Assembly: GCF_963525875.1 (NCBI RefSeq)
Contig: NZ_CAURMG010000005.1
Span: forward strand, 3,406 to 67,405
Length of the DNA: 64,000 bases
Direction: 5' to 3'
From: an uncultured Gemella sp.
GTDB taxonomy: Bacteria; Bacillota; Bacilli; Staphylococcales; Gemellaceae
The notes beneath the pieces were generated by a model. It was not told where the DNA came from. It did no database searches and worked only from the letters and a program-made list of their open reading frames with translations. The first letter of the stretch is position 1, and every line of letters begins with the position of its first letter. Of the stretch, positions 1-64,000 are shown piece by piece. The position numbers and the translations under genes are program-made.

Positions 1-224
1 AATGATATATCGTTGTTTCCATATTAAAGATTCTAAAAATAAATATTTTAATAAATAATTACTTTTATTGTAACTACCCCTTTCTTTATCTTTATATCAT
101 TTTACTTCATTTTCCCATAAATTTCAACGAAAAAACATAAAAATTACGAAAATTTCATACTTACTTAATTATGGCATAATATTATGAAAAAATTAAATTA
201 ATATATTTTTTATAATTACCCCTT

Positions 225-688
225 AGTATACTCTTTTTAGAGGAATAGAAATATTGGGTTACCTTTTTTAGGGGTTGGAAATGTTGGTATATTCTTTTTA
301 GTGTCTCCAGTTTCTCCATATTGTTTTTTTAAAACTGCAAGTGTTGTTGATTATTTTGAATATACACGTTGTATTTTACGTTCTAAGCGTTCTGATTATA
401 CTTTCCCTTGTGATTATACCCCTTGACCTCTTACAAGGAGAATAAACGCTACTATATTCTCTTTTTTAGGGCCGCCGAAAGTGCCGAATACTTTTAACTT
501 TCTCGGGCTTCGCTCGGAGTTCAACTAAATATTACATCTTTTTAGGGGGGCTGAAAAGGCTGGATAGTTTTTTATTTTCTCATTTTCACTCTTTGTTCGC
601 TCTTGGTTCAACCGCTTCTAAGGATAAATAAAAAAGACACCTATTAATAGATGTCCTTTACTTTTTAGGTTCTCCCGAATGTCCTTTT
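225..688 (-). repeat. Array of short cassettes: six CTTTTT(T)AG-anchored units with 9-bp-period direct-repeat cores, plus two 11-bp-period units
   Basis: Anchors at 233, 263, 294, 461, 538 and 661. Paired cores: GTTGG 274/283, TCTCCA 304/313, GCCGAA 474/483, GGCTG 549/558, TCTCC/TGTCC 671/680. 11-bp pairs: CTCGG 502/513 and CTCTT(T/G)GTTC 589/600. The unit at 233 is degenerate. Confidence 0.75.
628..658 (-). terminator. Intrinsic terminator ending the leftward satellite operon
   Basis: Minus strand reads AAGGACATCTATTAATAGGTGTCTTTTTTATTT: a hairpin followed by a U-tract. Confidence 0.7.
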
Positions 689-762
689 TTAATATATCAC
701 CTTTGTAACCCTTTATATTATGAATTTAGAGACCTCATTTTTCTCTTGATCCTAATCAATAG

Positions 763-924
763 CTAAAAATTAAGATCTTCAAATTTATCACTCCATAAAT
801 TATTAAGCTCTTCAAGATTACGAACCCATTGTTTATCAAGTTCTTCAAAGTCAATGCTTTCATCAATCTCCTTAAGACTTTCTTCTACGTTTATTTCTTT
901 AAGCATTTTTTTCATTTCATCCAT
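763..924 (-). CDS. Small acidic hypothetical protein, 53 aa (not in ORF track)
   Basis: Hand translation MDEMKKMLKEINVEESLKEIDESIDFEELDKQWVRNLEELNNLWSDKFEDLNF*; RBS AGAAAGGA upstream. Confidence 0.7.
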   Translation of the reverse strand: MDEMKKMLKEINVEESLKEIDESIDFEELDKQWVRNLEELNNLWSDKFEDLNF

Positions 925-978
925 GTGTATTTTATCCTTTCTAAATTGCTTAAATTTTATAGCTATACAGAAGCGGTA

Positions 979-1662
979 TTATAGTTCAATAAAGTATAAA
1001 TAGCTATTGTGAAAGATTAATATGCTGTTAAGAGGTTGATTTAATTTATTAGATATTTCTTCCCAACTCTCAAGATGTATGTATCTTCTTTTGAAAATAT
1101 CTTTCGTAAGCTCATCTGTACACTGCATATTAATAATAGCTTTTAGTATGTTCTGTTTCGCTTGTTCAATCTTAATAAGTAGTCTTTTTCTTCTTCTCTC
1201 TAACTCTTCTATCTCAGATATTATATTAAGACTAAAATCAATACTAGCTTTAATACCTTGTACATTCTCCTTTGAATAGTCAACGGCTTTAATACTATTC
1301 TTATACTTTAACTTTTCTTTAAGCACTTCAATTTTTACGTTTATCAATCCTACATCTTCTGTAAGTCGTTTATATAGCTCTAACTTGTATATTTTTACTT
1401 CTTTTTCATCCTGTTTCTTTCCTAAAACTCCATTTTCTACAAGTAAATTATACATGTTAGCTTTATGCTTTTCTATCCGTTGCCTTTGCCTTTGGCTTTT
1501 AATCTCTTTTTCAAATTTGAAATAAATACTTATCAATTCTTCACGATCAGAATCGGTCAAACTTGATAAGTATTCATCTATCAACTTAATAGCTTCTACT
1601 GGTCTGCTTTCATCTTCTATGTACCAGTCTAATCGGTTACTCTCTGAAGCTGTTAACTGCAT
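979..1662 (-). CDS. Putative phage-type late transcription regulator (RinA/ArpU/DUF1492-like C-terminal sigma region-4 HTH) with N-terminal extension
   Basis: C-terminus DIFKRRYIHLESWEEISNKLN resembles the RY-x4-SWEEIA HTH of this family. Preceded by a coiled-coil and located downstream of rep/ori. Confidence 0.6.
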   Translation of the reverse strand: MQLTASESNRLDWYIEDESRPVEAIKLIDEYLSSLTDSDREELISIYFKFEKEIKSQRQRQRIEKHKANMYNLLVENGVLGKKQDEKEVKIYKLELYKRLTEDVGLINVKIEVLKEKLKYKNSIKAVDYSKENVQGIKASIDFSLNIISEIEELERRRKRLLIKIEQAKQNILKAIINMQCTDELTKDIFKRRYIHLESWEEISNKLNQPLNSILIFHNSYLYFIEL

Positions 1663-1746
1663 TTAGATAACCTTTCCTATATGTAAAGTAGTTTCTCTTT
1701 CATCAGAGAAACAAAATATAGGTATAACTCTAGTAATTTTATACAT
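1663..1746 (-). CDS. 27-aa peptide coupled to the downstream regulator (not in ORF track)
   Basis: MYKITRVIPIFCFSDERETTLHIGKVI*; strong RBS AAGGAG; the stop abuts the next start (TAAATG). Confidence 0.45.
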   Translation of the reverse strand: MYKITRVIPIFCFSDERETTLHIGKVI

Positions 1747-1774
1747 CTTCTAATCTCCTTTAATTAAATTCTAC

Positions 1775-2110
1775 TGGTAACCAAAGTAACCTTTAGGTTA
1801 CCTTTTGGGTTACCGTCCTAACTCCAATTATATCAACACTTTTAACCCTCAAGGGAGCAGGTAACCTTAACATCAATGTTATTTTATATTTACATGTGAT
1901 ACCTATATATTTTTTATATAATCTTTCTAAATATAAATATTTAGGTTACTAGGTTACCTTATAATCAATAAACCTTTATATGAAGCGGTTTTAAATGGTA
2001 ACCTAAACTGAATAATTAGGTTACTTATTCTTTTGAAAATATATCCGTTAAACGTTGCTATAATAACTTTTCTTTAAAGGTAACCCAAACAATAATCAAG
2101 GTTACCTTTA
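1775..2110. other. Putative satellite replication origin (iterons flanking an AT-rich core)
   Basis: About a dozen GGTAACC/GGTTACC-type heptamers in both orientations flank a near-pure A/T tract (~1870-1942), immediately downstream of the primase-helicase gene. This is the same layout as a SaPI ori. Confidence 0.8.
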
Positions 2111-2123
2111 ACAATCCTTAAAA

Positions 2124-4679
2124 TCATTGTATTTTCACTATACAATGTACTAAGTTATCTGGTATATTTTGACGTTCCACTGGCGGTAAATATTCAACTA
2201 ACTTCCCACGGTCTTCAACTCTAATTTTTGAACGCTCTACTTTATACTTATATCCTACTTCTTTATAAATGTTATTAAGGTGTACAGCTAGGTCTTTTCC
2301 TAAACTACTAGTGATTTTTAAATCATAATAGTTTGCTGTTAAATAATGTCTAAACATATCTTTTATTAAAGGTACTGGTACACGCTCAACTTCATGAAGT
2401 TTTTTTTCTGCATACCAATCTTTTGTAAAACTGTATAAATAATCATTGTCTTCTTTATATTCTTCTAACATTTCATCACTTGCTTTAGTAGTAGAGAACT
2501 TTTCAAAGTTTAGGTGTAAAGCCTTATATAAAATGTATTCCAGTACGATTTCATTTTTTAAATATTCTTCTTTTATACGTCTATCTTGTACTTTTCCGTT
2601 AAAATCTGCATTAAACGGAATTATTAAAAAACGTCTGTAAGCACCTTGGCTCTTATTTCTAATCTTAGGTAGCCTATTAGCACTAAAGATATTCAATAGC
2701 TTTAAAACTGCTGATATTACACTTTTACCTTTCCTATTTATTAGTATTGGATCTCCAGTAATTATACTCATTAAATTACTTATATCATCTAAATACTTGT
2801 TACTAATATCATCACCAATATTACAAACCTTACCTAATAACATCTCTAGCTTAAATTCTCCACTAAAATCTTGAGGGGTTAAGGTGCTTATATTTTCTAT
2901 ACCGATTAAATTAGTAAGCATTGCTTGAAAACTACCTTTACCGTTATTTCCCTCACCGTAAAGTATTACCATTTTCTCTCTTGTATGATTAGGGTTTACA
3001 GCTTCATTTACTATTTCCCAAAGTAATTTAACTATCTCTTCATCACCGTTTGCAATAGATAGAAACCATTTATCAACATCAAAATATGTATCTTTAATAG
3101 CTTCATAGTTCTCTATAGCATGTATATTATACTTTATAGCTAATTTCGAGGTTATAAAGTAAGTAGGATTAAATGGCTCAAGCCGTTTTCCTTTATTGTT
3201 AAAAACTCCATTATTTACTGCGATTAAGTTCTTACTTTCTAATCTAGGTAAAAATGGTAATTGAGTTTTTAAAAACTTGTAAACTTGTGTATATTTTCTA
3301 GGATCAAACCTAAATTCAAGTTTTGCAATTGCTCTATTAATATAGGCTTCTTGACCTGTATATATTCCCTCACTAAAGTTGTAACTATAGATAATAGATG
3401 TATCTTCTGTTTCTCCAGTTAACTTCATAGGTATATGCTTTTTTAACATACTGCTAATAATGTTAAAATTCATTACAGGTACTTTTTCGTTTCCGTCCTT
3501 ATCAATTTTCGTATTTTCCACTCTCCACTGTTCACCAGTAGTAAATAACCTCCAGTGAAGCTCTCCAGTGCTTAAAATAGGTTTATTTAGCTTATATCGT
3601 ACTAAATATGAAAAGTTCTTGTCTTTCTCATTCCCAACTATCTCAAATCTTTGTAACATTGAATAACTTTTCTCATTATCAAAATAATTAGGGTTATTTT
3701 GCCAACTCTTGATAGCGTGGTTTATTTTGTCTTGGTTCTCTTCGCGGTATTTTTCGGGGTCTCTTCCTATGTTTGCTAATAAGTCAGAACACTCACAAGC
3801 AACATCATAGCTTATTATGTTGAAACAAAAATCATAGGTTATTGATAACAATATCCCTAAGGCTCGGTTATAGTTGTTATCATCTTCAGTGTTGATATTT
3901 TCATAATCTAACTCTAAATACCTGTTAAACATCTTTGTATAGTCTTCATCTGAAATACTAACCCTCTTATCAACGTTATAAAAAGCGGTTTTCTTTTTCT
4001 TTTTAACCGCTTCTTGTACTGGATATGGTTCACCATGGTTTATTATAGGTTCATAATCACCACCATTTACTATTAATGGGAGCCCTTGTATTTGATTATA
4101 AGTAAAACTTGCTGGGTCGGGGTCAAGTCCTATTAAGTCAACAATACTTTTCAATGTTGCGAGGTTTTCACCCTCGTTCATTTCCCGACTAGTATCTACT
4201 ATAACCCTAAACCTTGGGTGTACTTCAGTATATGATACTGATTTATATATCATATATGAGTATTTAGACAATTTAGAGCGAATAAGCTCGTAAAATTCTT
4301 CTGTATCTACAGATAAGTATTCATAATCTAATACTGCAAGGTACTTATAAACAAAGCCTGTTTTTAACGTTGATATTTCGCCGTTAACTTTATCAAATTT
4401 ACCTATTAAAAAGTATTCCGCTTCTTTCTTTATCTCATTACATTGAGTAAGATAATGATAGTCTTCATCAGTGTATTTTAAAGTAAAGTTCACGTCTTCT
4501 GCCTTTTTAATATAATGCTGTTTACATTCTTCTACCTTTTCATCAGTTACAATAGGTAAATCAAAGTTTTTAGGTTGATATCTCGTTAAAATATCAAATG
4601 GTGTAAAATCTACTTGTATTTCTTCCCTACCTTTTTTAGCATTAAAGCCTGTTTGTTTATAAAAGTAGTATTCTCTCAA
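2124..4679 (-). CDS. Primase-SF3 helicase fusion (P4-family/D5-like Pri-Rep)
   Basis: Walker A GEGNNGKGS, Walker B-like CNIGDD, IFSANRLP and RRFLIIPF motifs. D5_N-like NLIAVNNGVFN...PFNPTYFITSKL. N-terminal primase-like PRFRVIV. TTG start with GAGGTG RBS. Confidence 0.9.
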   Translation of the reverse strand: MREYYFYKQTGFNAKKGREEIQVDFTPFDILTRYQPKNFDLPIVTDEKVEECKQHYIKKAEDVNFTLKYTDEDYHYLTQCNEIKKEAEYFLIGKFDKVNGEISTLKTGFVYKYLAVLDYEYLSVDTEEFYELIRSKLSKYSYMIYKSVSYTEVHPRFRVIVDTSREMNEGENLATLKSIVDLIGLDPDPASFTYNQIQGLPLIVNGGDYEPIINHGEPYPVQEAVKKKKKTAFYNVDKRVSISDEDYTKMFNRYLELDYENINTEDDNNYNRALGILLSITYDFCFNIISYDVACECSDLLANIGRDPEKYREENQDKINHAIKSWQNNPNYFDNEKSYSMLQRFEIVGNEKDKNFSYLVRYKLNKPILSTGELHWRLFTTGEQWRVENTKIDKDGNEKVPVMNFNIISSMLKKHIPMKLTGETEDTSIIYSYNFSEGIYTGQEAYINRAIAKLEFRFDPRKYTQVYKFLKTQLPFLPRLESKNLIAVNNGVFNNKGKRLEPFNPTYFITSKLAIKYNIHAIENYEAIKDTYFDVDKWFLSIANGDEEIVKLLWEIVNEAVNPNHTREKMVILYGEGNNGKGSFQAMLTNLIGIENISTLTPQDFSGEFKLEMLLGKVCNIGDDISNKYLDDISNLMSIITGDPILINRKGKSVISAVLKLLNIFSANRLPKIRNKSQGAYRRFLIIPFNADFNGKVQDRRIKEEYLKNEIVLEYILYKALHLNFEKFSTTKASDEMLEEYKEDNDYLYSFTKDWYAEKKLHEVERVPVPLIKDMFRHYLTANYYDLKITSSLGKDLAVHLNNIYKEVGYKYKVERSKIRVEDRGKLVEYLPPVERQNIPDNLVHCIVKIQ

Positions 4680-4680
4680 A

Positions 4681-4923
4681 TTACATCACCTCATTTTGTT
4701 CTAAACTATGAAGTAAATCGTCAACATCTTCAAAAAACACTTCTTCAAGTACTGGTATCATCTCACTAATAGATGTTACAAAGTCCTCTTTAAACTGGTC
4801 TAATAACTCAACATCATTAGGTACTTGTTCAGCATAATTCTTTAATACACTAAGGTTTATAACTGCACTTCTTACTTTGCTTTCAATCTCTTTTAGTTTT
4901 TTAATTTGGTCTTGCTTTTCCAT
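4681..4923 (-). CDS. Hypothetical satellite protein, 80 aa, acidic and helical
   Basis: ORF with CAGGAG RBS, abutting the primase start. Confidence 0.75.
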   Translation of the reverse strand: MEKQDQIKKLKEIESKVRSAVINLSVLKNYAEQVPNDVELLDQFKEDFVTSISEMIPVLEEVFFEDVDDLLHSLEQNEVM

Positions 4924-5010
4924 TGTCTTATTATCTCCTGTCTTTATTTTAAGAAGCGGTACTATAACCGCCTTTATTAATTTCTTTGATATGTGCTAGA
5001 TATCTACTTT

Positions 5011-5256
5011 TTAAATAGTGTTTTCTCTTAAAAACTTGTTTACTTCACTTTCAAGATAAATATACTGCCTACCTACTTTAGTAGGTCTTAAACCGCGTCT
5101 ATTAAGGTCTGATAAGGTTTCTAACCCTATACCTAAGTTTTCACATAGTTCTGTTTGATTGTATCGTTTATCTTGCTTTATTTCATCCTGTAAAATGTCT
5201 TTGACTATCTCACGAACCGCCTTAATCATTTCTTGTTCAAATTCTTCACTAAACAT
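5011..5256 (-). CDS. Excisionase-like winged HTH protein (81 aa from MFSEEF)
   Basis: YNQTELCENLGIGLETL...GLRPTKVGRQYIYLESEV is typical of HTH_17/Xis proteins. RBS AAAGGAG supports the start at 5256 rather than 5349. Confidence 0.7.
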   Translation of the reverse strand: MFSEEFEQEMIKAVREIVKDILQDEIKQDKRYNQTELCENLGIGLETLSDLNRRGLRPTKVGRQYIYLESEVNKFLRENTI

Positions 5257-5270
5257 ATAATCACGCTCCT

Positions 5271-5381
5271 TTAATAAATGCTGTCCATTAGCATAGCTAG
5301 TATATAAATAAATGCTGTTATGAATGGTATAAATACCACTGCACAACAAAAAGTATTAATGTATAGATCTTTGTTTTCCAT
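5271..5381 (-). CDS. 36-aa single-pass membrane peptide (not in ORF track)
   Basis: MENKDLYINTFCCAVVFIPFITAFIYILAMLMDSIY*; RBS AGAAAGGA; about 20 uninterrupted hydrophobic residues. Confidence 0.65.
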   Translation of the reverse strand: MENKDLYINTFCCAVVFIPFITAFIYILAMLMDSIY

Positions 5382-5414
5382 TTTGTTAAGTCCTTTCTTA
5401 TGATATAATGTAAG

Positions 5415-5491
5415 AAAGTATTTTTGTTAAATACTTCCTTTGAAACCTTTTAAGTAGTCTAGTTGGTAGCTTGGTACTTGAAAGGTTTTTT
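5415..5491 (+). ncRNA. Candidate ~75-nt antisense sRNA
   Basis: Extended -10 TGATATAAT at 5401-5409; hairpin AAGTATTT-ttgtt-AAATACTT (5416-5436); terminator hairpin 5443-5488 with a T-run on the + strand only. Confidence 0.5.
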
Positions 5492-5513
5492 CGAAACTTT
5501 CGTAACTTTAAAG

Positions 5514-5723
5514 TTAAAAAAAAATACTTTCTAAAGTCTCATTAGGAAAACTTTCCTTAAAGTAGTTAGTAAGTATAACTTTTTCACTATCGGAAAATCT
5601 CTGTTTACGTTCCTTTTTACAATAAGTTCCTTGAGATATATTCAAATAATTAGCCATTTCAGACTGACTTTTATTTAAAGCCTCTCTTAGCGCTTTTATT
5701 TTATTAATTTTAACCACGCTCAT
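5514..5723 (-). CDS. Cro/Str-like XRE HTH regulator (69 aa from MSVVK)
   Basis: IKALREALNKSQSEMANYLNISQGTYCKKE is an XRE HTH; RBS GAAAGGAG before the ATG at 5723; divergent from the repressor. Confidence 0.85.
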   Translation of the reverse strand: MSVVKINKIKALREALNKSQSEMANYLNISQGTYCKKERKQRFSDSEKVILTNYFKESFPNETLESIFF

Positions 5724-5752
5724 ATAATCCACTCCTTTCATAATATTTAAAA

Positions 5753-5877
5753 AGTAACTTTCGTAACCTTTTGATTAAATTTTATCACCTGTATTTTAGT
5801 TTGTCAATAACAAAAATGAATTTTTTAGTAACTTTCGTAACCTTTTTATTCCGTTTTTAGCAAATATATTGTATAAT
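5753..5877. promoter_or_regulatory. Divergent switch: two promoters and two identical 20-bp operator-like repeats
   Basis: AGTAACTTTCGTAACCTTTT at 5753-5772 and 5827-5846, with a variant at 5493-5509. Leftward TTGACA(5807-5802)-17-TAAAAT(5784-5779). Rightward TATAAT at 5872-5877. Confidence 0.75.
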
Positions 5878-5911
5878 GATAACAAGAAAAAATCCGAAGG
5901 GTGAATAATAT

Positions 5912-6802
5912 ATGAAATATAATATAAACAAACTCAAAGTAAGTGAACGTATATTTAGAATAAGAAATAGTCTAAAATTAACATTAGAGCAGTTCGGAAA
6001 ACTTGATAATTTGAATGCTTCTAAAAGTATTGTTTTACGTTGGGAAAATGGAACATCATTACCTAATCGATCAAGATTAGAAATAATTGCTAAAAAAGGA
6101 AATATTACTGTTAATGAGTTGTTATACGGTTCTATTGATGAATTCTTAGAAAACAATTTAGAAAACTTTATATTAAATAATTCTAATATTGCAACTGACT
6201 TCCTTTGTTTTGATTTTCTAGAGATTACTAAAAAATATCTTAAAAGTAAATCAAAAACAATTAATGATATATCTGACATCATTAACTTACTTGAAAAGGA
6301 CTTTGACAAAATACTAGACTATGCACTAGATGACTATATACAATCTAATTTATTTTTATTAGAGAAATATAATCATTTAGTTTTAAATATTTTAGATGAT
6401 GAACCTGCATTGAAACATGCTATTTATGATATTAGTAAAGATGATACAAGCAAATTAAGTATATATCAAAATGTATTATTAGATGAAAATATACCATATA
6501 ACTTTACTGAATTACCAAAAGACTTTGATTATTATAAGGCGTTATTAAGTATTTTAAAAGGTGATAATATTAGCAATAAATACCAAATTCTCCCTTTTTT
6601 CACTGACTTAATAGACACTATAAAATACCGATTAAGGTTAACTTACAGTAATGATAAAATGTATCAAGAAATACAGGATACTATTGAAAAGGTATTAGAA
6701 AATAATGGTGTATTTGAAATACCTTATAAAGAAGCGGTAATAAATAACTTAACTACTGCAATTATAGACAAAGTAATAGAAATAACTGAAGCTAACAATT
6801 AA
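5912..6802 (+). CDS. Stl/CI-like master repressor (N-terminal XRE HTH, large C-terminal domain)
   Basis: ERIFRIRNSLKLTLEQFG...SIVLRWENGTSLPN...VNELLYG; divergent from the Cro-like gene; no obvious S24 peptidase motif seen. Confidence 0.85.
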   Translation: MKYNINKLKVSERIFRIRNSLKLTLEQFGKLDNLNASKSIVLRWENGTSLPNRSRLEIIAKKGNITVNELLYGSIDEFLENNLENFILNNSNIATDFLCFDFLEITKKYLKSKSKTINDISDIINLLEKDFDKILDYALDDYIQSNLFLLEKYNHLVLNILDDEPALKHAIYDISKDDTSKLSIYQNVLLDENIPYNFTELPKDFDYYKALLSILKGDNISNKYQILPFFTDLIDTIKYRLRLTYSNDKMYQEIQDTIEKVLENNGVFEIPYKEAVINNLTTAIIDKVIEITEANN

Positions 6803-6869
6803 TAGTTAGAAGTTTCCCTTATTACTTAAATAAGATATTTCTTAAAACAAAAGAAAGGAACTAACTACT

Positions 6870-7916
6870 ATGAAAGATATAATCGGAACTGATGTTCTTA
6901 TATTACATTATATTAATAAAAATAGCCGTGCTTCTGAACTTAACCAAAACTTTTGGAAAGAAAAATACTATAACGATAATGAAAAATCATTACAAAGACT
7001 TTTAGACGGTGGATATATTGAGTATAGAGAAGATTGCTTCACTTCCTTAAATAAATTAAAGGTAGACGAACTAAAAAATATACTTCAATTAGAAGATTTA
7101 AAGACTACTGGAAGAAAAACAGAATTAATAGAACGTATAATAAATATCGCTTCTTTAAACAATTATCAAGAATTCATAAAAAAAGAACGTGTTATAACTT
7201 CTAAAGGTTCTAAAATAGTAAATAGTACTGATTTTGTATATTTGTTACATAATTACAATGTAGGTTATCCATGTGATGTATATAACTGTTACTTATCGAA
7301 TAAAGAACTAAATAAGGTGGATCTAGTTATAAAATTTATTGAAAGTAAATGTACTTTCGAAAGAGAAATATACACAAATTCTAATCATGCTTTTATCTAC
7401 AGTCAACTCGCAGAAGTATTAATAAAGTATAGTGATGAAAATAAAGCCTTATATTATTTGTTAAAAAGTTGTTTTGAGTACCTTTCTAATGAATTGCTAG
7501 ACTATTCAACAAATACTTTAAAATCTTTCAAAGAACAAGTAAACGGAATAGATTTTTATGCTAATAAAATTAAAATTTTATTACAAGCCAATTCTGATTT
7601 AAAGAATAATTTAACTTTATACTATCAAGAGCTAACAAACCTATATACATTACACTATTTCACTAATGAAGAAATAGAAAGCCTGATTACTGCTTTTGCT
7701 TTAAAAAACTCTCATGGGGTTGATAGTATCATAAATAGAATTTACAAAAGGAATAAAGAACAAGGAAAATTAAAAAATCCTTATGAAGAGTTAGACAAAA
7801 ACTTAGAATTATACAGACAAAAAAAAGAAGAAAAATTATTATTAGAGAATAAAAATAAAGAAAAGAAAAAAGGTTTCTTTAATTCTTTAATGAATTTCAT
7901 TTTAAAAGAAAAGTGA
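6870..7916 (+). CDS. SAP-domain-containing accessory protein
   Basis: LNKLKVDELKNILQLEDLKTTGRKTELIERI matches the SAP motif; sits in the cargo slot between repressor and integrase. Confidence 0.7.
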   Translation: MKDIIGTDVLILHYINKNSRASELNQNFWKEKYYNDNEKSLQRLLDGGYIEYREDCFTSLNKLKVDELKNILQLEDLKTTGRKTELIERIINIASLNNYQEFIKKERVITSKGSKIVNSTDFVYLLHNYNVGYPCDVYNCYLSNKELNKVDLVIKFIESKCTFEREIYTNSNHAFIYSQLAEVLIKYSDENKALYYLLKSCFEYLSNELLDYSTNTLKSFKEQVNGIDFYANKIKILLQANSDLKNNLTLYYQELTNLYTLHYFTNEEIESLITAFALKNSHGVDSIINRIYKRNKEQGKLKNPYEELDKNLELYRQKKEEKLLLENKNKEKKKGFFNSLMNFILKEK

Positions 7917-8242
7917 TTAATCTATATTAAGCTAAAGTAGGAATTTAAAAAGCACCAGTAAAAATTACCAGTGCTTAAAAATTGTATAAAATACTTTGAT
8001 AAATAGTTTCTGTATTAAAGAATATAATAGCATTATACCATATAAACGCTGTTATATCAAGGTTTCCGCTTCTCACTTAAAATTACAAGCCATTTAAACC
8101 GCTTCTAAGCGTTCTAATTATCAAGAGGTGTAATTACTTACCTAATCTTTAAAAGTCTCACCACACCCATTATATGATGTGGTTTTACCTAATCATTTAT
8201 TGATTTCTTTGATATGTGCTAGATAGAAAGGAAATGATAAAA

Positions 8243-9391
8243 ATGATTAAACAATATACAAAAAAATCAGACAGAAAAAAGTACTATACTGTACATATTT
8301 ATCTTGGAAAAGATGAGATTACTGGAAAAGATAGATATACAACTAGACGCGGTTTTAAAACTAAAAAAGAAGCTCTACTATGTGAAGCTAAGATTAAAAC
8401 TGAAATAGCTACTAATGGCTTATTAAATACAGATGTTACAACATTTAAAGAAATATATGAATTATGGTATGAGGGTTACCAACATACTATTAAAGAAAGT
8501 ACTTTAGTTGTAAACTCATACGTGTTTAAACTATTACTTGATAAATTAGAACATGTTCAACTAAAAAAGATAACATTGCCTTTTTGTCAAAAAATCATTA
8601 CTAATTACAGTAAAAAATTTTCATTATCAACACTTAAAAAAATCAAAATATATGGCGGTATGATTTTTGATTATGCTGTTAAAATGAAAGTTATCTACAG
8701 TAACCCTATGAAAGATGTATTACTACCAAAAAAGCAAGTTGATATTACTAGCAATGATAAGGATTTATATTACTCTAAAGATGAATTAAATCACTTTCTA
8801 AAACTAGTAGATAGTACAAACGATATAAAGCTTTCTGCAATGTTTAGGGTGCTAGCTTATACTGGTATTCGTAAAGGTGAGTTACAGGCTCTTGAATGGT
8901 CTGATATTGACTTTACCAACAATACTATAAACATCAATAAGACTTTAGCTATAAGTAGTGAGTATAAGATAAAAGTTCAGACACCTAAAAGTAAAAGTAG
9001 TATAAGAAAAATTAGTATTGATGAAGAAACTAAGCTAATACTTAAACGTTGGAAAGCTAAACAAAGAGAATTGTTTTTCTCTCTAGGTACTAGAGTAAAG
9101 AAAAATCAACTATGCTTTACCAACGATATCACAAATGATTATTTATATCTTAACTTTACCAATGATAAATTAAGTAAGATATGCAAGAAACACAAGTTTA
9201 AAGAAATAAAGATACATGGCTTTAGGCATACACATTGTAGTTTACTTTTTGAAAGTGGCTTTACTATTCAAGAAGTACAAGATAGATTAGGTCACTCTGA
9301 CTTAAAAACAACAATGAGTGTTTATGCTCACGTAACGGAAAAACAACGAGATAATATGGCTGACAAATTTGCTAAATTTATGGCTTTATAA
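8243..9391 (+). CDS. int: Tyrosine recombinase / site-specific integrase
   Basis: N-terminal arm-binding RRGFKTKKEA; catalytic YTGIRKGEL, TPK, HGFRHTH, LGHS...TMSVYAH. Start placed at ATG 8243 by RBS spacing (ORF track gives 8216). Confidence 0.95.
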   Translation: MIKQYTKKSDRKKYYTVHIYLGKDEITGKDRYTTRRGFKTKKEALLCEAKIKTEIATNGLLNTDVTTFKEIYELWYEGYQHTIKESTLVVNSYVFKLLLDKLEHVQLKKITLPFCQKIITNYSKKFSLSTLKKIKIYGGMIFDYAVKMKVIYSNPMKDVLLPKKQVDITSNDKDLYYSKDELNHFLKLVDSTNDIKLSAMFRVLAYTGIRKGELQALEWSDIDFTNNTININKTLAISSEYKIKVQTPKSKSSIRKISIDEETKLILKRWKAKQRELFFSLGTRVKKNQLCFTNDITNDYLYLNFTNDKLSKICKKHKFKEIKIHGFRHTHCSLLFESGFTIQEVQDRLGHSDLKTTMSVYAHVTEKQRDNMADKFAKFMAL

Positions 9392-9395
9392 AAAT

Positions 9396-9470
9396 ATGGC
9401 ATTCAAATGGCATTCAAATGGCATTCAAGTGGCAAAACAAAAAGCCTTAAACGTTGATACTTTAAGGCTT
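9396..9470 (+). repeat. att-arm region: 3 tandem 11-mers ATGGCATTCAA plus a palindrome
   Basis: Copies at 9396, 9407 and 9418, then a partial GTGGCA; followed by AAGCCTTAA-acgttgatact-TTAAGGCTT just before the rpmG stop. Confidence 0.75.
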
Positions 9471-9481
9471 CTCTAACTTTA

Positions 9482-9631
9482 TTATTTAGTTTCTCTGTGT
9501 AAAGTCACTTTTTTTAATCTTGGACAGTATTTTTTAAGTTCAATACGGTCTGGATTATTTCTTTTGTTCTTTTTAGTAATGTAGTTTCTGTCACCACATT
9601 CTGTACAAGCTAATGTTACATTTACGCGCAT
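9482..9631 (-). CDS. rpmG: 50S ribosomal protein L33 (not in ORF track)
   Basis: Hand translation [58 protein letters not shown]. Confidence 0.98.
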
Positions 9632-9782
9632 TAATATAACCTCCTATAAAATTTAATCTTAACAACTTTTTCATACAACAAAATATATTATAACATTACT
9701 TTATAAATATTTCTAGTATAAAATACAAAATTTTTAAATTTTTTTAAAGAAAAATATTTTTGACGTAAAAGCCCTCTACTGA

Positions 9783-10436
9783 TTATTCACCAAATACTTT
9801 ATAATAATCTTGCTTAAATTTTTCAATACCTATGTCTGTTAAAGGGTGTTTAATCATTTGCTTAATTACACTATAAGGAACTGTAGCAATATCACATCCC
9901 AATTTAGCACATTCTGTAACATGAATTGGATTTCTCACACTCGCTGCAATAATTTGTGTATCAATATCATTATTCGCAAAAATTTCCACTATTTCTTCGA
10001 TTAATAATAGTCCATTGTGAGCAATATCGTCTAATCTACCTAAAAATGGAGATACATAAGTTGCTCCTGCTCTTGCAGCTAGTAAAGCTTGAGTTGGGCT
10101 AAAGATTAACGTAACATTAGTTTTAATTCCCTCTTTTTTCAGTACATTCACCGCTTTTAGACCATCTTCTGTCATAGGAATTTTTACTACCATGTTAGGG
10201 TGGATTTTAGCAATTTCTCTTGCTTCATCTACCATATCTTTCCAATCAGTAGTAGTTGCTTTTACTTCCCCACTAATAGGTCCATTAACTATTGCTGTAA
10301 TTTCTTTAATTACTTCTGTAAAATCTCTTCCTTCTTTTGCAATTAAAGATGGATTTGTAGTAACTCCACAAATTACACCTAAATCATTAGCACTTCTAAT
10401 ATCTTCTACATTTGCTGTATCGATAAAAAATTTCAT
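9783..10436 (-). CDS. tal: Transaldolase / fructose-6-phosphate aldolase family
   Basis: [40 protein letters not shown]. Confidence 0.92.
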
Positions 10437-10469
10437 TATGATATTCTCCTCTCGTTTGTTATTACACTT

Positions 10470-10498
10470 ATAATATCACACTTTATAAGCGATTTCAA
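10470..10498 (-). promoter_or_regulatory. sigmaA promoter of tal with a cre-like site overlapping the -35
   Basis: Minus strand TTGAAA-17-TATTAT; TTGAAATCGCTTATA resembles the CcpA cre consensus. Confidence 0.5.
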
Positions 10499-10579
10499 TT
10501 CAACAGCGTATTACTTATATATTTGTTTATTGTTTTTTAACCCAATATATGATAGAATAACACTATAATTAGGAGGCAG

Positions 10580-10942
10580 ATGATGAAGAAATTTTTAGAA
10601 AAAGTACCATATTTAATTTTTTCTTTCTTTTTATTTATAATACTCCCTCTGTGTTCTTATTTTATATCAAATAGATCAGGTATGATAATATTACTTTTAA
10701 TTATTTTATACCCTGTTATTAGTTTTCTAATCTCATTTCTATATGCATATAACAAAGAAGACTTTAGCTATATTTTCTCATTTATTATAGGGATTTTTTA
10801 TACAATATCTTGTTTAATCATATTAAACTTTGATATTCTTATATATGGTTTAGGGTATATATTCTTCAGCCTTTGTGGTCAAGGGACTGGTTTTTTAATT
10901 GGGAAATTTCGAAAACATAAAAAAAGAGCTAAACAGAGTTAG
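10580..10942 (+). CDS. Hypothetical membrane protein (about 4 TM)
   Basis: Hydrophobic segments, basic C-terminal tail, AGGAGG RBS. Confidence 0.75.
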   Translation: MMKKFLEKVPYLIFSFFLFIILPLCSYFISNRSGMIILLLIILYPVISFLISFLYAYNKEDFSYIFSFIIGIFYTISCLIILNFDILIYGLGYIFFSLCGQGTGFLIGKFRKHKKRAKQS

Positions 10943-10952
10943 TTAAATTTTA

Positions 10953-10998
10953 AAAAGAGAAGAAGCCATTACATAACGTAAATAACTTCTTCTCTTTT
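10953..10998. terminator. Bidirectional terminator
   Basis: AAAAGAGAAGAAG...CTTCTTCTCTTTT between convergent genes. Confidence 0.7.
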
Positions 10999-11047
10999 AC
11001 TATTTCTAAATACTATATTTTCATATGATACTATTAAGATCTCTTTC

Positions 11048-11890
11048 CTATATTTCGTATCCTAAAAGCATTCCGCCTTCTTCTCCATAAAAACTACAGA
11101 TACCAGAAGTAGGAAGAATCATAAACTCTATATTTGAAAACTTTTCTCTTAATTTGTCTTGTATTTTTCTGCAAATATCTTCATTGTTTCTATGAGTGAC
11201 AACAACTCTTCCACCTTTATATCCCGCTTTTATCATTTCGTCTACTACTGTAGAAATAGCCTTCTTCTCACCTCTGACTTTATGAAGTAAATGCAAAGTT
11301 CCTTCATTACTAGCTTCACCAACCATGCGCATATTTAATAATCCTACAACAGTAGCCGCAAGTTTGTTTAATCGGCCATTTTTCACCAAATTATCAACTT
11401 TTTCCAATACAAAAATAAGTTTAGAGTTTTCTTGATATTTCTTCATTTCTGATACTACTTCATCAAAAGACAACCCTTCTTTTATTAGCTCATTTATCTT
11501 AAGAAGGTATAAATCATTTTCTCCACCAGCAGAAAGAGTATCAATAATATGAATATTAACATCTTTATTTTCTTCTTTTAGCATCTTTTCACCAATAACA
11601 GCACTATTATAACTTCCAGACATTGCTCCAGTTAATGTAAGTACTATGACATTTTTAGCCCCTCTATAAGCAGCTAAATATGCCTCTGGACTAGGACAAG
11701 CTGATCTTGCTGGTTCTGAACTAGCATACATTTCTTCCATCATTTTATCGATATCTAAGTCTAATGTATCAACAAAAACTTTGTCTTCAATTTGTAGTGA
11801 AAATGGAACTCTTTCATAAATAACATTTTCTGCTTTGTTAGGTATTTCCCTAAAATCACAAGCAGTATCAACTACAATTTTCCACTCCAT
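11048..11890 (-). CDS. DegV family fatty-acid-binding protein
   Basis: KIVVDTACD, SACPSP, SGSYNSA, IDTLS, LVKNGRL. Confidence 0.92.
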   Translation of the reverse strand: MEWKIVVDTACDFREIPNKAENVIYERVPFSLQIEDKVFVDTLDLDIDKMMEEMYASSEPARSACPSPEAYLAAYRGAKNVIVLTLTGAMSGSYNSAVIGEKMLKEENKDVNIHIIDTLSAGGENDLYLLKINELIKEGLSFDEVVSEMKKYQENSKLIFVLEKVDNLVKNGRLNKLAATVVGLLNMRMVGEASNEGTLHLLHKVRGEKKAISTVVDEMIKAGYKGGRVVVTHRNNEDICRKIQDKLREKFSNIEFMILPTSGICSFYGEEGGMLLGYEI

Positions 11891-11911
11891 AATATACCTC
11901 CAAGTATTATT

Positions 11912-12340
11912 TTAAATTATTTTTTCTACTAAATCGTGTGTCTTTTTATATAATCTAACCGTGTCACAAGCTGAAACTATTACTTCTGGCAATCCATCTC
12001 TTTTTTCTTCGTTCATACACATTACAAAATTGTTGTACATTGTTTCAGAACTTTCTTCGATAGTCAAACTATTAATTGTTTTACTAATTTCTTGAATTGA
12101 AAAGACATTTTTTAAACATGTAATAACTATCAATCTTGCTAACTGTCTTCTATTATATTTTTTCTTAATCGGTTTCTCTAAATGACCATTTTTAACATAA
12201 TTATTAATCATTGCCGAGGTTAGTCCTTTATCATCATCTACGATTGAACAGTTATCTAATTGATTAACATATAATAAAACCTGATCTAGATAAAGATCAA
12301 TGTTAGGTAATTCTGACCATTTCGGATATACTTTGTTCAA
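11912..12340 (-). CDS. DUF1836 domain protein
   Basis: PKWSELPNIDLYLDQV, LTSAMINNYVK, KKKY motifs; adjacent to degV. Confidence 0.85.
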   Translation of the reverse strand: MNKVYPKWSELPNIDLYLDQVLLYVNQLDNCSIVDDDKGLTSAMINNYVKNGHLEKPIKKKYNRRQLARLIVITCLKNVFSIQEISKTINSLTIEESSETMYNNFVMCMNEEKRDGLPEVIVSACDTVRLYKKTHDLVEKII

Positions 12341-12424
12341 ATATATACCTCCCTATAATCTAGTTTTAATAACCATATTATATAGTCTTTTTAAAAAACA
12401 GTCAAGTTATTATGCAACTAAAAA

Positions 12425-12536
12425 AGGAACAGTTCGATAAAATCAATTTTATCAAACCGCTCCTACAAAGATTATATGACACCTAAAAAGCCCATATAAA
12501 GCAAATTCAGATATAAATAAATCACCGTATCAATGA
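12425..12536 (+). repeat. Degenerate copy of the MITE-like repeat
   Basis: Shares CTAAAAAGC..ATAAAGC.AATT.AGATATAAATAAATCAC with the 14389 and 18115 copies. Confidence 0.5.
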
Positions 12537-12588
12537 ATTTTTATATAAATTTTTTAAATTTAAACCTTTATTATCAGCATAATATTTA

Positions 12589-13950
12589 TTAATTAGATAA
12601 TTTTATTTTTTTCTTAATTTCTCTTCTCATAAAAAGATAATAGAATAGTACACCTAAGGCATAAACAGCAAGTCCAATTATCCAACCAATCCATAATCCT
12701 TCTATGCCAATTCCCATTTTGAAAACAAAATAATATGCACAAGGAATTCCAACTAGATAATAACCAACAAACATAACTATACATATTGGTACTACTTTTT
12801 TGTATCCGCGTAATACACCTGCTAATGCTGAAGCAAATGAATCACACATCGCAAAACCGATTGCAAATAATAACAACTCAGATGTTAAAGTAATTACACC
12901 AGTATCATTACTATATAAATAAGGGATTTTAGTATTAAATAACCAGACGATTAATCCAGCTATTGCAGACAAAATCATTCCCATAATTACTGTTAATTTT
13001 GTATACTCAGTTGCCAATTTATAATTCTTAGCTCCTACATGATAAGCTACTATAATAGTCGCAGTATTTGCTACACTAACTGGCAGAGTATATAAAAAAC
13101 CAGAGAAATTCAACGAAGCTTGATGAGAAGCAATAATTGTCGTATCAAAACGCGACACCATTAATGACAATGTTGAAAAAACAACTGTTTCTAGTGCAGT
13201 AGCTATTGCTATTGGAATTCCTAGTTTAAAAATCTCCCACCATTTTTCAAATCTAACTTTTTCTTTCTCAAATATTTTATACTTATTAATTTTAGGGTTT
13301 GTTAGTACTATAAATAATGCAATAAAAAATAGTACTGTATATGTTACTGAAACAGAAATTGCATTTCCAGCTCCACCAAGTTCAGGCATACCAAATTTAC
13401 CAAAAATGAAACTATACGCAAAAAATACATTTACAGGTACTGATATAATCATCATTATCATAGATAATCTAGTTAATCCTAAACTATCTATAAATGAACG
13501 TAAAACTACATATAGGAAGATTGACAGTACCCCAAAGCTTTCATAAAACAAATATTTCTTTGTTATTTCCGCGATATTACTATCCAAACCTAATTGATCA
13601 ACTATTGGTGTAGCTAATGTATTTAGTCCAATAACAAGAATAATACTTATTATTAACGCTATATAAAGAAACTGTCTAACAACTGTAGGAATATCTTCTT
13701 CTTTATTTTTTCCTATTAATTGTGAAACTATTGGAATTAATGCTAAAACAATCGCATTTAAAGTGTACATAATTGGATTCCAAATATTAACACCCATACT
13801 AACACCCGCTAAGTCTGTAGGACTATAATGTCCCGCCATAAACGTTCCAATCATTCCTGATGAATACGAAATTACTTGATAAGCTAAAACAGGCAACAAT
13901 AGGTTAATAAAAATACCTGCACGTTCAGAAAAGTTTTTTCCTTGATACAT
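12589..13950 (-). CDS. MATE family multidrug efflux transporter (NorM-like)
   Basis: About 12 TM segments; FGKFGMPELGGAG; LGIPIA; IASHQ. Confidence 0.9.
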   Translation of the reverse strand: MYQGKNFSERAGIFINLLLPVLAYQVISYSSGMIGTFMAGHYSPTDLAGVSMGVNIWNPIMYTLNAIVLALIPIVSQLIGKNKEEDIPTVVRQFLYIALIISIILVIGLNTLATPIVDQLGLDSNIAEITKKYLFYESFGVLSIFLYVVLRSFIDSLGLTRLSMIMMIISVPVNVFFAYSFIFGKFGMPELGGAGNAISVSVTYTVLFFIALFIVLTNPKINKYKIFEKEKVRFEKWWEIFKLGIPIAIATALETVVFSTLSLMVSRFDTTIIASHQASLNFSGFLYTLPVSVANTATIIVAYHVGAKNYKLATEYTKLTVIMGMILSAIAGLIVWLFNTKIPYLYSNDTGVITLTSELLLFAIGFAMCDSFASALAGVLRGYKKVVPICIVMFVGYYLVGIPCAYYFVFKMGIGIEGLWIGWIIGLAVYALGVLFYYLFMRREIKKKIKLSN

Positions 13951-14033
13951 ATGTTCTCTCCTTTATATATTTTTCTTTTTCACACAAAAAAAATCCAAAA
14001 GTTTATTACTTTTAGATATCATCGATTTATACT

Positions 14034-14297
14034 ATATGCAACCGAGACTTGAATAGATTAAAAAACCGTTAGTCTAATCGCCAACTCAACCTCGACAAAA
14101 ACTCACACCCACAATAGACTTACTTAATGCTGCTTCCTTCCGGACCTGACATGGTTCATAAGTATTGCGTCGTAAGGTGCCTTAGTCTCAACATTACGTG
14201 TTAAACTCGACATTCCCTATTCTACCCGCATCTCGGTATTCGGTCTTGCTAAAGCGGATTGCAAGTACAGGGCACCGCTAACTCCCCACCTAGCATT
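14034..14297 (-). ncRNA. ffs: Signal recognition particle RNA, large Bacillus-type (scRNA)
   Basis: Minus strand has the Alu domain TGCTAGGTGGGGAGTTAGCGGTGCCCTGTACTTGCAATCCGC and domain IV GAACCATGTCAGGTCCGGAAGGAAGCAGCATT. Ends are approximate. Confidence 0.95.
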
Positions 14298-14388
14298 TTT
14301 TAATTATATCAAATTTATATGTAAAAATCAAGAAATAAATAATGTTTCGAGATTAAACACAAAATTACTTACCTTTATATACTATCTA

Positions 14389-14563
14389 GAGAGTGACTCA
14401 AAAATCATGATTTCTAAGAAACAAGATTTTGTCGAGTCACCCCCATGCAGTTTATTTGATATCTAAAAAGCTTTTATAAAGCCGATTTAGATATCAATAA
14501 ATCACTGCATCTATAAGTTCTCATCTACACTTTGTTAAATTTAAGGACTTTTGGGTCAGCCCC
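14389..14563 (+). mobile_element. MITE-like intergenic repeat, ~175 bp, full copy 1
   Basis: Closely similar to 18115-18288; imperfect terminal IR GAGTGACTCAAAA / TTTTGGGTCAGCCC; internal hairpins. Confidence 0.75.
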
Positions 14564-14579
14564 TGAAATTTATTATTGT

Positions 14580-14840
14580 TTATCTTTTAATATTAGTTAG
14601 CCCGTCAATTTCTAATACACATTCACTTTCACTAATAACTAAACAAGGTATACCTATTTTCATATTACCCCTTATTCCTTCAAATTGTGAATATGTATCT
14701 CTAACATATAAGAATTCTTTAAAGTTTTTTAACGAAGACATAACTTCTATTTCTTTATATGTTATTTCTAATTCTGATAACTTTTCTTTAAATGGTGCTG
14801 TATCCGGACAACTTTCTGCATAATATAAAATATATTCCAT
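14580..14840 (-). CDS. Glutaredoxin-related small protein
   Basis: YYAESCPDT active-site-like motif and a GIPCL cis-Pro motif. Confidence 0.75.
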   Translation of the reverse strand: MEYILYYAESCPDTAPFKEKLSELEITYKEIEVMSSLKNFKEFLYVRDTYSQFEGIRGNMKIGIPCLVISESECVLEIDGLTNIKR

Positions 14841-14892
14841 AATACTACTTACTTCCTTTCATAAAATTTCTAATATCTCTATTATATCACTT

Positions 14893-15342
14893 TTATCTTT
14901 TTCTTTGAATTTTCACCCTTTGAATCGATGCTGAAAATACAGACGCCAATAATATCCCCATTGCAATTGCACCAGCTTGAAGAATCGTCTCTATTCCCAC
15001 TTTTGAAGCTACTCCATAATTTTTAGTTACAATATTTTGCATAGTATTATACATTCCATAACCGGGAACTAAAGGAACCATTCCAGTATAAATGAATATC
15101 GTAGCCGGTAATTTTAACAATCTAGATGCATTAGTAGATAGAACCCCTACACAGACTGCTCCAAGAAAACTACTTACTACTACATCTGCTAATACTATGT
15201 TAGTTACCACTTGAATTAGCCAACCGATAGCCCCTATCAATCCACATGTTGGGAGAGATTTTTTTGGAGCATTGAAAAATATTGCAAAAGATAAACTGAC
15301 AACAAAACCTGCTATAAATTGAATAAAAACACTGTTCTCCAT
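14893..15342 (-). CDS. Threonine/serine exporter family, small subunit (ThrE_2)
   Basis: FAIFFNAP, GMVPLVPG; paired with the ThrE gene. Confidence 0.85.
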   Translation of the reverse strand: MENSVFIQFIAGFVVSLSFAIFFNAPKKSLPTCGLIGAIGWLIQVVTNIVLADVVVSSFLGAVCVGVLSTNASRLLKLPATIFIYTGMVPLVPGYGMYNTMQNIVTKNYGVASKVGIETILQAGAIAMGILLASVFSASIQRVKIQRKR

Positions 15343-15352
15343 AGTTTTCTCC

Positions 15353-16123
15353 TTACACTAATTTTAATCCCATAACAACTCCAAGAGCAATAGCCGTTGA
15401 CACAAAAATTGCTGCTTGAATACCTATCATACCTGAAAGATAATCTCCAGCCATAAAGTCACGAACTGCATTTGTAACCTGAACTCCAGGAACTAGCGGC
15501 ATTAAACTTACGATTATTATACTGAATGGGTTATAAATGAGTAAAATCTTACTCACAACCATTACTAGTAATGTTGTAATAAATGCACCTAGAAAATTAC
15601 TAACAAAAGCTGTTACTTTATACTTTGCCGTATAGTTTATAAAAATAGCTTGTACTGCCATTATTAAAATTGCATATAAAGAATCCTTAAAGGTCCCACC
15701 GAACATTATAGCAAAAAATGGTGCTGACATCATTAAAGCAGATATCACAATATAGGCTGGATACCTTCTTTTAGCTTTAATTTCTCTCATTTTTTTAAAT
15801 GCATAATCTAATGTGCAACCACCCATTACCATTTTTCTAGATATATCATTCAAAAGTGCAATTTTTTCTAAATCACGATCTCCTAAGACAACCCTACGCA
15901 TCGCTGTATATGTGTTATCATTATATATGAATGATACAATAACAAAATTATACGTAACTAAACTATTTGCTGCCTTAATGTTATCAAATGATTTATAAAT
16001 TCTATTCACTGTATCTTCGACTCTATAAACCTCTGCACCATAAGATAACATACTCTTCGCTATCTTCACACTAAAATTTAATAACTTTTTAGCTTCCCTT
16101 TCATCCTGTAGAGATTGTAACAT
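15353..16123 (-). CDS. Threonine/serine exporter family (ThrE)
   Basis: GAEVYRVEDT, MPLVPGVQVTNAVRD. Confidence 0.88.
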   Translation of the reverse strand: MLQSLQDEREAKKLLNFSVKIAKSMLSYGAEVYRVEDTVNRIYKSFDNIKAANSLVTYNFVIVSFIYNDNTYTAMRRVVLGDRDLEKIALLNDISRKMVMGGCTLDYAFKKMREIKAKRRYPAYIVISALMMSAPFFAIMFGGTFKDSLYAILIMAVQAIFINYTAKYKVTAFVSNFLGAFITTLLVMVVSKILLIYNPFSIIIVSLMPLVPGVQVTNAVRDFMAGDYLSGMIGIQAAIFVSTAIALGVVMGLKLV

Positions 16124-16150
16124 TCCTTCCCCTCCTTTTTAATCGCAATA

Positions 16151-16831
16151 TTAAGAAATAATTTCTAATATTTTTGCATATCTACTTTTAAATTCAGTAA
16201 TCTTGTTCTCTTGAACTTCATTTGCTTTTTCTAATTGATTTAAGATATATTCAATCTTCGATAGTTCTTGTTTTTGTTTTTTTACAAACAATTCATTCTT
16301 TTCTGCCATCAAATACTTTCCAAAATTAACCTCATCCTCAGATAAACTCATCTCACCTGATTTTGCAACGATAATTTCATAAATATGCCCATCTTCTTCA
16401 ATTATATTCTCTGCTGTTATCTTATATCCTAATTGTTGCAATTTTTCTCTAACAAAGTTCTCTCCAACATTAGGCTGCAGTACTAAATTTGGTTTATTAG
16501 CTAGTTTCTCTTTTCCTTTTTCTAAAATCTCTGCAATTAACTTTCCACCCATACCACAAATTGTAATCACTTCTATATTATCCGCTAATTCTATGGCATC
16601 TAACCCTGCTGCCTTGCGACAATCTATAGTACCGACTAAATTCTCTTCTATAACATTTTTTATCGATACTTTATGCGGACCTTCAACTATCTCTCCAGCT
16701 ACTGCATAATCAATTTTATCCTTTTTAGCTAAATAGATAGGTAAATATGCATGATCACTACCAATATCTGCTAATCTTCTATTTTCTACATACTCAGCCA
16801 CTAATTGTAATCTTTTATTAATTGCTAACAT
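16151..16831 (-). CDS. trmK: tRNA (adenine22-N1)-methyltransferase
   Basis: ADIGSDHAYLP, ITICGMGG, LVLQPN. Confidence 0.95.
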   Translation of the reverse strand: MLAINKRLQLVAEYVENRRLADIGSDHAYLPIYLAKKDKIDYAVAGEIVEGPHKVSIKNVIEENLVGTIDCRKAAGLDAIELADNIEVITICGMGGKLIAEILEKGKEKLANKPNLVLQPNVGENFVREKLQQLGYKITAENIIEEDGHIYEIIVAKSGEMSLSEDEVNFGKYLMAEKNELFVKKQKQELSKIEYILNQLEKANEVQENKITEFKSRYAKILEIIS

Positions 16832-16849
16832 CTTATCTCCTTCTTTATT

Positions 16850-18058
16850 TTAGTCTAAAAAATCTTTACTAAAACTTGTCGTAATTACTGTCTTCCCTCT
16901 GTTATCAAAATTCTCAAAATCAGTTATTATATTATCACCAAATTCAGCTTTTAATTTTTTAGAGAGTTTTCTATATTTCTCTTCTTCTTTATAATCTTTT
17001 TTGTCAAAAATATCGAGTTGAACTTTTAATTCTTTAGATCTTTTAATGTCATTCAATGATACTCCTAAAAGTCTAACTCCTTGACTGAAATCATAATGTT
17101 CAAGCAAAAGATCCCATGCATAATTAAAAATATCATTCGCACTAGAAATAAATTCTGGAATCTTCTTAGATCTAGTAATTGTCTTAAAATCACTAAATCT
17201 AACCATTATCGAGATATTATTCCCTACATAATTTCTAGATTGAACTCTTAAACTGACCTTCTCGCTCAATTTTTTAATTTCTTTTAAAATATCATCTTCT
17301 TCTATTAAATCACTAGAAAATGTTTTTGAATTCCCAATAGACTTTCTATCAACTGTATATTTAAGCTCATTATTTCCTTCTCCATTAGCTTTATTCTTAA
17401 GCCTTAACCCTTGAACACCTAATACACTATGAAGAATTACCTCATTAGCTTCTGCAATATCACCAATTGTATTTATCCCTATTTTTTTCAATTTTTTAGT
17501 TGAAGCTTTCCCACAACCATGCATCTCACCTATATCTAAATTCCAAAGAATATCTTTATAGTTTTTTTTATTAATAATGGAAAAACCAAGTGGCTTTTTT
17601 AAATTAGATCCCATTTTCGCAAAAAATTTATTAAATGAGACACCTACTGAAGAAGGCATTCCTAGTTGCTTATAAATCCTTCTTTGAATAGTAGCTATAA
17701 CTTTTATAGGTTCTGAAAAATCAGTCAAATCAATATATGCCTCATCTACAGAAACTATCTCAATTTTATCCGTATATTCTCGTACCAAATCAAAAATCAA
17801 CTTCGACTCTTGTTGGTATTTAGGCATATCAGGGCGAAGAATTTTTATATTTGGACAAATTTTCCTAGCATCTCCTACACGCATGGTTGTTTTTATTCCT
17901 AATTTTCTAGCCTCATAATTAGAAGTTACTATTATTCCATGCCTTGTTTTCACTTCTCCTGCTATTGCTAAAGGTTTTCCTTTTAGTTCAGAGTTATATT
18001 TTTCTTCTACGCTAGCATAAAAGCAATTCATATCAATATGAGCAATAACTTTTGACAT
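16850..18058 (-). CDS. dinB: DNA polymerase IV
   Basis: HIDMNCFYASVE, SNYEAR, SVDEAYID. Confidence 0.95.
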   Translation of the reverse strand: MSKVIAHIDMNCFYASVEEKYNSELKGKPLAIAGEVKTRHGIIVTSNYEARKLGIKTTMRVGDARKICPNIKILRPDMPKYQQESKLIFDLVREYTDKIEIVSVDEAYIDLTDFSEPIKVIATIQRRIYKQLGMPSSVGVSFNKFFAKMGSNLKKPLGFSIINKKNYKDILWNLDIGEMHGCGKASTKKLKKIGINTIGDIAEANEVILHSVLGVQGLRLKNKANGEGNNELKYTVDRKSIGNSKTFSSDLIEEDDILKEIKKLSEKVSLRVQSRNYVGNNISIMVRFSDFKTITRSKKIPEFISSANDIFNYAWDLLLEHYDFSQGVRLLGVSLNDIKRSKELKVQLDIFDKKDYKEEEKYRKLSKKLKAEFGDNIITDFENFDNRGKTVITTSFSKDFLD

Positions 18059-18114
18059 TCTTTCACCCCTTTAAAATAGACTAAAAACGGGAACAATATA
18101 GAACAATTCAAAAC

Positions 18115-18288
18115 GGGAGTGACTCTAAAATAGCGATTTCGAAGAAATCGATTTTGTCGAGTCACCCCCGCAAAGTTTATTAGATATCTAAAAAGCTTTT
18201 ATAAAGCGAATTTAGATATAAATAAACTACTGCATCTATGAGATTTCATATACACTTTGTTAAAATTTAAGACTTTTGGGGCAGCCCC
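18115..18288 (+). mobile_element. MITE-like intergenic repeat, full copy 2
   Basis: GGGAGTGACTC...TTTTGGGGCAGCCCC; the flanks form an inverted repeat. Confidence 0.75.
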
Positions 18289-18330
18289 TTTGAGATGTTC
18301 CCTATTCTGATTTCCCGTTATATTTCATTA

Positions 18331-20190
18331 CTAAATTAATGAAAAGTTAATTATTATTATTGGTTTTCTCTTAGTATTATCATACAGTAAGCTTGAAAGC
18401 ATACTTCTAATCTCAGCTTTTACGGCCGCACACTCTCTAATACTCTTAATTGGATTGTTTTCTAAGTACTCGATTACTTTTTCTTCCGCTTCTTTAATTA
18501 GTTCCATACTCTTCTTAACATAGACAAAACCTTTAGTTTGAATAACTGGCCTTCCAACTAGAGTTTTCTCTTTCTTACTAATTGCATATGAAGCAACGAA
18601 GATTCCATCATTTGATAATAGTTTTCTATCTTTTAATACACTATCTTCTACATCTCCAATACCACGTCCATCAACCAGTATATTTCCAATTGGTATGTTA
18701 TTTTGTAATGTTTTAGATTTATTACCACTTAACTCTAGAGTAGTTCCTTTTGCTAAAATATGAATGTTCTCAGCAACTACCCCTGTCTCTGCTGCAATCT
18801 CAGCATGTTTACGAAGATTTCTAAATTCTCCTTGAACTGGAATAAAGTGTTTTGGCAAAAGCATATTTAACATCATTTTCAATTCTTCTTTTGTTGCATG
18901 GCTAGCAGCGTGAAGACGTTTAGAAGCTGTCACTACATTTGCCCCAAGTTTAACTAATAAGTTAAGAGTTTGGAATAACATCACTTCCATATTTGGTGAA
19001 GGTGTAGCTGCAATCATAATAGTGTCTCCAGATTCGATTTGAATACCTTCTATTTTCTTCTCAGCAATATTTTTCATAGCTTCTATCGGTTCACCTTGAT
19101 CACCTGAAGAAAGAATACATACTTCATTTTGTGGATAGTTTTTTAACTCTTCAATAGAAATTAAATTACTATCTTCAATTTGTAAATAATTCATATTTCT
19201 AGCAGTATTAATAGAGGCTTTAATAGCTTGCCCTAAAAGTAAAATCTTTCTATTCTGTACTAATGCAGCTCTTACTATATGAGAAATTGTTAAAAAGTTA
19301 GACGCATAACACGTAACTATAATACGTTTATTAGCTTGATAAAATGCATTATCAATTTGTTCAGCCGCTTCATTCTCAGGAACATTATAACCTTTAACAT
19401 TGGCATTACTTGAGTCACTCAGTAAAGCAAGAACACCTTTTTGACCTAATGTACTAATTTTTACTATATCAGACTTATATTCTTTACTTACTGATTGATC
19501 AAATTTAAACTCACCAGTATATACAATATTTCCTTGACTTGTTTCAATACAAATACCTAAAGAGTCTGGCATTGAGTATGTAGTTTTGAAGAATGTTACA
19601 CTTGCATTGTTGAAATCATACTTATTATTATCTTTTACATAATAAAACTTAATTCTTCTTTTAATACCTAGTTGCTTAAGATGATTTTTCAATAAATCAA
19701 TAGTTAATTTAGAACCATAAACAGGACATTTTAATTTATCTATAATATATGGCACAGCTCCCATTGAGCTCACATGCCCATTAGATAAAAATATACCTTT
19801 AATTTTTTGTCTATTACGTACTAAATAACTAATATCAGGTATAACTGCATCGATACCAATCATCTCTGTTTCAGGAAACATTAACCCTGCATCAAGAACA
19901 TAAATCTCGTCCCCAATTTCAACCATGTACATGTTTTTTGCTACTTCTTCTACTCCTCCTAATGGAGTTATACGAATCTTAGCTAACTTTTTAGATTTAT
20001 TTTGTTGAATTTTAGCTTTATTTGTATTATTTATATTCTTAACTACTTGTTTTTTATTTCTTTGTTCTTTTGTTACTACTTTGTTTGTATTTATAGATTT
20101 ATTATTACTTTTCTTACTTTGCTGAGCATTATTTTTCTTATTATTTTTTTGTATATTTTTAGCAATACTTATTCCATTATTATTACTCAT
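18331..20190 (-). CDS. rnjB: Ribonuclease J, J2-type (degenerate metal-binding motifs) with a low-complexity N-terminal tail
   Basis: ITPLGGVEEVAKN, DAGLMFP, VIPDISYL; HxHxDH replaced by NGHVSS; PVQGEFR. Confidence 0.85.
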   Translation of the reverse strand: MSNNNGISIAKNIQKNNKKNNAQQSKKSNNKSINTNKVVTKEQRNKKQVVKNINNTNKAKIQQNKSKKLAKIRITPLGGVEEVAKNMYMVEIGDEIYVLDAGLMFPETEMIGIDAVIPDISYLVRNRQKIKGIFLSNGHVSSMGAVPYIIDKLKCPVYGSKLTIDLLKNHLKQLGIKRRIKFYYVKDNNKYDFNNASVTFFKTTYSMPDSLGICIETSQGNIVYTGEFKFDQSVSKEYKSDIVKISTLGQKGVLALLSDSSNANVKGYNVPENEAAEQIDNAFYQANKRIIVTCYASNFLTISHIVRAALVQNRKILLLGQAIKASINTARNMNYLQIEDSNLISIEELKNYPQNEVCILSSGDQGEPIEAMKNIAEKKIEGIQIESGDTIMIAATPSPNMEVMLFQTLNLLVKLGANVVTASKRLHAASHATKEELKMMLNMLLPKHFIPVQGEFRNLRKHAEIAAETGVVAENIHILAKGTTLELSGNKSKTLQNNIPIGNILVDGRGIGDVEDSVLKDRKLLSNDGIFVASYAISKKEKTLVGRPVIQTKGFVYVKKSMELIKEAEEKVIEYLENNPIKSIRECAAVKAEIRSMLSSLLYDNTKRKPIIIINFSLI

Positions 20191-20960
20191 TTTTTTCCTC
20201 CTTGTATCATTGATTTTATTGGCTCAAAATCTCTTCTATGAATCGGTGTAACACCATGTTCTTTTAAACCGTCTAAATGTTTTTTTGTTCCATACCCAGC
20301 ATTATTTTCAAAATCATAATGCGGATATTTTTTTGCATATTCTTTCATTAAATTATCTCGATAAACCTTAGCAATCACCGAAGCTGCTGCAATAGAAACA
20401 CTTTTCTCATCACCTTTTACCATACTAAAATTCGGTATTGGATAATTCTCAAATGGCATAGCATCTATAAGTAAGAAATCTGGTTTAACAGCTAGCTTTT
20501 CTACTGCCCTTTGCATTGCAATACGAGCTGCATTATAAATATTGTATTTTTCTATTTCAATATTATCAACTTCACAAACTGCATATGCTACTGCTTCTTT
20601 TTTTATCTGTTCATATAATTCTTCACGTTTTTTCTCTGATAATTTTTTTGAATCATTTAATCCTTCGAAATAGCTATCTTGTTTTAAAATTACAGCTGCA
20701 GCGACTACTGGTCCTGCAAGTGGTCCTCTTCCTACCTCATCTATTCCACAAATATACTTACACCCACTATTATAACATTTATTTTCATAAAATGATTTTT
20801 TTTCATACTCTTTTTTATAAAAAAGTTTTTTTTCTTGTTTTTTAGTATAGCTTACAAGTAATTTCTGAACTCCGCTTCTTTCATCTTTTTTTAACTCAGT
20901 TAATATTTCTTCGGAAATATTTTCCTGATTCAAGAGTTCTTTTACCTCACTAATTTTCAT
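20187..20960 (-). CDS. rnhB: Ribonuclease HII
   Basis: GIDEVGRGPLAGPV, DSKKL, SIAAASVIAK. Confidence 0.96.
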   Translation of the reverse strand: MKISEVKELLNQENISEEILTELKKDERSGVQKLLVSYTKKQEKKLFYKKEYEKKSFYENKCYNSGCKYICGIDEVGRGPLAGPVVAAAVILKQDSYFEGLNDSKKLSEKKREELYEQIKKEAVAYAVCEVDNIEIEKYNIYNAARIAMQRAVEKLAVKPDFLLIDAMPFENYPIPNFSMVKGDEKSVSIAAASVIAKVYRDNLMKEYAKKYPHYDFENNAGYGTKKHLDGLKEHGVTPIHRRDFEPIKSMIQGGKK

Positions 20961-21828
20961 CTTGTCCCTCTTTTTTTAATAAATCACTGTAATTATCTAG
21001 TGTAATAAGTCCGAATTTTTGTGTTCTAAAATCTTGAATCAACAACTTAATTGTCGAATCATAATCATAGTCACCGCCAATTTTTTTAAATCTCTTTTCG
21101 GCTACTTTTTCCATAATAGTTACATTTTCGTCATCACTAGTAACATTTATTTTATAAAGATTATTTAAATTCTCTAAATAACTTTGTTTTAACAACTCTA
21201 TTAAATATAAACTTACATCATCAAGCGGTGTAATATCATCCTTTATAGAACCAATTAGGCTTAATTTTTTCCCAATCTCTTGATTATCAAACTTAGGCAT
21301 AAGAATACCTGGTGTATCTAATAATTCTATATCTTTATTTAGCTTCAACCACTGTTGTTTTTTAGTAACACCCGGCTTATTAGCTGTATTAGCTACATTT
21401 TTCTTAATTAGTTTATTGATAAATGTTGATTTTCCAACATTAGGAACACCGATTACCATTGATCTAATCGCTCTTGGTTTTATTCCTTTAGCTACTTGAC
21501 GTGCTATTTTTTCTGCAAGTTCTTCTTTAGCTTTATCGATAACTTTATTCAGATTATTACTATTTTTTGCATCAGTATAAACTACTGTATATCCTTTACT
21601 CTCAAAATAACTTTTCCATTTTGCCGTCTCAGCTTTATCACATAAGTCAATTTTATTAAATATAATTATTTTTTTCTTATCTTTTACCACTTCATCTAAG
21701 TACATATTATGTGAAGAAAGTGGGCAACGTGCATCTACTAATTCAAAAACTATATCTACTAGTTTTAACTTTTCTTTAACTTCTCTTGTTGCCTTAGCCA
21801 TATGACCTGGAAACCATTGAATAACCAT
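20950..21828 (-). CDS. rbgA: Ribosome biogenesis GTPase RbgA/YlqF
   Basis: IQWFPGHMAKA, GVPNVGKS, LLDTPG. Confidence 0.96.
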   Translation of the reverse strand: MVIQWFPGHMAKATREVKEKLKLVDIVFELVDARCPLSSHNMYLDEVVKDKKKIIIFNKIDLCDKAETAKWKSYFESKGYTVVYTDAKNSNNLNKVIDKAKEELAEKIARQVAKGIKPRAIRSMVIGVPNVGKSTFINKLIKKNVANTANKPGVTKKQQWLKLNKDIELLDTPGILMPKFDNQEIGKKLSLIGSIKDDITPLDDVSLYLIELLKQSYLENLNNLYKINVTSDDENVTIMEKVAEKRFKKIGGDYDYDSTIKLLIQDFRTQKFGLITLDNYSDLLKKEGQDEN

Positions 21829-22154
21829 AAATCCAACTCCTTATCTTCTTATTTTTTTAAATTTTTCTTATTTTAAACAGTCTTTATTATTTTACCACAT
21901 TTTTAAATATTTTTAACCTATTTTGTCATCAATTATTCGTAAAACGTTAATATTCTCAAATTTTTAACTAGTGTTACATAAAATATCTCAAATTAAAAAA
22001 ATACTATATTCAGACTATGTGTAGGTGGCTCTACAATATCAATTTCTCCAAGATCATATCTTAAAGCTACTTCCTTTCATTCAAATACTTTTTTAAATAT
22101 TCCCTTTTTTAATAAAAAAGAACAAGATAGCTTTTCCTACCTTGTTCATTAATT

Positions 22155-22817
22155 TTATCTCTTATCTACTTTCTTAACAATCGTATCTCCAAGTATTTGA
22201 ACAGCAAATACGATGATTAAAATTAACACTGTCGCAACAAATGTTAAAGTACTATTATTACGTTGGAACCCATCTAAATAAGCTAAGTTACCAAGACCTC
22301 CAGCTCCAATAACACCTGCCATAGCTGTAGAACCAACTAAAGCGATAGCTGTAACAGTTAGCCCTGAGATTATCGCTGGTAAACTCTCTGGAATTAAAAC
22401 TTTTGTAATAATCGTAGTATTTTTTGCTCCCATTGCACGAGCAGCTTCGATTACCCCTTTATCTACTTCACGTAAACCAATCTCTACTAAACGAGCATAG
22501 AATGGTGCTGCAGAAATAATAAGTGCAGGAATCGCTGCTTGAACTCCAATAATTGTACCAACTAAAGCCTTTGTAAATGGAATTAATAATACAATTAAGA
22601 TGATAAACGGAATTGCACGAAATATATTAACTATTGCAGTAACAACAGCGTAAAAACCACGTCCAAAAGTACTCTTACTATTAGATGTTAAATATAATAA
22701 TAACCCTAAAAATAATCCTACTACAAACACCGCAATCAATGACTCAAAAGTCATAATAAGTGTTTCAATTGTTTTATCTTGTACTTTAATCCAATTAACT
22801 CTTGAAAAATCAAACAT
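22155..22817 (-). CDS. metI: Methionine ABC transporter permease
   Basis: FRAIPFIIL, EAARAMGA, GAGGLG. Confidence 0.9.
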   Translation of the reverse strand: MFDFSRVNWIKVQDKTIETLIMTFESLIAVFVVGLFLGLLLYLTSNSKSTFGRGFYAVVTAIVNIFRAIPFIILIVLLIPFTKALVGTIIGVQAAIPALIISAAPFYARLVEIGLREVDKGVIEAARAMGAKNTTIITKVLIPESLPAIISGLTVTAIALVGSTAMAGVIGAGGLGNLAYLDGFQRNNSTLTFVATVLILIIVFAVQILGDTIVKKVDKR

Positions 22818-23830
22818 TATAACACCTCCGTTAAGATACCTAGTTCATTTAGTCTAGAAATTGCTTTATCAGTATTCTCTTTAGATCCAATTAATTGAAC
22901 AAATAACGTACCAATATTAGCATTCGCCGTTTTATCAATATGTCCATTAATTATATTAAAATCAAAATCTATTTCTCGTACTAATGTACTAAGAATTGGT
23001 TTTTTCGATGTATTATTATCAAAGGTAAATTTAATAATAACTCCATCAGTAAATACTTTTTTCCACTCTTCAATATTTTCTCTTTCTTCAAACTCTGATG
23101 CGAATGATGTTTGCGATAAGAATTTTTTCGTAACTTCTTGTGTTGGATGATAGAAAACTTCAGAAACCAATCCATCCTCAGCGATTGTTCCACCATCTAT
23201 TACAGCTACTTTTGTACAAATTGTCTTAATAACATTCATTTCATGTGTAATTAAAACGACTGTAATATTTGTTTTGTGGTGTATTTCCTTTATTAAATTT
23301 AATACCTCAGCTGTTGTTTCTGGATCAAGGGCACTCGTAGCTTCATCACAAAGTAAAATTGAAGGATTACCTGCCAGTGCACGTGCAATACCTACTCTTT
23401 GTTTTTGTCCCCCAGAAAGTTGAGACGGATAAGCATTTAATCTGTCTTCTAAACCTACTAATTTTGCCAATTCCTCTACTCTTGCTTTAATTTCAGCTTT
23501 TGATTTCCCAAGAATTTCTAATGGAAATGCAATATTTTCAGCAACTGTTCTACTCCATAATAAATTAAAGTGTTGGAAAATCATTCCAATTCTTTGACGT
23601 TTTAAACGACGTTGCTCTTCAGTTATTTTATTAAAGTCATCACCCTCAATGATTACCTCACCATCTGTTGCAACCTCAAGTCCGTTTAACAGCCTTACTA
23701 ACGTACTTTTTCCAGCTCCAGAATAACCGATAATTCCGTAAATATCACCTTTTTCAACTTTTAAATTAATATCTTTTAGAGCATGAACTTTATTATTATA
23801 TATCTTATTAACTTTTTTTAATTCAATCAT
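22817..23830 (-). CDS. metN: Methionine ABC transporter ATP-binding protein with NIL domain
   Basis: GYSGAGKST, LSGGQKQR, CDEATSALDP; start at MIELK (RBS AAGGAG). Confidence 0.92.
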   Translation of the reverse strand: MIELKKVNKIYNNKVHALKDINLKVEKGDIYGIIGYSGAGKSTLVRLLNGLEVATDGEVIIEGDDFNKITEEQRRLKRQRIGMIFQHFNLLWSRTVAENIAFPLEILGKSKAEIKARVEELAKLVGLEDRLNAYPSQLSGGQKQRVGIARALAGNPSILLCDEATSALDPETTAEVLNLIKEIHHKTNITVVLITHEMNVIKTICTKVAVIDGGTIAEDGLVSEVFYHPTQEVTKKFLSQTSFASEFEERENIEEWKKVFTDGVIIKFTFDNNTSKKPILSTLVREIDFDFNIINGHIDKTANANIGTLFVQLIGSKENTDKAISRLNELGILTEVL

Positions 23831-23859
23831 GTCTATCTCCTTTCTCTTTTTGAAAATAA

Positions 23860-24105
23860 AAAACACCCTTACTCTGATATCCAGAATAAGGGCGTCATAC
23901 GCGGTACCACCTTATATTTTACTTGTTACAACTACTAACATAGTCTATCCTATAACGTGGACCACCGAACAAAGTTTACAATTTAGTTTACCTTATTAAC
24001 CACTCGAACCATCTTCATAAATTTCATAATATACCTTCACAGCTCACGGTACTCTCTTAAAAAATTCCATCTATTACTTATACGAGTATTGGTTTCTATT
24101 AATTT
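23860..24105 (-). promoter_or_regulatory. T-box riboswitch leader upstream of metNI
   Basis: T-box AAGGTGGTACCGCG (23913-23900) followed by terminator GCCCTT...AAGGGTGTTTTT. Stem I AGAGA/GCTGTGA motifs. AUG triplets lie in the specifier region, but the exact specifier was not resolved by eye. Confidence 0.88.
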
Positions 24106-24111
24106 CTAATT

Positions 24112-24140
24112 AGTATAACACTATATTTTTCTTGTGTCAA
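24112..24140 (-). promoter_or_regulatory. sigmaA promoter of the T-box leader
   Basis: TTGACA-17-TATACT with a TG extension. Confidence 0.8.
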
Positions 24141-24184
24141 GCGGAATTTTTGAAAACATTTTGAAAAATTCTGAAAATAACATC

Positions 24185-25177
24185 CTAGTTTTCGATTTTA
24201 ATCTCATTCTCTCTTAAATATTTTGCTACCACATTAGCCATATCATCTAGTAAATCATCCAGTTCTTCCCAATTTTTCACTGTTGCCCCACTGGCTAATG
24301 GATGACCTCCACCAGCATATTTTTCAGCAAGAGTATTGATTACAGGACCTTTAGAGCGGATACGAACACGTACTTTATTACCTTCATCAATAGCAAAACA
24401 CCACGCGTATAAATCTTTTAGACTTCTAAGTAAGTTAACTCCTGTAGATACTTCTCCTGGATCAACCCCATATTTATCCATATCTTCCTTAGTAATTTTA
24501 AGATATGCAACACCATCTTGATAAACATCATATTTTTCAAAAATAAATGCTCTAAAACGCATAATATTTTCACCAATTATTTCCATCTTATCTAAAAGAG
24601 CACTCATATTAAAATCATATTTTATTAATTCCGAAGCTACCCTTAAAGTGTCATTAGAAGTATTTGGGAATAAAAATCTTCCTGTATCACCTACGATGCC
24701 AAGATACAATAATTTAGCTGCTTCATCATTTAACTTTATATCATAATTACTATTTAAATATTCATAAAAATTATATATTAATTCGCTGCACGATGAAACT
24801 TCTGTATTCACCAAATTTATACATCCATAATTATCTAATGGTGGATGGTGATCTATTTTTATAAGAAAGTTGTTTTTTGTAAATAGTTTCCCATCTATTC
24901 TTGGGAAGTTAGCTGTATCCGTAACTATTACTAACGTATCCTTATAATCATCTTCTGTTACTTCTGAATTTTTAAATAAGAAATCCAACGATGGAGAATC
25001 TTTACCTACAGTAATTACTTTTTTTTCGGGAAAATTTTCCTTAATAAGTTGATACATAGCACCTTGTGATCCATAAGCATCTGGGTCTGGTCTTTCATGT
25101 CTATGTATAATAATACTATCATTTTCCTTTATCTTTTGAAAAATCTCCTCATATAACTTTTCGTAGTTTGTACTCAT
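24185..25177 (-). CDS. nrnA: DHH/DHHA1 bifunctional oligoribonuclease / pAp phosphatase
   Basis: HRHERPDPDAYGSQ, IDHH, GDTGRF, GGGHPLASG. Confidence 0.93.
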   Translation of the reverse strand: MSTNYEKLYEEIFQKIKENDSIIIHRHERPDPDAYGSQGAMYQLIKENFPEKKVITVGKDSPSLDFLFKNSEVTEDDYKDTLVIVTDTANFPRIDGKLFTKNNFLIKIDHHPPLDNYGCINLVNTEVSSCSELIYNFYEYLNSNYDIKLNDEAAKLLYLGIVGDTGRFLFPNTSNDTLRVASELIKYDFNMSALLDKMEIIGENIMRFRAFIFEKYDVYQDGVAYLKITKEDMDKYGVDPGEVSTGVNLLRSLKDLYAWCFAIDEGNKVRVRIRSKGPVINTLAEKYAGGGHPLASGATVKNWEELDDLLDDMANVVAKYLRENEIKIEN

Positions 25178-25193
25178 TTAATTTCTTCTTTCT

Positions 25194-26501
25194 CTAATTT
25201 CTTTGGAATACTTGGCAAGTTACCATAGCTTTTGCAACTAACTCTGTCTTATCATATACTTCTACATCGAACTTAGCTGTTTTACGTCCAATATCTAAAA
25301 TATTGACTTTTGTAGTAATTGTTCTATCTAAAGGAACAGATTTCAAGAAGTAAAGTGTAGTATTTTGCATCAACACTTCGCTTCTATTGTAATTGTAGCT
25401 AGTTATATGAATAGATTCATCTATTATACTTAATAATGCCGAGCTTGAAAATGTCCCAAACTGATCTAACATTTGAGGAATAACCTTAACCTGCAAACCA
25501 TCAGCTCTTGGAACTATTCCTTTTCTCATGATTTCATCAAATGTATCATTATTATGTCCTTCTTGGAATCTATTATTCGTTAACAATGAATTAATAACGA
25601 GTTTTCTAGTTACTAATCCTAATAGTGTATTTTTAGAATCTATAACAGGCATCAATTCATATCCTTCAGATAACATCGTGTTAGCTACTGATGATATTGG
25701 TGTATCTATAGTTGTAGTAGCAACTTTTCTTTCCATTACTTCTTTTATTAATGCATCTTTATCTTGTAAAAATACATCACGTGCTGTTATTATACCTACT
25801 AATTTTCCATACTCATTAACTACAGGATACCTAGTATGTCCGACTTCTAACTGAAGATCATACCAATCTTTTACAGTATTATTTAAATTAATTGTATATA
25901 AACTTTCTACTTTTATATAAATACTTTCAACTGTAATAATATCTCTTTTAATAATTTGGTCATTTGTTACACGATTAATTAAATGCGTTACTGAAAATGT
26001 ATCATGTGGTGTTATAATCAATGGTAAATTTTTGCTGTCAGCTAAAGCTTTTATAGAATCATTAGGAACATATCCTCCTGTTACTAAAATAGCACATCCT
26101 TTTTCTAAAGACATCTCAATAATTTTCGGGCGGTTACCTATTATTAATAGTGTTCCTTTTCTAATATGTTGACCTACTTGTTCTGAATCCATTGCCCCAA
26201 TCGCAAAATCCTGAACAATTTCATGGACTCCTCCACGACCAGCAATTAATTGTCCACTTACTATATTTACGATCTCAGAATACGATAGTTTCTCAACATT
26301 ATCTCTCTCTTTTTTCTGAATTCTAACTGTTCCTACACGCTCTATAGATGAAACAAACCCACGATTTTCAGATTCTTTAATTGCTCGATATGCAGTTCCT
26401 TCACTAACTTTTAATTCTTTAGCAACTTGTCTAACTGATATTTTACTTCCAATAGGTAAGCTCTTTATATATTCTAATATTTTTTGGTGCTTTGATTTCA
26501 T
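25194..26501 (-). CDS. HTH-DRTGG-CBS-hotdog domain regulator (YtoI/SpxR-like)
   Basis: SKHQKILEYI...SEGTAYRAIK, GHTRYPVV; conserved neighbour of nrnA. Confidence 0.88.
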   Translation of the reverse strand: MKSKHQKILEYIKSLPIGSKISVRQVAKELKVSEGTAYRAIKESENRGFVSSIERVGTVRIQKKERDNVEKLSYSEIVNIVSGQLIAGRGGVHEIVQDFAIGAMDSEQVGQHIRKGTLLIIGNRPKIIEMSLEKGCAILVTGGYVPNDSIKALADSKNLPLIITPHDTFSVTHLINRVTNDQIIKRDIITVESIYIKVESLYTINLNNTVKDWYDLQLEVGHTRYPVVNEYGKLVGIITARDVFLQDKDALIKEVMERKVATTTIDTPISSVANTMLSEGYELMPVIDSKNTLLGLVTRKLVINSLLTNNRFQEGHNNDTFDEIMRKGIVPRADGLQVKVIPQMLDQFGTFSSSALLSIIDESIHITSYNYNRSEVLMQNTTLYFLKSVPLDRTITTKVNILDIGRKTAKFDVEVYDKTELVAKAMVTCQVFQRN

Positions 26502-26763
26502 AATTCTTCCTCCTTGTATTTTTATTATAATACAAACATTTTATTTATAACACATTCTTTACATATGTAATTATATACTTTTTACTTAACTATTTCAAGA
26601 CAAAAAAAGATGAAAGATAAGTTATTTTACTTACCTTTCATCTATTCCTATATAATTTTAAAAGTAATGTAATAAAATAAAGTTCTTTTAACTAATTTAT
26701 TGATACAGTTTCTTTTTAATTTTTTTTACTATAACAATTATTAATATATTACACTTTAATATT

Positions 26764-28146
26764 TTACGATTTTCTTCCAGCAGGCATTTTTTTTGCATAA
26801 CCTACTTTATTTTCTTGTTTAACACGAGCTATTACTAATGCATCATCTGGTGCGTTTTCTGTTACAGTAGTTCCTGCAGCAACAACAGCACCATCTCCTA
26901 TTTCTAGTGGGGCTATCAAGTTCGAGTTACACCCGATAAATGCATCACTACCAATTTTTGTTTTATATTTATTTTTTCCATCATAATTAACAGTAATTGT
27001 TCCACAACCTATATTTGTGTTACTTCCAACTTCAGTGTCACCAAGATAACTTAAGTGAGCTGTTTTAGATCCATCTCCATAAGTTGTATTTTTCAATTCA
27101 ACAAAATTCCCAACTCTAACATTTTTTCCTAATTCACAATTATTTCTAATATGTGAATATGGTCCTACACTTGTATAATCACCAATTTTCGAATCACTAA
27201 TTGTTGAGGAAATTACTTTTACACCATTTCCTATTTGTACATTTTCTAAATATGAATTAGGCTTAATTTGACAATCTTCTCCAATAATAGTATTTGATTT
27301 AATTGTTACATTTGGATAAATAGTTGTATCACGACCAATAACTGCATTCGGTGCAATATAGGTATTCGTAGGATCAACTAAAGTTACCCCTGCTAACATA
27401 TGTTTAGTGTTTATTCTATTTCTCATTACATTTTCAGCATAAGCTAAGGCTACTCTATCATTAACACCGAAAGTTTCATCGAAATCATCACAAAGATACG
27501 TTTCAATTATTTCTTTTTGCTCACGAATTAAACCAAGAACATCAGGAAGATAATATTCACCTTGATTATTATCATTTTTTACTTTTTCTAGCATTTCAAA
27601 TAAAAGTTTATTATCAAAACAGTAAATACCTGAATTGATTTCTTTTATTTTTCTCTCTTGTTCAGTAGCATCTTTTTCTTCAACAATCTTAACTAAATTA
27701 CCATTTACATCACGAATTATACGTCCATAAGCGAATGGGTTATCAGCTATTGCTGTTAAAACTGTTGCTTTAGCATTCATTTTTTCATGATGATCTAACA
27801 TATTATTAATAGTCTCCGAGCGAATTAATGGAGTATCACCATACATTACTATAGTAGTACCTTCTTTATCCTTTAATTCATCCTTTGCAACTTTTACTGC
27901 ATGAGCAGTACCTAATTGTTCCGCTTGAAGAACAAATTTAGTTCTATCCCCTAGCACTTCTTTTACTCTTTCAGCACCGTGCCCAACTACAGTAATTACC
28001 TCTTGCATTTCTAAATCACTAAGACTATCCAATACAAGCTCAACCATAGTTCTATCACATACCTTATGTAGAACTTTATATAGTTTAGACTGCATTCTCG
28101 TCCCTTTACCTGCTGCTAATATTACTGCATATCTATTATTACTCAT
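26764..28146 (-). CDS. glmU: Bifunctional UDP-GlcNAc pyrophosphorylase / GlcN-1-P acetyltransferase
   Basis: ILAAGKGTRM, QLGTAHAV, EYYLPD, hexapeptide repeats; start placed at MSNNRY. Confidence 0.96.
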   Translation of the reverse strand: MSNNRYAVILAAGKGTRMQSKLYKVLHKVCDRTMVELVLDSLSDLEMQEVITVVGHGAERVKEVLGDRTKFVLQAEQLGTAHAVKVAKDELKDKEGTTIVMYGDTPLIRSETINNMLDHHEKMNAKATVLTAIADNPFAYGRIIRDVNGNLVKIVEEKDATEQERKIKEINSGIYCFDNKLLFEMLEKVKNDNNQGEYYLPDVLGLIREQKEIIETYLCDDFDETFGVNDRVALAYAENVMRNRINTKHMLAGVTLVDPTNTYIAPNAVIGRDTTIYPNVTIKSNTIIGEDCQIKPNSYLENVQIGNGVKVISSTISDSKIGDYTSVGPYSHIRNNCELGKNVRVGNFVELKNTTYGDGSKTAHLSYLGDTEVGSNTNIGCGTITVNYDGKNKYKTKIGSDAFIGCNSNLIAPLEIGDGAVVAAGTTVTENAPDDALVIARVKQENKVGYAKKMPAGRKS

Positions 28147-28993
28147 TCTCAACATCCTCTTTTTCTACTTGACGTAATTTTTCTATAACATTCCCCAGTT
28201 TAACATCAAAAGTTCCTTTGAACTCATCAATATTTTCTATTTTTGATAAATACAGATAATCATCTTCATGTTCTCTTGGCGAATCAAAACACTGTGTAAT
28301 AATTACTTTACCTACTACATCAACATCGAATTCATTCATCAGACTTTCCATACCTGTTAAAACCCCGCCTCCACGCATGAAATCATCAACTAATAGAACT
28401 TTTGACCCTGTATTTAAACTGCGTTTTGACAAAATCATTGTTTCTATTTTCTTTGTAGATCCAGAAACATAATTAATCGCAACTGTAGTTCCTTCTGTAA
28501 CCTTATTATCTCTTCTAATAATTATCACAGGTTTATTTAAAATTGAAGCTATCGCATACGCAACAGGAATTCCTTTCGTAGCAACTGTCACTACTGCATC
28601 AACTTCTTTATTCTTATATACAGTAGCTACTACTCTTCCTAGTTTATTCATTAAACTAGGATCACCTATTATATCAGACATAAAAATATATCCACCTGCT
28701 AATAAACGATTACCATCATTAATTTTCACCATAAAATCATTAAGAATTTTCTTGGCATCATCTTCTACCAAAGTTGGTGTGAAAATAACTCCACCACTTA
28801 CTCCAGCTAAAGTTTTTACTTCACCGATGTTTTCTTCTTTAAAACCTGTTTTTATTATGTGTATATCTTCACTTATTGAAGATTTGGCCTGATTAAATTT
28901 TGAAACAAAATATGTTAATGGAATTAATTTATTAGGATTATTTAATAAATATTCCGTCATTACTACTATTCTTTCACTTCTCTTTAACTTCAT
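28139..28993 (-). CDS. purR: Pur operon repressor
   Basis: KRSERI, AKSSISED, VDDFMRGG; start at MKLKRS (RBS AAGGAG). Confidence 0.93.
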   Translation of the reverse strand: MKLKRSERIVVMTEYLLNNPNKLIPLTYFVSKFNQAKSSISEDIHIIKTGFKEENIGEVKTLAGVSGGVIFTPTLVEDDAKKILNDFMVKINDGNRLLAGGYIFMSDIIGDPSLMNKLGRVVATVYKNKEVDAVVTVATKGIPVAYAIASILNKPVIIIRRDNKVTEGTTVAINYVSGSTKKIETMILSKRSLNTGSKVLLVDDFMRGGGVLTGMESLMNEFDVDVVGKVIITQCFDSPREHEDDYLYLSKIENIDEFKGTFDVKLGNVIEKLRQVEKEDVENE

Positions 28994-29206
28994 CTTATAC
29001 TCCTTACATAGCATATTTGGCAAATTACCACACTATATACATTCAATATATTTATTCGTATATTATATGTATATAATACCACTATTGTTCGGAATAGTAA
29101 AGATAAACCATGAAGTTTTAAGTACATTTAAAGTAACTTATAATTATTATTCACATTGAAAATTAAAGAAGAGATAGCTTTTTCTTTCTATCTCTTCCTT
29201 TTTTGT

Positions 29207-30508
29207 CTATTTCTCTTTCCAAACTTCTAAAGTTCGTATTTGATTTTCTTCAACCTTTCTTACTACAAAAGTCAACTTATCAATTGAATACACTGCCCCA
29301 ACTTTCGCTTCATATTTTACTAAATAAACATAAGCACCAATCGTATCAACTTCCTCATGAGGTAATTGAACGTGGAATAAAGCATTCACATCTTGAATAG
29401 GCACCCATCCATCAATTAAATAATGTCCATTTTTAAGTTTTTTTACTAAACTTTGTTCATCTTCATCAAACTCATCACGAATTTCACCAGTTATTTCCTC
29501 AACTATATCTTCTAAAGTAACGACTCCACTAGTTCCTCCATACTCATCGGTAATAACAATCATATGTTCTCTATTTTGCTTTATAGTTGCTAATACTTGT
29601 GAAATAGGTGTGTGTTCAAAAATTTTTATAGCTGGCGTAATATATTCTTCTAAGTCTTTTGTGTTTTCAAGAGGCTTATCAGCAAATAATAATTTTTTAA
29701 CGTTTAATATACCTAGAATTTGGTCTTTATCACCGTCTTCTATTACCGGATATCTAGTATATTCTTCTTGCTTTAATTGTCTCATAATTATCGCCAATGA
29801 ATCACTCATATCAATAGCTTCCACCTCTGTTCTAGGTGTCATGATTTCTTTAGCAATTTTATTATCGAATTCAAAGACTCTTTCTACATAACGATACTCT
29901 ACATCGTTAATTTGACCATGAGCTCTTGAAGACTTCATAATTGTTCTTAGTTCTTGTTCACTATGAATATCATCATGTTCAGAAGCTGGTTCAAATCCAA
30001 ACATTTTCGCTATAACATTAGCTAATGAATTAAGTAGCCAAACTAATGGACGCATTACTTTATCAAACATATACATTGGCCAAGCTACACGTAAACAAGT
30101 TTTTTCTGCAGATTGAATAGCTATTGTCTTAGGAACCAATTCTCCTAGAACCACATGCAGTAGTGTCATAAATCCAAATGATACTACTAAAGATATTGTA
30201 TGAGTTATCGCTTCATTAAGATTTAATAAAGAAAATATCGGATTAAACATCGAATGAAATGTAGCCTCACCAATCCAACCTAAACCTAAAGAAACAATCG
30301 TTATACCTAACTGAGTAGCAGATAAGTAATGATCTAATTGTTCTACCATTACAACCAAAATTTTAGCTGTCTTATTTCCTGATTCTACTAATTCATTTAC
30401 TCTTGTAGGTCTAAGTTTAACAAGAGCAAATTCAAACATTACAAATATTGCCGAGGCAATAAGTAACAATACTATTATTAATATTTTAATTAAGATACTG
30501 AGATCCAT
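29207..30508 (-). CDS. CNNM/CBS/CorC domain protein (hemolysin-family, MpfA/YhdP-like Mg transporter)
   Basis: SATQLGIT, GELVPK, IMTPR, DEYGGTSGVVTLEDIVEEI. Confidence 0.9.
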   Translation of the reverse strand: MDLSILIKILIIVLLLIASAIFVMFEFALVKLRPTRVNELVESGNKTAKILVVMVEQLDHYLSATQLGITIVSLGLGWIGEATFHSMFNPIFSLLNLNEAITHTISLVVSFGFMTLLHVVLGELVPKTIAIQSAEKTCLRVAWPMYMFDKVMRPLVWLLNSLANVIAKMFGFEPASEHDDIHSEQELRTIMKSSRAHGQINDVEYRYVERVFEFDNKIAKEIMTPRTEVEAIDMSDSLAIIMRQLKQEEYTRYPVIEDGDKDQILGILNVKKLLFADKPLENTKDLEEYITPAIKIFEHTPISQVLATIKQNREHMIVITDEYGGTSGVVTLEDIVEEITGEIRDEFDEDEQSLVKKLKNGHYLIDGWVPIQDVNALFHVQLPHEEVDTIGAYVYLVKYEAKVGAVYSIDKLTFVVRKVEENQIRTLEVWKEK

Positions 30509-30715
30509 ATAGTTTTAATTTAACCTCTTTCCTTATTTTTTAGTCATTAATAAATAATTTTACTACATATAAACTTTTTTTTCAATTGTTATACTATCTA
30601 TACTATGTCCAACTTCTTTTAAGATAAATCTAAATAATACCCTATTAAAATTCTTATTAATGGAAATTTCACTTGCTAGATGATACTATAAATATATGAA
30701 AACGTTAAACTGGAG

Positions 30716-31648
30716 ATGCTTATGGATAAAATACTTGAATTTAAAAATTTTTGGGATGAAAAGGTAAAATATATTGATACTATTCAACTTTGTTATGAAT
30801 TAGAAAAAACTTCATTTTCAAAATTTGAAGATATTGAATTTTATCATTTATCATTTCGTAGTTATGATAATTCAAAAATCTACGCTAAATACATAAAAAA
30901 TATAAAATATAGAACTCTATACCCAAACAAAAACATACCTGTCTTATTTTACTTCCACGGTTATCCAGCATCAAATAGAAACTGGCTGGAAAAATCAACA
31001 TTTTCATCTTTGGGTTACGATGTAGTTGCTATAGATTTTAGAAATCAAGGGGGATTAAGTAAAGACAAAAGTAATTCTTCTCCTTCAGTTTTTGGGCATC
31101 TAAGCATTGGAATTGATGAAGATGTAGAAGATATGATTTTCTTTAAAAATATACTAGATACTCTAATTCTTTCTAGAATTATTTCAACATTTGATAGAGT
31201 AAATTCACAAAATTTCATTAGCTACGGTGCTTCTCAAGGTGGAGCTTTTTCTATAATGTTTGCTGCATTAAACAAAAATGTTACAAAATGCATTAGTCTT
31301 TATCCTTTCCTTTCTAACTTTGAATATATTTATGAAAAAGATAACAGGAACAACGCATATTCAGAATTTACTCATCATGGACGTTGGTTTAATACCAAAG
31401 GACAAAATACTAAATATTTTTTAAATAATCTTTATTACATAGATACTTTAAACTTTGCTAAACTTTTAAAATGCGATACTTTATTCGGTATTTCTAATCT
31501 CGATGAAGATTGTCCAAAAGAAACCCAACAAAAAGTGTTTAATAATATTAACTGTAGAAAGAAAGCATGTATTTACAAAAAGTACTATCACGAGAATATT
31601 CCAAATTTCAATGACGAAATAGTTAACTTCTTACAAAAAGAGATATAG
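30716..31648 (+). CDS. Acetyl xylan esterase / cephalosporin-C deacetylase family (CE7)
   Basis: FHGY, DFRNQG, nucleophile GASQGG, D-x-x-CP and terminal HE; cre-like TGAAAACGTTAAAC at 30697-30710. Confidence 0.8.
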   Translation: MLMDKILEFKNFWDEKVKYIDTIQLCYELEKTSFSKFEDIEFYHLSFRSYDNSKIYAKYIKNIKYRTLYPNKNIPVLFYFHGYPASNRNWLEKSTFSSLGYDVVAIDFRNQGGLSKDKSNSSPSVFGHLSIGIDEDVEDMIFFKNILDTLILSRIISTFDRVNSQNFISYGASQGGAFSIMFAALNKNVTKCISLYPFLSNFEYIYEKDNRNNAYSEFTHHGRWFNTKGQNTKYFLNNLYYIDTLNFAKLLKCDTLFGISNLDEDCPKETQQKVFNNINCRKKACIYKKYYHENIPNFNDEIVNFLQKEI

Positions 31649-31657
31649 GAGCAAAAA

Positions 31658-32485
31658 ATGAAATTAGAAAAATATAGAAAATTAAACTTTGAAGAAAAAA
31701 TAGTAAATATTTCACATTCATTTGTTCAGTATAAGAAAATAAAATTCTTTGGGAAAGATAATTCAAAAATTGAATTAGACGTAGTCATACCAAGCTCTAA
31801 TATTAAAGGAGTTATCGTCGATTTCCCTGAATATAAAGTTAAAAATAAAGATTTTCTAAATCTATCAAAATATAGTATGTTAAACTACGCACTAGTATCA
31901 CTTCATATTAGAGGTCAAGCTGGTAACAGTGAAAACAATACACCTTGTTCTCATTTCCCATTTCTAGATTGTAACAACGAGATTCCCTACTATAATCTAG
32001 TATTTCAAGATGCATTAGATACTATCCATATTACTGAGATGATGTTTCCAAAAAAAGATATAATTTTAACAGGTCTTGGCCAAGGTGCTGCGATTAGCTT
32101 AGTTTGTGCTAAGTATTTTAATTCAGTTATAGAACTTTTTATAGAAGATTGTTCACTTTGCGATATAAAAAATACTTATATTCAAAACAAAAAAAATCCA
32201 ATATTTAAAAAGTTACATAATTTTGAAATTGATTTTCCAGAAAAAATTAGTTATCTATATAACGTACTAGACTTGATTGATATACTTAATATTAGCAACC
32301 TCATTAAACAAAAAGTTCACTATGCACTCTCATATCTAAGTCCTAAAACACCTCTTGAGGCTCAATTTAAATTAGTCGAATCACTTAAAAATGTCACAGT
32401 TCAACATTATAAATTTTTGGATAATAAAAAAATATTTCAACACCAATTCGATGATTACATACTTGAAACCCTAGCAACTAAATAG
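31658..32485 (+). CDS. Degenerate CE7-like alpha/beta hydrolase paralog
   Basis: IRGQAG retained, but the nucleophile elbow reads GLGQGA (no Ser). Confidence 0.7.
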   Translation: MKLEKYRKLNFEEKIVNISHSFVQYKKIKFFGKDNSKIELDVVIPSSNIKGVIVDFPEYKVKNKDFLNLSKYSMLNYALVSLHIRGQAGNSENNTPCSHFPFLDCNNEIPYYNLVFQDALDTIHITEMMFPKKDIILTGLGQGAAISLVCAKYFNSVIELFIEDCSLCDIKNTYIQNKKNPIFKKLHNFEIDFPEKISYLYNVLDLIDILNISNLIKQKVHYALSYLSPKTPLEAQFKLVESLKNVTVQHYKFLDNKKIFQHQFDDYILETLATK

Positions 32486-32489
32486 TAAA

Positions 32490-32525
32490 AAAGAATCAAC
32501 ACGAGATATCTCATGTCGATTCTTT
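32490..32525. terminator. Bidirectional terminator
   Basis: AAAGAATCAACACGAG-atat-CTCATGTCGATTCTTT between convergent genes. Confidence 0.65.
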
Positions 32526-32533
32526 ATTTGTTA

Positions 32534-33793
32534 TTAGCTTAATTTACCTTTTAGCTTCATATTTTTAACAATTTTTTCAATAGAGTTCACATAAGCAGCT
32601 TTTCTCATCGGGATATCAAATCTTTCTTTTACTTCCCAAATATCATTAAATGCTTTTGTCATTACTCTTGCTTGTTTTTCAACTACTTCCTCTTCAGTCC
32701 AGTAGTATCCTTGTAGGTTTTGGACCCATTCAAAGTAAGATACAGTTACACCACCACTATTTGCAAGAATATCAGGAATTACTACAACACCTTTTTCTCG
32801 TAACGCTTTATCACCTTCTAATGTTGCAGGACCATTAGCTCCCTCTGAAATAACAGGAGCTTTAATTAAGTTTGCTTCTTTAGCATCAATAGCATTCTCC
32901 AAAGCACATGGACAAAGTACATCTACATCTAAAGCCCAGAACTCATCTAAAGTTAGACGTTTTGTATTTGGCAATGTGTGGAATCTAACTTTTTTATCTT
33001 TACATTCTTGAAGTTCAGCATAAGATAATCCATCTTCACGGTAAACTGCATATTGTACACCATCATCATCACGTTCAGTTACTGCAACAACTGTTGCACC
33101 AAATTTAACGGCAGTATCCACAGTATAACTTCCTACATTACCAAATCCTTGAACAGCAAATTTAGCACCTTGTGTCATTTTCCCTAATTTTTCTAATGCT
33201 AATTTCGCAGCAAGTGCAACTCCATATCCAGTTGCTTGTGTTCTTCCTAATGAACCACCTAATTCTAATGGCTTACCTGTTAAAGTACCAATACCTTGTT
33301 CTCCTGTAAGGACATTATATTCATCAATCATCCAAGACATAATTTGACCATTTGTATTTACATCTGGTGCAGGGACATCTTGTTTTTCACCTAGATATTT
33401 GTATAATCCTCTAATATATCCTCTAGAAAGTCTTTCTAACTCACCTTTCGATAAATCTTTCGGATCTACGATAATACCACCTTTACCTCCACCATATGGT
33501 AGATTAGCAACCGCACATTTAAACGTCATCCAAATTGACAATGCTTTTACTTCGTCTGCTGTTACAAGTGGGTGAAATCTTAATCCCCCTTTTGTAGGAC
33601 CAATCGCATCGTTATGTTGTGATCGGAAACCTTTGAAGTATTTTACCTCACCATTATCCATTCTAACTGGAATTGAAATCTCAATAAATCTTTGAGGATC
33701 TTTTAATGATTCGTATACTTCTTCTTTATAACCTAATACTTCACAAGCACCTTTTATTTGTTCTCTTGCGTTAACCAATGGATTATTATTCAT
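32534..33793 (-). CDS. gdh: Glutamate dehydrogenase (RocG/GudB-like, probably NAD-linked)
   Basis: GPTKGGLRFH, GGGKGG, DVPAPD, QGFGNVG, VSYFEWVQN. Confidence 0.93.
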   Translation of the reverse strand: MNNNPLVNAREQIKGACEVLGYKEEVYESLKDPQRFIEISIPVRMDNGEVKYFKGFRSQHNDAIGPTKGGLRFHPLVTADEVKALSIWMTFKCAVANLPYGGGKGGIIVDPKDLSKGELERLSRGYIRGLYKYLGEKQDVPAPDVNTNGQIMSWMIDEYNVLTGEQGIGTLTGKPLELGGSLGRTQATGYGVALAAKLALEKLGKMTQGAKFAVQGFGNVGSYTVDTAVKFGATVVAVTERDDDGVQYAVYREDGLSYAELQECKDKKVRFHTLPNTKRLTLDEFWALDVDVLCPCALENAIDAKEANLIKAPVISEGANGPATLEGDKALREKGVVVIPDILANSGGVTVSYFEWVQNLQGYYWTEEEVVEKQARVMTKAFNDIWEVKERFDIPMRKAAYVNSIEKIVKNMKLKGKLS

Positions 33794-34147
33794 AGCTACA
33801 TCTCCTTAGAATGTTAATTTTACATTTATAATGTAATTTTATTTACCCTAATTATATCAAATATACCTCTATTTTGTAAACTTAAATTTATAAGAACTTT
33901 TTTATATATTTATTTTTATTACGTCAACTTTTTATAAAATATAAAACATCAAAAAAAGTTAATTTTATAACCATTAATATGGTTCAAAATTAACTTTTCT
34001 TAAAAACAAATTAAGAATACCAAAGAATATCATACTACTTTTATAAGCTATTTAAGTCAGACATTATGTAGAATAGTCGGGAAATTGTTTTAAATATTGT
34101 ATTTTTTTATTCTTTTTTTCTGATTTTATCTTTAATTTTCAGAAAAA

Positions 34148-36787
34148 TTACTTTGCATCATACCATGATGCTCCACTACTAGCCTCCACTTTTAGTTGAA
34201 CATCCAGATTAGCCGCTTCTTCCATAATTTTAATCATTTCTTTTGTAAACTCTTCTTCTATTTCTTTATTTACATCAAAGATTAATTCATCATGTACTTG
34301 TAATAATAATTTTGCATCTACATTTGTTTTTTCCAAGTACTCAAATACATTAACCATAGCTATCTTAATAATATCCGCAGCAGTTCCTTGAATTGGTGAA
34401 TTCATAGCAATACGTGCATTTAAGTTTGCAACAATTTTATTCTTAGCATTAATATCTGGTAATGCTCTTCTTCTATTGAATAAAGTTTCAACATAACCAT
34501 GTTCTTTCGCAAAATCTACAATATCAGTCATATATTTATTAACACCTTTAAATGTTTCTAAATATTTGTCGATAAATTCTTTCGCACGTTTTCTAGTAAT
34601 ACCTAAATTGTTAGATAGCCCAAAATCAGAAATTCCATAAACAATACCAAAGTTAACAGCTTTAGCTTCTCTACGCATTGAAGAAGTTACTTCATCAAGA
34701 CTAACTCCATTAACATCACTAGCTGTTTTAGTATGAATATCTACATCATGTTTAAATGCATCTATCATTCCTGCATCTTGAGCAATATGAGCTAATACTC
34801 GAAGCTCTATTTGAGAATAGTCGATTGACAAAATCACTCTATCTTCAGAAGATGGAATAAATGCTTTTCTAATTTTTTTCCCCTCTTCAATTCTCGTTGG
34901 AATATTTTGTAGATTTGGATTTACAGAAGATAGACGTCCAGTTTGAGCCAATGTTTGTTCATAACGTGTATGAATTTTACCTTCACGAGTAATATCTTTC
35001 ACTAATCCTTTTGCATACGTTGAGTTTAATTTTGTAATTGTTCTATACTCCATAATCAACGGAATAATCTCATGACTATGTTGAAGTTGTTCTAATACCT
35101 CTACCGCTGTAGAATATCCAGTTTTCGTCTTCTTGATCGGTGGCAGTCCTAAATCCTCAAATAACACAACTCCTAACTGTTTAGGTGAAGCTATATTAAA
35201 CTCTGATCCAGCAAGCTCGTATATGCTAGATTCTAAAGTTTTTATTCTTTCATCAAACTCAACACTCATATCTTCAAGAGCCTTTTTACTAACATGTATC
35301 CCTTCGAATTCCATATTAGCTAACACTTTTGCAACTTTAATCTCTATATTTTTATAAAGGTCTGTCATATTTTCTTCAGCAAGTTTTTGTTCCATTAACG
35401 GCTTAATAAGTGAGATTGCCTCTGCAACTTCAGCTATATATGGATTAATAACTTCTTGAGATGGTAAAGTTCTCTTTGCCCCTTTACCATATATTTCTTC
35501 GTCGCTACTTATTATTTTTCCAAGATAGTTAAATACAATTTTATCAATTTCAGTTTTTGCATTCACATCAATTAGATAAGATACTATTTTTGTATCAAAA
35601 ACTTCTCCATTAATATCTACTCCATTTCTCATAGCTATAAATAATATCTTCTTAAAATCGTAAACAATTTTTTCTAGTTCACTTTGTAGATAATCCTCTA
35701 CAAATTCATTAGTAAAAAATTGTTCTTCACTAAAAATATAAGTTACACCTTCTTTATATACTGCTACTCCAACCACGTCTGAATTTTGATAATCTTCTGT
35801 ATAGCACTCAACATGTAAAACACTATCAACAAAATCTATTTTTGTATTTTTATCTGCTAAAACAATATTAATTTCTTTTTTAGATGTAACAGTCTCTTCA
35901 ACAGCTGTCCCTAACTCTCCAGTAGAATTTTCTTCAGACAATTTTCTTAAAAATGAAACAAATTCAAGCTTTTCAAACAGTTTTCTTTTAAGATCTATAT
36001 TCTCACTATATGTTAAATCTTTCAACTTATTATCAACTGGTACTTCTGTATAAATAGTTGCCAGCTTCTTACTTAACAGTGCATCATCGCGTCCTTCTGT
36101 TAGACGTTCTTTAAGTTTTTTTCCACTAATATTATCTATATTTTCCAGTACATTCTCTACAGTTTTATATTCAGCCAATAATTTTATAGCAGTTTTTTCA
36201 CCCACTCCTTCTACACCAGGAATATTATCGCTCTTATCTCCCATAAGACCCTTCATATCAACGATTTGCTCAGGAGTTAAACCATATTTCTCAGCAATAA
36301 ATTCAGGTGTATAATAATCTATATCCGTTACACCTCGTTTTGTATAATGAATAGTAATATTCTTACTAGCTAGCTGCGTTAAGTCTTTATCTCCAGTTAC
36401 TATTATTACTTCTAGCCCTTCTTTTTCAGCGATCTTAGCATAGCTTCCAATAATATCATCCGCTTCATAATCAAAATGTTCTTCATACTTAATTCCATAA
36501 GAATCTAAAAGTTCTCTAACATAACCAAATTGTTCAACTAACTCACTAGGTGTTTTATCTCTAGTTCCTTTATACGCCTCATAACTCTTGTGCCTAAACG
36601 TTTGTTTTCCCTTATCAAAAGCAACTAACGCATATTTCGGATTAGTATCTGCTAATATCTTTTCTAACATTAATGTAAAGCCATATACACTATTTGTATA
36701 TAAACCTTTTTTATTTTTTAAAGCTGGCATAGCGTAAAAAGCACGATAACTCAAACTATTTCCATCTATTAGTATTATCTTATCCAT
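34148..36787 (-). CDS. polA: DNA polymerase I
   Basis: 5'-3' exonuclease EADD/GDKD; TGRLSS, DYSQIELR, KAVNFGIVYG, QVHDEL. Confidence 0.98.
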   Translation of the reverse strand: MDKIILIDGNSLSYRAFYAMPALKNKKGLYTNSVYGFTLMLEKILADTNPKYALVAFDKGKQTFRHKSYEAYKGTRDKTPSELVEQFGYVRELLDSYGIKYEEHFDYEADDIIGSYAKIAEKEGLEVIIVTGDKDLTQLASKNITIHYTKRGVTDIDYYTPEFIAEKYGLTPEQIVDMKGLMGDKSDNIPGVEGVGEKTAIKLLAEYKTVENVLENIDNISGKKLKERLTEGRDDALLSKKLATIYTEVPVDNKLKDLTYSENIDLKRKLFEKLEFVSFLRKLSEENSTGELGTAVEETVTSKKEINIVLADKNTKIDFVDSVLHVECYTEDYQNSDVVGVAVYKEGVTYIFSEEQFFTNEFVEDYLQSELEKIVYDFKKILFIAMRNGVDINGEVFDTKIVSYLIDVNAKTEIDKIVFNYLGKIISSDEEIYGKGAKRTLPSQEVINPYIAEVAEAISLIKPLMEQKLAEENMTDLYKNIEIKVAKVLANMEFEGIHVSKKALEDMSVEFDERIKTLESSIYELAGSEFNIASPKQLGVVLFEDLGLPPIKKTKTGYSTAVEVLEQLQHSHEIIPLIMEYRTITKLNSTYAKGLVKDITREGKIHTRYEQTLAQTGRLSSVNPNLQNIPTRIEEGKKIRKAFIPSSEDRVILSIDYSQIELRVLAHIAQDAGMIDAFKHDVDIHTKTASDVNGVSLDEVTSSMRREAKAVNFGIVYGISDFGLSNNLGITRKRAKEFIDKYLETFKGVNKYMTDIVDFAKEHGYVETLFNRRRALPDINAKNKIVANLNARIAMNSPIQGTAADIIKIAMVNVFEYLEKTNVDAKLLLQVHDELIFDVNKEIEEEFTKEMIKIMEEAANLDVQLKVEASSGASWYDAK

Positions 36788-36833
36788 TGTATTCTCCTAA
36801 TTTTTATTCTAAACACTAAAACATAAAAAGATA

Positions 36834-36876
36834 CAACTCAAAAATCACGATTTCAAAAATGATTTTTGAGTCGTTC
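36834..36876 (+). repeat. Partial/degenerate copy of the MITE-like repeat
   Basis: ACTCAAAAATCACGATTTC...GATTTTTGAGTC hairpin matching the repeat's left arm. Confidence 0.55.
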
Positions 36877-36965
36877 AGTACATTTTATTTTATATATTAA
36901 AATTCTAATAAACCATGTTTAATATATAGCAAGTAAACGCCAAATATTATCTATAGTCATTTATT

Positions 36966-38177
36966 TTACAACAATTCATAAATAATTTCTATTTTCTTCT
37001 TCCAAGAATGGCGTTCTATCTCTTCTAGTAAATCAACAGGAATTTCACGATTTTCTCTTGTTCTTCCTATCATTAATTCCAAAGCCTCTACAATCCTTTT
37101 TATGAACGCAGGCTTCTCTTCTTCTACCGCTTTATCTGTATCATAAATTGTAGGCATTTTGATATACTCAATTATCTCAGAGCTATTTATCTTTTCTCCA
37201 AGAAATTCAATAAGCCCCTCTATCTCAGTAGCAACCACTCTTAGACCACTACCTAAGGCTTCTACTGCGATTAATCCTAGTCCCTCAAAGTAAGACGGTA
37301 ATATAAATACATCTTTATGTCTCATAATTTCACCTAAATGAACTTGATCTACAGCATTATAAATTCTAATCTTTGTTGAATCTCCAACTAATTCCTCAAC
37401 TCTCGGTCTATCCTCTTGTTTCAAATTTCCTATTAATTCTAATTCCACATTATCATCTTTTTCTTCTAATAATCTAAACGCCTTAATCAATTCATAGAAA
37501 CCTTTCGACTCATCAAACTTTCCTGCATACAAAATTTTAACATTATCGTGTTTTGCATATTTTTTCACAGGGTAAAAAATCTTCTCATTATATCCAGCAC
37601 CAATATTTACGATTCTTTCCTTAGGATAATTATAAATATTTGAAATTTCTTCTATAACACTACTACTTAAAGCTAATATCTTATTCAACTTCCCTAGACT
37701 TTTAACATAGCTATCTTTCATAGTTCGATTCTTCTCAGATTGCCTAATATCCGTATTATGACAAACACCTATTACCTTTTCATCTTCGAATACATCACAA
37801 ACTATAGAACTTAAAACCCATAAATGATGTGTAATAATTACATCCGGCTTAAATTCATCTTTGGCTGCTTCTAACTTCTTGCGAAATGCATTTTGCCATT
37901 CTTCCATCATGTCACATGTCATATTTTTATATAAAGTATTTTCATATGGCATAATATCGCTCATTCCAACAATAGGGAAACTTATATCCTTACCTTGAAA
38001 TTCAACTTCATATTTTTCATCAACAAAATTAAAATTATACTCCGGAGTTGTTGCATAAACCGCTGCTTGTTTAACATCAAACTGTTTTAAACCTTCAATA
38101 ACATTTGTGAAATATACACCACTGCCAGTTTTAATTGGTAATTGAGCTAACACATGTAAAATTCTCATAATAACCAT
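36966..38177 (-). CDS. Glycosyltransferase family 4
   Basis: YAGKF, KG, LPSYFEGLGLIAVEA (E-x7-E). Confidence 0.88.
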   Translation of the reverse strand: MVIMRILHVLAQLPIKTGSGVYFTNVIEGLKQFDVKQAAVYATTPEYNFNFVDEKYEVEFQGKDISFPIVGMSDIMPYENTLYKNMTCDMMEEWQNAFRKKLEAAKDEFKPDVIITHHLWVLSSIVCDVFEDEKVIGVCHNTDIRQSEKNRTMKDSYVKSLGKLNKILALSSSVIEEISNIYNYPKERIVNIGAGYNEKIFYPVKKYAKHDNVKILYAGKFDESKGFYELIKAFRLLEEKDDNVELELIGNLKQEDRPRVEELVGDSTKIRIYNAVDQVHLGEIMRHKDVFILPSYFEGLGLIAVEALGSGLRVVATEIEGLIEFLGEKINSSEIIEYIKMPTIYDTDKAVEEEKPAFIKRIVEALELMIGRTRENREIPVDLLEEIERHSWKKKIEIIYELL

Positions 38178-38400
38178 CCTCTATTTCATATTTTCCATCA
38201 CTTATATTATAACCCAAAGTACACTATTTTTATAGTAAACATATTAAATTAAAGCATATAAAAATCACTCAAAGACATTTCTCCAAGTGATTTTTCAAAT
38301 TTTTATTCTCTTATCTAGACTACATAGGCTGTAACTAAAAAGTCTTTATACACAGAATTTTATTATAAACGATAACCTATCGTTTTTTTATTTTCTATCC

Positions 38401-39129
38401 TCAAGCACTACAAGTCGCAGCTTCTTTCTCATCTTGACTTTCAATATAATCATTTTTGTTATAAAATGCATTTCTATAACTAGTAGTATTAAACGGTTCT
38501 ATCAAATTAATAATATTATAACCAGCTACTCCTAGTTTCTTACATACTTCTTTACTTTGTTCTGGTTTATCACTATAAACAAAAATATCTGAAGATTTAT
38601 CTAATCTATCTAATACACTATCTATTTCTTCAGGTGAGACTCTAATTTCATCATCACTTAAAATTTCACTACCTAGATTTAAAAATTGTTTATTCTTACT
38701 AGCAGAAATACGATATTTAAACTCCGATAACAGCGCATTACTATAAATTGCATTTCCATAGTTATACTGTTTTATACCATCACCTATGTGAAGTTTAGTA
38801 AATCCTCGTTCTCTCAACAATTTTTCTGTATTACGTGAAGTAACATCAACAACACAATATAAAATTATATCCTTATCTTTATAATCATCCAGTACATCAC
38901 TACCGTTTTTAAAAAGCTTAATCGGTAAGTTTACAGCATTTATCGCATGCCCTCTAGCATACTCTTTTCGCCAACGAACATCCACTACTAAAGCTTCTTC
39001 AAATGTTTTTTTCTCTACATCAGCTCCAGCTATTCTTCCTGGTTTACCTTTTAGTAATTTAAGCCAAAAAGCATATAATGCAAAAATAATAATTAATAAT
39101 ACTATTATAATAATTAAAAATATATTCAT
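38401..39129 (-). CDS. Membrane-anchored rhodanese-like domain protein
   Basis: N-terminal TM; VDVRWRKEYARGHAINAVNLP, ILYC; start at MNIFL (RBS GAAAGGAG). Confidence 0.78.
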   Translation of the reverse strand: MNIFLIIIIVLLIIIFALYAFWLKLLKGKPGRIAGADVEKKTFEEALVVDVRWRKEYARGHAINAVNLPIKLFKNGSDVLDDYKDKDIILYCVVDVTSRNTEKLLRERGFTKLHIGDGIKQYNYGNAIYSNALLSEFKYRISASKNKQFLNLGSEILSDDEIRVSPEEIDSVLDRLDKSSDIFVYSDKPEQSKEVCKKLGVAGYNIINLIEPFNTTSYRNAFYNKNDYIESQDEKEAATCSA

Positions 39130-39275
39130 TTCGTTTACTCCTTTCATCATATAATTATATTTTAGCACACATTTTGTATTTTTAATAATAAATTGTATCA
39201 TAAATTATTTTGATTTTTTTTGTAAATAGGAGTAAAATGTTCTTATGGAATAAACTTATCAAAAAGGAGAGCTAC

Positions 39276-40799
39276 ATGAAAATTTCCAAAATTAGTAAGA
39301 TCGATAATAAGAATTTCAAACTTGAAACTTCACTACTCTTCGATGGAATTTTAGTAGGATTAGCTGCTGGTATTGTCGGAGCAAGCTACAGGCTTCTTAT
39401 CGGTTACAGCGAAAAACTCGTTCACTATACTGCAGACTTTATCAAAACCGGTTTTATTTATAAAATAGCACTCTTACTTATATTAATAATACTTGCATTA
39501 TTTTCAGGTTTCTTATTAAAACGAGAACCCATGGCTAGTGGAAGTGGAATCCCTCAAGTTTCTGCAGAAATTACCGGTAGACTAAATTCAAATCCACTAC
39601 GAGTTCTTATTTATAAAATAATAGGTGGTTTAACAGCAAGTCTCGGTGGTTTATCACTTGGACGTGAAGGACCTTCAATTCAACTTGGCGCAATGAGTGG
39701 AAAACTCGTATCTAGAATACTAAAAAAGAATAATATTAAAGAAAAATACTTAATTACATGTGGAGCGAGTGCTGGCCTATCAATTGCTTTTGGTGCTCCA
39801 CTTGCAGGAGTATTATTTTCTATAGAAGAAGTCCATAAGCAAATTACAAAAAAAATAGTAATCTGTTGTTTTAGTGCTGCTGTGATAGCAAATATTGTTG
39901 GTCAATATATTTTCGGACTTACAGCTATCTTTAAATTTCCAGATATACCTTATGTCGAAGTAAGTATTTATCCTTGGGTTGCTTTACTAGGGATACTATT
40001 AGGATTATTTGGGACATTTTACAATGTTACTATAAAAATACTTTTTAAAATTTATGAAGCTCTAAAACTTAATATAGTATTCAGACCACAAGTAGCTTTC
40101 CTTATTTCATTTATACTATTTATTTTTTATCCAATAGTACTAGGAAGTGGTCATAGCTTAGTAGAATTTCTAATAGAAAATAAATTTAGTTTTATGTTTC
40201 TATTAACCTTATACTTTATAAAAACAATATTCTCCCTTGTATCATTTACATCAGGTGTTGCTGGAGGTATATTCTTACCTATATTAATCCAAGGTGCAAT
40301 ACTAGGGACACTATTTAGTAACTTCTTTGACGCCAAATATACTGCATTATTTGTAATATTATCAATGTCTGGGTACTTAACTGCAATTGTAAGAAGTCCT
40401 ATTACATCTATCATACTACTATTTGAAATGACACAAAAACTAAACTATTTCCTACCTATAGCACTTTGTTGTCTATTCTCATACATGACTGCAAATATTC
40501 TTGGTACAAAACCAGTATACGAATATTTACTAGACCGTATATTAACAAGTAATAAACTAGAAGATAACGAATTAGAAATGGAAGTAGAGATTTTAACTAC
40601 AATATCAAATGATAGTTCATTAATAGGAAAACAAATACGTGAAATTGACTGGACAAAAGGGGCACTTGTTTCTCAAATCGAACGTTCCGGTAGAGAAATA
40701 GTACCAAAAGGAACAACTGTCTTAGAAGCAAATGATAAACTTACTGTCATTATGCCGAAAAAATGCGTTGATTTATTTTTAAAACAATTTAGTGAATAA
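39276..40799 (+). CDS. ClC family H+/Cl- exchange transporter with C-terminal TrkA-C (RCK_C) domain
   Basis: GSGIP, GREGP, GGIFLP signatures; start at MKISK (RBS AAGGAG). Confidence 0.92.
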   Translation: MKISKISKIDNKNFKLETSLLFDGILVGLAAGIVGASYRLLIGYSEKLVHYTADFIKTGFIYKIALLLILIILALFSGFLLKREPMASGSGIPQVSAEITGRLNSNPLRVLIYKIIGGLTASLGGLSLGREGPSIQLGAMSGKLVSRILKKNNIKEKYLITCGASAGLSIAFGAPLAGVLFSIEEVHKQITKKIVICCFSAAVIANIVGQYIFGLTAIFKFPDIPYVEVSIYPWVALLGILLGLFGTFYNVTIKILFKIYEALKLNIVFRPQVAFLISFILFIFYPIVLGSGHSLVEFLIENKFSFMFLLTLYFIKTIFSLVSFTSGVAGGIFLPILIQGAILGTLFSNFFDAKYTALFVILSMSGYLTAIVRSPITSIILLFEMTQKLNYFLPIALCCLFSYMTANILGTKPVYEYLLDRILTSNKLEDNELEMEVEILTTISNDSSLIGKQIREIDWTKGALVSQIERSGREIVPKGTTVLEANDKLTVIMPKKCVDLFLKQFSE

Positions 40800-40803
40800 A
40801 AAG

Positions 40804-40873
40804 AAAACTAGGGGATGACTCGACAAAATCGATTTCTACGAAATCATGATTTTTGAGTTCACCCCCTAGTTTT
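40804..40873 (-). repeat. Left-arm hairpin of the MITE-like repeat serving as a bidirectional terminator
   Basis: AAAACTAGGGG-ATGACTCGACAAAATCGATTTCTACGAAATCATGATTTTTGAGTTC-ACCCCCTAGTTTT; reverse complement of the repeat start. Confidence 0.7.
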
Positions 40874-40878
40874 TAATT

Positions 40879-41676
40879 TTATAGTACATTAAAATGTTTT
40901 AAGGCATTTGTTATTCCATCATCATCTACGCTTGTAGTAATATAATCAGCAATTCCTTTTACATTTTCTCCGGCATTCCCCATTGCTACACCGATTCCCG
41001 CATGTTTCAACATATCAATGTCATTACCACCATCTCCAAATGCCATAGTTTCTTCTAATTTAATACCAAAATAAGCTATAACAGCATCAATTCCAGTATT
41101 TTTTCCACCATCTTTTGGAATAACATCTGTAAAGTGGTTAGTCCAACGAGCTGCTTTTGAATTAGGCATATAAGCTAAGAATCCCGCTTCTTCCTCTTCA
41201 GATACAAATACATTAAGCTGATATATTTTTTCGCTAATAGCCTTATCATACGCTAAAGGATCTTCCTTAAAACGATCAGGATCTCCTAATTCATCTTCAA
41301 GCCACTTAACTCGTGAATTTTTAAGATTCATAAATGCCCCATCCAATAAAGCAAAATCACATGCTATATTATTCTCTTTAAAATAAGGAAGAACATTTTT
41401 TATATCTTCTTGAGATAATATCTTATCATTTAAAACTTCACCCGTCTCCAAGTAACAATACTGACCATTTATTGTCACATAGCCATCAAATTTAAAATCC
41501 AATAGATCATTTAAAAATGTAGTGTGAAATGGAGCTCTTCCTGTCGCAATAAATATTTTAATTCCTTTTTCTTTTAATCTTTTTAAAGTATTTGCTGTAT
41601 TCTCTGGAATTGACTTAGTTTTAAAACTTCGTATTGTTCCATCAATATCAAAAAAAATCGCTTTTATATTCGTCAT
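40879..41676 (-). CDS. Cof-type HAD-IIB hydrolase
   Basis: FFDIDGT, ATGR, FGDGGNDIDML, AMGNA. Confidence 0.92.
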   Translation of the reverse strand: MTNIKAIFFDIDGTIRSFKTKSIPENTANTLKRLKEKGIKIFIATGRAPFHTTFLNDLLDFKFDGYVTINGQYCYLETGEVLNDKILSQEDIKNVLPYFKENNIACDFALLDGAFMNLKNSRVKWLEDELGDPDRFKEDPLAYDKAISEKIYQLNVFVSEEEEAGFLAYMPNSKAARWTNHFTDVIPKDGGKNTGIDAVIAYFGIKLEETMAFGDGGNDIDMLKHAGIGVAMGNAGENVKGIADYITTSVDDDGITNALKHFNVL

Positions 41677-41678
41677 TA

Positions 41679-42683
41679 TTATTCTCCATTTCCATCTAAT
41701 TTAATAACACTATGTCTCGTTTTTAAATCGTAGCCAATTAATAGCTTTATGTCTGTCTCTTCTTTTCTAATTACGCTAAGAAGCATATTAACCGTCTGCT
41801 TAGCTGCATCTTCTAAATCAAATTTTATCGTAGTTAATGGAGATTTCAGCAAAGCTGAAGATGTATAATCTCCAAATGCAGCAACTGAATAGTTCTCCCC
41901 AACATTTAATCCCGCTTCTTCTAATGCTTTTATAGCTCCATAAGCCAAATTATCCGTAGCACAAATTAGACAGCTGTCTTCTTTTAGTTTTTCAATATTT
42001 CCTTTTACGGTTGAATATCCCTCTTCCATACCAAAATTCGTAATTAGTACATTTCCAGGCGATAGATTATACTTTTCTAATGTCCTAATAACACCTAATT
42101 TTCTATAATATCCTACTGCAATGTCTTCTTCACTTACACCTAAATAAGCTATTCTCTTATGACCTTGAGCTAATACATAATTCGTTAAATCTCTAGCAGC
42201 ATTAAAATCATTGTACTCAACACTGTATGTGTATTCTCCTTCTTGACCAAGCATTACAACAGGAACATCTATAGATTTTATCGTACTTTCGTATGTTTTA
42301 CTCATTGTAGTCGGTAGTAAAATTATTCCATCAACATTCATTCTTGCCAATTTTTTTATATATTCTAGTTGTTTATTCTCATCAAAATTAGCATTCATAA
42401 TTAATGTCTCGTAATTATTATTTTTCAATTCTTTATCAAGATATTTTAGAGTATTCCCACTAACATACGAGTGTAAGCATGGAACTATTACCCCAATAAT
42501 CTTACTATCTATACTTTTTAATGCTTTTGCAAAAGTATTCGGCGTATAATTATACTTGTCTACTATTTCTTTAATTCGCTTATGTGTTTCTTCCTTTAAA
42601 TTTCCACCATTAAAATATCTAGAGACAGTAGTAGTTCCTACTCCAGCCATACGTGCTATATCTACTATTGTCAGTTTTTTCAT
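41679..42683 (-). CDS. LacI family transcriptional regulator (ScrR-like)
   Basis: TIVDIARMAGVGTTTVSRYFN, YTPNTFAKAL. Confidence 0.92.
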   Translation of the reverse strand: MKKLTIVDIARMAGVGTTTVSRYFNGGNLKEETHKRIKEIVDKYNYTPNTFAKALKSIDSKIIGVIVPCLHSYVSGNTLKYLDKELKNNNYETLIMNANFDENKQLEYIKKLARMNVDGIILLPTTMSKTYESTIKSIDVPVVMLGQEGEYTYSVEYNDFNAARDLTNYVLAQGHKRIAYLGVSEEDIAVGYYRKLGVIRTLEKYNLSPGNVLITNFGMEEGYSTVKGNIEKLKEDSCLICATDNLAYGAIKALEEAGLNVGENYSVAAFGDYTSSALLKSPLTTIKFDLEDAAKQTVNMLLSVIRKEETDIKLLIGYDLKTRHSVIKLDGNGE

Positions 42684-43114
42684 AGATTACCTCCTTAAAT
42701 CACATCCTTAATTATATACGATTAGAGAGAATAAATAAAGAATTATATAAGAACAATTTTAGAAAATATTTAAACTAAAATTTTATTAAAATACAACGAT
42801 ACATATTTTAGACATTAAAAGTTTACTTATTATATTTTTGGACTTATTGTAATACAATTTATTAAAAAAATATATGATTATTCTAGTAAAAACCATTATG
42901 ATAATAGTAACCCTTACTGTTTAATAGAATATTCATTTACTTATATATCTACACTCCTAAACTGTATCATCACAGAGTAAGTAAATTTAAACAACAGATT
43001 TACAAATACTATCAAACAAGCATAGAACAATATGAACAATTATTCCTAAAAAATTTAAACAAACCCCTTGAAATCCTTTCCTAAAAGTGGTATAGTTTTC
43101 CTTGGAGGTATATT

Positions 43115-43849
43115 ATGATAGTTCAATTAAAAAACGTATCAAAACAATATAAAGATGCTAACTTCAAACTTGAAAATATATCGTTTGATATTAATAAAAA
43201 AGAAGTTATTGGAATAATCGGTAGAAATGGTACAGGAAAAAGTACAATTCTAAAGATGATTAATGGTATTGTTTCATATGATAGTGGAGATATTCTTTAT
43301 AAAAACTCTTCTATTAAATCTATGGATGCAAGTACCCTTAGAAAAACTAGAAAAAATCTAGCATATATATTCCAACACTCAAATCTTATTGATAATAAAA
43401 CTGTATATTATCACTTGAGCTTAGTATACAAACTAAATAAGGTTTCAGTTGATAAAAAGAAAATAGATGATATTCTTGAATTCATGAATATTACAAGACT
43501 AAAAAATAGTCTTTGTGGTAGTTTAAGTGGTGGTGAACAACAAAAAGTCGCCATTGCTATGGCTCTACTTCAAGAACCAGAAGTTCTACTTTGTGATGAA
43601 ATTAGTTCTGCTTTAGATACTAATAGTGAAAAAGAAATCTTTGCACTATTGAATAAATTGCGAACTACAACTGATATTTCAATTGTTATGATTTCACATA
43701 GTCTTTCATTACTTAAGAACTTTTGTGACAGAGTAGTAGTTATCGATGATTCTACTATAAAAGATATTGTCGTACCTAATAAAAATGCAAAAGATGATTA
43801 CGACAGTAATTACTATAACTACGTAAAGGAGTTTTTACTAAATGATTGA
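43115..43849 (+). CDS. Met-type ABC transporter ATP-binding protein (short, no NIL domain)
   Basis: GRNGTGKST, LSGGEQQK, CDEISSALD. Confidence 0.85.
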   Translation: MIVQLKNVSKQYKDANFKLENISFDINKKEVIGIIGRNGTGKSTILKMINGIVSYDSGDILYKNSSIKSMDASTLRKTRKNLAYIFQHSNLIDNKTVYYHLSLVYKLNKVSVDKKKIDDILEFMNITRLKNSLCGSLSGGEQQKVAIAMALLQEPEVLLCDEISSALDTNSEKEIFALLNKLRTTTDISIVMISHSLSLLKNFCDRVVVIDDSTIKDIVVPNKNAKDDYDSNYYNYVKEFLLND

Positions 43850-44513
43850 TTTATTTAAAGCCAATTACGATGGTATTATGAAAGCATTTTGGGAAACAAA
43901 CTATATGATGATTTACTCAATGTTAACAGTATTTTTTATTTCCCTACCACTAGGTATTATGCTTTTTTCTTTCAGTCGTGATTATTTATTAAAAAATAGA
44001 GCAGTTTATGAAGGACTTAGCATTGCACTTAATGCCCTACGTAGTGTTCCATTTTTAATTTTTGTATTCATACTAATTCCTGTAAATAGATTTTTATTTA
44101 AAACATCTTTTGGGAATATTGCAGCAATCTTGCCACTTACTCTTGTTGGTGTAAGTATTTATGCTCGTTTTGTTGAACAAGCACTAATCAACGTTCCTAA
44201 AAAAATCGTTGATAGAGCTATTAGTATGGGAGCTACAAAAGTTCAAATTATTAGGTATTTCCTATTACCAGCTACAATGGATAACTTAATTTTATCATTC
44301 ACCTACACTACAATTAGTTTATTAGCTTATACTACTGTAATGGGAGTTATTGGAGCCGGTGGTCTTGGTGAATTTGCATTCAGATATGGATACCAAGAAT
44401 ATAATTATGATTTAATGTACCTAATCGTAATAATATTTATAATCTATGTATTTATTATTCAATCAATAGGTTATGGATTAGCTAAACGTTTTACAAACAA
44501 GAAGGAGAAATAA
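43842..44513 (+). CDS. MetI-like ABC permease
   Basis: LRSVPFLI, GAGGLGEFA. Confidence 0.87.
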   Translation: MIDLFKANYDGIMKAFWETNYMMIYSMLTVFFISLPLGIMLFSFSRDYLLKNRAVYEGLSIALNALRSVPFLIFVFILIPVNRFLFKTSFGNIAAILPLTLVGVSIYARFVEQALINVPKKIVDRAISMGATKVQIIRYFLLPATMDNLILSFTYTTISLLAYTTVMGVIGAGGLGEFAFRYGYQEYNYDLMYLIVIIFIIYVFIIQSIGYGLAKRFTNKKEK

Positions 44514-44518
44514 AACCA

Positions 44519-45343
44519 ATGAAAAAATTATTATCATTTGTTGCTAGCCTTTTAGCGCTTGTACTTGTATTAACTGCATGTTCTAGCAAAACTAGCGATA
44601 AAAAAGAAGAAAAACAAGAAAACAAAACAATTAAAGTTGCTGCTCATGTCCCACCATTTACTGACATGTTAGAATTAGTTAAAGAAGATTTACAAAAAGA
44701 AGGATACACTCTTGAAATTGTAAAAGTATCTGATAACGTTCAAGCTAATGTTGCTTTAGCAAATAAAGAAATCGATGCTAACTTCTTCCAACATGAACCA
44801 TTCATGAAACAATACAATGAAAAAAATAAAACTAACTTAGTAGCTGTGGCAAAAGTTTATAACTCTATTCCAGCATTCTACTCAAAAACAGTTAAAAATA
44901 TTAAAGATCTTAAAGATGGTGCTGATGTAGCAATTCCATCAGATGCATCAAACATGGCTCGTGCATTAAGATTATTAGCTCACGGTGGATTAATCACATT
45001 AAATGATCCAAACAGCTATAATGTAACTGTAAAAGATATTAAAGATAATCCTAAACACCTTAAATTCACTGAAGTTGGACTTTTAAACTTAAGTGATGCC
45101 TATGCAGAAAAAGATTTAGTTTTTAACTACCCAACTTACATTGCTAAATTAAACCTTACACCAATGAAAGATGGACTTCTAATGGAAGACAAAGCTGACT
45201 TTACATATGCTGGAGTACTTGCTGCTCGTGAAGATAACAAAGACGACGCTAAAATCCAAGCAGTTAAAAAAGCTTTAACTAGCCAAAAAGTTAAAGACTT
45301 CTTACAAAAGAATTTCGAAGGTAAAGCTACTGCAGCTTTCTAA
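44519..45343 (+). CDS. metQ: MetQ/NlpA family lipoprotein, paralog 1
   Basis: Lipobox LTAC; DANFFQHEPF; RALRLL. Confidence 0.88.
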   Translation: MKKLLSFVASLLALVLVLTACSSKTSDKKEEKQENKTIKVAAHVPPFTDMLELVKEDLQKEGYTLEIVKVSDNVQANVALANKEIDANFFQHEPFMKQYNEKNKTNLVAVAKVYNSIPAFYSKTVKNIKDLKDGADVAIPSDASNMARALRLLAHGGLITLNDPNSYNVTVKDIKDNPKHLKFTEVGLLNLSDAYAEKDLVFNYPTYIAKLNLTPMKDGLLMEDKADFTYAGVLAAREDNKDDAKIQAVKKALTSQKVKDFLQKNFEGKATAAF

Positions 45344-45440
45344 AATATTAATTTTAACTAATCTATAATCTAAAAATAATCAACGAACTTACCTCTAAAT
45401 AAAAAATATACATTTAAAATATATTCACAGGAGACAAACA

Positions 45441-46271
45441 ATGAAAAAAATAATTTCATTTATTGCCAGCTTAACAGCTTTATTATTAATCCTAACAGCA
45501 TGTTCAAGTAAAACTGAACCTAAAAAAGAAGAGAAAAAAGAACCTGTTACTGTAAAAGTAGCTTCTCACACTTCTCCAATGACAGATATGTTAGAAATGA
45601 TTAAAGAAGATCTTAAAAAAGACGGTTACAACTTAGAGATCGTTAAAGTTTCTGATAACGTTCAAGCTAACGTTGCGTTAAACAATAAAGAAGTTGACGC
45701 TAACTTCTTCCAACACAAACCATTCATGGAACAATTTAACCAAAAAAATAACGCTAAACTTGTAGCTGTTCAACCTATTTACAACGCAACTGTATCATTC
45801 TACTCTAAAACTCTTAAAGATATTAAAGATCTTAAAGATGGTGCAGATGTAGCTATCCCTTCAGATCCAACAAACTTAGCTCGTGCTTTACGTTTATTAG
45901 ATCACGCTAAAGTTATTACTCTTAAAGATCCAAATAGTTTCACAGTAACTGAAGCTGATATCAAAGATAATCCAAAACACCTTAAATTTACTAAAGTAAG
46001 CTTACTTAACCTAAACGAAGCATACAATGAAAAAGATTTAGTGTTTAACTACCCAACTTACATTTCTAAATTAGGATTAACTCCTGATAAAAATGGTCTA
46101 GCTCTTGAAAAAGCAGATGACTTAACATTCGCTATCTCACTTGTAGCTCGCGAAGATAACAAAGACGATGCTAAAGTAGCAGCTGTTAAGAAAGCATTAG
46201 CTAGTGAAAAAGTTAAAGAATACATCAACAAAGAACTTAAACCAAAAGGACACGCAACTCCTGCGTTCTAA
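45441..46271 (+). CDS. metQ: MetQ/NlpA family lipoprotein, paralog 2
   Basis: Lipobox LTAC; DANFFQHKPF; clearly a tandem duplicate of 44519-45343. Confidence 0.88.
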   Translation: MKKIISFIASLTALLLILTACSSKTEPKKEEKKEPVTVKVASHTSPMTDMLEMIKEDLKKDGYNLEIVKVSDNVQANVALNNKEVDANFFQHKPFMEQFNQKNNAKLVAVQPIYNATVSFYSKTLKDIKDLKDGADVAIPSDPTNLARALRLLDHAKVITLKDPNSFTVTEADIKDNPKHLKFTKVSLLNLNEAYNEKDLVFNYPTYISKLGLTPDKNGLALEKADDLTFAISLVAREDNKDDAKVAAVKKALASEKVKEYINKELKPKGHATPAF

Positions 46272-46279
46272 TATGAAGT

Positions 46280-46316
46280 AAAATACTTAGCAGACAATGT
46301 TTGCTAAGTATTTTTT
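46280..46316 (+). terminator. Terminator of the Met ABC operon
   Basis: AAAATACTTAGCA...TGCTAAGTATTTTTT. Confidence 0.75.
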
Positions 46317-46468
46317 ACTTTACTATACCTTTATAACTAACTCTAATCACTCTATTTAACAATGTTCTATTAATTATATTTTTATGCTCTCAAATGCCAG
46401 TAGGCCCTCTCTTGAATAGACGGCAGAATAATATCTGATAACTTGCTAGCCCACCTATTCATAACAAA

Positions 46469-46500
46469 AAAAGAAACTGACTTTTACATCAGTTTCTTTT
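46469..46500 (-). terminator. Terminator of the mal operon
   Basis: AAAAGAAACTGA...TCAGTTTCTTTT. Confidence 0.75.
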
Positions 46501-46511
46501 GATTAATTATC

Positions 46512-48098
46512 TTATTTGTGTAATTCTTTTTCGAAAGCTTCTCTAACTTGTCCTACAGAGAATCCGATGATTACTTGAATAGCTTTACCGTTACGAGCAA
46601 CTCCAAGAGCTCCAGAACGTTTTAAGAATTCATCATCTTTTACTAAGCTTTCGTCTTTAACGTTAACACGTAATCTTGTTACACAGTTAGTAACATCTAC
46701 GATGTTATCTTTACCACCTAAACCTTCTAAAATGATTACTGCTTGATCATCGTGAGTAGCTGCATCATCTCTAACTTCTGGTTTTGGTGCTTCTTTACCT
46801 TTTTCACGGTACTCTTGTTTAGAGTAAAGTTTTGTTTCAGCATCATCTGCTTCACGTCCAGGTGTGTTTAATTGGAATTTAAGGATTAAGAATCTAAATA
46901 CGAAGAAGTAGATTACAGAAAATACTAATCCAATTACGATTTGAACGAATACTTGAGATGAGTGGTTTTTGAACATTGGTAACCAGTTAAGTGCTAAAAA
47001 GTCGATTAATCCACTTCCGAAGTTACCTACAACTCCAAATTGATACATAGTTGCTGACATTAATGCACCTAATACTGCGTGAGTCGCGAATAACATTGGT
47101 GCTGCGAATAAGAATGTGAACTCGATTGGTTCAGTGATTCCTGTTAAGAAACCAGTAAGTGCAGCTGGAACTAATAACCCTGCTACAACTTTTTTCTTGC
47201 TGTCTTTAGCTGTTACATACATAGCTAAAGCTGCTGCTGGTAAACCAAATACTTTTGAGTTACCGTGTAATGAGAATCCACCTTGAGGGAATAACTCTTT
47301 TAATGGAGTTGTGCTTTGAGAGAACTCTTGAATGTGTTGTACCCAGTAAGCTGTGATTCCATTTTCTACTACTGCTGGTCCAAACATGAATGGTCCATAG
47401 ATAAAGTGGTGTAATCCTGTTGGGATTAAAATTCTTTCTAGGAATGTGTAAGTGAATACCCCTGCAACTCCAGAAACTTTTAAGAATCCTTGTAATGCAG
47501 CAATTCCTAGTTGAACTTTTGGCCATAATAAAGCTGTTAAGAATGCAGCTGGAATCATGATTAGGAACCCAACTAAGATAACGAATGTTGACCCTTGGAA
47601 AATTCCTAATAATTCAGGTAATTTTTTGTCAAAGTATCTGTTGTGGATCCATACTGAGATAGATGCAATAACGATAGAACCGATGATTGAAGTATCTAAT
47701 GTAATTGCTCCAGCAATTCTTGTAATACCTGTAGGTAATTTAAGAGCTGGTGTTACATCTACTCCAAAGAATTTGAATTGAGTTAAGAATCCATTGATGA
47801 AGTAGTTGAAAACCATGTAGATTAAGAACGCTTCTAATGCAGCACGACCGTTTGCTTTTTTAGCAAGACCGATTGGAATACCAAGTGCGAACACTACTGG
47901 CATTTGATTAAAGATTGTCCATCCTCCTTGTTCAACTACGAACCAGAAGTTATACCAAAGTGTTCCTTCTGTCGCGATGCTCCCTACTAAGTTAGGGTTT
48001 TTAAAAATTGAAGTTAATCCAACTACTAATCCGAAGAATGCGAAAATAATAGATGGCATTAACATAGCGCCTCCAAAACGCTGAATCTTTTGTAACAT
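46512..48098 (-). CDS. PTS alpha-glucoside-specific EIICB (GlvC/AglA-type)
   Basis: QRFGGAM, ERILIPTGLHH, GITEPIEF, EIIB NCVTRLR. Confidence 0.9.
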   Translation of the reverse strand: MLQKIQRFGGAMLMPSIIFAFFGLVVGLTSIFKNPNLVGSIATEGTLWYNFWFVVEQGGWTIFNQMPVVFALGIPIGLAKKANGRAALEAFLIYMVFNYFINGFLTQFKFFGVDVTPALKLPTGITRIAGAITLDTSIIGSIVIASISVWIHNRYFDKKLPELLGIFQGSTFVILVGFLIMIPAAFLTALLWPKVQLGIAALQGFLKVSGVAGVFTYTFLERILIPTGLHHFIYGPFMFGPAVVENGITAYWVQHIQEFSQSTTPLKELFPQGGFSLHGNSKVFGLPAAALAMYVTAKDSKKKVVAGLLVPAALTGFLTGITEPIEFTFLFAAPMLFATHAVLGALMSATMYQFGVVGNFGSGLIDFLALNWLPMFKNHSSQVFVQIVIGLVFSVIYFFVFRFLILKFQLNTPGREADDAETKLYSKQEYREKGKEAPKPEVRDDAATHDDQAVIILEGLGGKDNIVDVTNCVTRLRVNVKDESLVKDDEFLKRSGALGVARNGKAIQVIIGFSVGQVREAFEKELHK

Positions 48099-48117
48099 AA
48101 CATTTTCCTCCTTATAA

Positions 48118-48912
48118 TTATTTTTCTGCTAATGTTACTTCTAAGCCATTATGATCAGAAATAATTGGATAATTATCGTCATTAAATATAACAAAACTTT
48201 CTTTTACATTCAACTTTCTATTTATAAATACATAATCCAATTTTTTCTGACACATAGAATCTTCCCAACCACTTATATTTTTATATACAGTAACTCCCCC
48301 ATCTTTTTTCTCGGCTAATTCATAAGTATCGTATAATCCTTTATCAAGTATGTTTTTGTAGTCATCTACTTGATGGAAATAATCCGTATTGAAATCTCCC
48401 ATGAAAACTTTAAGATTTTTGTTATCTGTATAATTAATTAGGTTGCTAAGATTTTGATCTATGTCTTCTCCTTTACAAGTCGGCAAATTCATATGACAAC
48501 TGTAAAATTCTACGATCTCATCATTTACTTTAAGATCGACTTTTAAAATTTTTCTTGATTCAATAGAAGTTACAGTTTGTTGTGCCGTACAGTAGAAATC
48601 CTCTACGGCAACAACTTCACCCTTAGCTAATATAGCTAATCCTTCTTCGAATTTATCAAATCCTATGTGAGAATATGTCCAGTAATAGCTGTATCCATCC
48701 TCTCCATATTCCTTAATTTTATCTAATAATAATTTTCCGAAGTTATCTGTTTTTATCCCTTGTTGAACATCTTCACTATTAATCAATTGATTTACTTCTT
48801 GCATGGCAACCACGTCATAATTTTTTTCTACAATTACCTTAGCTAAAATATTTAATTTTTCAAGTTGATTTTCTTCTAACCAACTATGTACATTAATCGT
48901 TAATAGTTTCAT
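48118..48912 (-). CDS. Endonuclease/exonuclease/phosphatase family; probable maltose-6'-phosphate phosphatase (MapP-like)
   Basis: KLLTINVHSW, AMQEVNQ, MGDFN, ISDH; located next to a sugar PTS gene. Confidence 0.8.
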   Translation of the reverse strand: MKLLTINVHSWLEENQLEKLNILAKVIVEKNYDVVAMQEVNQLINSEDVQQGIKTDNFGKLLLDKIKEYGEDGYSYYWTYSHIGFDKFEEGLAILAKGEVVAVEDFYCTAQQTVTSIESRKILKVDLKVNDEIVEFYSCHMNLPTCKGEDIDQNLSNLINYTDNKNLKVFMGDFNTDYFHQVDDYKNILDKGLYDTYELAEKKDGGVTVYKNISGWEDSMCQKKLDYVFINRKLNVKESFVIFNDDNYPIISDHNGLEVTLAEK

Positions 48913-48930
48913 ATTATGTTCCCCTTTTCT

Positions 48931-51186
48931 TTATTTATTCCAAATATCTTCATTGTATTGAGCAATTGTACGGTCAGATGAGAAGAACCCTGCTTTTGCA
49001 ATATTTACGATAACTTTCTTCATCCATAATTCACGGTTTTCGTAGTCTGCTAACATTTCTTCTTTCTTAGCGTAATATTCCTCAAAATCAATAAGTGTCA
49101 TGAACCAATCTTTATTAAGTAGTTCGCTGTATAATCTTTCTAATCTTTCTTTGTTTCCAAGTTTTACTAATTCTTTAGAAACGATGAAGTCTACAACTTC
49201 TTTAACACCATCTTTTTCATAGTATTCTTTAGAAACATATCCTGCAGTTTCGTAAAGTTTAATGATTTCATCACTTTCTTTACCAAAGATGTAGATATTT
49301 TCACGTCCAACTAGTTCATCGATTTCTACGTTAGCTCCATCTAATGTTCCTAGAGTTAAAGCTCCGTTTAACATAAATTTCATGTTACCAGTTCCACTTG
49401 CTTCTTTAGAAGCTAACGAAATTTGTTCAGAAATATCAGTTGCCGGAATTAATTTTTCTGCAACACTTACGTTATAGTTTTCAACTAGGAATACATTTAA
49501 GTATTTGTTTACTTCTGGATCATTGTTAATTAATTCTGATAGACATAGAATTAAGTGAATGATATCTTGAGCTATAATATAAGCTGGTGCTGCTTTCCCA
49601 CCAAAGAATACAGTAATTTTTCTTTCTGGTAATTTACCATTTTTAATATCTAAGTATTTTTTGATTACATATAAAGCGTTCATTTGTTGACGTTTATATT
49701 CGTGAAATCTCTTGATTTGTGTATCAATAATACTGTTTTCATCTAATTCGATACCTTGAGTTTCTTTTAGGTATTCTTTAAGAACAAGTTTATTCTCATG
49801 TTTAATTTCTTCTAATTTAGCTGCTACTTCTTTACTATCAACAAATGCTAATAATTTTTCTAATTTAGTTGCATCTGTTAAATATTCATCTCCAATTAGA
49901 TCTTTTAAGTATGCTGCTAACGATCTGTTAGAGAACTCTAACCAACGTCTGAATGTAATACCATTTGTTTTGTTATTAAATTTCTCTGGGTATAACTCAT
50001 AGAAGTGTTTTAACTCAGAGTTTTTAAGAATTTCAGTGTGTAGGTATGCAACCCCATTTACACTGTTAGAGAAGTGAATATCCATGTTTGCCATGTGTAC
50101 TCTGTCATCTTTATCGATGATTTGAATATCTTCACCTTCATATTTTTCTCTAATTACAGCATCTAATTGTTTGATGATTGTTACTAGGTGTGGTACCACT
50201 TCTTCTAAATATGCTAATGGCCATTTTTCTAGAGCCTCAGCTAAGATAGTGTGGTTTGTGTAACCAGTCATTTTTTGAACGATTGTGTAAGCTTCTTCAA
50301 ATTCAATTCCGTGTTTTTCAGTTAATAATCTGATTAATTCAGGAATTACCATACTTGGGTGAGTATCGTTAATTTGAATATATGCATACTCATATAAGTC
50401 GTGTACATTACTTCCTTTAGCAATTGCTTCATCTAAAATTAATTGAGCTGCATTTGACACCATGAAGTATTGTTGATAAATACGTAGTAATTCACCATTT
50501 TTATCACTATCATCTGGATATAAGAATAATGTTAAGTTCTTCTCAATTTCAGTTTTATCGAAACTAATACCATTTTCAATGATACTGCTATCTACTGATT
50601 CAATATCAAATAGGTTTAGATAGTTTTTAGTATCTTTTTTATATCCTAATACGTCAATTCTTTTTAGAGTTGAAGTTAGGTTGAAGTTTTTAAATGGCAC
50701 TGTATATTTAACATCAGTATCTCTTAACCATGAAGAATCTTCAATCCAGAAGTTTGGTTCAGCATGTTGTTCATTTTTAACAAATACTTGTCTGAATAAT
50801 CCACAGTGGTAGTTTAAACCTACACCGTCTCCGTTAATTCCTAGTGATGAAATTGAATCGATGAAACAAGATGCAAGACGTCCAAGACCTCCGTTACCAA
50901 GTGATGGTTCTAATTCTGCTTCCTCAACATCACTAAGACGTTTGTTAGCTGCGTTTAATTCTTTTTCAATTTCTTCATAGATTCCTAAGTTAATTAGGTT
51001 ATTTGATAATAGTTTACCAATTAAAAATTCTGCTGAAATGTAGTAAACTTTTTTCTTATCATTATTTTGAGCTTTCTTGTCAGCTTCTTCTTTTACATAG
51101 TTTAATAGTTGTTTATAAATTTCTTTGTTATCTAAAGTACTTAGTTCTTTACTTGTATTATCTAATACATATTTACTAAATGACAT
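48931..51186 (-). CDS. malP: Maltodextrin/glycogen phosphorylase
   Basis: [25 protein letters not shown] (PLP lysine). Confidence 0.93.
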
Positions 51187-51187
51187 T

Positions 51188-52678
51188 TTATACCCTCTCT
51201 CTTGAATATCTTACTGTAATATTTCTTAAAAATTCTTTTCTTTCTTCAGTTAAATCTTCTGCAAGCATTCTCCACTCCCAGTTTCCTCCAACTGTTGATG
51301 GAACGTTCATTCTACTTGTTGCATCTTTATCTAACAAATCTTGCATTGTTACGATTGCATAATCACTTACTGAAGAATAGATTCCTCTAATCATTGCTTC
51401 TGTGATTTTCTCATCATCACGACGATTTAGATAGTCAGAAACTAATTTTCTTTCTGATTCGCTAAGTTTTTCATACCATCCATTAACTACATCATTATCA
51501 TGTGTTCCTGTATAAGCAACACTGTTTTGTGTGTAATGATGTGGACGATCTAAATTATCTTCTCCTGGGAAAGCAAATTGAAGAATCTTCATACCTGGAT
51601 ACCCAGAATCATCTAATAATTTTTCTGCTTTTTCATCAATAAACCCTAGATTTTCTGCGATAATCGGTAAATCTCCTAATTGCTCTTTAATTTTTTGGAA
51701 TAATTCAATTCCCGGTCCAGCTTCCCAAGTACCGTTAACTGCATTTTCAGCATCTCTATCGATTTGCCAGAAATCAGAGAATCCTTTGAAATGGTCTATA
51801 CGAAGCACATCATAGATTTTGAAACTTTCTTGAACTCGATAAATCCACCATGAGAATTCTTGTTCTTTATGTTTTTTCCAATCATATATTGGATTACCCC
51901 AAAGTTGTCCTGTAGGGCTGAAATCATCTGCTGGACAACCGGCTACATAAAGTGGTTCATTGTTTTCATCAACTTTGAACAATTCAGGCATAGTCCACAT
52001 TTCAACACTATCAGCACTTACATAAATTGGCATATCTCCAATAATTTTAACTCCTTTACTATTAGCATATTCCTTTAATGCTAACCATTGTTTAAAGAAG
52101 AAATATTGTGTAACTGTATAGTATCTTATACTATCTTGAAGTTCAGTACGATATTTTTCACGTGCAGTTTTATCCGCTCTTTTTATTTCTTCATCCCAGT
52201 GAATAAAACTCTTATATCCAAAACTTTCTTTTATCGCCATATATTCAGCATAATCAGCTAACCAACTTGAATTCTCAGCTTCAAATTTTTCAATCTCAGT
52301 TAATACTTTACTATTTTTAATTGTGTTAGCAACTGCTTTTTCTAGAATAGGTCTTCTAGCTTCAAATAATAGTGCATAATCAACTTTTTCAGGATTTTCT
52401 CCAAAGTTAACACCTGCATAATCACTTTCTTCTAATAATCCATCTTCTTTTAATAATGAAAAATCAATTAGATTTAAGTTCCCTGCAACTGCTGAAAAAC
52501 TTTGATAAGGTGAATCTCCATAACTTGTAGTTGTTAGTGGTAAAATTTGCCAATATGTTTGTTTTGTTTCTTCTAAAAAGTCTACAAAATCATATGCACT
52601 TTTACCAAATGTTCCTATTCCAAATTGTCCTGGTAATGATGTGATATGCATCAAAACACCACTTGAACGTTTTGTCAT
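51188..52678 (-). CDS. malQ: 4-alpha-glucanotransferase (amylomaltase, GH77)
   Basis: [29 protein letters not shown]. Confidence 0.96.
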
Positions 52679-52707
52679 TCTTTTTTTCCTCCGTTATTAT
52701 TTATAAC

Positions 52708-52776
52708 TTGTCTTTACAAAATAAGTTTTTATTACTTAACAATAATTATTATAATAAAACACTTTCACTTTGTCAA
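52708..52776 (-). promoter_or_regulatory. malQ promoter with a downstream GntR/TreR-like operator
   Basis: TTGACA(52776-52771)-17-TATAAT(52753-52748); imperfect palindrome TTGTCTTTACAA at 52708-52719. Confidence 0.6.
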
Positions 52777-52918
52777 CAACATTTATGTAATTCTTTTTCT
52801 TTTCTTCTTGAACATATACGTAAATGTCTCGAAACGCATAAAAGATAACTTTAATTCTTGCATTTTATATGAACTGCATTTATAATTAAGTAGATAAATT
52901 TTGCGAGGAAAACAATAT

Positions 52919-53626
52919 ATGAGTAAATACAAAAAAGTCTATACGGACTTAAAAGAAAAAATAGATACTCGTTTTTATAAGCGTAATACTGAATTACCAA
53001 GTGAAAATGAGCTAGTTAAAGAATATGGTTATTCTAAAGATACGATAAGAAAAGCCTTATCTTTACTTGAAATCAATGGTTATATACAAAAAATAAAAGG
53101 AAAAAACTCCTTAATTCTTGGACATGGAAGAATAAAAAATAATTATCTCGGTAATATAAAAACTTCTTCAGAATTAAATATTGATGGAAAATATGAAATT
53201 AAAACTACCCTTGAATCTTTATATATAATTCAAGGAGATAAAAAAATAATGGATATTTTTGGAGCTAACGAAAATAATGATTTTTATAGAGTTAGTCGTA
53301 GTAGAATAATAAATGGTGAACGTCTTGAATATGAAGTATCATATTTCGACCGCAAGCTTGTTCCATTCATTAACAAAGACATAGCAGAATCTTCTATTTA
53401 TAAATATTTAGAAAAAGAATTAGGCTTAAATATTACGCACTCAAGACGCGAAATATCTTTTAGATATGCAACAGAAGAAGAAAAACAGCATATGGACTTA
53501 GGTGAATATAATATGGTAGCCGTTGTTGAAAGTATCACTTATCTATCAAACGGAAATATTCTCCAATATGGAATATTAAGCTACAGACCTGACAAATTCA
53601 CATTTGTAACTATGGCGAAAAGATAA
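52919..53626 (+). CDS. GntR/UTRA regulator, TreR-like
   Basis: LPSENEL, TIRKAL, SIYKYLE, RPDKF; start at MSKYK. Confidence 0.88.
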   Translation: MSKYKKVYTDLKEKIDTRFYKRNTELPSENELVKEYGYSKDTIRKALSLLEINGYIQKIKGKNSLILGHGRIKNNYLGNIKTSSELNIDGKYEIKTTLESLYIIQGDKKIMDIFGANENNDFYRVSRSRIINGERLEYEVSYFDRKLVPFINKDIAESSIYKYLEKELGLNITHSRREISFRYATEEEKQHMDLGEYNMVAVVESITYLSNGNILQYGILSYRPDKFTFVTMAKR

Positions 53627-53706
53627 TAACGACTCATAAATTACGATTTTATACAGATAAAATTTATAGAGTCGTTCTTTTTCTTGTTTTTAATTTTAAA
53701 CTAAAC

Positions 53707-53848
53707 TTACTGTTTTAGTTGTAGCTTGCGACACCTTCATATCTTTTGCTATCTCAAAAGGATATTCCGTTTAGAAAATAAGCCTGTAGTCTTATTTTCT
53801 CGCAGTGAAACACAAAAGTGTTTCACTTCAGCTACTACAAAACAGTAA
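53707..53848. repeat. Multi-hairpin palindromic element 1 (outer stem plus 3 hairpins)
   Basis: TTACTGTTTT...AAAACAGTAA encloses hairpins at 53739-53765, 53773-53800 and 53804-53827. Confidence 0.7.
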
Positions 53849-53881
53849 ATAATGCCTAATAATTAAGTTTTAAATATTATT

Positions 53882-54055
53882 AATTTTACTCAAATATTTT
53901 GAAATGGTGAAAATGGAACTTGGAAAGTTCCATCGGTAAAATTAAGACTAAAGGCTTAATTTTAAGGTGTAATATCCACTTTAATTGTCTAAATGACAAT
54001 TAAAGTTAGATGGAACCATCCGCCACCTTACTTAAAATATTTGAATAGTAAAATT
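53882..54055. repeat. Multi-hairpin palindromic element 2 (outer stem plus 4 hairpins)
   Basis: AATTTTACTCAAATATTTT...AAAATATTTGAATAGTAAAATT encloses ATGGAACTT/AAGTTCCAT, AAAATTAAG/CTTAATTTT, ACTTTAATTGTC/GACAATTAAAGT and GATGG/CCATC. Confidence 0.7.
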
Positions 54056-54075
54056 AAATTATCTAAATATACACA

Positions 54076-54114
54076 AAAAACTGATAAAGGAAAATTGTTC
54101 CTCTATCAGTTTTT
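54076..54114 (-). terminator. pgi terminator
   Basis: AAAAACTGATA...TATCAGTTTTT just past the pgi stop. Confidence 0.75.
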
Positions 54115-54127
54115 ATTTTATCCGAGA

Positions 54128-55477
54128 TTATTTTAATCTTTCTTCTAATTCTGCTTTTAAGTCTTCAAATCCAGGTTTTCCAAGAAGTGCAAACATATTT
54201 TTCTTATACGCTTCTACTCCAGGTTGGTCAAATGGATTCAATCCTTGCATGTATCCAGAAATACCTACAGCTTTTTCAAAGAAGTATACTAAGTATCCAA
54301 ATGTAAACTCACTCATATCTGGAAGTTCTACTACAAAGTTAGGTACTCCACCATCTGTATGAGCAAGAAGAGTTCCTTCAAATGCTTTAGTATTTACAAA
54401 ATCCATAGTTTTTCCAGCAAGATAATTAAGTCCATCTAAGTTATTTTCAGCTTCTTTAAGCTCAATATCTTTATTTGGAGATTTAACTTTTAAGATAGTT
54501 TCAATTAGAATACGACGTCCTTCTTGAACATATTGTCCCATAGAGTGAAGATCTGTTGAGAAGCAAACACTTGATGGATATAATGATTTTCCATCTTTAC
54601 CTTCAGATTCACCATAAAGTTGTTTCCACCACTCATTAAAGTAAACCATTGATGGTTCATAAGAAACAAGAATCTCGATTAATTTACCTTTTTGTTGTAA
54701 TACGTTACGCATTACAGCATATTGATAAGCTATATTCGTACTTAAGTCTGGTGTAGAAAGTTCATCTTGAGCTAATTTTGCACCAGCCATCATTTTATCA
54801 ATATCAACACCACTTACAGCAATTGGAAGTAATCCTACTGCAGTAAGAACTGTGAAACGCCCACCGATATCATCAGGTACTACAAATGTTTCATAACCTT
54901 CATCATCAGCTAGTGATTTTAATGCTCCACGAGCTTTATCAGTAGTAGCAAAGATTCTTTCTCTTGCTCCTTCTTTTCCATATTTTTCCTCTAATAGTTC
55001 TTTGAAAATACGGAATGCAATCGCAGGCTCAGTAGTTGTACCAGATTTAGAAATCACATTTACAGAGAAATCTTTTCCTGTAGTTTTTAAGTAATTAACT
55101 AATTCTTGAGTATAACTTGAAGAAATAGTATGACCTACGAAGAAAATTTGAGGTGCCTTTCTATCTTTCTCATAAAAGTTATAGAAACTATCATTTAACA
55201 TTTCAATAGCTGCACGAGCTCCTAAGTATGATCCACCAATTCCGATAACAACAAGTACATCAGAGTTACCTTGAATTTTTTTACTAGCTTCTTTAATTCT
55301 AGCGAATTCTTCTTTATCATAGTTAGTTGGTAAATCTACCCAACCTAAAAAGTCACTTCCCACTCCCGTTTTATTATGTAATTGATCGTGAGCAACTTTC
55401 ACATAACCTTCCATATTTTTCACTTCTTGTTCGTTAAAGAAGTTTAGTGCTTTCGAATAGTCAAAATTTAAGTGCAT
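54128..55477 (-). CDS. pgi: Glucose-6-phosphate isomerase
   Basis: [41 protein letters not shown]; start at MHLNF. Confidence 0.97.
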
Positions 55478-55500
55478 TTTTGTTCTCCTTATTTGTTTTT

Positions 55501-56484
55501 TCATCTTTTATTATAAATCATTGTTGGCTTATCGTCTATAATATAATCATAAATTAATTCAGAAACTTTATCCGCATTATGCCTAATTGTATTATTATCA
55601 ACGATTCCTACGTCATTATTTTTTATTAATTTTATTCCTAGCTCTTGTATTTTTTCTTGATCGATTTTGACCGGTTCTTGTTTTTCTTTGTGATATTTCG
55701 ATAAAATACTATCATCAAACTCACGTGAATTTGCAATTACCAAATCAAAAATATTCTCTTCTACATGTTTATTTATTGCAACGACATGATCAGAAACTGA
55801 ATAATTATCCGTCTCTCCATGCTGAGTCATAACATTACAAACATATATCTTCTTAGCATTACTTTCTCTTATTTTTTCTGAAACTTTAGATATAACTAAA
55901 TTAGGTATTATAGACGTATATAAGCTACCTGGTCCCATTATAATATAATCTGCCTGTTCAATAGCCCTTAATACATCTTCATTTGGTTTAACCCTAGAAG
56001 GAGTGATATACACATGATCTATTACTCCTCCAGCTTCAGTAATCGAAGATTCCCCCCTTATTATTTCACCTGTTGATAGTACTGCGTTTAGAGTCGCTAT
56101 ATCATTAGTTGTAGGCAAGACAGTACCACGCACATTTAAAATTCTACTCATAACTTTTACTGCTGTAGAAAAGTCACCGTGTATATCCGTCATAGCCGCT
56201 ATCATTAAATTACCTACCGGATGTCCCTTAACCTCACCACTATCAAAACGATATTGGAACATTTTCTCTAAATACGGCTCTACATCCGATAATGCTGCTA
56301 TAACATTTCGAATATCTCCTGGTGAGGGAATATTCATATCACTTCTTATCTTTCCAGAGCTTCCTCCATCATCTGCTACCGTTACTATTGCTGTTATATC
56401 AAGAGGATATTTTTTTAATCCTCTTAAAAGAACCGATAATCCAGTTCCTCCACCGATAGTAACTACTTTTACTTTAGTACTCAT
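55501..56484 (-). CDS. yvcK: Gluconeogenesis factor / UDP-GlcNAc-binding protein YvcK (GlmR)
   Basis: [28 protein letters not shown]. Confidence 0.93.
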
Positions 56485-56488
56485 CTTC

Positions 56489-57349
56489 TTACCTACCCTT
56501 ATTAATATCTCTATGTTCTAAGTATACTCTATATCCTAATTTTGAAATATCTTCATGTAGTCTTCTTGCAACACTTACAGAACGGTGCTTTCCACCTGTA
56601 CAGCCCACAGCTATTGCAACTTTATCTCTTCCTTCATATTGATATTTATCTACCATATACGTCATAAGATCTAAATACTTATCATAAAACTCTTGAGTAA
56701 CTTCATCATCAAAAACAAAATTATACACTTCGCTATCCTGCCCAGTTTTTTCTCTAAGTTGATTTGTATAAAATGGGTTTTTTAGAAAACGAACATCAAC
56801 AATGTTATCAGCATCTATCGGTACCCCATATTTATATCCAAAACTAGAAATTGTAATATGATAACTATCTTTTTTCTCGATTCCAAAATCTTCTAGTATT
56901 CTCTTCTTCAAATCTTTTACAGTTGTGTTAGTAGTATCATAGATATAGTTAGCAATACCTTTCACTTCATCCATATCTTTTCTTTCTTGAGAAATACCCT
57001 CAAGCAAACTAAACTCCGTAGACAATGGATGATTTTTCCTAGTCTCTTTATATCTATTAACTAACACTTGATCATCACTATCCAAGAATATTATTCTAAC
57101 ATCAAAATACTCACTGTGTTGTATTTTTTTTAATAATTCTTTTAAATTTACAAAGAGATGTTTACTTCTAATATCTATGCTTATCGCTGTCTTATCAATC
57201 TCTTTTTCTTCAATTATTCTTAAGAAATCTTCCACTACTAATCCAGGTAAATTATCTGTGCAAAAATATCCTTGATTTTCAAAAACTTCTAATGCTGTAT
57301 TTTTCCCTGCTCCACTTATTCCTGTAATAATAACTAACTTTTTCTTCAT
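56489..57349 (-). CDS. rapZ: RNase adapter RapZ / YvcJ
   Basis: ITGISGAGK, DNLP, SFGYKYG, GCTGGKHRSV. Confidence 0.95.
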   Translation of the reverse strand: MKKKLVIITGISGAGKNTALEVFENQGYFCTDNLPGLVVEDFLRIIEEKEIDKTAISIDIRSKHLFVNLKELLKKIQHSEYFDVRIIFLDSDDQVLVNRYKETRKNHPLSTEFSLLEGISQERKDMDEVKGIANYIYDTTNTTVKDLKKRILEDFGIEKKDSYHITISSFGYKYGVPIDADNIVDVRFLKNPFYTNQLREKTGQDSEVYNFVFDDEVTQEFYDKYLDLMTYMVDKYQYEGRDKVAIAVGCTGGKHRSVSVARRLHEDISKLGYRVYLEHRDINKGR

Positions 57350-57529
57350 AGTTTCACATCCATTATATAATATTCTATAAGTTTATGGAATAATAAATTC
57401 AGTTTAACAAAGAAATAATAAACTGCTCCATTTCTCTATTGTACAACATTTCTATATATTTGTGTAGTATTTTAAAATATTAAAAAATAAAACTACCGCA
57501 AGAAATATCTTACAGTAGTTTTATATTAA

Positions 57530-60052
57530 TTACGAATTGTTTCTACTTCTATTAGTAGTGTTTGTACCATTTGTCCTATTAGTCGTTGTTCCCGTTGTGT
57601 TCCTTCTTGTTGTAGTGTTACTATTCGAAGAACCATTTTGATTCCTAATAATTGTAGTATTGTTATCATCCGAATCATTATCATTTCTACTACTATTATT
57701 ATCATTATTGTTATCGTTATTATTTCTTCTTTCTTGTTCTTCTTGATTACGTTTATTCTCTTCTTCAATCTGACGACGCTCGCTTTCAGAAATAACTTTA
57801 ACTCCTCCATTTATAGATCCGACATTACCAGGAACTGAGAATCCTTTTGGCGGATGAATACGAACTATATTTTGCATATTAATTCGATATAATGCTTGTG
57901 TTTTTTGCGTATCATCTTGAGTCATAAACTTAGTTGGACCATCTATAGCGTCAAACCCTTGCCATACAGCCAGTGTATAATTACTAGTATATCCAATTGT
58001 CCAAGAATCTTTTGAATAGTTATCAATATCGAAACCATACTTTTGAGCTTCTCCTTCACCAAAAGTTGTAGTTCCAGTTTTAACTGCCATATCAGCTCCA
58101 CTAATTCGAGCAAACCCTGCATTTCCATTTACAACATTTCTAAGCATTGATGTCATAATATAAGCTGTAGATTCTTTAATAACTCGTTTTCTATCATCTG
58201 TACTGAAACTCTTAATTTCAGTTCCCTCACTATCATAAACCTTTTTAATAGCTTTAGGAGTCGCGTAATATCCTCCATTACTAAACGGAACATATGCTCC
58301 TGCCATTTGTAATGGTGAGAATCCATCTCCACTTCCTCCAATAGGAGTTGTGATAGAATCATCTGTAATATTCATTCCTACATTTGCGGCATATTGTTTT
58401 ACTCTATTAAATCCAACTTCCTGATATGTTTTAACAGCAGGAATATTGTAAGACCAAACTAAAGCGTTATTTATAGTAATATTACCGTGGAATTGTCTAT
58501 CCCAGTTTTGAATTTGCGATCCTTGGATTTTACTATCATTAACAGTATGATCAGAACCCCAATTTAAGTATTCAATCGCTGGTCCATATGCAAGTATTGG
58601 TTTGATAGACGAACCAGGTTGCAGTTTTGCTTGTGTTGCAATGTTAAACCCATGGAATGTTTGTTTTTTACCACCGTATAATGCAGCAATACCACTATTC
58701 TCGTTATTTAATACAACCATCGCAACATTGCTAGCTTGTTTAATTCCAGCATAATTTGAATTTACACTTTCAGTTAATGTATCTTGAATTTTCGAATCAA
58801 AGTTTGTATAAATTTTCAATCCAAGATTCAATACATCTCCTTCATAGTCTTTATACTCTTTACTATTTTTCAATTCAGCAACTATTTGGTTCATATATGA
58901 TGTATATTTAGAATCAAATTCACTTGATAATAATACACGTTCACTTTCATCACGTTTAATTATTCCAGATAATACATCTGTTTTTTGAGCAGCTGTAGCA
59001 TCCGCTTCAGTAATTTTACCATGATATTGCATTAGATATAATACTGTATCACGACGTGATTTTGCAGCCTCCGGATTATCATATGGGTTATATGTATTTG
59101 GATGCTGAGGCATACCTGCTAAAAGAGCCATTTGCGGAAGAGTTAATTGATTCAAGTCTTTTCCATAATAATATTTAGCTGCTGTTTTTAAACCATATAC
59201 TCCATCAGAATAATATATTCTATTTACATACATTGTAAATATTGATTCTTTATCATAGTTTTGTTCAAGTTTATACGCTAAGTATGCTTCTTGAACCTTA
59301 CGTTTTACACTCTTATTATCATCTAAGAACGTTCTTTTAATTAACTGCTGAGAAATTGTAGATGCCCCTTGCGAACCAAATCCACTAGTAAGGTTAGATA
59401 CTACTGCACCTATTAAACGTCTAAAGTCAACAGCTCCGTGTTCAAAGAATCTGTTATCCTCTGTAGCTAAAATTGCATCCTGCATTTTTTCAGGAATGTC
59501 TGCCGTTTCTAAATTTTCACCGATTTGATTTCCTAATTTTGCTACTTCATTGTTATTTGCATCATAAACTATTGTTCTAGAATTATTATCTAGTATTTTT
59601 GAATCAAATGCTGGTGCCTGATAAATCCAAAACACACATAATAAGAATAAAGATATAATAGCAACACTAGCTGCATACAATCCATACCTTAATATTTTCA
59701 TCCATAATACCTTATTATTCTTTTTAGAATTAGGATTACTTATTCTATTTGGCCCTATTGGTCGTCTAGGTCCTCCAGATCCATTACCTCTTGCCTGTTG
59801 AGAATTTCTCGGTTGAGATGGAGGTAACGTTTGTCTTTGATTTGTACCTTGAGGTCTTTTAGGTGGTACAGGACGACTTGAGCTTGGTCCTCCTCTTCTC
59901 ATAATTTCTTCATTTGTTAATGGTCGTCTAGGTTGACCACTATTTATTGGATTATTATTTCCTCTAGATATATATCCACCTGGCATGACACTCTTTCTTT
60001 CTTGAGAGTGCCTATCTTTTCTCGATAACCGATTATTATTATTTTCTGCCAT
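57530..60052 (-). CDS. ponA: Class A penicillin-binding protein (transglycosylase-transpeptidase)
   Basis: EDNRFFEH, GASTISQQ, RKVQE; SxxK (SSIK), SxN (SYN), KTGT. Confidence 0.92.
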   Translation of the reverse strand: MAENNNNRLSRKDRHSQERKSVMPGGYISRGNNNPINSGQPRRPLTNEEIMRRGGPSSSRPVPPKRPQGTNQRQTLPPSQPRNSQQARGNGSGGPRRPIGPNRISNPNSKKNNKVLWMKILRYGLYAASVAIISLFLLCVFWIYQAPAFDSKILDNNSRTIVYDANNNEVAKLGNQIGENLETADIPEKMQDAILATEDNRFFEHGAVDFRRLIGAVVSNLTSGFGSQGASTISQQLIKRTFLDDNKSVKRKVQEAYLAYKLEQNYDKESIFTMYVNRIYYSDGVYGLKTAAKYYYGKDLNQLTLPQMALLAGMPQHPNTYNPYDNPEAAKSRRDTVLYLMQYHGKITEADATAAQKTDVLSGIIKRDESERVLLSSEFDSKYTSYMNQIVAELKNSKEYKDYEGDVLNLGLKIYTNFDSKIQDTLTESVNSNYAGIKQASNVAMVVLNNENSGIAALYGGKKQTFHGFNIATQAKLQPGSSIKPILAYGPAIEYLNWGSDHTVNDSKIQGSQIQNWDRQFHGNITINNALVWSYNIPAVKTYQEVGFNRVKQYAANVGMNITDDSITTPIGGSGDGFSPLQMAGAYVPFSNGGYYATPKAIKKVYDSEGTEIKSFSTDDRKRVIKESTAYIMTSMLRNVVNGNAGFARISGADMAVKTGTTTFGEGEAQKYGFDIDNYSKDSWTIGYTSNYTLAVWQGFDAIDGPTKFMTQDDTQKTQALYRINMQNIVRIHPPKGFSVPGNVGSINGGVKVISESERRQIEEENKRNQEEQERRNNNDNNNDNNSSRNDNDSDDNNTTIIRNQNGSSNSNTTTRRNTTGTTTNRTNGTNTTNRSRNNS

Positions 60053-60402
60053 AGCATATCCTCTCTTTTTTTATATATTTAAACTTTCACTTTATTCATA
60101 TTTATTTTTCATAATAAAATGGTATAATATACTACATTAATTTTAATGTATATTTGAAAAAAAATCAATTTTCTTTGCATATATTAACTATTATTTAACA
60201 ATATTGTAATATAAGAAAAGGTTATTAAATTATATAATTGTTAATTAATATTAAACTTAAATCATTTATTATTTTACTTTAAACTACAATATAATTTATA
60301 AACAAAAAGAAGCTAGTTTTATACCAAGCCAAGAAAATCAGACTAGGAAATCTAACTTTCTGAGATCAGCTTGCATACAATAATAGCTTCTTCTTAAATT
60401 TT

Positions 60403-63039
60403 TTATTTAGTTTGTAGAACTTCAATACCATCGATAGCTGCTTTAGCCGCTGCTATTCTCGCAATTATCACTCTATATGGCGAACAAGATACGTAACCTA
60501 ATCCTATTTTAGAGCATAATAGGATCGATTTTTCATCTCCTCCATGCTCTCCACAAATTCCTAGCTTAATATTAGGCTTAACAGTTTTAGCTTTTTCAAC
60601 TGCAATTCTCATAAGTTCTAATACTCCACTTTCATCTAAGTGAATAAATGGATCAGACTCTAATATATTTTTTTTCTTATAAATATCAATAAATTTCTCG
60701 GCATCATCTCTAGAATAACCATATGTTAGCTGAGTTAAGTCATTAGTTCCAAAACTAAAGAAGTCTGCATGTTTAGCAATCTTATCAGCAATTATGCATG
60801 CGCGTGGTATTTCAATCATAGTTCCCACTTTATAATTGAAATCTTCATTATACAATTGAATCTCTTTTTCTATCAGTTCCACTATTTTCTCACGCAACAC
60901 TGCAAGTTCTTTTTCTAAACCTACTAAAGGAATCATAATTTCAACATTTACTTCTATTCCTTCTTTACGGGCTCTAATCGCCGCTGCACTAATTGCTTTT
61001 GTTTGCATTAAGTAAATTTCCGGATACGTAATACCAAGTCGACAGCCACGATGCCCCATCATAGGATTGAATTCAGCAATACTAGCAATTTTCGCTTCTA
61101 ATTGATTAACACTTACCCCTATTTCCTCGGCAATAACTTTTATAGTATTTTCATCTTTTGGTAAAAATTCATGAAGTGGTGGATCTAATAATCTTATATT
61201 AACAGATTTCCCTTTTGCCACTTTAAAAATTCTATAAAAATCTTCACTTTGAATTGGCTGTAGTCGATCTAAGAATCTAATTCTCTCATGAGTATCACTC
61301 GCTAAAATCATTTTTCTAACTAAACTTATTCTATCTTCTTCAAAGAACATATGTTCAGTTCTACATAATCCGATTCCTTCAGCTCCAAAATCAAACGCAA
61401 CTTTAGCATCAATTTCATTATCAGCATTTGCTAATACTTTAAGACTCCTAATCTCATCAGCCCATCTTAAAAGTTTATTGAATTTATCGCTGAATCTAGC
61501 ATCAATTTTATCAACTTCACCTAGATAAACTTTACCACTACTTCCATCAACAGAAATAGTATCTCCTTCTTTTAATATGTTATCTGCAATTTTCAATGTT
61601 TTTTCACTGTAATTAATAATCATATTTTGGCAACCGCAGATACAACATTTCCCCATTCCTCTTGCTACTACAGCAGCATGTGATGTCATACCTCCACGCA
61701 AAGTAACAATTGCCTCCGAACTAATCATACCTTCAATATCTTCTGGGGAAGTTTCTTCTCTTACTAAAATGACAGGTTTTGTTTTCGCCGCTTCTACTGC
61801 TTCTTGTGCTGTGAAATAAATACCACCTACTGCCGCTCCAGGTGATGCTGCTAATCCTTGAGTTAATTGTTTAGCTTCTTTTAATAATTTTTCTTCAAAT
61901 GTGGCATGAAGAAGTTTATTAATCTCTTCCGTTCCTAATCTTAAGATTGCTTCTTCCTTAGTAATAACACCTTCTTCTACCAATGAAACGGCAACTTCTA
62001 CAACAGCATTTGGAGTTCTTTTCGCATTCCTTGTTTGAAGAATATATAGTTTCCCATCCTCAATAGTAAACTCAATATCTTGCATATCTTTATAATGTTT
62101 CTCTAGTTTTTTAGATATTTCCTCAAATTCTTTATATAAATGTGGCATATCATCTTTTAAAACACTAATATTCTTCGGTGTTCTAATACCAGCCACTACG
62201 TCTTCACCTTGTGCATTAATCAAATATTCACCAAACAACTTATCTTCACCAGTGACTGGATTTCTACTAAACGAAACTCCAGTGCCACAATTATCTCCCA
62301 TATTTCCAAATACCATAGCTTGAATATTAACAGCAGTACCTAGTTTATCACTTATATTATGAAGTCTTCTATACACTTTAGCACGGTTATTATTCCATGA
62401 TTTAAAAACAGCCTCTATAGCTAACATAAGCTGCTCTTTTACACTCATAGGGAATTCGCGACCTACTTCTTTTCTATAGATTTCCTTAAACTCTTCAACA
62501 ATATTGAATAAGTCCTTTTCATTCATATCACTATCCTGTTCATAGCCATTCTTACTTTTAACTCTTGTTAAAACTTCTTCAAATTTATACTTTTCAACAT
62601 TCATTACAACATCAGAAAACATTTGAATAAATCTTCTATAACTATCATAAGCAAATCTATAATTATTATTTTTCTTAGCTAATGCTATAGTAGTCTCATC
62701 ATTTAAACCAAGATTCAAAATTGTATCCATCATACCGGGCATAGAGTATACCGCACCACTACGTACAGATACCAATAATGGATTATCAATACTTCCTAAT
62801 CTTTTACCAATATCTTTTTCTAAAATCTCAAGTTGCTCATTAATTTGTTTTAAAATTTCAGGTTTAATCCTCTCACCATTTTCATAATAACTATTACAAC
62901 TTTCAGTAGTAATAGTAAAACCGGGCGGAACATTTATCCCTAAACTTTTCATCTCTGCAAGGTTAGCACCTTTCCCACCTAATAAAGATTTCATATCTTT
63001 ATTTCCTTCACTGAAATTATAAACATATTTTTTTAACAT
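60403..63039 (-). CDS. ppdK: Pyruvate, phosphate dikinase
   Basis: LGGKGANL, SVRSGA, GGMTSHAAVVARG, GLCRTEHM, FGTNDLTQ. Confidence 0.97.
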   Translation of the reverse strand: MLKKYVYNFSEGNKDMKSLLGGKGANLAEMKSLGINVPPGFTITTESCNSYYENGERIKPEILKQINEQLEILEKDIGKRLGSIDNPLLVSVRSGAVYSMPGMMDTILNLGLNDETTIALAKKNNNYRFAYDSYRRFIQMFSDVVMNVEKYKFEEVLTRVKSKNGYEQDSDMNEKDLFNIVEEFKEIYRKEVGREFPMSVKEQLMLAIEAVFKSWNNNRAKVYRRLHNISDKLGTAVNIQAMVFGNMGDNCGTGVSFSRNPVTGEDKLFGEYLINAQGEDVVAGIRTPKNISVLKDDMPHLYKEFEEISKKLEKHYKDMQDIEFTIEDGKLYILQTRNAKRTPNAVVEVAVSLVEEGVITKEEAILRLGTEEINKLLHATFEEKLLKEAKQLTQGLAASPGAAVGGIYFTAQEAVEAAKTKPVILVREETSPEDIEGMISSEAIVTLRGGMTSHAAVVARGMGKCCICGCQNMIINYSEKTLKIADNILKEGDTISVDGSSGKVYLGEVDKIDARFSDKFNKLLRWADEIRSLKVLANADNEIDAKVAFDFGAEGIGLCRTEHMFFEEDRISLVRKMILASDTHERIRFLDRLQPIQSEDFYRIFKVAKGKSVNIRLLDPPLHEFLPKDENTIKVIAEEIGVSVNQLEAKIASIAEFNPMMGHRGCRLGITYPEIYLMQTKAISAAAIRARKEGIEVNVEIMIPLVGLEKELAVLREKIVELIEKEIQLYNEDFNYKVGTMIEIPRACIIADKIAKHADFFSFGTNDLTQLTYGYSRDDAEKFIDIYKKKNILESDPFIHLDESGVLELMRIAVEKAKTVKPNIKLGICGEHGGDEKSILLCSKIGLGYVSCSPYRVIIARIAAAKAAIDGIEVLQTK

Positions 63040-63098
63040 TTTAATATCCCCCTATAGAAACTCCATCACTTTATGAAATTTCTCTATATAATTCTTTG

Positions 63099-63908
63099 CT
63101 AAATCACTAATCCTCGTTCTCTCATAATTGCTATAATTAATTCCGCTGTTTCTTCAATAGCCTTATTCTCAACATCAATTATCGGGCATCCAAGTTTTTC
63201 CATTACTTCTATTGCATATTCCAACTCTTCGAAAATTTGGATTTCATCTGTATAATCTGTATTTTCATCAACTCCGAGAGTTTTAAGCCTCTCTTCTCTT
63301 AGCTTATTAAGTTGTTCAACAGAATTTGTTAAACCAATAATTTTTCTTTTTACTTCATATAATTGTTCTGGTAATACCAATCCTTGAACTATCGGTATAT
63401 TCATAACCTTTATGTTTCTATTTGCAAGGTATAAACTTAAAGGAGTTTTTGAAGTTCTCGATACTCCTAAGATAACTATATCCGCTTCCCTTAGTCCATT
63501 AATATCCTTTCCATCATCATATTTCACAGCAAATTCCAAAGCATCAACTCTCTTAAAATACTCCACTCCCATCTTCCTATTTAGCCCCGGATTCCCTTTA
63601 GCTTTTACTCCAAGCTTATCTTCAAAAGCACTAAGCATTTCACTTAAAAGATCTATTACCTTTATATTTTTTTCTAAACCTTTTTTCTTTATATATTCAG
63701 ATAAAGTAGCATCCACTAAAGTTTGAACTATTACATCGCCTTCTTTAGCATTAGATATAATACAATCTACTTTTTCAACAGTACAAACATTAGAATTTTT
63801 TAATACTTTATATTTCACATCTCCATAGGAAAACTGAACTAGTGCTGCATCAACAACATCTTTAGCTGTATTACCTATTGAATCTGAAATTATATGTACA
63901 GTTAACAT
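63099..63908 (-). CDS. Pyruvate, phosphate dikinase regulatory protein (DUF299 kinase/pyrophosphorylase)
   Basis: ISDSIGNTA, AVKYDDG, GVSRTSKTPLS, AIEETA. Confidence 0.93.
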   Translation of the reverse strand: MLTVHIISDSIGNTAKDVVDAALVQFSYGDVKYKVLKNSNVCTVEKVDCIISNAKEGDVIVQTLVDATLSEYIKKKGLEKNIKVIDLLSEMLSAFEDKLGVKAKGNPGLNRKMGVEYFKRVDALEFAVKYDDGKDINGLREADIVILGVSRTSKTPLSLYLANRNIKVMNIPIVQGLVLPEQLYEVKRKIIGLTNSVEQLNKLREERLKTLGVDENTDYTDEIQIFEELEYAIEVMEKLGCPIIDVENKAIEETAELIIAIMRERGLVI

Positions 63909-63909
63909 A

Positions 63910-64000
63910 TTATCCCTCCAGTATTTCTAACAATAACTTTATTAAAGTAGTTTTTGATATTTTCCCAACGACCACCTTCCCGTCATCTTCATCTCTTACA
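63910..64000 (-). CDS. ccpN: C-terminal fragment of a CcpN-like HTH-CBS repressor (runs off the window)
   Basis: ...VRDEDDGKVVVGKISKTTLIKLLLEILEG*; resembles the CcpN end (VxGxxxKT) and sits in the usual ccpN-DUF299-ppdK order. Confidence 0.6.
   Translation of the reverse strand, partial: VRDEDDGKVVVGKISKTTLIKLLLEILEG

Follow-up and report, generated by a model that had tools for sequence, protein, structure and literature searches.

Mimicry of a helper packaging signal at a single site has already been published for the phage satellites PLE, EfCIV583 and EcCICFT073. P4, SaPIbov5 and EfCIV583 are named as passive packaging-signal mimics (PMC11417361, PMC9006064), and transfer of PLE needs 14 bp that are identical to ICP1, inside an 89-bp stretch belonging to the helper pac region (PMC11417361). 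EcCICFT073 has two functional cos sites, which are used by more than one phage (PMC6092414). The locus described here resembles PLE in that a satellite carries a short stretch of helper-type phage sequence, from the pac region in PLE and from inside terS here; PLE, however, has one site for one helper plus its own Gpi, GpsA and GpsB, whereas here there are eight units, two TerS families and no packaging protein. Likewise, EfCIV583, SaPIbov5 and P4 are satellites that lack, or do not rely on, their own TerS and are recognised by the helper terminase, as is proposed here, and EfCIV583 is also a PICI of a Gram-positive coccus; each of these three offers just one helper signal, or a cos together with a pac, and no diversified panel is described in the sources consulted (PMC11417361, PMC9006064). 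EcCICFT073 is similar in carrying several helper packaging sites on one island, but there the two sites are cut sites (cos) that match the helper cosN exactly, whereas those described here are putative headful TerS recognition sites, all different. No description of a diversified, multi-specificity panel of terS sites was found in the full-text literature searched, a scope that leaves most subscription papers outside.

In P22 and Sf6, pac lies inside terS. In SPP1, pac spans the terS start, and the TerS HTH domain of SPP1/SF6 bound pac DNA without sequence preference, the repeats being immaterial (PMC4737164). Direct repeats at the terS gene, as in SPP1, P22 and Sf6, are also found in the phages with phrog_309-type terS treated below; HTH binding of SF6 is sequence-independent in vitro, whereas the phrog_309 repeat tracks residues of the recognition helix. 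The main text of the Streptococcus satellite survey contains no occurrence of the word 'terminase' (PMC6813308).

The satellite element and its array

The window, that is, the whole stretch of 64,000 nucleotides analysed, comes from an uncultured Gemella sp. and begins inside an integrated PICI-like satellite of ~11 kb, of which the array forms the distal end. The element has the following features in the window:

763..924, minus strand: acidic ORF of 53 aa, without family match
979..1662, minus strand: 227-aa ArpU/RinA-like regulator of the satellite (phrog_36, E 3.9e-5; phrog_248, E 0.009)
1770..2110, minus strand: origin-like region with many GGTAACC/GGTTACC repeats, read directly from the sequence
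2124..4679, minus strand: primase-helicase (D5-like), by family match
5011..5349, minus strand: excisionase-like HTH protein, by family match
5514..5741, minus strand: Cro-like repressor, divergent from the CI-like gene
5912..6802, plus strand: CI-like repressor, divergent from the Cro-like gene
8216..9391, plus strand: tyrosine integrase, by family match
9433..9498, plus strand: 66-nt direct repeat at the element end; its partner ~1.6 kb before the window start gives an element of ~11.1 kb

As in other PICIs, there are an integrase, a divergent repressor pair, a primase-replication module and flanking direct repeats, and the size is below ~20 kb. Structural, lysis and large-terminase families were all absent from the nine ORFs in the window and the three cargo ORFs of the element, again as in PICIs. 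The element does not have the small terminase of SaPI1-type PICIs: no terS family match was obtained among its ORFs, and tblastn with eight TerS or TerS-like queries gave no match in the element region. The region 1770..2110 is probably the replication origin. No relatives of the 227-aa protein were found in IMG/VR.

The element also carries cargo. A 348-aa SAP-domain gene (6870-7916) lies between the CI gene and the integrase; its size is conserved in L609, and it gave no match to defence models. About four copies of a 10-nt unit (9396-9432) separate the integrase stop from the 66-nt end repeat, and the matching place at the other element end has a different short repeat. Downstream of the array on the minus strand is a three-gene cargo operon encoding proteins of 179 aa, 160 aa and 124 aa, the last being SecB-like (L608:521-1927, contig 2021-3427). 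The operon is located mostly before the window start, and its first gene begins at window position 22. The SecB-like protein matches PADLOC PD-T4-9_C (E 4e-18), and the 179-aa and 160-aa genes gave no defence-model match. From its gene content, the operon looks like a toxin-antitoxin-chaperone anti-phage system; PD-T4-9 is also named CmdTAC.

The array consists of eight units on the minus strand (233-690), six of which are 9-bp-spaced and end in a CTAAAAAG anchor and two of which are 11-bp-spaced. Counted only as far as the anchor, the 9-bp units listed below at 661..690, 538..571 and 461..493 occupy 661-684, 538-562 and 461-487. These units and the features among them are as follows:

233..257, minus strand: worn 9-bp unit (CCAAT/CTATT); 28/36 nt to the same-genus terS L144
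263..287, minus strand: 9-bp unit, core CCAAC/CCAAC; matrix 19.6 bits
294..318, minus strand: 9-bp unit, core TGGAG/TGGAG, with worn spacer; score 18 against a shuffle maximum of 14
365..448, minus strand: conserved middle block, which combines a short inverted repeat with a direct repeat of AGAAC; without trace to a terS gene
461..493, minus strand: 9-bp unit, core CGGCA/CGGCG; 31/32 nt to the same-genus prophage terS L142; matrix 42.2 bits
502..524, minus strand: 11-bp-spaced unit of the R-T-P-S-E-A-R-E type; phrog_2412-like coding-site pattern
538..571, minus strand: 9-bp unit, core CAGCC/CAGCC; 37/47 nt (79%) to the same-genus prophage terS L143; matrix 25.7 bits
589..611, minus strand: 11-bp-spaced unit of the R-T-K-S-E-Q-R-E type; copied from the site at the 5' end of phrog_2412-like genes
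630..659, minus strand: intrinsic terminator-like hairpin, which ends the replication/ArpU-like operon
661..690, minus strand: worn 9-bp unit (AGGAC/GGGAG), copy of the phrog_309 terS site; local score 16 against a shuffle maximum of 15, the weakest unit
694..711, minus strand: further worn 9-bp-period repeat, intact in L002, L004, L005 and L009

The first-pass annotation had listed the units as operator-like cassettes on the minus strand. All of them exist and, as shown below, they exceed what chance would give, although the register of two of them had been one base off. The array was rightly placed mostly beyond the operon terminator, all units but one being located past the stem 659-632. 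Blocks that had been read as duplicates do resemble each other (463-495/539-571, 76%; 509-525/596-612, 82%), but duplication followed by divergence is not the whole origin of the units, because several match distinct phage terS versions directly. Promoter-like sites at the array numbered 5 against 5.4 +/- 2.1 expected, and none was tied to any unit, which speaks against the suggested set of helper-sensing promoters. The TATACT hexamer and the GGTTACC at 257-263, earlier taken for a -10-like element and an ori-type site, probably mark the worn Lys-Tyr codons that open each terS-derived unit. An Rfam search of the array gave a single weak match (E 0.31), far under the gathering score. The motif of the middle block occurs in 11/15 related loci, including elements without terS-type units; this block may be a signal of its own, for packaging or for recombination.

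Terminase and terL-adjacent genes as the source of the units

A pattern derived from the units had 87 matching stretches in IMG/VR, 80 of which were fetched. The first-pass annotation had proposed searching the cores against prophages, and the pattern matches fall mostly in small-terminase genes: 71 of the 80 are located in frame within terS, ~150 nt past the start and mostly with a terL-like gene next. The DNA at this site encodes K-K-Y-P-D-I-S-D-x-L-K-K. The remaining nine comprise two terS-like fragments, two arrays (L064 and L125), two single non-coding copies and three chance-looking matches. We also built a weight matrix from 54 phage terS sites from IMG/VR, with no term for the repeat. 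Its top three places in 3.5 Mb (both genome strands) are units of the window, at 42.2, 25.7 and 19.6 bits, and the runner-up outside these three reached 14.2 bits. Furthermore, all six 9-bp units aligned to a phage terS site above the best of 200 shuffles each (weakest 16 vs 15).

The source gene from the same genus matches phrog_309 'terminase small subunit' (E 1e-59), and the source genes have what is expected of a small terminase: the family match, the position before terL and an N-terminal HTH. This terS family is present in 8/40 genomes of the host family and also in phages Tuc2009, phiFL2A and SMP. The TGGAG core is found in the terS of L147, L157 and L190 and in Tuc2009 orf30; the exact CCAAC core is absent among the 31 cores of the collected terS set. 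Units of related satellites match the prophage terS L146 at 35/37 and 36/39 nt, and close copies of the L142, L143, L144 and L146 sites are all carried by related satellites. On these sequence matches, the six 9-bp units are copies of a site inside phrog_309 phage terS genes, and the satellite DNA matches the terS/packaging region of phages, as is expected of packaging-signal mimicry.

Three helper terS queries found no resident helper terS in the host genome (92% complete) and no match in 19 related element regions. Neither a PDB sequence search nor Foldseek found a significant match to phrog_309 TerS. Its modelled N-terminal domain is an HTH, and the best structural match, Sf6 TerS (Z 4.7, rmsd 2.5, 55 residues), is weak and ties with generic HTH domains. 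As another source, PF03592-type terS (11 loci, 8/40 genomes) was rejected, since short-word BLAST gave no match to the array or the middle block. An entire phrog_309-type terS homologue (61% identity) is found in MK448388.1 (Streptococcus satellite Javan259); this satellite appears to have captured the whole terS gene, not just the site.

The 11-bp units have another source. The satellite form of the 11-bp pattern had 68 matching stretches, 64 of them on contigs <20 kb and often in rows with differing cores. The coding form had >120 matches, and the 80 fetched represent 38 distinct sequences, all of which are near the start of a gene that reads N-L-x-P-x-x-x-R-T-x-S-E-x-R-E-I-x-x-K-G-G. One of these members matches phrog_2412, listed by PHROGs as of unknown function. 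A Pfam TerL match follows, or is fused to, the phrog_2412-like gene in 11 of the 15 tested, and such a gene precedes terL in phages MM1 and EJ-1; EJ-1 ORF38, immediately before terL, contains a stretch found on streptococcal satellites. We take Tuc2009, MM1 and EJ-1 to be headful packaging phages. The free triplet of the site agrees between the halves in 13/20 non-redundant genes against 4.0 expected, despite the two halves being read in different frames. By sequence, the two 11-bp units are copies of a site in the phrog_2412-like gene that lies before, or is fused to, terL. No phrog_2412-like gene turned up in the 40 genomes of the host family; the controls of this search gave no match either.

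Related sequences show several variations on this theme. In L471, L472, L529 and kin, the phrog_2412-like domain is joined to the TerL N-terminus, forming a natural one-chain terminase. L402-L469 (e.g., L405, L421, L427, L461) are small streptococcal-satellite-like contigs with 11-bp units and some 9-bp units per row; the rows also hold other short conserved pieces, including a GC-rich 11-mer, a candidate cos-type end. Satellite ArpU-like genes of L387/L626 and L002 have 11-bp-type repeats within their variable middle part.

Covariation of the repeat and the recognition helix

For covariation, the terS set was chosen by a motif outside the site (80 of >120 matches listed); 72 genes were parsed, six unparsed and two with a shifted offset were dropped, and 54 were left after removal of those at least 85% alike. 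Both half-sites are identical in 34 of these 54 non-redundant genes. Four-fold degenerate third positions agree between the half-sites in 28/33 cases against 14.2 expected, and among lags 3, 6, 9 and 12 the excess is unique to lag 9 and to the terS-internal site. The terS-internal repeat is under DNA-level constraint.

Helix positions were counted back from a conserved Thr in the recognition helix, which spans residues 37-46 of the model. Arg at -2 goes with a final half-site C in 18/18 genes (11/57 of the others), and Tyr at -2 with C at base 4 in 14/16 (0/59). At -1, Arg goes with xGCAG in 5/5 (0/70 of the others) and Ala with GC in 4/6 (0/69). On a tree built without those columns, these residue states each change 3 to 12 times, and an independent-pairs test, too low in power to reach significance, gave 1 to 4 supported pairs and 0 opposite among the tests listed. 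In the sequences compared, the repeat tracks two residues of the TerS recognition helix. This association could stem from cassette exchange, because the helix codons are only ~30 nt away from the repeat site. The TerS of L142, L143, L144 and L146 are near-identical same-genus proteins in which helix and site differ jointly, and their near-identity outside helix and site resembles the swap of a short specificity cassette.

Panels in related satellites

The first-pass annotation had also suggested comparing related satellites, and this comparison revealed reshuffled panels, close relatives differing in unit number and order. Of 19 regions around related elements, nine hold at least two 9-bp units and three hold just one unit; a further region, at a contig end, has one 9-bp and two 11-bp units. 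The other six are without units, and in one of them no satellite gene was matched. In public-run contigs of relatives (<=22% of words shared), the array is rearranged and the flanking gene is aligned. The cargo downstream of panels varies among elements. The two elements among these 19 regions that have a TerS-like HTH gene of their own carry none or one weak unit.

Beyond the genus, records of Peptococcaceae, Clostridia, Ruminococcus, Oscillospiraceae and Lactococcus also hold panels, with integrase, primase or repressor genes nearby. In total, the arrays are found in at least nine elements outside the genus and in ten inside it. A loose two-anchor contig scan found at least two terS-type units in 7 of the 80 fetched matches, among the matches listed. 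Three of the nine arrays outside the genus adjoin a TerS-like gene that belongs to the same element. The nine units of L125 all differ in core.

Two regularities hold across the panels. In all 13 same-family elements that have any unit, the units are co-oriented with the replication operon. No opposite-strand unit was found in 17 arrays, a search in which the pattern forces two anchors onto the same strand and leaves further units and the second family free. At 55 loci anchored on the 11-bp unit, eight 9-bp units are on the same strand and none on the opposite one, and none of the lone units ~7 kb away is reversed either. The other regularity is non-redundancy. In 13 arrays, from which the close duplicates L003, L005, L007, L008 and L010 were left out, none of 128 pairs of cores is a repeat; 2.9 are expected by reshuffling (p 0.04) and 7.3 from terS frequencies (p 0.0004). 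Of 60 array cores, 37 occur in the terS set, against 27.5 for column shuffles, and 23, including CCAAC, do not.

We consider it likely that the array is a non-redundant panel of putative helper TerS recognition (pac-type) sites, by which the satellite would be packaged by many helpers; it is most likely a passive packaging 'passport book'. Headful-type helpers would have a short direct repeat inside their own terS gene that is read by their own TerS and differs among phages in step with the recognition helix. The satellite has no terS and, in this proposal, would therefore hold diverse non-coding copies of the site, which come from two unrelated TerS families and all point one way. When a helper with matching TerS is induced or infects, TerS would bind a copy on the replicating satellite concatemer and recruit TerL, and headful packaging would begin in a direction set by the single orientation of the units. 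Each unit would serve one TerS specificity, and selection would prefer new specificities over extra copies. Three steps of this account are inferred from the sequences: the repeat is bound by TerS, it serves the phages as their pac recognition site, and packaging is initiated at the satellite copies. A wider reading, slightly less likely than not, is that satellites of Bacillota may keep an actively updated, non-redundant library of TerS sites, from which helpers may escape by swapping the two-residue helix code plus the site.

A repeat within terS is not necessarily a site for TerS, because HTH binding of SPP1/SF6 lacked sequence preference, and no mapped pac site for phrog_309 or phrog_2412 phages was found in the full-text literature searched. 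The record end of TVCOM_ph1 was considered as a mapped cut and rejected, being merely a rotation to terL. The first-pass annotation had proposed a DNA panel aimed at proteins from several helpers, which is supported, and had offered three roles for it, of which the evidence, with matches inside terS, favours packaging signals. TerS titration, another of these roles, ranks second and is the main rival: the copies would act as a broad decoy that titrates helper TerS on many replicating satellite genomes, not as a packaging start. It is compatible with the packaging panel but, taken as the explanation, unlikely. Several units are worn, and at 25-35 nt they are shorter than many complete pac regions, whose flanks are often needed (PMC11417361); in addition, the real signal for packaging may be the conserved block 365-448, and in the three outside arrays that adjoin a TerS-like gene, that gene could do the packaging. 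A decoy needs no fixed orientation, yet no unit is reversed, even ~7 kb off, and titration would profit from repeated copies, yet cores never repeat; the element described here also has no other terminase part. Alternatively, the site may be an operator by which TerS autoregulates inside its own gene, and the satellite copies would shift helper late-gene expression or sense TerS for cargo. Self-binding within the gene suits both roles, the helix-site code indicates binding at most, not cutting, and the toxin-antitoxin-chaperone-like operon begins just downstream of the array. However, there is no promoter excess at the units, the downstream cargo is not constant, and a pac that spans the terS start is the known arrangement of SPP1 (PMC4737164); we regard the operator as improbable.

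Neutral debris, in which phage terS fragments gained by recombination or slippage are decaying, would agree with the wear of 3/8 units and with the rearrangement of arrays between close relatives. It is very improbable, in that just a ~30-nt repeat was copied, from two unrelated gene families, and that the panels inside and outside the genus share a single orientation and non-redundant cores. Least probable of all is that the units are recognised by the 227-aa ArpU/RinA-like protein of the satellite itself or by late activators of helpers, as the first-pass annotation had considered. Direct repeats of 9 to 11 bp do follow ArpU-like genes in related prophages, and one satellite ArpU-like gene contains an 11-bp-type repeat (L387/L626), but the prophage promoter repeats, including those downstream of 27 phrog_36 matches, have no anchor, and at the units no repeat of the activator-downstream type at a fixed distance to a -10 box was found. 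Moreover, panels differ among elements whose ArpU-like proteins are 90-91% identical, the CCAAC unit is common to elements whose ArpU-like protein is ~30% identical, and several elements with an ArpU-like gene have no unit.

The proposed panel would bear on the question of how terminase-less satellites of streptococci and their relatives are packaged. If true, it would account for the ability of a single island to travel with many unrelated phages; while the island is integrated, its sites would in addition serve as starting points from which helpers transduce neighbouring DNA. The link of two helix residues to a 5-bp half-site conflicts with the sequence-independent binding reported for SF6 and makes the DNA choice of pac-type TerS directly testable. 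If true, this code would make sequence data sufficient to predict pac sites, TerS specificity and which helper pairs with which satellite, and an array could be read as the history of the helpers exploited by its satellite lineage.
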